Below, piece after piece: positions 1-45,316 of a stretch of DNA of 45,316 nucleotides; the stretch's first letter is position 1, and each line of letters starts with the position of its first letter. The stretch is from NCBI RefSeq assembly GCF_000315625.1, contig NW_005434590.1, positions 364,786 to 410,101 on the forward strand. The letters run 5' to 3'. Source of the DNA: Guillardia theta CCMP2712. Its lineage: Eukaryota > Protista > Cryptophyta. The notes below the pieces were generated by a model. It saw only the letters and a list, made by a program, of their open reading frames with translations. It did no database searches and was not told where the DNA came from. Position numbers and translations under genes: made by a program.

Positions 1-531
1 GAGGAGAGAGACGAGAGAGAGGGAGGAGGAGGAGGAAAGGGGAGGGGGAGGATGAAAAAGTGGTAGAGACCTTGTACTCATTGATGTGAAGGTTGTCGGC
101 TAGAACAGGTGACTTGAACATTGAAGTCAGAGAAAATCTTTGCATCATTATCATGCTCATGTTCATGTTTGTTCAGAATCCATCATCTCATCACTATCGT
201 CGTCATCATGATCATCACCATTAACAACATCAAAATCATCATCTCCATCACAATCATCTCCTTTATCATCATAGTTCACAACATCAAAATCATCAGTTTC
301 ATCGTACATTGGAGGGGACTTGCGCAAGGCTCTCTTTTCTCGCATCCTTAGTCTCGAAGTATCGATGAGATGCAGGATGCTGTATCAACATCAGTTTTCT
401 CCCTCTCCTCCTCCTCCTCCTCATCTTCTCACATGTTTGGCTTCTCTCGCCGAGGAAACCAACTTGTTGAAGTAGTTGGAGATGTCTGCAAACATCATCA
501 GTTCAGATAATTCTGCTGCTGCTGCTGCTGC

Positions 532-569
<38 letters not shown>

Positions 570-2984
570 TTCCTCGTCCCGATAGACATGCTTCTCTCCC
601 CTCCTCCTGCTCGCCTCGCTCCCTTCTGCCCTTCGGCTCACCGTCCTGAGCCTCGCGAGAAGAAATTCCCATCGTCCGTTGCTGGAGGAAGAGGTCAGAT
701 CAGGAGCAGCAGCAAATGCCAAAAAAAGCGAAGGATACTAGAGGAGTGAGGAGGGAGGGAGTGAGGGAGGAGCAGGAGTAGGAGGAGGAGGAGGAAAGGG
801 AGAGGGAAGGGAGGAGGGAGGGAGGGAGGGAGGGAGGGGCAGGAGGAGGAGGAGGAGGAGTAGGAGCAGGCAAGGGAGAGGGAAGGGAGTAGAGAGATGG
901 AAAGTTATGAACACGATTTCAGTCAGAATTTCACCTCATTGGGATGATGATTGCTAAGCTTGATTCCCTTTGCAGACGAAATCAGATCTCCTTCCCTTCC
1001 TTCCCTCTCCCAACCTCCCTCCTCTCCTCCTCCTCCTCTTCTCCCCCCTCCTCTTCTTTTCTCCCTCCTCTTCCTTCCACTCCTCCTCCTCGACTCTATG
1101 ATTAGTCTCACCTCCTCTCTGCCTTCAGGGATTCCAAACATATCTTGATGATGACGACGATTATTTCTCTTCTCCTCCCGCTTGTATCACAATCAATTCA
1201 GAGATTCGGTCTCCTCTTCCTCCTCATCCCTCCCTCCTACTTCCCATCCCTCCCTTCTACTTCCCGTTTCCTGCCCCATCCTCTCTTCTCTTCTATCCTT
1301 CTCTCCACCTTGTTTGCCTCCACTGTCTTTGCTTGCGCCAGGCTCCTTGCAAAGTCGTAGGCCTTTTCTCCTGTAGCTAAGAATCAGAGGAAGGAAAGGA
1401 AAGAGGAGGAAGGCAGAGGAGGAGAAGGGAAGGAATGGACAGAAGAAAGGATTGAACAGGAGGGAAAAAGGCAAGGAGGAGATAAACAGGAGGAGATAAA
1501 CAGGAGGAGATAAAGAGGAGGAGATAAAGAGGAGATAAAGAGGAGGAGATAAAGTGGAGGAGATAAAGATGAGGAGGAGACGGGAATAGAAGTGAGAGGA
1601 AGGGAAATATGGTGACGGTGATGGCAAACGAAACAGGAAAAAGCAAAAAGGAGGCAGAAGGGGTGCAGATGAAGGGAAAGAAAGGGATCCTCACCTCCGC
1701 TCTCCCTTGATTCCGGAGCAAGAGAATATTTGTGCGACAATCGTTTCCTGCTCGATGTTAGCATCCCCTCTCCTCCTGCTCCTCCTCCTCCTCTTCTCCC
1801 TCCTCCTCCCCTCCACTTCTTCAATCTCCTCCCCCCCCTCCACCTCTCACCTGCTGTCGTACACAGCACTCAACTGCGACATACGAGGGTTTCCATCCTC
1901 ATTCTCTGCTTGGCTGGGTCACATACATCCGCTCCCTCTCCCACTCCCCCTTCCTCCCTCCTCTCATGATCAACCCATCCCTCTCCCACTCCCCTGCTCC
2001 TCCTCGCCTCACCAGCTTTCATCACCACCGGCTGTGCCTTGGAAGCATGAAAGCTTCTTCGGAGTTTGTTGATGTTCGGAGCTTGTCCTGGCCACATCTA
2101 CATCAGCACAGACCTCGCTCGCTCCCTTCAGCATCACCGAGCTCGGAGAGCGCAAAGCTGAAAAATTCATGCCCGGCATCAACGCTGGGAGGATGAGGGT
2201 GGCGGGAGGAGCGTCGGGATCTGTTCGACTGGTCAGGGAGGAGGAGCAGTCGACTCGTCCTCTACCTCCTGGTATGCTCTGAGAGCTGTGGGGTGGATCG
2301 AGATGCTCGCTCGCTCGACACGTCAGAGAACGTGGGCGTCTGCTGTGAGCTCAGCAGATTGTATCATCTCCTTCTCTTGTCGTAACCCTCAAGTCTCTAG
2401 CGTCCCCCCCTCCCCCTCCTCCCCCTCCTCCCCCTCCTCCTCCTCACCTTCACTCGATGAGATGTAATAACATCATTGGAGGGGCGAGAAGCAAAGGCGT
2501 CATCCCGAGAGGCGAACACTTCAGCCGCCCACTTCCTTGCAGACCTGTCGCTCCCATCGTTACCTCCTCTCGCCATGGCACCATCACTCACCTTGCAGGG
2601 GAGTCGTCCGAGCTCAGCGATGTCTGCCAGCCCCCTCCATTCCTGGCACAGAGCAGAACTAGTACGGCGGCAACCGCGAAGATGGCAAGGCTCCCCTGCA
2701 TGTTGCGTGAGAGACGACGAGTTAACGACTTATCAACTCTCACAATCACTTGGATTGAAGCTCTCATGGTTGCCTGATGATACGCGAGTCAGAAGAATAA
2801 TTGAGTTTGAAAACCTTCCTCTCTTCCTTCATTATTCTACTTTCTGCAACTTCATCGCTGTCTCGTTTCACGTACAGCAAAATCTCCATGTTTACCGTTC
2901 ATCATAAAACTCAGCAGGCACATCAGCATTGTCACTGTTCTCCTCATCATTGCCATCGCCATCATCGTCAATATGAATATCCAT
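1..2984 (-). CDS. Multi-exon hypothetical protein with acidic N-terminus and one hydrophobic segment; 3' end runs off the window
   Basis: Exon-like pieces bounded by GT/AG on minus strand: MDIHIDDDGDGNDEENSDNADVPAEFYDER (ATG 2984), MQGSLAIFAVAAVLVLLCARNGGG, GQAPNINKLRRSFHASKAQPVVMKA, AELSELMMFADISNYFNKLVSSAREAKH, SMFKSPVLADNLHINEYK. True start may lie nearer 3300; exact exon chain not resolved. Confidence 0.5.
1480..1570. repeat. Degenerate AGGAGGAGATAAA(C/G) minisatellite in an intron
   Basis: About 7 copies of GGAGATAAA-containing 11-14 nt units. Confidence 0.85.
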
Positions 2985-3061
2985 GATTTAAAGCTTTTGT
3001 TCATTCAACTTTTCTCGACACCTCTCAAGTATCATGGTATCATAATCGACTTTTTGGTTTT

Positions 3062-3118
<57 letters not shown>

Positions 3119-3151
3119 CGCTCCTGCTCCTGCTCCTGCTCCTGCTCCCGC
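3062..3151. repeat. (CCTGCT)n hexanucleotide microsatellite
   Basis: About 15 near-perfect copies; source of the spurious poly-PA / poly-AG ORFs. Confidence 0.95.
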
Positions 3152-4009
3152 TGAGAACGCTTCTCCTGATCCTACTCCTTCCCGGTCTCCGTCTCCTCCT
3201 CCCCCATCTCCTTCATGTCTCCCCCCCCTCTCTCCTCTCGACTCTCGCCATGAAATCCCAAGAGTCGCCAGAGCTTGTTGAGCCCACATCCCCTTTCATA
3301 CCATCTTCCAAGTTTTCAATATCTCAGTGCTCTGGCCACGGGCTCGGCGGATCCCGGGGGGCTGCCTCGGGCCCGGCCGGCGCCTTGAGAAATGAGGCGG
3401 GCCCGATACATCGTGCCTGAAAACTTTTTTACTCGACAGAGGGACATCAGGTCGCATTGAGTAAAAGAGGCTGCTGCCCTGGCTGCCCTACCGCGGAGCT
3501 CCGGTCAGCCCTCTCTCCCGGCTCCCACGATTGTCCTCCTTGCCCCAGCGACTAGGGTGGTCAAGGTAAGTTATTTTATAGGTACAGAACTAATATGAAT
3601 GCGGTATCCTTTGGAGAAGGGGAATCGGGGGCCGAACGGAAGGCCGGGGTGAGGGTGTGGTTTTTGGACGCTGAAAAGCAGGAGGCCGACCCTTTTAAAA
3701 AAGAAAAAAAAAGTTGCTTTACTGACACAGTTCTGTACCGATTTATCTCATATTTTAGTTACTTCTACATTCAAGGTACAAAATTTCTTTAAGAAAATGA
3801 ATCTTATATTGATACTTTTAGAATTAAAAAGCATTCCTGCCCCCTAAGGGATGTCAGGGGGTGCGGCCCCGATAATACACGAAATGTCGCTTTTTCACGC
3901 ATGATTGGGCGTCATCATCCGCCCGGACCCTCCGACGTCCTGACAAGACTTGAGCTGCAGCCAGTATCAGAGGATCACAACCCCCTACTTTCCGGGTAAA
4001 ATAGGGGGT

Positions 4010-4449
4010 TCTTGAAGAATCGTAACATGCTGATGCCTAAAAACTCGATTTGGCCGAGGACCCCGTCATGCCAAAATGCGCACCCCTGGTATGACTGACA
4101 AAGGAGGGGTCCTTTGTCGGGCAACTTGATGGTCGTAGGAATGGATACGGCATAAGCAAACTGCCTTGCTGACGTGAAAACAGGTGGTAAAGCACCGAAG
4201 AGACGCTAGTAAGTCTTGGAGTCACGGAGGGGAAGAGGGGCCTGTCAGCAGCTGCGTCTCAACATCGCAACGATCCGGCGGATTCTCGGGATCAGGTTTG
4301 GAACGTTGCGATATTTCCTCCAAGAGCTGGTCGACTTTCATTTACTACAGAGCCTGGCTGACATCGCTTTGGGCAAGATGACGGTACTTGTTAGGATCCA
4401 GTAAATCGCTTCAAATCTTCAGATATTTTGTCTGTAATTTATCCAACAT
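4010..4449 (-). pseudogene. Decayed intronless coding remnant (possible TE or viral relic)
   Basis: One frame reads MLDKLQTKYLKI*SDLLDPNKYRHLAQSDVSQAL**MKVDQLLEEISQRSKPDPENPPDRCDVETQLLTGPSSPP*LQDLLASL with four in-frame stops; no family recognised. Confidence 0.35.
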
Positions 4450-5552
4450 TTCTTATAAACATTCAAAATCTATGATAGTCTTTCAACCTGTCCGTAATCG
4501 CCTTTGTGTGGCTGGTCTCTCACGGAGCTCCGACCAGGGTGTCAGCATCCGGCCGTCTGGGCTGCCCGCGCGTTTTTGGCCCCCAGGGGGTAGGGTTGCT
4601 CAATTTGAGATTTTTGTGCATCGATCATTTCGATTAAACAAAATATTCTGACAATAAATCAATTGATATGGTCAAAAGTTTAAAAATTGTCCACATATTG
4701 ATTAAAAATCCTGACTGGGAGTACCCTGTCGGAAATGTTATGTGGGTTTCGAGTACCCGTGCTGTGTACACATGTTGCCGTGACCCGATCACCGATATCT
4801 CATGGTACCTCCTAGCGCCTGCAAACAGATACCCCACCCCTCTTCCCTAGAACACCCCCCATTTTCCATCAAAGTACCCCCGTATTCCATAGTCATACCA
4901 AAGTACCACCCACCCCCATGGACACAAGGACTCTATCAATCATGATTACCCCACCCCCAAGAGCCCAATTTACTTGTGACTACCCACCCTAATGCAACGC
5001 CTGCTAAGGCCTTTGTGTTCAGGACCCCGTAGTGATGAAAACGTAAATGACTCACCCCCTCCTTAAGTACCATCTGTCAGATCCTTTATTTTGTCTATCG
5101 ATAGGTCTACCATTTTCTAATTCATCTCATATACATTTTCGTGTAGTCCGATGGAATAGCAGAAATTCAGTACCCCCGTTCATGCGTACCCCAACAAATG
5201 AGAATTTCTACTTCACTGATCCATCCCCACCCCCAGTGTACCCTCTTCGATACACTCCCGTGACTAGGGACCACCCCACGTACCACCTTTACCCCTTTTC
5301 AAGGACCCCACCCCTTTCAAAGATTCTGCGTCCTGCTCCGTGGAGCAATTAGAGTAGTTTCCCCTTCCCCGCTCTCCGTCCGCCACTACAACCCATCCTC
5401 TACCTGCCTCCTACACCACCAGCCTCTACCTGCCTCCTCTCTATTCCTCTCCCACGTCCTCCCCTCCCTCCTTCCTGCCAACCTCAACGATTGCACGTCT
5501 TCCTTCTCTTCTCTCGTTCAAGCTCGCAGCACCTCAAGGGTAGTCAGCATCA

Positions 5553-6950
5553 ATGGGTCGAACATCGGCGTCAGCTGAAAACAAGGAGCTTGCTAGGCAG
5601 TTTGCGCACACTGTCTGCTCTCCTACCGACAACATCAATGACATGGTTGCGCGCAGTGGGTGAGTTTTGATCTTGTCATGGAGGCATTGTCGCTTACATT
5701 ACTCCAGGCCATTCTCCTTGTACGCAGCACTCTCAGAGTGTTTTCCCTCCTGCGTGAAGACAGACGGAGGAACGAGCAGATACGGGCTGCAAGAAGCCGA
5801 GTTCAACAAGGCCGTGCAGGCCGGGGGGTTCCGAAGGGAGCGAGATCGACGCGTGAACGCACTCACGAAGCGGGTGGATCCACTCGGGGCAGGCATGTAT
5901 CTGTTCAGCATGCGGGTGTGGAAGGACCCGTCGAACCCTCGAGACAGGGAGGAGCTGATGCAAGGGTGGAGGCACCTCGTCGAGCGCTTCCCTCAGGTCG
6001 CTAAAGTTTGCTCCGTCGACCGTTTCCTCGAGGTGGTTTCCAAGTTCCACGATGCCTGGCAGCCCAATGCTGGGCGTGCTCGCAAGAAGCAGAAGATGCA
6101 GGCGAACGAGATGGCGGAGAAGCCTCTTTCTTCTTCCTCCTTGACCTCTCCTACGCTCGGCAGCATGGACGCGTCGTCTCGTCGCATGTCCGACCTGGAA
6201 AGGCATCCCCTCGTGATCGCCACAATGGTCGATGCTTCCATTGTGGGCGGTGGCAAGAATATGAATGAGCATGCTAAGGCCAACCTGTTCCAGAGCGCTG
6301 CTGTGTCGCAGTTCCTTCCCTCCAAGAGCCAGTGCATGGACGACCTCAACTCCAGCAAGCAGCACATGCAGCCCCACTTCCTCGGAGGTCTTGGAGGAGA
6401 GGCAGCGATCAAGCAGGACCCGAGCAGGATCTTCCAGCAACTCAACTTCAACTCCCTCCCCATGGGCAGGGCGGACATCGCCAGTAGCCACTCCTCCTGC
6501 GCCAGTCTCCATGGCTCGCTCTCCTGGGACGCCAACACAACTGCTCCTGCCAACCCTCGAGACAACTTCAATGTGCCGCTGATGGGGAACAACGTGAACA
6601 ACCTCTTCGACAACTTGTCACTGGCCAGGAACAACATGCTTCAGGAGCAGATGCGGCAGAACCAGCTCCTGCAGGAACACATTCGCCTCCTCCTTAACCA
6701 GCAGCTGCGACAGGCCGGCACACAGCAGCAGCAGCATGTTGGTCAAACTGGGGCCAACTCCTCCCCGGCGTTTGCTGATCTGTGCATATCCTACAACCAG
6801 TACAACAACCCCAAGAGTTCCGCGCCGGCAATGGGGATGCACCAACCGCAACAGGGAATTTTGTCCTCTTCCTCCTCCTTCGACCGTTCGGCCGGATTCA
6901 TTTCGAGTGTAAATAACAACCCGTTGGTCGTGCAGAGCCAGCGATTCTAG
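5553..6950 (+). CDS. Hypothetical protein, about 449 aa, folded N-terminal domain plus Q/N/S-rich tail; putative transcription factor
   Basis: Exon 1 5553-5659 (MGRTSASAENKELARQFAHTVCSPTDNINDMVARSG), 48-nt intron GTGAGT..CAG 5660-5707, exon 2 in frame with ORF 5667-6950; basic NLS-like RARKKQK; Q-rich C-terminus. Confidence 0.8.
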
Positions 6951-7071
6951 TTGAGCAGCAACAACTTCTTGTTACATAGCAGTAAGACATAAGATAATCA
7001 AAGACTTGTAAGTAAGATTTAATGAAACCATGACTTTCACAAAGCCTGTCGAGTTCAGTTGTCAGAAGCTT

Positions 7072-10000
7072 TCACTTGAAATCTCTTTCCTCCTTTCCTC
7101 TAACTGTCTTGACATTCCCTCCCCTTTCTTCTACCTCTCTCAAGATGCTCAACCCACCTCGTCCTATTTCCTGATTTCAGCTCATGGCCTTACCCACTTC
7201 GTCTCTCCCCCTCCCCATGCTCATCCCTCCTCCCTCTCCCGCTCATCCCTACAGCACACAAGGACGTACCCGGTACAGCGAGTGCCTCTGGACAGTGCCG
7301 GGAATCCTCACGTGGACAAGATTTCCTGCTTCCAGTCACCAACGTTGCCTCCTCCTCCTTCTCCGCTCCTCTTCTTCTCCAGCCTGCTCCTCTTCTGATC
7401 TCTCTCCAGCCCCCAACACACAAACACTCCCTTCCCTTCCCTCCCCTCCCTCTTTCCCTTCCCACCCTCCCCTCTTGCTACTGCTACTGCTGCTGCTACT
7501 TCTACTGCTGCTGCTGCTGCTACTTCTACTGCTGCTGCAACTGCTGCTGCTACTGCTACTGCTGCTGCTGCTCCCCGCTGCTCGCTCCTCCTCCTATGTT
7601 ACCTGTCGGGTTGGAAGGGCGGAACAGTCCGACTTCGATCGAGGATCCTCTCCCCCACCTTACAGCTAGTCAGGAGCGTCGTCTCTACTCCCTCCCATTC
7701 CCTCCCACTCACGAAGAGGTCAGGATGGAAGTCACTCGATCGAACGGCAGTCCTCGCACGCTGCTCCCCCCGATCTCCGCCACGATGTCTCCCACCTAAC
7801 GCCGCCCCGTCAGCTCGAGGAGCCTCCGCGATGCGTGCTGCACGTCGAGTGCAGTAGAGAAGGGAGAATGCAGGGCAGAGCAGAGCACTTGCTGGAGGGG
7901 AGAGAAGAGGGAAGGATGAGAGGTAAGAAGGGCAGGACAGGGCAGGAAGGAGCAGTAAGAAGCAAGCGGGGGAAGGGAGGGGAAGAGGTGACGGGGAGGG
8001 GGAAAGGAGGGAGGGGGGGGCAGAGCAGAACAAAGCAGAAGGTCTGAGAGAAGGGAGGGAGGAGTCAGGTGGGGATCAACTCACTTGGATGAGTCCTGTG
8101 TTCGCCGCGGGCCCATCCGGGAGGAGCGACTGGACCTGAAGGTTTTCAGTGCCAGCAGCCTGGACGTCTCCTCGGGTACCCAGGGCTCGTCCTGCGGGGA
8201 GGGGACGACCATCATACCGTAGGCTGTACTTGCTCCCGACGCCACTGGCCAACGAGGTCACGACAGCAAGAGCGCGAGGAGAGGGCAGGAACTGACCGAC
8301 AGACAGGCAGCTGGCGATGATGTCTCGAAGGCTCTCGATCAAGTGGTCTTCGTACTTGGGCCGCCAGCTGGCGTTCTTCCATGCGTAGACAGGGTTGATC
8401 TTGAGAGATACCGAGGTCAGTCTGGCTGGCACATAGACTCATATCTACGTACGATCATCTCGTCGTGGTGGAGCTTGTGGATTTCATACGCGTCTTCCGT
8501 CAGCCCGTTCATCTGCAACTACCATGACCCGCCTGTTGTCACTCGCAGCGCCTCGACCTGACTCTTGAGAGCAGACGCGTCGCTGGGTAGAAAGTGAAGT
8601 GCTCCCACGGACATCAAGTTGCTCCCAACTGCCACGTCCTGTCAGCCCACCAGCATCACCGTCGCCATGGCCGCGCACCATCGCTCTTGTCACTCTTTGA
8701 CCTGACGTCAGTAGCCCCGAAGAGATGATTCCTCCGCAGCTGCACGTGCTGCTTCATCCCCAACCCCGGCTTCACTAGCGTCAGGACCACTGGCGATCCC
8801 TTGGGCCCGCAGATCCTGGCGTTGACGAACGCGGTCACGTCCACCTGCTCCCCCTGCGGCAGCGGCTCCTCGTCGATGGCCAGGATCACGTCCCCCACGC
8901 TGATGAAGCCCAGCTTGTCCGCGGGCCCTCCGGCCGCTAGCTCGGTGATGACAACCTGCCTGCTGGGGGAGACTGAGAAGGAGATGCCCACGTCGTAGAT
9001 CTCTTTGCGCTTCTTCTCGTTCCGCTCCTTCTGGCCGGAGGATCGAACCAGAGTCGCATGCGTCAGCCTGTCCTCCCCCTGCTTCAGCACCGAAAGGATC
9101 ACCACAGAGTTCTCCTCCCCGTACAGCTTGTCCTCAGCCGCTATGACTGACAGGCCGTCGATGCTGGTGTGATCGATGAGACAGAGCTGGTCCCCCACAT
9201 CAAGGATGCCTGTCTCTGCCGCAGGACTTCCTTCCTGGATCGACCTGATGAAAATCCTGCCGTTCTCCTGAAGGAAGCTGATCCCTACCCCACAGATCAT
9301 TGGCGACTCCTCGTCGTTGATCGTCATCGCCAGCCTCGCAAGCTCGTTGTACGCCTTCTGCTGCGCCTTGCGAGCGGCGGCGGAGAGCCCTGGGCCTCGT
9401 TCTTGCTGGCTCGAGGAGACGCTTCGAGGAGAGAGAGCCGAGTTGTTGGCGGCGGGCAGGCCTTCTATGCCGGGCTCGTACCACTGGTCGTCGGGGATGT
9501 CAAGGTTGAGGCTGGCGAGCTCGTCGGATACGGAGTTTGCCTTCCCTCCCAACTGGTAGGCCTGCACAGCCTCTTCTCGCGGTGTCTGCGGCCACTCGCC
9601 GTTCCTCGAGCCCGGGAGGTTCGTCAAGGAGTTTGCGACCATTCCCCGCTCCGGAGCTGCGAAGGGAGGAACACTGGAGGAAGAGGGATGGCGAGGAGGA
9701 AGACGGGGATTGTGACTTGGGGCGGTCAGAAGCTCTTTGTTTGTGCTGTTGACCATCATGTACGACCTGTGCTCGGGTCTCCCAGTGAAGTTTCCAGGAG
9801 GAACTGGCATGTTGTTCCTCCTCTCATTCCCAACGTAGGGGCTGCCTGCGGGCATCGGCATCGACATTGGTCGCGCCGATCCGTTGGTTGGAGGGAGGCT
9901 GGCGATGGTAGCATGGTGGACGGGGGAGTCTGCCATAGGAGGAGGATACATCTGCATCCTCATTCCGAAGCTGGCAAGAGCAGCAGCGTCAGCTCGAGTC

Positions 10001-10080
10001 GAGGGAGCAAGGCAAGGCATACCCCGGATGCTGCATGCTCCCAGACGAACTAGTTGGTCAGTCAAACAAGCGCCATCCAC
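7072..10080 (-). CDS. Multi-PDZ domain protein (at least 3 PDZ), multi-exon; 5' exons upstream of 10080 not resolved
   Basis: Large exon 10080-~8700 encodes PDZ1 (CGVGISF..GSPAAETGILDVGD) and PDZ2 (DVGISF..GGPADKLGFISVGDVILAID). PDZ3 is split by intron 8084-7796: LQVQSLLPDGPAANTGLIQ|VGDIVAEIGGSSVRGLPFDRVTSIL..GSSIEVGLFRP. Last exon ends EERDFK* at 7072. Confidence 0.85.
7475..7572. repeat. (CTG/CTA)n trinucleotide microsatellite, intronic
   Basis: Direct read. Confidence 0.9.
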
Positions 10081-10879
10081 CTGCAGAGCTTGAAGGAGCC
10101 GATGAGATCAAAGTGACGAACTAGACTCAACGATTACCAATTATCTCCCATCTACTACAATCTACGAGTCCTGCCTAGCATTGTAGATGCCGTTTGAGAA
10201 ATGATCACAAGAAACTAGGAGTACTCTTCTTCCCTTACTTCCTCACTCCTTCCTTCACCCGTGGAGCTTCTGAATGTAGTACGGACTTTCTCTCCTGTCT
10301 CTGAATGTCGTGTCTTGATCTGGTCTTCACCATTCTTCCCCTTATTCATATGCTCAGTCAGTTTGCTTTCCTTCATCTTGTCCCTCCTTCCTTCCACTAT
10401 CTCATCTACCTTGTTCTATTTCTCATCACTAGTCATCATCCCCAAAGGGTCTTCTCCACTCGCTTCATTTTAGAGCCTCGGTCACTCAGCCTTTCCTCCT
10501 TGTATGAGTCCAATCTCCGATCTCTCTGCTTACTCCTCCTCCTCCTCCTCCTCCTCCTCCTCTTCTCCCTCCTCCTCTCGGGGCAACAGCCACATTCATT
10601 CGTTTCCTCTCAGTCAAACCACATGGCGGACCTCGAAGTCGTAGATCCCAGCCTACTAGGCTAAATTTGGTTAAAAGAGCGGTGTGGGTCTCTTCTTGCT
10701 TTTGCTAAAGCGAACTTCTTTTGTCAGTTTTCAAGTATTATGGGACAATTTTGAATAAATTCCAAATTTTAGGGAACAAAATCAATTGATATCCCGAAAC
10801 TATGAAATGGAAGTACCTGCTGGTATGCTTTCTCAGTTCTGTTGAAGTTTTGAATTGTAACCGCTGGTAGTAACGGTCT

Positions 10880-11460
10880 TGAGAACCCGGAGCGGTGGCC
10901 GGCGGGCGGCACCCGGCCGTGGCCCGACAACCGGGCCGGTTGCCGCCAACCGTTGGGCCGTTCACGGTTGGGCGTGACAGTGAACCGGTCGGAGAACCGT
11001 TCACTGGCGGCTGAGTCTCGGCGGTACGGTACGGTCACCCACTGACCGCCGCACCACAAGCCATCCGATGATGGCATCGCGGCCGCCCGCCGGGCACACG
11101 GCGAGGAGCCTCCGGCCCGGCCGGGCCGATCGGGCCGGACTCCCGGCGGGCGGCCGGCGGCCCGGGCTGCCGGGCAGGGCCCCAGCGCCGGGCCGGCATG
11201 GGCCCGCCGGTGACCCGGTGACCCGCCGCCGGCCCTCAGAAGCCCGGGCCCGCCGGGGCTGCCGCCGGCCACACGGCAAGCCCGGATGTTTACGCTGGCG
11301 GGCGGCCCGGCCCGTTCAACGGCGGTCACCAGTCGGACTGAGTCCGGGCCGGGGCCCGGCAGTGTCCCCGAGCCACAGGGCCAGCCAACCGTTGACTCAG
11401 TCACTCCGGTGAACCGTGACCGGGCCCGGCGCCGTCCGGCACCGGGCGGCCGCGCCGGGG
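10880..11460. promoter_or_regulatory. GC/CpG-rich island upstream of the multi-PDZ gene
   Basis: Very dense CCGG/GGCC/CGGTCAC words; ORFs are only low-complexity P/R/G/A; similar islands recur at other 5' ends in this window. Confidence 0.55.
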
Positions 11461-11930
11461 TCGTTTTCGTCAAGTTCTTCGATCGTTGTGTTTGTGAAGT
11501 CGTCCTTGAAAATCTGTAAATGATCTTGGGTCGTTGAGATACTCCTTGGTTTGCTGTTGAATCTCTTCCGTCGTGAATTGTCTTGCAGGTTCTAATGGAG
11601 TGTTGTCAGTAGTCATCAGCTCGTCATCGGAGCTGCTGCAACTGTCCAAGGTCTCTCCATCAAAGTTTCACTGTCTGACTCTTCTGACGTGTCTAATTCA
11701 GGTCGTACATCTCGCATGCTGATTGTGCGTGGGCTTGAAAGCTGTTGCCGAAGTTGTGCTCTCCCCTGCATCGCAGCCGAAGTTGGTAGATGTGGATGCT
11801 CAGGGTCCCCCCCAACGAGGTACGCTCTCCAATCTTGCGCGGGCCCGGCCTCGGAGTCGGTGAAGTCCCACACCCGCGCCGCCTGCCGCGCCGCGCACTG
11901 GCCTGCCAGCAGTGAGCCGGCACCGTTCAC
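11455..11930 (-). pseudogene. Frameshifted coding remnant between GC islands (possible retroelement fragment)
   Basis: Protein-like pieces in successive frames: WDFTDSEAGPAQDWRAYLVGGDPEHPHLP..ELDTSEESDSET / SSSDDELMTTDNTPLEPARQFTTEEIQQQTKEYLNDP / LQIFKDDFTNTTIEELDEND. Confidence 0.3.
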
Positions 11931-13555
11931 TGGCGGCGGCCGGCAGGCGCACTCAGTGCCGCAGTGCGCCGGGCCGGCCGCCGGGCTGCCCTGTTTCCGA
12001 ACGTAGTACTCGGCCGGCGGCGAAGAAGGTTCCGAAGTTCAACGTTTGAACCGGCCCACTGGCCCAGTCATCGCACCCGGCCCCGGGAGAGTCCGGCTGA
12101 GACTCTCGGCGGCGCACGTGACGCCCTCAGGATGGTGTGGTCGGAAAATGTGCGGACGGTATGAGGACTTGCCACATCCCGCAGGCGCCAACATCATTGG
12201 CCTGGGTCGGGTGGGAGGGCATAAAAGGAAAATAATCTTGGTGGGGTGATATTATCTACATGGTAGTCATGTCAATAGGGTACTACATAGAGCACATACA
12301 TATAAAGATGAGCCATTTTTGATATAGACACAATTGAATAATCGTATTGGTGTGATGGTACCAATTTACTTGGTCGATTTCATTGTGATTTTTCTTGAGG
12401 GGTAGGGTACTTTATTATTTCAGTAGGTAGGGTAGATATGGAAAGCAGCCCCTAAATTTAAACCGCGGTGTAAACACAAAAAAAGAATAGACACGGGGGT
12501 GGTATTGACTGCAAGTACAACAGAGAACCTATTCTGTCAAAGTCATATTGAAATATTTACTATTAATATTCAATATTTTCATTGAAATTGTATAATTATA
12601 TCAAACTTTGAGAAAACTTGGCAGCGGGTGTAGGGGATGGTTGTAAAGGAAGATAGTGGGGGTACTTGAGGGTAGGAAAAGTAGGTGGGGTACTTAGGCA
12701 ATAGGGGTCAATGTCCATGTTTCAAAGGGGGGTGGGTCTAAACCACCCCTACCCCTTATAAGCAGGTGAAGTTTATGCTCTTCGAAGGTAGCACGTGAGG
12801 GGGAAAAATGAATGGTGGGGTAAGTCGTTGACCCAGCCTTGTACGTGCTTACGGCCTTTGAAAAAGTAATTTATCTTCGATAAGGCAGGTACAATTTAAA
12901 TATAAGTTATTGTTTTGTAGAGGAAATATTGTGATACAGCAACAAAGATCACTCATGGTAGTGTTTATTAGATCTTTAAAAACACGACGAAGTACCAGGT
13001 GAGGTGGTCAAGAGCAGCCTACCCGAGAACTGGTTTTATGAATAAATACTCTAAATATTCAATTTTGTAGGAGAATGAATGAGAATGTTTTGATATGAGT
13101 CGGTGTATTGATGTACGCTACCCTTGATGTACCCCAATATTTGAGACTTTTAAAATAAAAAAGTGTTTTAGACTTTCATTGGGTCAACGCATCCTTCCTA
13201 GATCAAAAGGGGGGTACCCTGGACCCTTTGCTAGACCTCAGAGTTTTATTGGCTAGGTGAGGGTCACCGTACGTCATGAAATGGTGGGTACACTTTGGAG
13301 CCTTCAGTCATATGGTAGGGTAGTCTACAAAGGGGTGGGGTGTTCTGTATAAACAATGCTTAGAGGCATGGTTAAGGTGGGTACTTTTGAGGTCGAAGAG
13401 GGGGTGAAGGAGGAATGAAGGGGTGAAGAAAACTATAGACGGGGTGACGTACTTATCCAGGGGTCAGGGGTACCCAGTGAGGGGTAGGGGTAGGGGGGGA
13501 GGGGAGGAGGCGATATAGGGGGGAAGCAAGCAAGGGCAAGGCAAGGAAGCACGCG

Positions 13556-14737
13556 ATGCCAGTGACGTACCACTTCTCCTCTGAGTCTGTGACTGAGGGT
13601 CACCCTGACAAGCTCTGCGACATCGTCTCGGACTCTGTCCTCGATGCCTGCCTTGCTCAGGACCCCAACTCTAAGGTGGCTTGCGAGACGGCCTCCAAGA
13701 CTGGCATGGTCATGGTCTTTGGTGAGATCACCACCAAGGCCAACCTCGACTACCAGACTATCGTCCGTAACGCCGTCAAGAGCATTGGCTTCGACGACTC
13801 TTCCAAGGGATTTGACTATCAGACCTGCAACGTGCTCGTTGCCATCGAGCAGCAGTCCCCTGATATCGCCCAGGGTGTTCACGAGGGCAAGTCCGAGGAG
13901 GACTTGGGCGCTGGTGACCAGGGTCTCATGTTCGGCTATGCCACCAACGAGACTCCTGAGCTCCACCCCATGTCTCACCTTCTCGCCACCAAGCTTGCTG
14001 CCAAGCTCTCTGAGGTGAGGAACAACAAGACCCTCCCCTACCTCCGCCCCGATGGCAAGACCCAGGTCACCATCGAGTACGAGGAGGAGAACGGCAAGAC
14101 CATCCCCAAGCGCGTCTCTGCCCTCCTCATCTCCACTCAGCACGCTGAGACCGAGGACGGAACTCCCAACGGCAAGACTCTCACCAACGAGAAGATCCGC
14201 GCCGACCTGCGCAAGCACGTCATCGACACCGTGATCCCTGCCGGCATGATCGACGATAAGACCGCCATCCATCTCAACCCTTCCGGCCGCTTTGTCATCG
14301 GAGGACCCCAGGGTGATGCTGGTCTTACCGGACGTAAGATCATCGTCGACTCCTACGGTGGCTGGGGAGCTCACGGAGGAGGAGCCTTCTCTGGCAAGGA
14401 CCCCACCAAGGTTGATCGCTCTGCTGCTTATGCTGCTCGCTGGGTCGCCAAGTCCATCGTTGCCGCTGGCCTTGCGCAGAGGTGCATCGTGCAGGTGGCC
14501 TACGCCATCGGCGTCGCCAAGCCCCTCTCCCTCTACGTCAACACCTACGGCACTGGCACCAAGCCGGACTCGGAGATCCTCGCTATCGTGGAGAAGAACT
14601 TCGATCTCCGCCCCTTCGCCATCATCAAGGAGCTCAACCTCAAGCGCCCCGTCTACACCAAGACCGCTTCCTTCGGCCACTTCGGCCGCAACGATCCGGA
14701 CTTCACCTGGGAGACTCCCAAGAAGCTCAACATGTAA
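13556..14737 (+). CDS. MAT (metK/SAM1): S-adenosylmethionine synthetase (methionine adenosyltransferase), 393 aa, intronless
   Basis: [50 protein letters not shown] and GGGAFSGKD signatures; strong C/G-ending codon bias. Confidence 0.99.
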
Positions 14738-14979
14738 GTCCGTCGAGGCTCACAAGTCCCTCGATGGGACGTTGGGGATGTGCTGCTGCTCTCTGCGCGT
14801 GACAGGGACAGCATGCTCTCTGCCAGGGGCGGAGAAAGTCAGTGGGGTGACGGGACACCGTCTGATTCTTTGTCAAGTTGATCGCTTTTCATGTAAGCAT
14901 GTAATAAAGTGTTGCCATAAGGCAGGAGATACAATGGTTTCCTTGCATCATTCTTTCATTGTTTCCTGCAAACTGTCAA

Positions 14980-15541
14980 ACCTACTGCATCATATGTACC
15001 TCGTTGGAGACTGGAGATATTATCGCAGCCCTTGCACTGGCACAACGAGGAAGCAAAAGACTTGGCGTGCCCTGAATTTACCTTCCGCGAAGTCACCAAC
15101 ACCACTTTCATCTTCTTCTACATCAGCTCCTGCAGCTGCAGCAAGGCTGCGTTCATCTGTATTATCATCTTCATCAATGTCGGCGAGTAGCACTGAAGGG
15201 ACAGGCAGTACTTCATCAGCTGAAATGATCATTCCTATCAGACTGTGTCTTCAATATCCAGGCTACACTTCAGTGCTACTCGAGTGCCATTTCATCTCAC
15301 TGATAGTTCGAGTTCCTTCCAGACCTGACTCCTTCCACATGGCTATGAGAAAATCTCAGCACGGTACGGTAGTGCCCTCACAGCCTTGCTCTGACAGTAC
15401 AAGGAGTTTCGTTTCATCCGGACTGGCAGCCTGCAAGCTGACTGATCTACGCGTTCTACCCGGGTTCCAGCAGAGCCGAGGCTCCCCTCCGGACTCAGTC
15501 GTCACATCGACCCCTCGGTTGAGTTTCCTCGGCGCCATCAT
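14980..15541 (-). CDS. Small multi-exon hypothetical acidic protein (boundaries uncertain)
   Basis: MMAPRKLNRG.. at 15541 downstream of a GC island; acidic exon ADEVLPVPSVLLADIDEDDNTDERSLAAAAGADVEEDESGVGDFAE followed by a GTAAAT donor. Confidence 0.35.
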
Positions 15542-16030
15542 GGCATTCTCGCCATCCCGAGGGCAGTGACAGCTGACCTTCTGACCCTCCGACTACCAGG
15601 CTGTTCCCCCCTGCCCGAGCTTCAGAACTTCAGCTTGAATGCAGCTCGGGCTCGGGTCGGATCTTACCCGGCAGTGCGACCCTGATGAAAAGATGTTAAT
15701 CTTGACTGGCTGGCCGCAAGCCTTTTCAACTTTCAACTTTCATTCTTGTTTATATGATAATGTCACAATCAGGACTGTCAAGTCCCCGGGTGAGGTCCAG
15801 CAGCTTCCGAGTGACTCAGCGGCCTCCCCAAGTCACTCGTGAACCTGACAGTCTCGAGTTCCACCACCCGGTCACGGCACTCACTTTCAAGTTCACCGAC
15901 GGCTCTGCTCACGTCGCGACGGCGGCTGAGCTGCCAGCTGGGCAACTTCAGTTACTCGCCTGACCCGGGCCTGAGAAACCGTCTGGCCGGCCGAGTGACG
16001 GCCGGTAGCTAGTGGCGGGGGCCCAAGGTA

Positions 16031-17134
16031 TCAGGCTGCATCTTCGAGGAGATTCAGAATATCGCTTGCAAGGACACGAAGATACTCAAAGTCCTTGTAG
16101 TCTCTCTCGACGCGGGACAGCAGCTCCATCACCATGCTCTTGCTCGTCTGCATGTTCTCTTGCAAGTCCTTGCACGAGCTGACCACGTCACGCAAGCCAT
16201 GGCAGCACATCATCTGCAGGTCCATCTCTGTTCTGTTGGTCTTCATGCAGTAGACTAGCGCGTCTGCTCCTCCATCTCTCAGCACTTTCTCCGGGGCACT
16301 GAACGCCAGGTTCTTGAGCAGGAAGCAGGCATACTGGAGGATGCCCTTGTTGCTCCTTACCATCTTGCCAAGCACCTTGACGTTGGCTTGCTCGTTAAAC
16401 TCCGGGCGATCGGAGACTTTGCATTTGGAGGAGAGCTCGACGAGGAGCTGGAAGGCAGGCGTGACAAGGCTCATGTTCTGAGGATGATGCTCCAAGATGT
16501 CGAAGAGCGCAGCAACGCCCTTGGCTCTGAAGATCTTGGGGAAGAGCGCGACGTCGCTGGCAAAGCGATTGAGGGCAAGACAACCTTGCATCTGCATCTC
16601 GGAGAAGGTCTTGTGCAGCTGCATGCCCGTAGCAACCGCCTCGATCGCGCCATTCTTGGCGAGGGACTTGCGGAACTCCTCATCTCGCGCTAGAGTGTGG
16701 AACAAGAACGCGCCGATGGCTTGAATGGCATCGAACGACTTGTGGTGCTTCACGACGAGCATTGAAGATTTGACTACCCCGGCCTCGCGCAGTCTCTGCC
16801 AGTGGTTGGGGTTGACGGCGACGTTTTGAAGAACTCCAAGGCAGGACATGACAAGCATCGTCTCCTCGATATGCTTCTTCATGGCGCCGATGATCACCTC
16901 GACCCCTCCGCACTTCACCAGCACGTTGTTGTTGTGGGGGACGAGAGCATAGCCGGAGAGCATAGCAATCCCATCGTCGAGCCTCTCGGGATCGTCGGGG
17001 TGTTTCTTCATGTCATCGATGATGCTCTCGATCGGTCCCTTGGTCGTCTCTTTCTTCTTCGGAGGGATCTTCTGGCCAGACCTGATGGCATTGGAGAGCT
17101 CTAACAGTGCAAGTAGTGGAGCGCAGTCCGACAT
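16031..17134 (-). CDS. Armadillo-repeat protein, 367 aa, intronless
   Basis: Repeated ARM-like units of about 42 aa: GGVEVIIGAMKKH..SCLGVLQNVA, GAIEAVATGMQLH..QGCLALNRFA, GGADALVYCMKTN..CCHGLRDV. Confidence 0.9.
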   Translation of the reverse strand: MSDCAPLLALLELSNAIRSGQKIPPKKKETTKGPIESIIDDMKKHPDDPERLDDGIAMLSGYALVPHNNNVLVKCGGVEVIIGAMKKHIEETMLVMSCLGVLQNVAVNPNHWQRLREAGVVKSSMLVVKHHKSFDAIQAIGAFLFHTLARDEEFRKSLAKNGAIEAVATGMQLHKTFSEMQMQGCLALNRFASDVALFPKIFRAKGVAALFDILEHHPQNMSLVTPAFQLLVELSSKCKVSDRPEFNEQANVKVLGKMVRSNKGILQYACFLLKNLAFSAPEKVLRDGGADALVYCMKTNRTEMDLQMMCCHGLRDVVSSCKDLQENMQTSKSMVMELLSRVERDYKDFEYLRVLASDILNLLEDAA

Positions 17135-17339
17135 GCTGGCGTGTTGGTGACCTGATGGCTCGTCTAGTCGGCTTGTTCTTGGGGGATGGAGCAGGGATGG
17201 AGACGAGGAGGGAGGGCGGGAGGGGCTTTATGGCGGGAGATTCGGAAGTTCAAATGATCACTGTCAGAACTTTACTAAGTTATGGGTCCGACGAGTGAAC
17301 TCCAAAAGTTTCAACTTTATTTTTTCCAAAGTTTCACTG

Positions 17340-17720
17340 CGGCGACCGTGACGGTCGGCAAGTTCAAGGCTTTCAAGTCCGATCAATTCATAGTATTAAC
17401 TTGAACTGAGTTCCGAGTCGGGCCGCGTCACTGAGTGGCCCTCACCGTCACGGTACAAGTTGCCGGCCGGGCCGCACGGTGCCAGGCACGGTCACTGAGT
17501 GTCAAGCGGCCAGTCCGTAAACCGTTGAACCGTTTTGGATCAACTTGAAACGGAACTCGGAAGTTGCCACACTGACGCCCCGGGTGTACGGTACGGTCAC
17601 TGGCCACCGGCACCGGGTGACGGTGGCAGGCCCGGACCGGCGGACGGTCCGATCCGATCGGCGGTGCCGGGTCACCCGCCGCGCTGGCCCCCGTCACCCG
17701 GTGAACTTAGGTATATTAGG
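17340..17720. promoter_or_regulatory. GC-rich island upstream of the ARM gene
   Basis: CCGG/CGGTCAC-rich, shares the 15-mer GTACGGTACGGTCAC with the 11 kb island; flanked by AAGTT/AACTT words. Confidence 0.55.
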
Positions 17721-18509
17721 TGCCAGGGGATGAGGGGAGCAGCCTGAAGAAGGCAGTAGCAGCTGTGATACGGCGGAACTACCCACCCCCTTTGACCCGG
17801 TGTATTGCCTAGTTCTAGAAATACCCCCCTTTTTAATATGGATAAAAGGGGTAGTCTTTTGAGTATGACGACCCCTACCCTCGATTTACAAAACCATGGG
17901 AAGGAGGTCAGCAGGGGAGATACGTTTCTTTACCTACGGCTGCAAATAAATACATTAAATTTTGAACATAAACTATAAAATCTTGGGGCAATATTTATAG
18001 TTTAATGTGAAATACTTCCAAACGACAGAAAAGTACTGAGTGATTTACTACAGTAAATGTTTTCGGTTTTGAGGGGCGGATGTCGGTGCAAAGTGACAGT
18101 TTCCAATCCATAAAATGATCATAAAATACTGTTGACCACCACACCGAATCGTGAATTTTATTGAATTTTTATTGCAATGTATTGTTTTCCAGTTTATTCA
18201 TGGTGTAAAATGGAATGGTTTTGTCCTTTCGTTCCCTTCCTCCTCCTCCTCCTCCTGTCCCAACTTCCTCCACTCCTCCTCCCGCCCCCCCCCCCCCCCC
18301 CCTTTCCCCTCCTCCTGGCACTCCACCCTCCTCCTCTGTCCTCAGTCACCATTGATCCTCCTTCCTCGCACTTCTCCTCTGCCTCCTGCAAGGTGTACCC
18401 TCCTCCTCTTACGAGATCCTTTTTTGCCGAAATCGACCTTCTTCACATCCCTGTTGCAGCGCTAGGACACCCGCCTCCAGGATCGTCTTGATATTTCAAG
18501 CACAGCACG

Positions 18510-18989
18510 ATGAAAGTTCAATGTACAACCTTGCTTTCAGTGCTTCTAGTCTGTCTTGCCTCCTCCTCCGCGTTTGTGAATGAGCTTCGATGCCCCAACA
18601 TGAACCAAGGCGTCGCTGACATGTCCGGAGTCAAGCAAGACTGTCCCTTCGGGGACATGTGCCCCTGTAAGTCCTGGGATCGAACTATCTCAAACCATCT
18701 GCACGAGACTGCCATGCCTCTGCGGGGAAACGAGGAAGCGAACGAGGACAAGAGCTCGCAGGAGGTGGAGCGGGAGCTAGAGGAGCTCGGGGCGGTAGAC
18801 ATCAGCTCCGTGGTTTCGCATCCTCGGGACAACCTCTGCAGGCTGAACGAAGTTTTCCGAGGGCTGAACGACAAGACTTTCACGATGGGACCTGACCATG
18901 AGAAATCGAGCCTGTCCTTCTACTCGCCCAAGAGCATGGCTGACCAATGGCACTGCCCTCTGCACTCCCACCCCAAGGCGGACATGTAA
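18510..18989 (+). CDS. Small secreted Cys-containing hypothetical protein, 159 aa
   Basis: Intact ORF, signal peptide MKVQCTTLLSVLLVCLASSSA|F, Cys motifs RCP..DCPFGDMCPC..LC..HCPLH. Confidence 0.75.
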   Translation: MKVQCTTLLSVLLVCLASSSAFVNELRCPNMNQGVADMSGVKQDCPFGDMCPCKSWDRTISNHLHETAMPLRGNEEANEDKSSQEVERELEELGAVDISSVVSHPRDNLCRLNEVFRGLNDKTFTMGPDHEKSSLSFYSPKSMADQWHCPLHSHPKADM

Positions 18990-19252
18990 GAAGAGAGCGG
19001 AGGAGATGGAGGAGGGAGAGGTTGAGGGTCTGTTGTGCATGAGAGCAGACGAGATGATGGTGGAAGGGACGAGAAGATTGTTTGAGAGGGTAATGGTAGA
19101 TTTGATTTTTGACGAGTAAAGCGCTAATTTCACGAGAATGACGGAAGTTGAAACAACTCTGTTTTCATCTTTTCCTGTCTCTGCCTGTGTCTTTTTCTCT
19201 GTCTCCATGTCTGTCTGCATGTCTACCCCTGTCTTTTGCCATCCTTCTCTCT

Positions 19253-21369
19253 TCAGGTGGTAAGGATTCCTTGGCCTTCGCCGGAGTTGGGAGGAGAAAC
19301 TGACAGTCGAACTCCGTTGGTGTCTGAGAGGGGAGGAGGAGAGGCCAGCTGATACCCTGCTGGAGATGTGACTGGAGATGTGAAAGTTTGAAGAATGGGA
19401 GGCAGGGAGGGGAGTGAGAGGAAGGAGGGCGGGGCGAGGAGCGGAGGGAAGGAGGGGCAATTAAGGAGGAATGGATGACAACTCAGGAGGAGAGGCAGAA
19501 GAGGATGACGGCGATGAAGAAAGAAGGGCGGGGGGGGAAACCATTCGTGTTGGGCCCGAAGGGAGGGGTTGCCGTGACACCTGAGGCAGCACGAGTGAGA
19601 GAGATGCGGCGAGAGCGAAGGTGGACGGAGGAGGGGAAGGAGGAAGAGGAGAGGACGGGAAGGAATGACATGTAGAGCAATAGAAAGATAGGGGAAGAGG
19701 AGCAATTGAGAGAGGAAAGGCAAAGGAGGAGGAAAGCAAGGCGAAGAAAGAGACTGAGGGAGAGGAGGAGGAGGAGGAGGACAAGGTGGAAGGAAGAAGG
19801 AGGAGGAGATACCTCGTCGTCGGATGAGTTGAACCCTGAAGGTTTCACTGTCTCGCTTGAAATCGAGGGCCACCTGCTTGTTCCTGTCAAATTTTGCTGT
19901 CAATTAGCACGAGAATGACGACCTGCGTCCCTGGATCCCCGATGATCTGATTGGTGATGCTGAGACAAGGTAAGGCACAAACGTGAAGAGTGGAGAGTAG
20001 ATGTCACGTCGGAATGTCTAGTCCGATCACTGAGGCCTGTAGAGTAGGATGAATCAGGAATGGTTAGCAAAAAAAGCGTACGGATACGGATACATTTGAG
20101 GAGGAGGAGAAAGAGGAGGAGTTGGGGGGGGGGGGGGGAGGAGGAGGAGGTGGTGGTGGTGGTGGAGATCCTAATGAAAGAGGAGGAATTGGTGGTAATG
20201 GTGATGGTGGGGAAAAAAGAAAAGGAGGAAGAAGTGGAAGAAGANNNNNNNNNNNNNNNNNNNNNNNNNNNNNNNNNNNNNNNNNNNNNNNNNNNNNNNN
20301 NNNNNNNNNNNNNNNNNNNNNNNNNNNNNNNNNNNNNNNNNNNNGTCAGCAGTCATGGAAGATGCAGCTTCTTAAATCGAGGCAGGGTCGTGGTGGTGGA
20401 GGAGGAGGAGGAAATCCGGGGGGATATACCCTCATCACTGTCGGCATGAGGGTCCTGATCAGGCTCAGCTTCACCTCCTTGCAAGAGGGACACGAGTCGG
20501 CACGTCACCTGTCGTCTGTTCCGATGACAAGACCAACTCCGACTTTAGAAGAAGAGTTTATGTTCCTCTCCTGCCAAGTGCTGTGAGTCTACAGATATGA
20601 AACATCATCATATGGTCAGTTGCAGCTGACAAGGCACGAGTCCCCTTCGACCTAGAAGCAGGAGGGAGGGTGAGGAGGAGAATGAAGGCGGGGAGAAGGG
20701 TTTAGAGGATGAATGGCGAGGGCGATGGGTGGCCTACAAGTATAGAGGAGGGGCTGAAGAGGTCAAAGGAGAAAGAGATTCAAGATTGTATTTGTCATGA
20801 GCAGGACAGCTAGGGAAGAGCGTGAAAGCAATCAGATATCGTTCTGACCTCCACTATCTTCCTCAGTCTCAAGATTTCCCTCTGGTTGGCTTCATACTTG
20901 GTCCTCCACTGTCACTAACTGTCAGACAAACATCATGAGCAGCTGGCTCAACCGTCTCGCCTTCTTCCTTGACCTTTGAATACTCGATCTGTCAAGAGCG
21001 ATCCCTCCAGAGTTACAATGCTTGTTGAATGGTTGTGGCAAGCTGAAGTACCTTCAGATTTGATAAGATCTCCTGAAACTGCGCCACTGAAATGGATTGC
21101 GGGACTTCATAGGATTGTCAAGTGGCGACATGAAGGAAATTGACATCGTACTCGGAATCGTCTGATAGATTGAGCTCGTCACAGGAACTGAGTTGTAGGA
21201 AAATCCCATTGGGTCTGAAGCTAGAAGTCATCACAGCAAAAACCAAACACCAACAAAGACAGGAAAAGCACAGTAAACTATTCAAGACATGACAATGAGA
21301 TCTATGTTGTAGCTTACAAGTGGAATATCCATTAGCTGTTGAGTTGAGTGTTGGACTCAGACTGGACAT
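19253..21369 (-). CDS. Coiled-coil plus single PDZ domain protein, many short exons, PDZ interrupted by an assembly gap
   Basis: Exons: SISVAQFQEILSNLK|IEYSKVKEEGET|WRTKYEANQREILRLRKIVE; KVGVGLVIGTDDR|TLMPTVMR..[gap]..ASVIGLDIPT|ITNQIIGDPGTQ|VALDFKRDSETFRVQLIRRR; last exon ..GQGILTT* at 19253. Confidence 0.7.
20245..20343. other. Assembly gap
   Basis: Run of about 100 N. Confidence 1.
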
Positions 21370-22404
21370 TTTGCCTTGTTTTCCTGTAGTAAGAAAATGT
21401 CAGAGGGAATGCGAGCGAGTTCAAGAAAACAATGAGAGGGAGGTATACGCGTATGAATTCATCAGCTGCAATCTCAAGTCCTACACAACTTCCATCCCCT
21501 CTTCAGTGCTCAAATCCACTGCACTTCTTTCCGAGTTTCCCTTCGTACCTCCTTGTTCTCCTTCTTCTTCTCCTCCTCCTCATTCTCCTCCTCCCCACAT
21601 CTCCGACTCAACCCTGTACGTGCATTTCTGTACTCCGTATCGCCGCCTGATCGCCGAAGCAAACTCCCCGGCGTCAAGTTTGTCCAGTACCGGTCCTCTA
21701 AGTTCTGTCCCCTCAAAACCACTGGCATATCTGACTGCGAGAGGCTGGGTAGCCACTTGTCCACTTTCTACTAATACTACACTTTGATATTCTTACAACT
21801 ATAGATAAGTGGTTGATACAGTTGAACGGAGGCAAGGGCGCCACCCCACCTACCGTACCACCCTCGGGGCACAACGGGTAGCGGGATGACCCTTTGGTAC
21901 TTCCAGTGACAATAAGGTACCCTACCCGTCTGTCCCCCAACAAGTGACTTATGAAATGACCCCTCCTGGATGCCCCCGGGTGCGGCGCGGAGGTAGCATG
22001 ATTCTGAACTAAAAGTTTCGAAGTTCTCGAACTCTCAAACGTTTCAAAGTTTCAAAGTTTCAAAGTACAAACTTGGTCTTAAACTGATCCGATGGGCCCG
22101 ATGCTGTAGCTCCGTACAATCGTGACGACGGTGACTAGGACAAGAGGAGCAGGAGGAGCACCGAAGGAGTTGGGAGAGGACAAGTGAAGGAGGAGGAGGT
22201 TGAAGACTCCAACAGAAGTGAACAGGTTGAAGGCACAACACAGCCCTGCTCTTGTTGTGCTTTCGACCCAGCCGTACTCGTCGAGTCAACAAAGAAACGC
22301 ACGCATAGTGAAATTTGCGGCATGATCAGACGAGCATCGACGAGACTTTGATATGTTGCACGCCTGAACACTCGTGGAGGAGAAGGAAAAGGACAGCGAA
22401 GATC

Positions 22405-24609
22405 ATGTACGACACTCCTCCATCAGTCCGCTTCTCCTCCCTCGACCTCTCCTCCAATCGCGTCTGGGGCTCCTTATGGTCATTTCACGGTGAGAGCAGG
22501 CGGCATGCGATCTGGCATGGCTGATGCAGATACTGTAGGAGGCTCGTTAACGCTCTCTTGGCTCGGGCTGAAGATGCTCTCCCTCCTCTATGTCTTCCTC
22601 ACTGTTTGCTGGCTTGTTTGTGCTTGCTCCGGTTTACTTGACACGTCCTTCGGCTTCACTGGGGAATCCATCCTTCTATGGGCACCTCGTGTCCTCGAGG
22701 TACATCGCTTCCTCCTGCTCTCCTTGGTCTCTCCCCTCCTCCTCTACTTCCTCGTCGTCCTCGTCTTCGCTTTCTCGTCCTTGTCCTGATTGCTGCCTTG
22801 GTACCCCTCATCTTTACCCTCCCATCAGTCTTTCTCTTCTCCTCATTGCAGGCGCTCAATCAGCTGCAGGGTCTCCTACTTCCCTTCCTGTACGAGTCAC
22901 TACACCAGCGGAGCAAGCACAGGCTCCTCTCTCCTCTCTCTTACAACAGTGGGCACATCAAGCCAGCCGGCAGGGCGTCTGTTATGCTTGCAGGTCTGAA
23001 CCTCCTCCTCGCTCCTCCCGGCTGACAGGCAGCAAGATGCGATGGACTATGCTCATCGGCTATGCATGGCCAGCAGCATCGTTCTGCTCCTCTCCTCCGC
23101 CGGGCTGAGCGTGAGGTGACGGGGAGGAGCTGGGGAGTTGCTGGGCTAAATGGGAGCAGGTTGAAAGACGTTTCCTCCCACGCGGTGCTTGCTGCTGATG
23201 CCGCTGAGATGATCTGCGATGGAAGTCGAGGGCACCTAGACGCGGCCGGGCTGTTTGACTTCTACCTGTCTCAGCTCTCGCTCATGCTCCTCCTCTACAC
23301 GGCTGGTGGGACCCTTCCCATCCTTGTCGCTTCCTGTCGTTCACCTTCCAACATCCTCCCCTTCCCTTTCTCAGTCTTTGTTGCTCTTATCATCCTCCTC
23401 TTTTCCCTCCCTGCCAGGAGTTGGCTTACCATATGCATGCAGTCAGCTGGAACTTTGCTGGGGAGAGGAGAAGTATGGTGATTGCTCGACGAGTCTGCGC
23501 TACCAGCGGCCTTCTTTTCGCGTGTCCCCTCCACCTGATAGGTGGGATCGTCTTATGCTCAGGTGTAAGAGGGCGAGGAGGAGTAGGAGGAGAGTAATGG
23601 TCGAGCAGGAGGAGCGAAGAAAGGCTTCATGCTGCTTGCCCTTGCCTTCCTCTTCAAGAGTCTTCTGTGCTTCTCTTTCTCCCTCCTCCCTCCTCCTCCT
23701 CGTCTGCCCGCAGAGCGACTGCGAGCCCCAAATGCTCTCTATCACCCGATACATCTACCTCAGGGTGCTGTCTTCAACTTCCTGTCTCCTCCTCCTGACA
23801 CGTTCCAGGAGTCGCAACTACCCGCTCGGAAGCTCTGCATGCTGCTCTTCCTCCTCCCACTCGCATTCATCCTCCTGTTCCAGTCGAAATCGCTCCTCCT
23901 CTTCCCTATCATCATCATCATCATCATCACAACCATCACCATCATATTGCAACAGCGGAGAAATCAGATGATGAGAGCGAGTTGTCTTCCACGGTTCTGA
24001 TCTCAGAAATGTCTCATCGCAACTCGTTTGAGCAAGAGGAAGAAAAGGATGCAGATGTCGAGATCAAGAGCAAGGTGAGATGATTGAAAGGAAATCAAAT
24101 CATACCGGGTAGTGAAAATGTTGCAGACGCACAACTTGATTGGACTTCCTGCTCTACATCTCCATAAGAAGTTGGAGAGCTCAACAGGCGAGCAGGAGCT
24201 TTTATTGAACGGAGGTAAAACTTTACAAGGTGAAAATTTACAATTTACTTCCAAGTTGATGAGATCACAGTTGCCTTCATGTCCAAGAACGGTGAAAGCC
24301 CCACCGTCCCTCCTCGTCGAGATCGACTTTTCCGGAAAGATGTGAAGTTTGTGACGAGAAACGATGAAGATGTCAAAGAAATCAATAACGTGTCTGGATA
24401 TGCCAACGATGATGAAGATATGATCGACGACTTACAAGACTTTGGCACCGTTCATTCAGAGAACACAGGTTCAAGTGAGAAAGTGTCAAGCACCACGTTT
24501 GCAAGGTGAGAAGCTTGCTGATTTTGCAAGGATTCTCATTTCATATTGCAGCAACGCAAAGAGGATGAATCGAAAGTTCTTGTCCAAAGAAATCATCTTT
24601 GAGAAATGA
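22405..24609 (+). CDS. Multi-exon, multi-pass membrane hypothetical protein
   Basis: MYDTPPSVRF..WSFH then GTGAGA donor; hydrophobic exons LKMLSLLYVFLTVCWLVCAC, FYLSQLSLMLLLYTAG, LCMLLFLLPLAFILLF; charged tail exons ending RKFLSKEIIFEK* at 24609. Start and middle exons uncertain. Confidence 0.55.
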
Positions 24610-25421
24610 AGCACCAACATCTTTGAAAAGCATCTTTTGGAACGTTACATAACAGTATTCTAAACATAACATCTCTGAACAAAATACATGTTGTATATCT
24701 ATGATAGGTTCTCACATTAAACTGCAGCCTTTTCCATCCTCATCTTTCTGAGATTTCTGCGTCATCGTTGAGTTTTTGCCCCCACTTTTTGCAACCTGTT
24801 GCAAGAAATCATCAAGAAATTTCCTCTGCCGTTTTCCGCGCAGTCACCTTGATCAAACTTTTCAATCTTCGCTTCTTGTCTTTCTTTTTGACATCTTTCC
24901 TTTCTTCCTCCTCTTCACTCTCCGAGCTCTCCTCCTCCTTCCAACAATTTCAGCCAAAAAACAACCAGTATCAAATGACGATCAGGAGGAGAAAGGAGCA
25001 GGAGAAAGGAGCAGGAAGAGGACTGAGAGGAGGAGGAGAAGGAGGAGGAGAAGGAGGAGGAGGAGGACTGAGAGGAGGAGGAGGAGGAGAGGAGGAGGAG
25101 GAGGAGGAGGAGGAGGAGGAGGAGGAGGCCGTTGGGGATATTTCGATGATCATGTGGATTGTGTTGTTTGACTATGAAATTGAAACCTGTGGTAATGCGG
25201 TCCTGCTTGTTTCTTCCTTTCCTGCTCATCGAGGTTTCAAACTCAAACATCTGCTGTCAACACGATCGACGTGACAGGGGAGACAGGAAGCAACAGATCG
25301 TAAGACAAGCAAGAGAAGAGCAACACGAGATGACAAGGTGTCGGAACCATCTTGAAGCCATTCAGGTGTGATGATTTATGTTGAGCAGAATGCAGCTAAG
25401 CGCTTCTCGAGGAGAAGCAGC

Positions 25422-27947
25422 TTAACTACAAACACAACTCTGAGGGGATCGGCCATCAGGCATGGACAATCTTTCCTTCTTGTTGACTGTGAGACAACAA
25501 TACAACAAGATCGAAAGCTCAGCTCATGAACTCTCCCGCATGTAACTGTAAGCACATCTTCCTTACCTCGCCTCTCGTTCTCCTGTGGCTTTGCCGCTCT
25601 GACGCCTCGAGCAGCGAGCCTGTACTTCTCCGCCAGTCGCTTGTTTTTCATCTTCTTCTCTAGAAAGCTCGCGTATCGCCTGTTCATCTCCTCGTCGTCC
25701 GGCGAGGCTTCAAGCGCGCGCTGGTAGTAGTCGTCCGCCTGCCAGGGGTCAAGAGGAGACCGCGGAGGAGAAAGAGGAGGAGGAGGAGGAGGAGGAGGAG
25801 GAGTGAGAGCGGCTGACCTGCGGCTTATCCTTCTTCTTCTCTTCTAGGAAAACAGCGAAGTTATAGAGCACGTCTGCCTGCTTCGGGGCTGCTCGGACGG
25901 CTCGGAGGTAGAGCTGCTCAGCACCGTCATAGTCGCTCACGTACTCCTCGAGGAACATGGCGAATGCCATGAGCGTATCACTGTCGTCTTGCTTCATCGT
26001 CAGGGCCTGCTGGAACACCTTCCTGGCATCCTCCACTCGGTTCTTCTCCTGTGCCAGGAACTGAGCGAGGGTGACGAGGTGAGAAGGGTCGTTGGGCTCA
26101 GCCTGTACTGCCTTGGTCAGCTGCTCCTCAGCTAAACTGACCGCAAACTTTCAGCGCGAGGAGGCAGACGGAGAGTTCTGACCTTAGGTTGGTGTTGTAA
26201 CCGTCCTTGTCGAGCTCTCTGAAGCCCTGGCAGTCCTCCACCAGGAACTCAGCAAACTCGTGGAACAAGTTGGTGTCGTCCCCTAGCCGGTCTGCCGCCT
26301 TCTTGTACAGCTCGATCGCCTTCTTGACGTCTTTGTGGTGCTTCCTCACAAACCTCGCCAGCTCCAGCTGCGCGTCTCCTGCCGAGTCCTCAAGCTGCAC
26401 GGCACGGCGAAGGTAGTGCTCGGCTATTGCGAGCTTGTCTGGCTTCTCCTGCTCGATCATTCAGGAGGAGGAGGAGGAGAAGGAGGAGGTGAGAAAGTGC
26501 GAAATGAGAGTCGGACAGGAGGGGAGCAACTTGAGTGAAGAGAGTTCACATGAATCATAAGAGAAAGACACAGAGGAGTAGAGAAAGAGAAGGAGATACA
26601 GCAGTAGAAGAATGAGGAGGGGAGGAGGAAGAAGAAAGAGAGACCTGAAGGAAGCGAGCGTATGCAAGGAAAGGTTCGTAGCTGTTGGGCTCAAGCTTGA
26701 TGGCTTCTCTGAAGTATCTGTCCGCCAGCTTCTCGTCCTTGTGATGCTTCCACAGCAGCTCCGCGTAGGTCAAGATGGCCCTAGAGTCCTGCATCCTCTC
26801 CTCTCACCTCTGCTCCCCTCTTATCCTCCTCCTCTTCTCCCCTCCTCCTCTTCTCCTCTCCTCCTCTCCTCCTCCTCTCCTCCTCCTCCTCCCATTATCC
26901 CCTCCTCCCCTCCTCCTCTTATCCTCCTCCTCCCAGTATCCCCTCCTTCTCTTCTCTCCTCCTCGTCTCCTCCTCTTATCCTCCTCCTCCCATTATCCCC
27001 TCCTCCTCTCCTCCTCCTCCTCTCCTCTTCTCCTCTGCTCTCTTTTCCCCCATCCTCTCTTCCTCTCCCTTTTCCATTTCCTTTCTTTTTCCTCCTTTCT
27101 CCTCCTCCTCCTCTCCTTCCTCTGTCCTCACCTTGGTGTTGAGCTTAATCGCTTCCCTGCATTTTTCGGAGGCTTTTTCAAGATCTTCGAGCTCGTCGAC
27201 AAGAAACCTGAAGGAAGGTGATCTTAAAGTACAGATAGAACATAACAGGGTAAACGTGAGGAGAAATGTGATGTTAACGACATATGAGAATGTTTTCAAT
27301 TGAGGATGATGATGATGATGATGATGATGACGATGATGACGATGATGATGATGATGACGACGACGATGACGATGATGACGACGATGATGATGATGATGAT
27401 GTTGTTAATTGTTCTGAATATCAGATTACCTCGCTTCTTCTAGAAGGATGTCGTATGTGTCACTGTCGCTCAAATTCGGTCTCAGCAGCGCATCAACAAA
27501 CACCTAAAGAGTGTAATCAGTGTGAGTTTTCCAGGATTATCCCTTCAGACAGAAAACTAGGAGAGAAATGAGTAGAGAGCAATGGTTCTTAGCTACGAAA
27601 CTCTCGACTAAGTCGAATAAACTCAAACAATCATGATGACGTTCTCAGAGCTCAATCATGACGATCCCTCACTTTTCTCGCGGCTGTCTCGTTGTGCTTC
27701 TTGTTGAGCAAGAATGATGCATATTGGCCAAGAGTGTAAGACTTCGCGTTGCCAGTACCCTAGCAAGGAGTTTAGGTGGAGCAGAAACCGAAACGATACG
27801 GGACGGTATTGAATAAAAATTCAATCCGTTGTTGCCATCTCTATCCTTGCTTCATCACCGCATCGTCATCATAGTTGTCTCCATTATCATCATCGCCACC
27901 ACCACCACCACCACCACCACCATGTCCTCCTCCTCCTCAATCATCAC

Positions 27948-28026
<79 letters not shown>

Positions 28027-31000
28027 TCCATCATCTCCATCATCNNNNNNNNNNNNNNNNNNNNNNNNNNNNNNNNNNNNNNNNNNNNNNNNNNNNNNNN
28101 NNNNNNNNNNNNNNNNNNNNNNNNNNNNNNNNNNNNNNNNNNNNGTATCTCCTCCTCCTCCTCCTCCTCCTCCTCCTCCTCCTCCTCCTCCTCCTCCTCC
28201 TCCTCCTCCTCCTCCTCCTTCCTCTCCTCCTCTTCCCCTGTTTCTGCTTCATCTTCCTCTTCCTCTACATCAATCCCCATCATCGGATGCTCAAACTCCC
28301 TCATGTCTGATCTCACCTCGCGGCCTCCCCAAGGGCTTCAGCCTCCTCCTCTGGCGGAGCCCCTTTGACTTGAATCGCACGCTGATAGAATGAGGCTGCA
28401 CGAAGGTGAGAAAAGAGGAGGACCAGGGAAGAGCAATGATAGATCAGGTGGAGAGGAGGAGGAGAAGAAAGAGAATTATGATTAGAGGGAGGAGGAGGAG
28501 GAGGAGGAGAAGAGTGGTTGGACAAGGAAGAGGAAAAACGAAGGAGGAAGGTGAGGAGGAGGAGAAAAATCAGTCATGAACGTCAACATCAAGATCTCTT
28601 CACCTGCATTCTTCTTGTCGCTCCTCTCAAACTCAAGGAACCTGGCGTAAGACAGCAAGGTCGGGATATGCTCAGGGTTCATTCGCAACGCCATCTTGTG
28701 CAGCTGCATGCAGCGGAGGAGGTCTCGACGACGACGGAGGTGAAACTGAGCAGCAGCGAGGTAATAGCTCGGGTCCTTGGGCCTCAAGCTGATCACCCGC
28801 TCGTACATCTCTCTTGCTCCCACGTATTGCCTCTGCGTTTCCTCCAGGAAAACTCTGAAAGGAGACTATCAGGATAAGAGCTGGGAGAAAGAAGACTGAG
28901 CTGTATGAAGAAGAGGAGCAGCAGGAGGAGACAGAGCAGGAGCTTCGTGAAGGTGTAGGAGCAGGAGCTTCGTGAAGGTGTAGGAGCAGGAGCTTCGTGA
29001 AGGTGTAGGAGCAGGAGCTTCGTGAAGGTGTAGGAGCAGGAGCTTCGTGAAGGAGCAGGAGCAGGAGCAGCAGAGGCATGAGGAGGTGGATTGAGGAGAG
29101 GAGAAGGTTGATGCGGTTGGCGTTGTAAGTTAGATACGCACGCGAAATTGAAGCAGATCTCGGGGTCGGAGGGAGCAGCAGAGACAGCGTCCTGATAGTA
29201 CTTCATCGCTGTCTTGTTGTCTTTGAAATGTTTCTCCTGCAGCTGCGCGTAGTTGCTGAGCGATGCCGCGTGACGAGGGTTAAGATGAATCGCTCGCAGG
29301 TAACTCCGACAAGCTTCTGGTATCTTCCCTTCCTCCTCCTGCCATCCCTTCAGCCCAATCTCCTTCCACTCCTGCTCCTGCTCCTGCTCCTGATCCTACT
29401 TTCTTATTTCTCTGTCTTCCCCTCCTCATCTTCACCCTGCGTCTTCCGCCCCCCCCCCCTCGCCTCCTCCTCGGACCGTCACATACCTGAAACTCGCTCG
29501 TCCTCCTCCTCTTCCTTCTCCTCCTCCGCCTTCTCCTCCTCCGCTTCTTTATGCACCACCTTCGGTCTGCGTCTGCCATCCGGTATCTCGCCCAGCACAT
29601 AACGGCGAAGTCAACCAGCGCCTCTACGTACTCGTCGTTGATGCTGAGACATCGCTGAAACAGCTGCAGAAGACACATCAAACTCTGCTCTACCCACACC
29701 CTCTTGTTTCTCCCTCCCCTTCTCTCGTCTCCTTTTTCCTACTCTCCTCCCTTACAACTCGTCCTTCGCTTTGCTTCCTTGACTTCACTATCTGACACCT
29801 TGCCTCCATTACGATCATCGTACCTCGATTTTCTTGTCTTCAATCACCTTTCTGCTTTCCTACCCCTGAATCTGATCTGATCTGATCTGATCTGATCCGA
29901 TCCGATCATATCCGATCCGATCCGATCCGATCCGATCTGATCTCATTGCATCGCATCGCATCTCATCTGATTCTTCTCGTACACTTGCTATTAACGATAT
30001 CTCGCTTTTGCTTCAGAGGATTAAATTGACCCTGCCCTTCTTCTCCTCTATCTCCTTGTTGTTTGTTTCCATTACCATCTCTGCCTGTGCGACGTCTTTC
30101 TTTTTGCTGTACATGAATAAAGCGTATCGATGAAGAACAGGAAGGTTGTTAGGATTTCTGTCGAAACAAGTCAACTTGCGACATGATGGAACAATCGGAC
30201 AAACTTTCTCAAAGCTCTTCGGAATTCTTCTTCTGTCTTGTACTTGAGCCATTTCTTGATGCTTCCCATGTTCTTGACCTGTCCTCCTCATTCATAAATG
30301 ACTTCAACTCAAACTCAAGCCTAATCTCCTCTTAAACTTCTTTTGACGTAATCCCTCTCTCTTGATCGTTATCTATCTCTTTGTTGTCCATTGTACCTCC
30401 TCACTCAACCTATCCTCTCCTCTCTTCTCTTCTCACCTCGTCAGGCAGCCCCGCGAGCGAGAAGTTTTCCCAGACCCATCGGTCACCATCAGGAGCATCG
30501 AGGCGAGAGGAGAGAGGAATCCATTTCTCCTCCTCTTCTTGTGATACTTTCCGAGCTGGGGTTCCATCTCCAGCAAACAATTTCTTTCCCTCCTCAGTCT
30601 CTTCTTTGCCTGATCTTTCAGTGTCTCCTCCTTTCCCCTCCTCCTCCTCCTCCTCCTCCTCTGGCGGGGGGACGTGTGGTTTGTCTTGCGCTTGTGGCTG
30701 CTCATCAAGGCTCTTGTTCTTGTCGTTGTTTCCCTCCGACCTCCTCGACATTGAAGAGATGGAAGATTGAGAGACAGACAGCTTGTCGGAGATGCTCGAC
30801 CGAGACGACGAGGAGGAGGAGGAGGAGATCTTGCCGGAAGGTTTGACAGCTTGATCTTGAGGTCTTCGCACGAGGCTGTGGGATGATAGCGAGTCTCTCA
30901 CACTCTCGTCTTCAGACTCCTCCACTTCAGTACTGCAGTATCAACCATCAAAGCTTCTTCCTCTCCTCCTCTGCTATCCCCTCTTCTCTACTCCCCTCTC

Positions 31001-33746
31001 CCCTTCCTTCCGTATTGTCTCTCCTCTACTCTCCTCTCCTCTTCCTTCCGTATTGTCTCTCCTCTCCTCTCCTCTTCTCTCCTCTCCTCTCCTCTCCTCT
31101 CCTCGTTGCTTTCTCATCAATTTGACCCTTGGCAACAGTGTCTTTATTTTCTCACCTGTCAGGTGTGATGTCGTCTCGAGCATAAGGTACAGACGCCTGC
31201 GGAGAAGTTTTCCTGCGACCCATCCTTAGCTCTTCACCTCCTCCTTTTCCCATGCTCCATCTTCCCTCCATTCCCTCTCTCGGCCACCACCACCACCACC
31301 ACCACCACCACCACCTCCTCCTCCTCCTCCTCCTCCTCCTCCTCCTCCTCCTCCTCCTCCTCCTCCTCCTCCTCCTCCTCCAATCTTCATTTTCATAGTA
31401 GTCTCCCTCCCTCGCACCTACAAACACGCCCTCTAACGGGCTGGCAGGTCTCACTTGTCATTTTTTTGCGGCATCGGAGCCAGCGTGCCAGGGCTCTCCG
31501 GCCTCTCCGGGTAGTCTTCAGTCTGCTTTGAGATAGCAGAGGAGGAGGAAGAGACAGTTCTAGGACTCTCTTCCTCGCTCTCGCTGTCTGTAATCTTCAT
31601 AGTTTCCTGCTCCTGTGACCCGCAGGCTTACAAGATTGAAGTCGCTTTCTCCTTCACCTTCAAGTGCAGATTCTCTCTGACTCTGACAAACGCGTTACCT
31701 CGCAGACGATGAAACCAGCACCGGCTACCTGCCCATCGCCGAGTTCTTGGCCGCGAGAGAAGTGCCGGGGCGAGGAGGCAGAGCATGTTCATCCTGAAGG
31801 GAACAAGAGGAGAAGGAAGAGAAATCGTCAGCACCTGCGAGATCGAAAACAGAAAAAAGCAGTGCTGAAGAGGAACAAGACGAACGAGAGAAGGAGTCAG
31901 AGAGGGAAGGAATCAGAGACAGGAAGAATCGCAACACGGAGAGAGTTGCACTTGCTCAGGATGAGGGAGATACAAGGGATAAGGTACAAGCCCACAAGCT
32001 CATTGACAACAGACCTCCGAGGCATCGGACTCAGTTAGGCTCTTTGAAGACGAGGAGTCCGAGATATCTGTTGCCTGTCCAAAGGCACCATGTTAACGAC
32101 ACACCACAAACAACCAGCCAAAGGAAACACAGTAACACACATCATCATCTACAATGAATATTCATTTGTTTTCTTGTGACATAATATAGCATCAAAACTT
32201 CTCCCAAAAAGTGCATCTCGAGCTGCGCATGACCATCAGTGGCATTAACCTTTACAGCTGTTCCTGGACGAGCGGCTGCTTGTTGCGGGAGATCTAGTTT
32301 CTTGAACAATGGCAATGTCGCCTCATCTCCCTTGGGCTTCACTTGGGGAGGTACATTGGCATGCTCCTTCTGATTCCCTGATAACGTTTCTCCTCCTGCA
32401 GCTCCTCCACTCCCTGCCCCCGCCCCACCACCACCACCACCACCTCCTCCTCCTCCTCCTCCTCCTCCTCCTCCTCCTCCTTTTCCTTTTCCTCCTCCCC
32501 CTCCCCCTCCTCTTCCTCCTCCTGATGCTCCTTCTGGTTGAATGTCATCTTCGCTATCGATCCAGCCTCCCTGCGAAAGGTTTCAATGCTCTTTATGCTG
32601 TCTTGTCTTCAATTCAATCTGGGGATTCTGCTTGTTGACTTCTGATCTCAGAAGCAAAGTCGTCCTTCAGTCTACTAGGCATCTCCCTTCGCAACCCTAC
32701 ACGCGACGCGCTGTCTTCCTCTCTCCCATATACATCGAGTTGGCGACTCTTTACCTTTCTGCCTTTTGGCTTTGTGTCTTCGCCTCCATCTTCAAGCTCC
32801 TGACGAGCCCGCTGTATCCTGTCATCCATCCTTGACAGGGCTGAGCAGAAGGATCACAAACAGCAGAACGAAGCAAGAAGCAGCAAGACAACATCTTCAG
32901 CAGAACGAAACAAGAAGCAGCAAGACAACATCTTTCTCAAGATATACAGCAAGCAGACTATTTGCATAACCAACCTGAGGATGATTTTGATTTCTCCCAG
33001 TGAGGAACAATGGGTTCTTTCTTTCTGGAAGGAGGAGGCGGCTGAGTGCTGGAGAGTGGCTTCTTGACCCGCCGCTTCCTCTCGTCTTCTGACGAGCTGT
33101 GGGAGCTTTCTGTGTCCGACGAAACATTCTGAGGCTTCGCTCGTCGAGCACCCATGACCGTGGGATCTCTTGCATCGACGACAAACTTCGGTGCCGCATC
33201 TTGACTGAACGCCAAAGATCCAGCCTTTTTGCTCTGTCTCTGCGGGTCCTAGAAAGAGTCAAGGAGTGGAGCTACTTCAAACTCCTCAGGCTCATCACCT
33301 TGACTGGTTTCTTCGGCCGTGCCCCTAAAACATCGCGATCATGGAGAGAAGCTGTTATCTCAACGGCAACGGGGAGACAGCGGGTGGAAAGAGCGGGAAA
33401 CAAAACGACAAAGATGAGGGGGAGGAGAAGAAACGATAAAGATGAGAAGGAGAAGAAGAAATGATAAAGATGAGAAGGGGAAAGGAAAACGATAAAGGGA
33501 TGAAGGGGATGCCTTGGTTGGAGATGGGACGAAGAGCTGTTGCCCGCGATGTCTTACTGGAGGCAATCTTGCAGAAGAGAGAGTGATTCACTCTCACCAT
33601 AGTCATGTAGTGCGATTACCTTAGCATCGATCTCTTTGAGGAAGTCTTTGTCAATGTAATCTTCCTCGTCACTGGATTCCGACAGCTCACTTGACCCCAT
33701 GCTGATCTTACGAGGCTTCAGAAGCGTTTGAAGCATGGAGGTCATG
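25422..33746 (-). CDS. Large TPR/HAT-repeat protein with a low-complexity S/R/K/E N-terminal half; may extend to 24712
   Basis: More than 10 TPR-like units over many exons: YLRAIHLNPRHAASLSNYAQL, YYQDAVSAAPSDPEICFNFA, MYERVISLRPKDPSYYLAAAQF, MALRMNPEHIPTLLSYARFL, YFREAIKLEPNSYEPFLAYARFL, LYLRAVRAAPKQADVLYNFAVFL, YYQRALEASPDDEEMNRRYASFL. Junction ..LPDE|VKNMGSIKKW links the upstream charged exon; 5' start (MTSMLQ or MGSSEL) is uncertain. Confidence 0.85.
27303..27400. repeat. (GAT/GAC)n microsatellite, intronic
   Basis: Direct read. Confidence 0.95.
27888..28220. repeat. Compound (CAC)n-(CAT)n-[gap 28045-28143]-(CCT)n microsatellite, intronic
   Basis: Direct read; the assembly gap sits inside the repeat. 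Confidence 0.95.
28934..29053. repeat. 25-bp tandem minisatellite GAGCAGGAGCTTCGTGAAGGTGTAG, about 4.8 copies, intronic
   Basis: AGCTTCGTGAAGG recurs at 28941, 28966, 28991, 29016 and 29041. Confidence 0.95.
29866..29970. repeat. Pentanucleotide array (TCTGA)n-(TCCGA)n-(TCGCA)n, intronic
   Basis: Direct read. Confidence 0.9.
31284..31381. repeat. (CCA)n-(CCT)n microsatellite
   Basis: Direct read. Confidence 0.95.
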
Positions 33747-33929
33747 TGGAAGGATGAGGGCTCACCTAAGGCATCTGAGGTTGCAGGTCCATCACTGTGT
33801 TTACGCTCACAATGTGTAAGCGATCCAAGAGCAGAGTCCTCGCTCAGACCCTCTTCTCGTCTCTCCCGTATGCTCCCATCGCATCTAGTTTGCCAAAGTT
33901 TCGGATGTCTCGGTGTAACCGTAGATAAA

Positions 33930-34270
33930 ACGGTCCGGTCGGGCCTTGGCACCGCGACCGTATCGGACAACGGTTCCGAGTTCCGACCGGCCGGGCGGGC
34001 CCGGGGCCGGGCCGGGCGCCGCTACCGGGCGCCCGCGCCCGGTCGGCAGCGGCCCCGGGTCGGAACGCACGGAGGGCGAGCTTTCGGCGGCCGGGCGGCC
34101 CGCGGCGGACCGGACCGTACGACGGTACTCGGACCCTCACAGTCACGGCCCGCTGGCCCCCGCCCCGCGCCCCCGGCCCCGGCCGAGCGCCGCGCGCGGC
34201 GCCGGGCCGGTCGGAGGCGACTCAGTCCGCGCCGCCAACCGCGGCCGCCCCCCGGTTTGGCCCTTCTGAC
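33930..34270. promoter_or_regulatory. GC-rich island upstream of the TPR gene
   Basis: CCGG/GGCC-dense, immediately 5' of the minus-strand gene start. Confidence 0.55.
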
Positions 34271-34424
34271 CTGAGTAAAGAACAAAACCTTAACCTTCGA
34301 TAAGGCAAAACAAGTCTTGAGGTGAGACATGTCGAAAGGGCATTAGTCTGATATCGGCAAGATTGTTTCCTTACGTGGGTTTTATATTTACAAAATGTTT
34401 TCGTTCATAATGATACGGGGATTT

Positions 34425-35378
34425 CTACGCATTCACTGACCACACATGTCCACATTTTGTGCATTCGTAGAAAATAGTTTGACCTTCATCCGCACTACGC
34501 ATCTGAAAACGAATTAGAACAAGGTGTTTGCGGTTGTTTGCATAAACAAGATTGCATGTGCACCTGAAGCGTTGAATATTTTGCCTCGTGATTGTTGCAT
34601 TTCGGGCAGTTTTCCTCTACAGTCGCCCTTCCATCTTGCTCACCATCCACTTCTTGTAAAAGAGCAGCCACATTGAATTTTGGTTTGCTCTGAGTTATCT
34701 GCAGGGATGTCAAGAACACACGACAAATAGATAAATGACACACTGTTTCTCGACCAAGAAACATTGACCAAGGGCATATACAGCTGATGTTAAAATATCA
34801 CTTTCTTAGTCAAAGTCATGCATAAATGATTTACTTGCAGCCCTGACACTTGATATGTTCTGAGCCAACATCTGGGGGATCCAAAATCCTATAATTCATT
34901 CAATGCATGTTAGAATAATCATGTAAAATTCGAACTTGGCAAATGTCTGTGCTTGTGTGCACCGCATAACCAACGTTCTTGGTTTCTTTGCATTTCACAA
35001 TCAACGATGTCTATTTCTTTGCATCTCCAAATATTGCATCAAAACGCTTCATTTTCCTGCTATTCATTCACTTTTCCTGCTATTCATTCCCATCATACTG
35101 CCGGCGTCATTATCGCATGTTCAGATTCTAGTGCCATCATCAACATTTAATCATCGACGCAACTTTCAGTGCTTCTTGTTGCACGTTACCTCTCCAGGGA
35201 TTGCTCACATCGCAGTCTCCCTCTTTCACGCACACACAGAACTCGAACACAATTCGTGTCTTCGTCTTTGCCTAGCTTATGATGTTTTAATCAAAACTCT
35301 GGCGTTCTCCTTTGCTAGTCTTCCATACCCCATGGCTCACCTTCCGCAGTCGGGGCAGAAAACTTGAGCGCCAGCCAT
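34425..35378 (-). CDS. RPA12 (POLR1H/ZNRD1): DNA-directed RNA polymerase I subunit RPA12 (TFIIS-like zinc ribbons), 5 exons
   Basis: MAGAQVFCPDCGR (35378-35341) | ILDPPDVGSEHIKCQGC (from 34888) | CICPWSMFLGRET | ITQSKPKF..RATVEENCPKCNNHEAKYSTLQ | MRSADEGQTIFYECTKCGHVWSVNA*. The QxRSADEGQT motif points to RPA12 rather than RPB9/RPC11. Confidence 0.93.
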
Positions 35379-35526
35379 GGCACGTGATGTTTGACCTATT
35401 TGACCACTTTGATCCCAGTCTCCCGCGGCAAATTAAGTTGGCCGGGGGCGGTCCCGGCCGAAACCCGGCGCTGACCTTGCGGGCCGAGTGCATCCGACAG
35501 GGATGCCGGACCGTCAATTTGGGTCG

Positions 35527-35557
35527 TTTACTCAAAGTTAAGTTAAAAAATCAGTAC
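35527..35557 (+). promoter_or_regulatory. Repeated motif TTTACTCAAAGTTAAGTTAAA(..TCAGTAC), copy 1
   Basis: Exact 21-mer shared with 37356 and 37819; about 70 nt upstream of ATG 35620. Confidence 0.6.
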
Positions 35558-35619
35558 ATTGGTGCGGACGACGTATCCGATCAGCCTCGGACTCATGACG
35601 TGACCACCAAAGCTGTCAC

Positions 35620-36735
35620 ATGGCAAAGGAAGGTGAGTCACGCGGACCGACTGATCCGGAACCTTCCAAAGACTTGTTCAAGAAGTCACGAGGCTTCTTC
35701 GGACAGAAACTTCGGCTACAATACGCAATTTTAAGTTTGATATTTCGACTCCAATATTTCTTCCAAATAATCAAAAGTTATATATTCAGGTTAAGGACAA
35801 CTTCAAAGCAAGCTTGCTGTGATCTGACGTCAATATGGTTTAAATTGTCAGCAACATTCTCGAGTTATGCCTGGTTTTCCTCACAACCGGTCCAAAGATA
35901 GGGTTTTGTAGGGGTCCAATGTTGACTGCGGAGGTGGCCTCCGGGAAAGGAGTTAGATCGGGTGTCAAAACTGTATCCAGAATATTCAACTTTTGTTGTA
36001 TGAATCTGAAATCATCTTTGAGCATTAAATGATCCGTGGAGTAATCTCGAGCCGTGAACGACTAATTGTGTCAGCAAGCGGACGATCCCGTGTCCTTTAC
36101 AACACAAACCGATACAAAAAGTCAACGATTCAAGTTTACCTTCTTCGAATTGCTGATGCACATGGATAATCTTACTGATATGACTTCTTTTCACCTCCAC
36201 TTCCCCGCAGTGTACGCGTGACAGCTTACTATATAATCTTGTACCTACGCCCGACTCATCCATCTGAGCGCTTGCGTCCTTCAGCCCACGAAGCCGATCA
36301 CAGATCTCTTCTTGTTTCCGAAACAACAGAGTTCTTCAGCTGTGTCGATATATTTGCATCTGGAACCTTCAGCAGCATTCCCTTTTGTTTGATATCATTA
36401 TGACTCCTGCAAACACTCGCTCGAAAATTGTCCGACTTACGCTAAATGAGAAACAAAAGGCTTACCTGGAGCAAATGAAAGCAAACCAAGAAAAACATGA
36501 TAAGGAGAAGCTGGAGCAACCCCAGAAACTTAACTTCGTATGCTATGTGGCTGATGGGTCAAAATTGCTTGATAACATCAAAATGGCTAAGAGAAAGTAT
36601 GATGTCAGATCACAGTCAGCCGTGGACCTACACGAATTGCAACGACAAGCAGAAGCAGCTGAAATGGCTTTATCACTGAGACGAACCTCAAGCATGAAGC
36701 GATTGACCTCTCCTGAATCTCTTGAATGCGATTGA
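35620..36735 (+). CDS. Multi-exon hypothetical protein with a coiled-coil C-terminus, divergent from RPA12
   Basis: MAKE|EVTRLLRTETSATIRNFK|LRTTSKQACCDLTSIW with ~50-nt GT-AG introns; 3' exons RSKIVRLTLNEKQKAYLEQMKANQEKHDKEKLE..SPESLECD*. Middle exons unresolved. Confidence 0.5.
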
Positions 36736-37352
36736 TTTTCCACAGCTGGCGATGTTTGGTTCAGTTTTGTAGATTTTGTTATTTTTTTGTTGCTCTTTTT
36801 AATACATATACAAATGCATTATCAATGATGCGATCATTATCAATGCTGCGATCATTATCACATTCAATGATACAATTTAGTCATCACTCCTGTATTCATT
36901 GTCTTCGTATACGCAAGGTTTGGGGTGTACCTACATCAGGCTGCAACCAGTCGATAAGACCAATATGCAATGCATTTGCTGTGCCTGCTGGTTAAGAAGA
37001 TCGGTTGTTCGTTATTCAATTCAAACCCGTCTGTAGAGAGACTGAGATGGGATAGTACGTTCCTGCGGTGTTTCACATCTGCTTCGCGTGGTGTTCACCA
37101 CAGCGCGATTCGTCACCCGACAGTCGGTGGCTTCCCACTGAACTTCGGAACCGGGCCCTTGAACTAGTCGGGCCGGGCAGCACTGATCTCTGGGTCTTTT
37201 TATGACGCATCTGTCCTCTGCATGTTTATGGGATACAGCACTCAGACAAGTCACTGTCTGAACTGAACTTCGGAAGGCGGCGGCCGCCCCGGGGCCGGCG
37301 GCGTGAGTCATGACTGAGCCTCCGAGAGTCAGACCGTCGGACTCTGCCCGTC

Positions 37353-37384
37353 TTCTTTACTCAAAGTTAAGTTAAAATCAGTAC
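37353..37384 (+). promoter_or_regulatory. Repeated motif TTCTTTACTCAAAGTTAAGTTAAAATCAGTAC, copy 2
   Basis: Direct match to copies 1 and 3; follows a small GC island. Confidence 0.6.
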
Positions 37385-37813
37385 GAGGACAATCAGGAGA
37401 GTCGAGGAGGCTTGACCCTGACACTGTCGCACAGGCCAAACGGCCGCAGAAGAGAAAAGACAGCGAGAACCAAACCTAAACCTGCCGACTGCTGTCCCCC
37501 AAACTTAACTGATACCTTCACTTAACGGCGCGCAGGACAAGTCCCCCGCCGTCACTGTCCGACACGTGGCAACCGTCCGGTGACTTGGGCCCGCGCCGCC
37601 GCGGCCGGCTCCCGGCCGCGCAGCCTCCGAGTGCGGCCCGGGCCCCCTGGTGACCGTCGGACGGTCAGTTGTGCCTGGCGCGGTACGCCCGCCGGGCCGG
37701 GCGGCCGCCGCGGGGGCAATGCCCGGGATGATCCCGGAGTCCGGCGATTTGAATGATGATCACTGATGGCAAGTAAGTATGTTCCGAAGTTCACAGGATT
37801 GGAGCCGGCTAAA

Positions 37814-37839
37814 TCTTCTTTACTCAAAGTTAAGTTAAA
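37814..37839 (+). promoter_or_regulatory. Repeated motif TCTTCTTTACTCAAAGTTAAGTTAAA, copy 3
   Basis: Ends about 21 nt upstream of ATG 37861. Confidence 0.6.
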
Positions 37840-37860
37840 GAAAAGTAAGCCTCGAAAAGA

Positions 37861-39351
37861 ATGCGGTGCTACGGCCTAAGAGGTCTTCTCTTGCTCGCTA
37901 GTGGGGCATGCGGCTTGTTGGTGTACAGAAAGCTGCGACATGCAGCAAGACACTTGACGAGCTTGTCTCGATGGCTCCTTCCTTCCATGTTTGCTCGACA
38001 TATCCGCGCATTGGCGGCTGACAACGGGGAGCCTTGCGTGCTTGACGTGTCGCCATCCAATGTTGGGTTGTTTCGAAGAGGAGGAGCTGCGATGATCGGT
38101 AAGGATCTGAGAGCTTCTGGTCTTCCAGCACATGTCTGTGACTTCGTGGAATGTTTGCTTGTTGCGAGAGGAGCTGACCAAGCATTTAGAACCAAGACTG
38201 AGTTGATCAACTACAAGAAGGTAGAGACCATGCGGGTGTTGCCCTCCTTTGTTGAATATTTCCTTCAGGTCATACAGCACATGCAGAAGAACATGGAGAA
38301 ACTTGAGGCCGAGCTCAGCGTTCTGGCCGCTATTGCATACGCAGCTGAGGAAGACCCAGACGTCCATCCTCGTCCACGACGTTTTCAAAAGATTGCTCAG
38401 AAGCTCGACGAGTGCCGTGGAAGTCTGCATGTGCTGCGAGATGTTCGCACTTGGACGGCAGCCATCTGTAAGGTCTCAAGATTTCCAAGTGACGAGCGCA
38501 TGTTTGTGGCTGGAGACGCATTCATTTCGCGTTTGCCTGCAGCAATGAGCGAGCAAGGGGGGCTGAACTTTCGCCTGCGCTCTCTATCGAGGTTTGTGCA
38601 GGACAGCAAGGAGGAGTCACTGCAAGTGATCCAAAGGCTCGGCTGGCCTCCATCTGCCACCTTCACACAAGAAGGGAAGCACCTATGTAGAGTCTGCAAG
38701 AAAGGGTTCGGCAGAAAGTGGATCAAGCGAAGCATCTGCTGGAAGTGCGAGAGTGACAGCAGAGATCAGGGTCGATGCCCATACGAGGACGGAAACTTGT
38801 GCTATGTATGTCCTCACCTTCGAGCTTGCCTTCTGTGCGAGCGTCTTCCATGTATGCATTGCAGGATGGTGCACTCGGAGGACATGGCAGAAGATGTTTC
38901 ATCCTTCGTGCAGGAGTTGAATCCAGACGTACTGATCGTAGACTTCGATCAAACTCTATGTGAGACAAGAAGCGGCTGTGCCCCAGTAGTTGATAAGCAT
39001 GCCATGAACAGCGACATTAGCAATGCCATCAAGTGCCGACCAACCAAACGAAATGTCATCCTCACAAGGCAAAACTTCAAGAATGAGCCGACCATCAAAA
39101 GGTACCTCGACCAAATGGGAATGAAGAATGTAGAGATTCGCTGTATAGGAGGCAAACGTAACGCAAAAGGAGAGAAGATGAGCAAGTCGGATATGATGCT
39201 CGATCTTGTACCATGCGGATCAGTTCTTTTCATTGATGATGACCTACGAGAGCTGATGGCAAGGGAGATAGCTCAATGTGATAGAATTACGCGTTTACTC
39301 TTCTTCTCTTCGAGATGGGATGTGAAACATCATCATAATCTTCAAGCCTGA
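37861..39351 (+). CDS. Hypothetical 496-aa protein: N-terminal membrane anchor, Cys-rich zinc-binding region, C-terminal HAD-like phosphatase domain; intronless
   Basis: Hydrophobic GLLLLASGACGLLVY; CRVC..CWKC..CPY..CYVCPH..CLLC..CMHC; HAD motif I VDFDQT, motif II ILTR, motif III K, motif IV LFIDDD. Confidence 0.85.
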   Translation: MRCYGLRGLLLLASGACGLLVYRKLRHAARHLTSLSRWLLPSMFARHIRALAADNGEPCVLDVSPSNVGLFRRGGAAMIGKDLRASGLPAHVCDFVECLLVARGADQAFRTKTELINYKKVETMRVLPSFVEYFLQVIQHMQKNMEKLEAELSVLAAIAYAAEEDPDVHPRPRRFQKIAQKLDECRGSLHVLRDVRTWTAAICKVSRFPSDERMFVAGDAFISRLPAAMSEQGGLNFRLRSLSRFVQDSKEESLQVIQRLGWPPSATFTQEGKHLCRVCKKGFGRKWIKRSICWKCESDSRDQGRCPYEDGNLCYVCPHLRACLLCERLPCMHCRMVHSEDMAEDVSSFVQELNPDVLIVDFDQTLCETRSGCAPVVDKHAMNSDISNAIKCRPTKRNVILTRQNFKNEPTIKRYLDQMGMKNVEIRCIGGKRNAKGEKMSKSDMMLDLVPCGSVLFIDDDLRELMAREIAQCDRITRLLFFSSRWDVKHHHNLQA

Positions 39352-39450
39352 CATTTTACTTCATAGTCTCATTAACTTCTATAAAATGATTAACCTTCAT
39401 AGCTAGTATACAATGTTGAATATTCAGTGCTCAAGACTCGAACGCCTGAA

Positions 39451-42400
39451 TCAATCCTGGGATCGAAATTTCTGACTTGAGCCCAATACTATCCGCCTGT
39501 TGCAAAACAATATGAGTTGGTGTGGTGAACAATGAAGAACTTCAACGTCTTTCGTCATTGAGACCTCCCGATGTGTCTCTGTGCTTAGAAGATCTTCGGC
39601 TGAGTAAGAATTGAGAATCATCTTCGAATCCTTCTGTGCCTTTACCTTTTCTTGAGCCATACGTTGCCCTCGTAAGCACTCCGGGGGCGTAAGATTTCGA
39701 TGTCTTGCCTTTCATGAGGTAAGAAAGACGACTTAATTGCATATGCATTGACTACTTCGCCTACGGAAAATTTGAACGGCCTCCTGGAACAACATCGTTA
39801 CATTCATCTGAAATCTGAGGAGGGAAAAGATACTCACAGCATTCGGCGATTCACTGCTCAAAAGCTCAACTTTCTTTTCTAATCTGTCCATGTGCTCGAA
39901 GATTTCAAGTTTTGCTGAGAGTGTAAGAATTAGATTCACCCAAACAACCAAAGCAATTGCTCACTTTGCTCCAAGTGCATTCTCATCACAGGGGCAGTCA
40001 GTTCCGAGCGATTGACTGCACTCTTAGGGCCTGGATAGCTCTCAGACGCTAAGACGAAGATGCAGAATTTTGCCTATCACTAATTTTGTGACAATCTGTT
40101 CGAAATGCTCTTCTGTGAGTCGAGGTTTCATTTCCTCTTCATCGCAGATCTCCTGACAAGTGTTCAGCCCCTGTTGAGCCAATTTCAAGCTGTTTACATC
40201 TTCAAATGAATTTTCGACTGACTCATAGAAGAACCTGAACCAGAAGCAGTCAGGTCAAGGTTCCGGAACTTGCGTCACTGGTGGAGCACATTTGCACATC
40301 CCGATCACTCAATTCTTGGCCAAGCCCTCGGAAGAAATCAAGGATTTCCTCCACGTCAACAAAACCATCTTGGTTTGAATCAACTTCTTTGAAAAGCTTC
40401 CTCGCACCATCGCGCAGATCCTTCTGACTGCATGCAGAAGATTCCAAGATAGATATCATCTTTCATCTCTCACATTCAGCGTAGCAAGCACCTGAACTTC
40501 AATCCCAGTCCCATCGATCTGAGCAGACCAAATCGAATTCGTGACTGCTTGATCTCATTCCAGTAATGCCTACGCAAGGAAGGTTGTTAGACAGTTTTGT
40601 ATGTTGTAACCAAGGTTACCAGATAACGAAAAGTCCCCATAACACCATGAAGATTCCGAGACCAATCATGTAGATTATGCACCATCGCATCAACTACGAA
40701 TCATGTCAGAACAATAATTGATTGAACGATGAACTTGCCGCTTTATCAAAACGATCAATGTAGGTACTGGGGGTTGTTTTCACTGATGCCTTGAGCCACT
40801 TCTGACAAACAATCAGGAGTGAGTTATGATCAATATAGTTGATCTTAAGCGTCATTGCACACACTTCAAGCAAAAGCTTGTAATTGAGCTCTCCAGTCCC
40901 GTACATCAAGTCGGATTGCGCCACTTGCACGAGATGATAAACTTTGTCGACGTCGTAGCCTGGACGGCCGATGGCAATCACTCTTGGTCGATGTTCGAAC
41001 ACGTCTCCGACTTGGATCAGGTTATTGTCTTTGAATGTCGGATCATTTTGAAGCAACCATCTACAACACATGTGAGAGGCTTTTTCTGAGGCCCGTGGGT
41101 AGAAATTTGAGCGACATACCGGACAGTCCAAGTCTCATCAACTGCCACATCAATGGTTTGATTGACCAACGCAGACAGCAGATTTGTCACATTTTCATAC
41201 ACAAGCACAGTGGAGTTCAAGAGTTGCTGCGACAGCGAGGATCATTATAGCGAGTACACGGGAAGCACCTACTTGCTCTAAAAAGTGCTTGGCAATGACA
41301 GAAGAGGTTCCAAGGCGATATCCGTCGAGATCTGTAACTTTCTGAATTTGCAATAATTTGTCCGCAGGCGGAAGATAGCTCAGGTTTTGGGAGTTGACGA
41401 AAGTCGAAGTGACTGCTGCTCCGAACATTCCGACACAGTATGTCCCAGCAAACATCCAAGCGATGGTCAAAATTTTTCCCTGCACAGTTACTGGAACTTT
41501 ATCGCCATATCCAACAGTCATGGCTGTTACTATCCCTAGCCACCATGAGTCAAATACGCCAGGTCCTGGATTTCATTCAATCAAATCTTCAGAATCAGAA
41601 TATGGCCTCACCATAATATTTGTTTATATTTGGATTGTCCTTTCTCTCAACAATCCAAATCAAATGGGCAAAGATGATTGAAAGAATAACTAATAAAAGC
41701 AACGAAAATAGAGCCCACGCGTTTGATGTTCCAAATGCCTGTTGCCTTAAAGCGAGATCAAAGCTTGTATCAAGATGGAAGCTGCTGGGTTCTTACAGCA
41801 CGGTCATTCCGTCAATGGGAGAGTCTTGCTTAATAACGACCCCTTGGTACCCTGTCACCGGCTTAACATGATCTTGTTTGAACCGCTTCATTACCTGCGG
41901 TCGCATATGGAAGACTGAAATCTACAAAATTGCTGAGGTCCAAATCTACTTGTATAGCACAAAACTGTACAACATATCAGATCAAAGGTAATTCACCTCA
42001 GACTTACAGCAATGTCATAGAGTTGTTGTTTCAGCTGTTGTAAAAGAGCTTTCTGTGGCATGACCTAGCAGCGGCGCAGGGATTAGATGCAAGGACGTCG
42101 GAGCATCGCATTTACAGTAACAACAGGGGGTTGACGGAGAACATTCCTAAGGTCCTCAGAAACGTTTGAGACTCCAGCCAGTCTCCTCATGTTCTCTAGT
42201 AGAGCCTGCACACACATCAAATGCATGACCTTGCTGCTCCTCTTCCTTCTTGTCCTATCTGCTTCCCACAATCGCCCTTGGGTCGTTCTCCTCTCCCATC
42301 CGCCGGTTGTCAATCATGTGCACTTACGCTCCAGTATTCGACATCCAGCCCCGTCAGCCCTCCCGTCTCGTTTCTAAGAACATAAGGTGCCCTATCTCCG

Positions 42401-42563
42401 TCACAGAACGCCACCTGCACTCGATGTCAGCAATCTTGCTTAATTCAGCAGAGAATACCTTCAACGGCTGGGCCTGTGCCCGAACAAGCCATGCAGAACA
42501 AAGAATCAGCAGAAGCACGCTGAGAATTTTCTGCATCAAAGATACTCCGCATTTTGTCTGCAT
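39451..42563 (-). CDS. GluR0-like ligand-gated K+ channel (iGluR superfamily) with M4 helix and EF-hand; 3' end approximate
   Basis: Signal peptide MQKILSVLLLILCSAWLVRAQA; S1 VAFCDGDRAPYV..TGLDVEYW..YDIAFCAI..VDFSLPY; M1 AWALFSLLLLVILSIIFAHLIWIVER; pore DSWWLGIVTAMTVGYGDKVP (TVGYGD at 41501-41518); M3 GKILTIAWMFAGTYCVGMFGAAVTS; S2 ..DVAVDETWTV..; M4 WCIIYMIGLGIFMVLWGLFVIW; EF loop DSNQDGFVDVEE (40346-40381). Confidence 0.88.
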
Positions 42564-43020
42564 GTTGCAATGATACAATTTCAACAGCATTTCATCTGTG
42601 GAGAAAATCAATACACTTAAATGCAGATGCTAAGTGTCTGTGTATAGATCTGCATTTGATTATACGCCTTTGCTGCTAGCAATCTATTTACCTCTTCTCT
42701 TGTGCCCATCGCTGTTTCCAGTTGCACCCTGTGGGGATTAAAACGGAACTCACTCATTTTAAAAGGATATTTGAGTGTGTACTGAGGGGTAGAAATCTAT
42801 CCCCGCATATAATGATAGTAGCGAGATTGAAGCAGTGAGTATACAATTGAGGGTTGTAGCGTTTTATAATGATGCTGGGGTGGTGACCGTTCGGTTGGCT
42901 AAATAGAGGTGACTTCTATTTTCCTGGTACTAACTTTAGTCATCATGCCCAGCACTGTATTTTATTGGAGCACCGTCAACTGGTTTAGGACCCCTCCCGT
43001 AAACATCCAAATCACAGATC

Positions 43021-43040
43021 AGGGTTTAGTTAGGGTTTAG
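43021..43040 (+). repeat. Short interstitial telomere-type stub AGGGTTTAGTTAGGGTTTAG
   Basis: TTTAGGG/TTAGGG-like units, same orientation as the terminal array. Confidence 0.6.
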
Positions 43041-45133
43041 GAGCGCCGGTTATTCCCGGCAGGCCGCCGCAGCGGCCGCCGCCGGGTTATTCTGGGCATC
43101 ATCATGGCATGGCAGTGCGAGTATGGGAAGCCGCCCGGCCAGGGCGCGACTCTCAGGGCTCGGAACAAAAAAGACTCCGAGAATATCATAGTATGCCGAT
43201 TAGCGGCGCTTCTCAACTCAGGAGAAGCTGGATTTCTCTCCGAAGATACAATCCTCGAGGCAACTTGAGACAGATTTCAAGTAGCATGCTCTGCTCCCTC
43301 CTCTGATTTACTTCAGTGGTCTCAGTCTTCCCCTGCCTTAGCCAGTGGCGTTTCCTCCGCCGGCCTTGGCCTGGGTCGTCCGTGCTTTACTTGTGTTGCT
43401 TCCTCGGCTCCGACACACCGGGCCTTGGCGGTCTCGGCCGGCCTTCGGCCGCAGTGAGTGGATGATGGATGGGGTGGCAAGTGGGTTGTGGATGGGTCCC
43501 TGGGACTCACGTCCCTTCCCCCCGGCGGGCCTCGGTCCGGACCGGGCCCGGGAGCCCGGCCGGCCTCCGCCCGGCCTCCTCCCCCGGGCCGCCTCCCCCT
43601 CCCCCCTCCCCCACCGGCTTACCTGCCCTTACCTTCGTTGCTTGCCCCATGTCCACCTCATTTATTTCTTCCTCCTTCCCCCCTTGGGGCCCACAGCTCC
43701 GCTCCGCCTCAAGTCCACCTCTAAGACTTGACTCGAGCCTCAAGCGCGAGAGAGGCCTGCGCCAGCCTCCTCCTCCACGCCCTCGCCCTCCTCAGCCTCC
43801 ATGTCGACTTCCTCCCTCATCATCAGCCGCAGTCGGTCTTGCTTGTCGACCTTGCCCGTGCAGCTCAACCCATGGTGCTCAGCAAATTTACTGATCGCAA
43901 GAAACAAGAGGCTTACAGATCGACTCTCGATGTCATCGCTCTCAGCCTCCTGCTCGAGCGCATCAGTCGCTGCTGCCCTTGGAGAGAAGGCGCTGCCCCT
44001 CCCCGCTGCTTGCGTGACCTTCTTGTTCCCTTGCACCCGTGTCCAGCGCTGCTCGCCGAGGTATGCTCTGAGCTTTTCTTTCAACATGTTTCGCTTCGAT
44101 CCCAACGTCGGCGTGGCTGCCCAAGCTCCGAGCGTCATGAACTCCACGTTGCCCGGCGAGCAGAAGGTGTCATGCAGCTTCCCAACACTCTTGTCTAGCT
44201 CCAGAGAGATCGGCTTGCCAGCTAGCAGCTCCTCCTCTGATGTCTCCAAGAGCATCGACGAGAGGTCGCTTAACATGACGGGACCGATCCTGGCCCTGAN
44301 NNNNNNNNNNNNNNNNNNNNNNNNNNNNNNNNNNNNNNNNNNNNNNNNNNNNNNNNNNNNNNNNNNNNNNNNNNNNNNNNNNNNNNNNNNNNNNNNNNNG
44401 ACGCTGCTTCCCATGGTGATCCTGTCGATGTCGCTGAGCTCCAGCCATCCAGCGCCTTGCTGCTGCCCTTGGGGGTCCTGAGCTTGCTCCTCGCTCTCCT
44501 CTTCCTCCTGAGAGCTGACAGTGGGTTTGAACCCCACCGCCTCCAGCTTGACTTCCAGGATCCCTTCCAAGTAGAAGGGCATGTCTTCCATCAAGCGTCG
44601 AGCCTCTGCCTTGGTCGCCAGGGAGAGAGCTATCAGGCTCCCATCCCAGCTGAGCGTGTCACGATCTTCCTCGACCTCGACGCTGACCAGCTTGAGGTTC
44701 ATTCTTCTTGCTAACTCCAACATGGCTCGCTTGACTCTCGTGATCGATGTGTTACCTCCTCCGCACAGCGCTTCCATCTCCTTCCTCGAGAAGCGGCCTG
44801 TGCTCATGCTTGACCTAGACTTGATCTGTACTCTAAAGCTGCTGCGCCCCGCATGATCTCTCTCGCGAAGTGCCTTCCTCTGCTGGGCAATCTTTCCCCT
44901 CGGCACGAAGGTGTCGGCTGTGAGCTCGACTGCAAACGTCTCTCTGAGCTTGGCGTCGTTGCTGATGAGAGTGAGATGCACCCCCTCCATCGCCTCGCTC
45001 TCTCTGAACGAGGCCAAGGTCTGCTCGCAACTTGCCGTCGAAGGCGAGCTCAGCATCCACTCCAGCTCTTTTTGCTGGAGAGTTCCCGTACTTGCCCCAA
45101 CAGCAACATACGTCTTCGGTTTAGGATTAAGGG
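43041..45133 (-). mobile_element. Putative decayed non-LTR retroelement (ORF1-like plus degenerate ORF2 start) between telomere-type repeats
   Basis: Long intronless ORF open up to the terminal repeats, followed by frameshifted GC-rich sequence and MLLEICLKLPRGLYLRREIQLLLS*EAPLIGIL* (ATG 43287), loosely like the start of an AP endonuclease. No RT seen. Confidence 0.35.
43740..45119 (-). CDS. Intronless hypothetical ORF of about 460 codons (gap 44300-44399 inside), 5' end abuts telomere-type repeats
   Basis: ORF 43740-45056 stays open upstream (PKTYVAVGASTGTLQQKELEW) until the TAA at 45137 inside the repeats; protein-like composition; frame across the gap not verifiable. Confidence 0.65.
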   Translation of the reverse strand, partial: PKTYVAVGASTGTLQQKELEWMLSSPSTASCEQTLASFRESEAMEGVHLTLISNDAKLRETFAVELTADTFVPRGKIAQQRKALRERDHAGRSSFRVQIKSRSSMSTGRFSRKEMEALCGGGNTSITRVKRAMLELARRMNLKLVSVEVEEDRDTLSWDGSLIALSLATKAEARRLMEDMPFYLEGILEVKLEAVGFKPTVSSQEEEESEEQAQDPQGQQQGAGWLELSDIDRITMGSSVXXXXXXXXXXXXXXXXXXXXXXXXXXXXXXXXXXRARIGPVMLSDLSSMLLETSEEELLAGKPISLELDKSVGKLHDTFCSPGNVEFMTLGAWAATPTLGSKRNMLKEKLRAYLGEQRWTRVQGNKKVTQAAGRGSAFSPRAAATDALEQEAESDDIESRSVSLLFLAISKFAEHHGLSCTGKVDKQDRLRLMMREEVDMEAEEGEGVEEEAGAGLSRA

Positions 45134-45316
45134 TTTAGGGTTTGGGGTTTAGGGTTTGGGGTTTAGGGTTTGGGGTTTAGGGTTTGGGGTTTAGGGTTTG
45201 GGGTTTAGGGTTTGGGGTTTAGGGTTTGGGGTTTAGGGTTTAAGGTTTAGGGGTTAAGGGTTAGGGTTTAAGGGTTAGGGGTTTAGATTTAGGGGTTTGG
45301 GGTTTAGGGTTAGGGG
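45118..45316 (+). repeat. Telomere-type repeat array: (TTTAGGG TTTGGGG)x7 then degenerate TTAGGG/TTAAGGG units
   Basis: Perfect 14-mers start at 45134, 45148 .. 45218; G-rich strand points to the window end. Confidence 0.92.

What the first reader, a model, noticed from the sequence alone, without database searches (positions are those of the whole stretch)
39451..42563. Eukaryotic GluR0-type K+-filter receptor channel with an M4 helix and a cytosolic EF-hand
Seen: intron-rich gene giving signal peptide - S1 - M1 - TVGYGD pore - M3 - S2 - extra TM - EF-hand (DSNQDGFVDVEE) - coiled tail, with no amino-terminal domain. Known: bacterial GluR0 has TVGYG but only two TM helices; animal iGluRs and plant GLRs have M4 but no K+ filter; rotifer AvGluR1 has both M4 and a K+-type filter. 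Inference: M4 places the EF-hand in the cytosol, giving a channel that could integrate an external ligand and internal Ca2+. I do not know of a characterised iGluR with this architecture.
Basis: partly seen in the sequence, partly recalled or inferred. Interest (0 to 1): 0.85.

Follow-up and report, generated by a model that had tools for sequence, protein, structure and literature searches.

The report
Algal K+-pore glutamate-receptor-like channel with EF-hands
A cryptophyte alga expresses, as one spliced mRNA, a glutamate-receptor-type channel subunit with a potassium-channel pore, an extra fourth membrane helix and a built-in calmodulin-like calcium-binding module on the cytosolic side; I found no description of this conserved design in the papers I could search.

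Summary
On the minus strand lies a 22-exon gene (CDS 42563..39431, poly(A) about 39336-39341) encoding 671 aa. RNA contigs from three runs in three studies carry the S1, pore, S2, M4 and EF-hand exons on single contigs.

- **Order of parts:** signal peptide, S1, M1, pore helix with TVGYGD, M3, S2, M4, basic post-M4 helix, EF-hand pair, long helix. There is no amino-terminal domain.
- **EF-hand pair:** EF1 is canonical (DSNQDGFVDVEE). EF2 is non-canonical.
- **Support:** Pfam, two AlphaFold models and fold searches agree. The ligand-binding domain resembles glutamine-binding protein and the GluR0 core (Z 23-26). The ligand-binding plus membrane part resembles AMPA receptors (E about 4e-17). The tail resembles a calmodulin lobe.
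- **Family:** this is not a one-off. It belongs to a well-separated clade of 20 sampled sequences with M4 and the same tail (Hanusia, Teleaulax, marine metatranscriptomes).
- **Ligand site:** the carboxylate-binding Arg is Leu here, so the ligand is probably not a canonically bound amino acid.
- **Untested:** K+ selectivity, cytosolic placement of the EF-hands and Ca2+ modulation are inferences.

The searchable literature names only GluR0 and AvGluR1 as K+-filter iGluRs. First-stage notes of this scan had already flagged paralogues on other DNA of this genome (s1-441257, s1-446759, s1-445703). Verdict: real, and a new variant of a known kind.

The parts
39336..42721 (-). Transcribed unit, from the 5' UTR to the poly(A) site
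   Evidence: RNA contigs of X1, X2 and X10 cover 42721 down to 39341. Raw 3'-biased reads of X17 carry poly(T) loose ends before 39336 and 39341, which is a poly(A) tail on the minus-strand RNA.
39431..42563 (-). CDS of 671 codons plus stop, in 22 exons: 42563-42459, 42414-42328, 42205-42116, 42064-42008, 41964-41895, 41851-41797, 41745-41612, 41565-41273, 41226-41120, 41060-40865, 40801-40739, 40693-40620, 40569-40492, 40427-40290, 40234-40198, 40152-40074, 40030-39965, 39914-39838, 39783-39756, 39708-39646, 39599-39547, 39496-39431
   Evidence: Fifteen joints are listed. The rest come from contig bin coverage and enumeration. They agree with proteins P0152, P0153 and P0151.
42471..42563 (-). 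Signal peptide (residues 1-31; hydrophobic core ILSVLLLILCSAWLV, then AQA before the first S1 strand)
   Evidence: Hydropathy peak 2.12 at residues 9-27. AF2 helix 10-24, followed by the first S1 strand at 35-39.
41811..42467 (-). S1 half of the ligand-binding domain (residues 33-150, several exons). It contains Leu123 (41935-41937) at the position of the ligand-binding Arg.
   Evidence: SBP_bac_3. Profile alignment to binding proteins and to the GluR0 core 2pyy. Column analysis. VIA match to GlnBP and GluR0 cores over model residues 30-404.
41646..41720 (-). M1 transmembrane helix (residues 164-188)
   Evidence: Hydropathy 2.80. AF2 helix 164-188.
41501..41615 (-). Pore helix and K+ selectivity filter (residues 199-221; TVGYGD at 41501-41518). 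The range spans intron 41566-41611.
   Evidence: Ion_trans_2 E 2.5e-10. Best PDB sequence matches are K+ channels: LmK 4h33, KvAP, KcsA. G-Y-G-D is invariant in the family.
41390..41485 (-). M3 transmembrane helix (residues 227-258). It has no SYTANLAAF motif.
   Evidence: AF2 helix 227-258. The sequence was read directly.
40784..41380 (-). S2 half of the ligand-binding domain (residues 262-404). It contains Glu328 (41134-41136) at the position of the acid that binds the ligand's amino group.
   Evidence: Profile alignment to binding proteins. That column is D/E in 33 of 36 family sequences. Fold match.
40569..40693 (-). M4, the fourth membrane helix after S2 (residues 420-444). The range spans intron 40570-40619.
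   Evidence: Hydropathy 2.54. AF2 helix 412-445. A hydrophobic segment lies at this position in the longer family members and is absent from the ~350-390-aa GluR0-like sequences.
40694..40738 (-). GC-AG intron (donor GCAAGT) just before the M4 exon
   Evidence: Joint 40693/40739 with ends CT..GC on the plus strand, present in contigs of three runs.
40512..40565 (-). Basic amphipathic post-M4 helix (residues 446-463, YWNEIKQSRIRFGLLRSM), conserved in the family
   Evidence: AF2 helices 447-462 and tail-model 2-19. Conservation in alignments.
40325..40426 (-). EF-hand 1 (residues 471-504). Canonical 12-residue loop DSNQDGFVDVEE at 40346-40381.
   Evidence: EF-hand_7 1.3e-7 and EF-hand_1 7.4e-7, both above cut-off on the exon alone. 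Tail model pLDDT about 92 here. The loop is kept in the Hanusia-like orthologue and in many family members.
40075..40306 (-). EF-hand 2, non-canonical (residues 511-554: helix, long acidic loop, helix LTEEHFEQIVTKLV). Interrupted by an in-frame 45-nt intron at 40153-40197.
   Evidence: Tail model helices 67-75 and 98-110, with short strands 49-50 and 95-96. Foldseek matches to single calmodulin and troponin C lobes, TM by target 0.67-0.78.
39853..39989 (-). Long C-terminal helix (residues 569-597) with a motif shared by distant family members
   Evidence: Tail model helix 125-153. Aligned motif in P0012, P0047, P0167 and P0025. Oligomerisation was not shown.

Best explanation
The locus is one expressed gene of a cryptophyte alga, most likely Guillardia theta. 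It encodes a 671-residue subunit of a tetrameric channel of the ionotropic glutamate receptor superfamily.

A signal peptide puts a two-lobed ligand-binding clamshell of the bacterial binding-protein type (S1+S2) on the outer or luminal side. Between S1 and S2 sits an inverted K+-channel pore (M1, pore helix, TVGYGD filter, M3), so the channel should be K+ selective, like GluR0.

Unlike GluR0, a fourth helix (M4) after S2 carries the chain back to the cytosol. There it continues as a basic amphipathic helix, a calmodulin-lobe-like EF-hand pair with one canonical Ca2+ site, and a long conserved helix.

Proposed working: closure of the clamshell on an external ligand pulls on M3 and opens the K+ pore. 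That ligand is not an amino acid bound in the canonical way, because the carboxylate-binding Arg is Leu123. Ca2+ binding to EF1 changes how the EF lobe sits against the post-M4 helix and so tunes gating. This would be a built-in version of what calmodulin does on GluN1 C0 or on SK channels.

Shown here: gene structure, single transcript, domain order, folds and family conservation. Inferred: topology, K+ selectivity, ligand gating and Ca2+ modulation.
For: RNA: all listed joints and bridging contigs from three runs in three studies, plus the poly(A) tail.

Independent proteins: P0152 (MMETSP), P0153, and the full-length orthologue P0151 with the same order of parts.

Pfam: SBP_bac_3, Ion_trans_2 and EF-hand above cut-off.

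PDB by sequence: the pore is nearest to K+ channels. The family profile matches GlnBP-type proteins and the GluR0 core 2pyy (E 2.6e-23). It matches plant GLR3.4 in one stretch from S1 past M4 (E 4.5e-22) and GluN2C from M3 past M4.

AF2 model, pLDDT 79.6: Foldseek top hits are AMPA-receptor LBD-TMD chains at E about 4e-17 over about 460 columns. The LBD gives Z 25.8 to GlnBP, 24.0 to 2pyy and 23.4 to 1ii5.

Tail model, pLDDT 73, EF1 about 92: it matches calmodulin and troponin C lobes.

Topology hints: three hydrophobic TM peaks besides the signal peptide, six of seven sequons in S1/S2/linker, and 4 K/R in the 20 residues after M4.

Conservation: the post-M4 helix, EF1, the EF2 exit helix and the C-terminal helix motif align across distant members. 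The clade of 20 has SH-aLRT 100. The tail is 90% identical to the orthologue, against 83-84% overall.
Against: No functional data of any kind exist.

The canonical ligand-binding Arg is missing, so ligand gating itself is uncertain.

Pfam Lig_chan is below its cut-off (20 against 30.8 bits), and M3 lacks the SYTANLAAF gate motif.

A profile of the M4 region alone finds no iGluR M4 in the PDB. M4 is therefore equivalent by position, but shared origin is not shown.

EF2 is non-canonical and modelled with low confidence.

Some family members have degenerate EF loops (P0016, P0017, P0176), so Ca2+ binding is not universal in the clade.

The tail tetramer prediction gave no answer.

An abundant MMETSP isoform retains the intron after the EF1 exon and would end 13 residues later (P0152).
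Confidence: 0.6

Rival explanations
1. The outer clamshell no longer acts as an agonist sensor. It is vestigial, structural, or binds something that does not gate. On this view the protein works mainly as a Ca2+-regulated K+ channel whose gate is driven from the cytosolic EF-hand module.
For: The carboxylate-binding Arg is Leu123 here and is also replaced (Q, E, T, H, L) throughout the nearest subclade. A sister subclade keeps the Arg. The cytosolic module is at least as conserved as the rest of the protein. EF-hand-bearing two-pore K+ channels are among the pore's sequence relatives.
Against: The clamshell fold is intact and confidently modelled (Z 23-26 to ligand-bound binding proteins). The acid that binds the ligand's amino group is kept (Glu328; D/E in 33 of 36). 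S1/S2 remain above the Pfam cut-off. A domain of about 330 residues without a role would be expected to decay.
Confidence: 0.22
2. The EF-hand pair is not a gating sensor. It serves assembly, trafficking or anchoring, for example by pairing between subunits or binding a partner protein, with Ca2+ playing at most a structural role.
For: EF2 is non-canonical. Several family members have lost canonical loop residues yet keep the helices and the downstream helix motif. A conserved long helix follows, as in the assembly domains of other tetrameric channels (own knowledge).
Against: EF1 has all canonical ligand positions (D1, N3, D5, G6, E12), and they are kept in the orthologue and in distant members. 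The module sits about 25 residues after a conserved basic amphipathic helix that directly extends M4, a position suited to act on the gate.
Confidence: 0.15
3. The architecture is an artefact: two neighbouring genes (a channel, and an EF-hand protein with a TM segment) wrongly joined, or a pseudogene.
For: Contigs assembled from short reads can join neighbours. X2's contig runs on into the convergent neighbouring gene.
Against: The spliced joints 40801/40865, 40693/40739, 40568/40619 and 40427/40492 link S2, M4 and EF exons in frame in contigs from three runs in three studies. The same order is found in the orthologue P0151, in Teleaulax P0155 and in many environmental sequences. The reading frame stays open across 22 exons.
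Confidence: 0.03

Closest known systems
GluR0 (Synechocystis slr1257) and bacterial GluR0-type channels
   Same: There is no amino-terminal domain. A binding-protein-type S1/S2 clamshell is split by an inverted K+-channel pore with a TxVGYG filter. The LBD fold is nearest to GlnBP and to the GluR0 cores 2pyy and 1ii5 (Z 23-26). Structure-based atlas matches are mostly bacterial GluR0-type clusters.
   Different: GluR0 ends after S2, with no M4 and no cytosolic domain (PMC11479355, PMC12332018). This protein adds M4 and a 227-residue tail with an EF-hand pair, lacks the ligand-binding Arg, and is an intron-rich eukaryotic gene. In the tree it lies on a long, fully supported branch apart from the M4-less sequences.
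AvGluR1 of the rotifer Adineta vaga
   Same: It is a eukaryotic iGluR with M4 and a K+-channel-type filter signature (PMC11479355, PMC12332018, PMC3483616).
   Different: AvGluR1 has the full eukaryotic layout with an amino-terminal domain, and the papers read describe no EF-hand. The protein here has no ATD and has a cytosolic EF-hand module.
Plant GLR3.x and animal AMPA/NMDA receptors (Pfam Lig_chan)
   Same: Overall LBD-TMD fold including a helix after S2 (Foldseek E about 4e-17 to GluA1-4 LBD-TMD chains). The family profile aligns to GLR3.4 from S1 past M4 and to GluN2C from M3 past M4.
   Different: Those receptors have no K+ filter and do have an ATD and a SYTANLAAF gate. Lig_chan is below its cut-off here. 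Their Ca2+ feedback uses separate calmodulin (GluN1 C0; own knowledge) rather than a built-in EF-hand.
K+ channels with built-in EF-hands (plant TPK1/KCO1-type two-pore channels) and calmodulin-gated SK channels
   Same: A K+ pore is followed on the cytosolic side by an EF-hand or calmodulin-lobe sensor. Two-pore K+ channels with EF-hands after the second pore appear among the pore's database relatives, and their EF region aligns to this family's EF region. The tail model matches calmodulin lobes, including those in SK, Cav and Kv7 complexes.
   Different: Those channels have the normal (not inverted) pore orientation and no extracellular ligand-binding domain. Their EF-hands follow the inner helix directly, not a separate M4.
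Paralogues in the same genome with N-terminal EF-hand arrays (G000 C11, C41, C49)
   Same: Same S1, M1, TVGYGD pore, M3, S2, M4 core.
   Different: Their EF-hands lie before S1, where animal receptors have the ATD, and they lack the C-terminal EF module. They form a separate clade.

Membership tests
iGluR superfamily (binding-protein clamshell split by a P-loop channel) | S1 and S2 halves of a type-II binding-protein fold flank a M1, P-loop, M3 channel in one chain | tested here: met
   SBP_bac_3 and Ion_trans_2 in that order. The profile hits binding proteins in two stretches on either side of the pore. The AF2 model's LBD spans residues 30-404 with the TMD looped out. LBD-TMD matches to AMPA receptors.
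GluR0-type (prokaryotic) glutamate receptor | K+-channel signature TxVGYG in the pore loop | tested here: met
   TVGYGD at residues 216-221. G-Y-G-D is invariant in the family. The nearest PDB sequences are K+ channels.
GluR0-type (prokaryotic) glutamate receptor | Only M1, P and M3: no M4 and no cytosolic C-terminal domain | tested here: not met
   M4 at residues 420-444 (hydropathy 2.54; AF2 helix) and a 227-residue tail. The short M4-less sequences fall outside this clade.
GluR0-type (prokaryotic) glutamate receptor | Ligand alpha-carboxylate bound by the conserved Arg of the S1 'T-x-x-x-R ... D-F-S' segment | tested here: not met
   The Arg column of AncQR, GlnPQ and the GluR0 core 2pyy aligns to Leu123. 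The Hanusia-like orthologue also has Leu there.
GluR0-type (prokaryotic) glutamate receptor | Acidic residue in S2 that binds the ligand's alpha-amino group | tested here: met
   Glu328. The column is D/E in 33 of 36 family sequences.
Eukaryotic iGluR/GLR (Pfam Lig_chan PF00060) | Lig_chan model above its gathering score | tested here: not met
   20.0 bits against a cut-off of 30.8 on P0152, and 20.7 on P0151.
Eukaryotic iGluR/GLR (Pfam Lig_chan PF00060) | Amino-terminal domain (ANF_receptor type) before S1 | tested here: not met
   S1 strand 35-39 directly follows the signal peptide. There is no ANF_receptor hit.
Eukaryotic iGluR/GLR (Pfam Lig_chan PF00060) | M4 helix after S2, homologous to iGluR M4 | tested here: inconclusive
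   A helix is present at the equivalent position, and the profile alignments to GLR3.4 and GluN2C run past it. A profile of the M4 region alone finds no iGluR in the PDB.
Eukaryotic iGluR/GLR (Pfam Lig_chan PF00060) | SYTANLAAF gate motif in M3 | tested here: not met
   M3 reads ...AGTYCVGMFGAAVTSTF.... Only the small-residue pair and the Thr are reminiscent of the motif.
EF-hand Ca2+-binding domain | Helix, 12-residue loop with ligands at positions 1, 3, 5 and 12 and Gly at 6, then helix | tested here: met
   DSNQDGFVDVEE. EF-hand_1 and EF-hand_7 are above cut-off on the exon. AF2 gives helix-loop-helix at pLDDT about 92.
EF-hand Ca2+-binding domain | Paired EF-hands forming one lobe | tested here: met
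   The tail model has a second helix-loop-helix with short strands in both loops. It matches single calmodulin and troponin C lobes at TM by target 0.67-0.78. The EF2 loop is long and non-canonical, so probably only one Ca2+ site is present.
EF-hand Ca2+-binding domain | Actual Ca2+ binding | not testable with these tools
   This needs calorimetry, 45Ca overlay or a gel shift with the recombinant tail.

The most novel reading that the evidence does not exclude
This family would be the first natural iGluR-superfamily channel with its own cytosolic Ca2+ sensor: a K+ channel that reads an external chemical and internal Ca2+ at once. It would also be a living intermediate form (no ATD, K+ filter, M4 present) between bacterial GluR0 and eukaryotic glutamate receptors. 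Together with sister genes that carry EF-hands on the outer side instead, it would show that cryptophytes and other marine protists have wired Ca2+ sensing into glutamate-receptor-type channels on either face of the membrane.
Probability: 0.4. Interest if true: 0.8.

Novelty: new variant of a known kind. Interest (0 to 1): 0.66.

Why it matters
Reviews up to 2025 name only two K+-filter members of the glutamate receptor superfamily. GluR0 is bacterial and has no M4. AvGluR1 is from a rotifer and has the full animal layout (PMC11479355, PMC12332018).

Here M4 is used to bring a regulatory domain into the cytosol.

The built-in EF-hand lobe would make Ca2+ feedback on an iGluR-type gate testable in a single small polypeptide. 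It could also be of interest as a compact ligand- and Ca2+-dependent K+ channel from an organism that already supplied widely used channelrhodopsins.

The missing ligand Arg points to an unknown agonist class in marine algae.

Tried and rejected
(1) Complex prediction. Four copies of the tail (P0153:137-294) were folded to test assembly through the long helix or the EF lobes. The verdict was 'no answer' (score 0.08, mark 0.32). This is not evidence either way.

(2) M4 origin. A profile of the pre-M4, M4 and post-M4 segment (A3) was searched against the PDB to test homology of M4 with iGluR M4. Only chance-level TM hits came back. The result is inconclusive.

(3) Splice enumeration. Brute-force enumeration of splice combinations for the 3' third gave hundreds of solutions (one search timed out). 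It was resolved only by the per-bin coverage of the RNA contigs and by proteins P0153 and P0151.

(4) Word-indexed protein search. Searching with the family alignment returned only 12 proteins, so it gave little on range. Cluster look-ups gave almost no organism names.

(5) Literature. De Bortoli et al. 2016 (Biophys Chem), the paper most likely to list algal GluR0-like genes, is not held, so I cannot exclude that such sequences are tabulated there. One paper search was wasted on an ambiguous term. 'iGluR' plus 'Guillardia' gave no paper. 'Guillardia' plus 'glutamate receptor' gave only optogenetics papers among those listed.

(6) Plastid targeting. I considered it and set it aside on the sequence alone: the signal peptide is followed directly by the S1 strand, with no transit-peptide-like stretch.

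(7) Further copies of the tail. A search of the genome with the tail profile found only generic EF-hand proteins besides this gene.
Full report
**Where and what**

The feature lies on the minus strand. Reading the three minus-strand frames and joining exons at GT/GC-AG sites gave a first model.

I then laid public runs on window 38800-43100, which is 4301 letters and within the operators' limit. Contigs of three runs guessed to be RNA, from three different studies (X1, X2, X10), match at 99% or better and skip exactly the predicted introns.

- Fifteen joints are listed, all with CT..AC ends on the plus strand (GT..AG on the minus strand).
- The one exception is 40693/40739, which is CT..GC, meaning a GC-AG intron with donor GCAAGT.
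- Raw reads of a 2026 RNA-seq run (X17) pile up at the 3' end. They carry poly(T) loose ends before 39336 and 39341, which is the poly(A) tail of a minus-strand mRNA.
- X10 record 7 (2086 nt) and X2 record 8 (3678 nt) each carry the pore, S2, M4 and EF-hand exons and the 3' end on one contig.

That condition is not met.

**The 3' third**

Seven joints were not printed, so I deduced the six that my model still needed in two ways.

First, the depth table of the single-contig runs gives the number of covered bases per 144-base bin. Combined with the contig length between two anchored pieces (402 nt between 40232 and 39496), this selects five introns from the enumeration: 40197-40153, 40073-40031 (a GC donor), 39964-39915, 39837-39784 and 39755-39709. 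The sixth, 39546-39497, was placed from the X17 loose end at 39496.

Second, two database proteins found later read across exactly these junctions. P0153 is a partial product of this gene. P0151 is a 648-aa full-length orthologue.

The final model has 22 exons and 671 codons, with the stop at 39433-39431. An upstream in-frame ATG at 42590 is used by the MMETSP ORF call P0152. Either start gives a signal peptide.

**Organism**

The assembly has 87,145,349 bases in 669 contigs, which by my own knowledge fits Guillardia theta CCMP2712. The nearest named relative of the protein is from Hanusia phi, of the same family Geminigeraceae. Follow-up notes of this scan on other windows also name Guillardia theta. 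I did not verify the name independently.

**Domains**

Pfam results on P0152, which equals this protein up to about residue 515:

| Model | Score (bits) | Cut-off (bits) |
|---|---|---|
| SBP_bac_3 | 38.9 | 26.4 |
| Ion_trans_2 | 41.1 | 22.5 |
| Ion_trans | 28.9 | 25 |
| EF-hand_7 | 27.9 | 30 |
| Lig_chan | 20.0 | 30.8 |

On the EF exon alone, EF-hand_7 (32.3 bits) and EF-hand_1 (28.7 bits) pass their cut-offs.

By sequence, the nearest solved proteins are K+ channels: LmK 4h33, KvAP and KcsA, at E 1e-9 to 1e-6 over M1, pore and M3.

A profile of 36 family members gives these PDB matches:
- Glutamine- and arginine-binding proteins, in two stretches on either side of the pore.
- The GluR0 ligand-binding core of Nostoc (2pyy, E 2.6e-23).
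- Full-length plant GLR3.4 in one stretch from S1 past M4 (7lzh, E 4.5e-22).
- GluN2C from M3 past M4 (8e92).

**Structure**

An AlphaFold2 model of residues 1-515 with that alignment has mean pLDDT 79.6. In order, it shows:
- the signal helix;
- a two-lobed alpha/beta domain;
- M1 (164-188), the pore helix (199-215) and M3 (227-258);
- the second half of the clamshell;
- a long helix covering pre-M4 and M4 (412-445);
- a further helix (447-462);
- a helix-loop-helix (471-485 and 495-504).

Foldseek ranks AMPA-receptor LBD-TMD chains first, at E about 4e-17 with about 460 aligned columns against chains of about 400 residues.

VIA-align on the same candidates shows that the clamshell alone (model residues 30-404) superposes on:
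- glutamine-binding protein, Z 25.8, rmsd 2.1 A over 221 residues;
- the GluR0 core 2pyy, Z 24.0;
- the GluR0 core 1ii5, Z 23.4.

The ESM Atlas search by shape returns bacterial GluR0-type clusters, plant GLRs, arthropod iGluRs and a eukaryotic 'potassium channel domain' cluster.

**The tail**

A second model of residues 445-602, built from P0153:137-294 with 12 aligned tails, has pLDDT 73. It contains:
- a post-M4 helix;
- EF1 at pLDDT about 92;
- a second helix, long low-confidence loop and helix, with short strands in both loops as in paired EF-hands;
- a 29-residue helix.

Foldseek's best matches are single calmodulin and troponin C lobes, with TM by target 0.67-0.78 and E about 1e-2.

The EF1 loop DSNQDGFVDVEE has every canonical position (D1, N3, D5, G6, hydrophobic 8, E12). 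EF2 has an acidic, over-long loop and probably binds no Ca2+ in the standard way. An in-frame 45-nt intron lies inside that loop.

**Topology**

This part is inference. Besides the signal peptide there are hydropathy peaks at M1, M3 and M4 (2.80, 1.55 and 2.54). Six of the seven N-x-S/T sequons lie in S1, S2 or the M3-S2 linker. The 20 residues after M4 hold four Lys/Arg. With S1 and S2 on the outer or luminal side, as in every iGluR, M4 must put the tail in the cytosol.

**Ligand site**

In the profile alignments the Arg of the binding-protein segment 'T-I-T-x-E-R ... D-F-S' binds the ligand's carboxylate in GlnBP, GluR0 and iGluRs (the role of this Arg is from my own knowledge). It aligns to Leu123 here.

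- The orthologue also has Leu. The nearest subclade has Q, E, T, H or L at this position.
- A sister subclade keeps the Arg (P0016, P0017, P0167, P0176, P0047, P0025).
- The S2 acid that binds the ligand's amino group is kept (Glu328; D/E in 33 of 36).

The ligand is therefore unlikely to be an amino acid held in the canonical way. I cannot say what it is.

**Family**

A full scan of 1.84 billion representatives with the pore exon found 34 proteins at E 1e-10 or better. Many have the same layout. Examples are P0003/P0161, P0155 (Teleaulax amphioxeia), P0014, P0012, P0047, P0167 and P0025, with EF loops such as DTDSSGTVSAFE, DVNRDGHLSVNE and DTNGDGGLDVEE at the same place after M4.

Sources are MMETSP, EukProt and marine metagenomes or metatranscriptomes. 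One homologue lies on 50-116 kb contigs of an intron-poor alga, next to a nuclear psbU.

A quick maximum-likelihood tree of 43 core regions (the careful search did not finish) gave three groups:
- The C-terminal-EF family is one group of 20, behind a branch of length 1.07 with SH-aLRT 100. Four rows inside it labelled 'no M4' are truncated gene calls.
- The sequences of 342-392 aa without M4 (GluR0-like) fall outside it.
- A second M4-bearing group with N-terminal EF-hands is separate, also at 100.

The tree is unrooted and carries no organism names, so no direction of evolution is claimed.

**Paralogues**

The same genome holds at least four more K+-filter relatives.
- C11, C41 and C49 are intron-poor. 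They carry arrays of EF-hand loops before S1, in place of an ATD.
- C6 is intron-rich.

First-stage notes of this scan had flagged such genes on other pieces (s1-446759, s1-445703, s1-441257). Apart from this gene, a search with the tail profile found only matches of E 2.7e-10 or weaker, which I take to be generic EF-hand proteins without having inspected them.

**Literature**

In the library searched, reviews from 2012 to 2025 name only GluR0 and AvGluR1 as K+-filter iGluRs (PMC3483616, PMC11479355, PMC12332018). A broad eukaryotic iGluR phylogeny paper mentions neither EF-hands nor K+ filters outside bacteria (PMC12226733). A survey of diatom Ca2+ channels only counts GLRs (PMC11085791). No paper combines iGluR with Guillardia. 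De Bortoli et al. 2016 could not be read.

**Mechanism and verdict**

The supported parts are the anatomy and its conservation. The mechanism rests on analogy with GluR0, K+ channels, and calmodulin on GluN1 and SK channels. It proposes an external clamshell that gates an inverted K+ pore, and a cytosolic EF lobe that acts through the post-M4 helix.

The finding is real. It is a member of the iGluR superfamily, but it fails defining features both of GluR0 proper (no M4, ligand Arg) and of Lig_chan-type eukaryotic receptors (ATD, gate motif, Pfam score). I rate it a new variant of a known kind, of good but not exceptional interest until currents are recorded.

Noticed in passing
L003:799-2976 (-) = G000 C11; L002:27-2583 (+) = G000 C41; L010:31-3134 (+) = G000 C49: Three intron-poor paralogues have the same S1, M1, TVGYGD, M3, S2, M4 core but carry several EF-hand loops before S1, where animal receptors have the amino-terminal domain. 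They lack the C-terminal EF module and form a separate clade together with environmental proteins P0122, P0145 and P0053.
   Followed up: partly
L013 (G000 C6:330043-330460, -): A further intron-rich paralogue has the pore exon ...VTMTTVGYGDKVPVT.... It is probably the gene flagged by first-stage note s1-441257. Its tail was not examined.
   Followed up: no
P0002 (EukProt, Hanusia phi) versus P0151: A transcript-derived protein of the sister species lacks exactly the two exons that encode the pre-M4 linker and M4 (four other residues stand in their place) but keeps the EF-hand tail in frame. It may be an alternative isoform without M4, which would put the tail on the other side, or an assembly artefact.
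   Followed up: no
window 40235-40289 (-): The MMETSP protein P0152 (18 member sequences) retains the intron after the EF1 exon and stops 13 codons later. In run X1 the contig depth drops about four-fold downstream of 40240. This suggests an abundant unspliced or alternative form that would lack EF2 and the C-terminal helix.
   Followed up: partly
window 40694-40738 and 40031-40073 (-): The gene has two GC-AG introns (donors GCAAGT and GCAAAA). The first is seen directly in RNA contigs. The second is inferred from coverage and from proteins P0153 and P0151.
   Followed up: yes
window 40153-40197 (-): A 45-nt in-frame intron sits inside the loop of the second EF-hand. Retaining it would insert 15 residues without breaking the frame.
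   Followed up: partly
window 37861-39351 (+): A convergent neighbour, an intron-less 496-aa ORF, ends at 39351. It overlaps the poly(A) site of the channel gene (39336-39341) by about 10-15 bases. X2's contig runs through both genes.
   Followed up: no
window 42590-42598 (-): There is an upstream in-frame ATG at 42590 (adding nine residues, MLLKLYHCN) and a four-codon upstream ORF starting at 42595. Which start is used is unknown.
   Followed up: no
window about 43020-43045: Telomere-type repeats (CCCTAAA units) lie about 300 bases upstream of the 5' end of the transcript, next to a GC-rich stretch (GC 0.62 in 43001-44000).
   Followed up: no
proteins P0042, P0046, P0051, P0080, P0112 and others: Many database relatives of the pore are two-pore K+ channels with an EF-hand after the second pore. 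Their EF region aligns to the EF region of this family's profile. This hints that the K+ pore and EF-hand combination recurs among protist channels.
   Followed up: no
L025:10001-11770 (metagenome contig of 115,617 bases): Homologue P0161 (589 aa, M4 plus a canonical EF loop) is encoded without introns on long contigs of an unidentified alga, next to a nuclear psbU and a large HECT/ankyrin gene.
   Followed up: partly
ESM Atlas clusters: Feature search lists eukaryotic clusters with Ion_trans_2 plus Lig_chan whose known taxa are mostly 'Cnidaria' (possibly their dinoflagellate symbionts). It also lists a Nucleocytoviricota cluster with SBP_bac_3 plus Lig_chan-Glu_bd. All scores are below 0.9, so these are leads only.
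   Followed up: no
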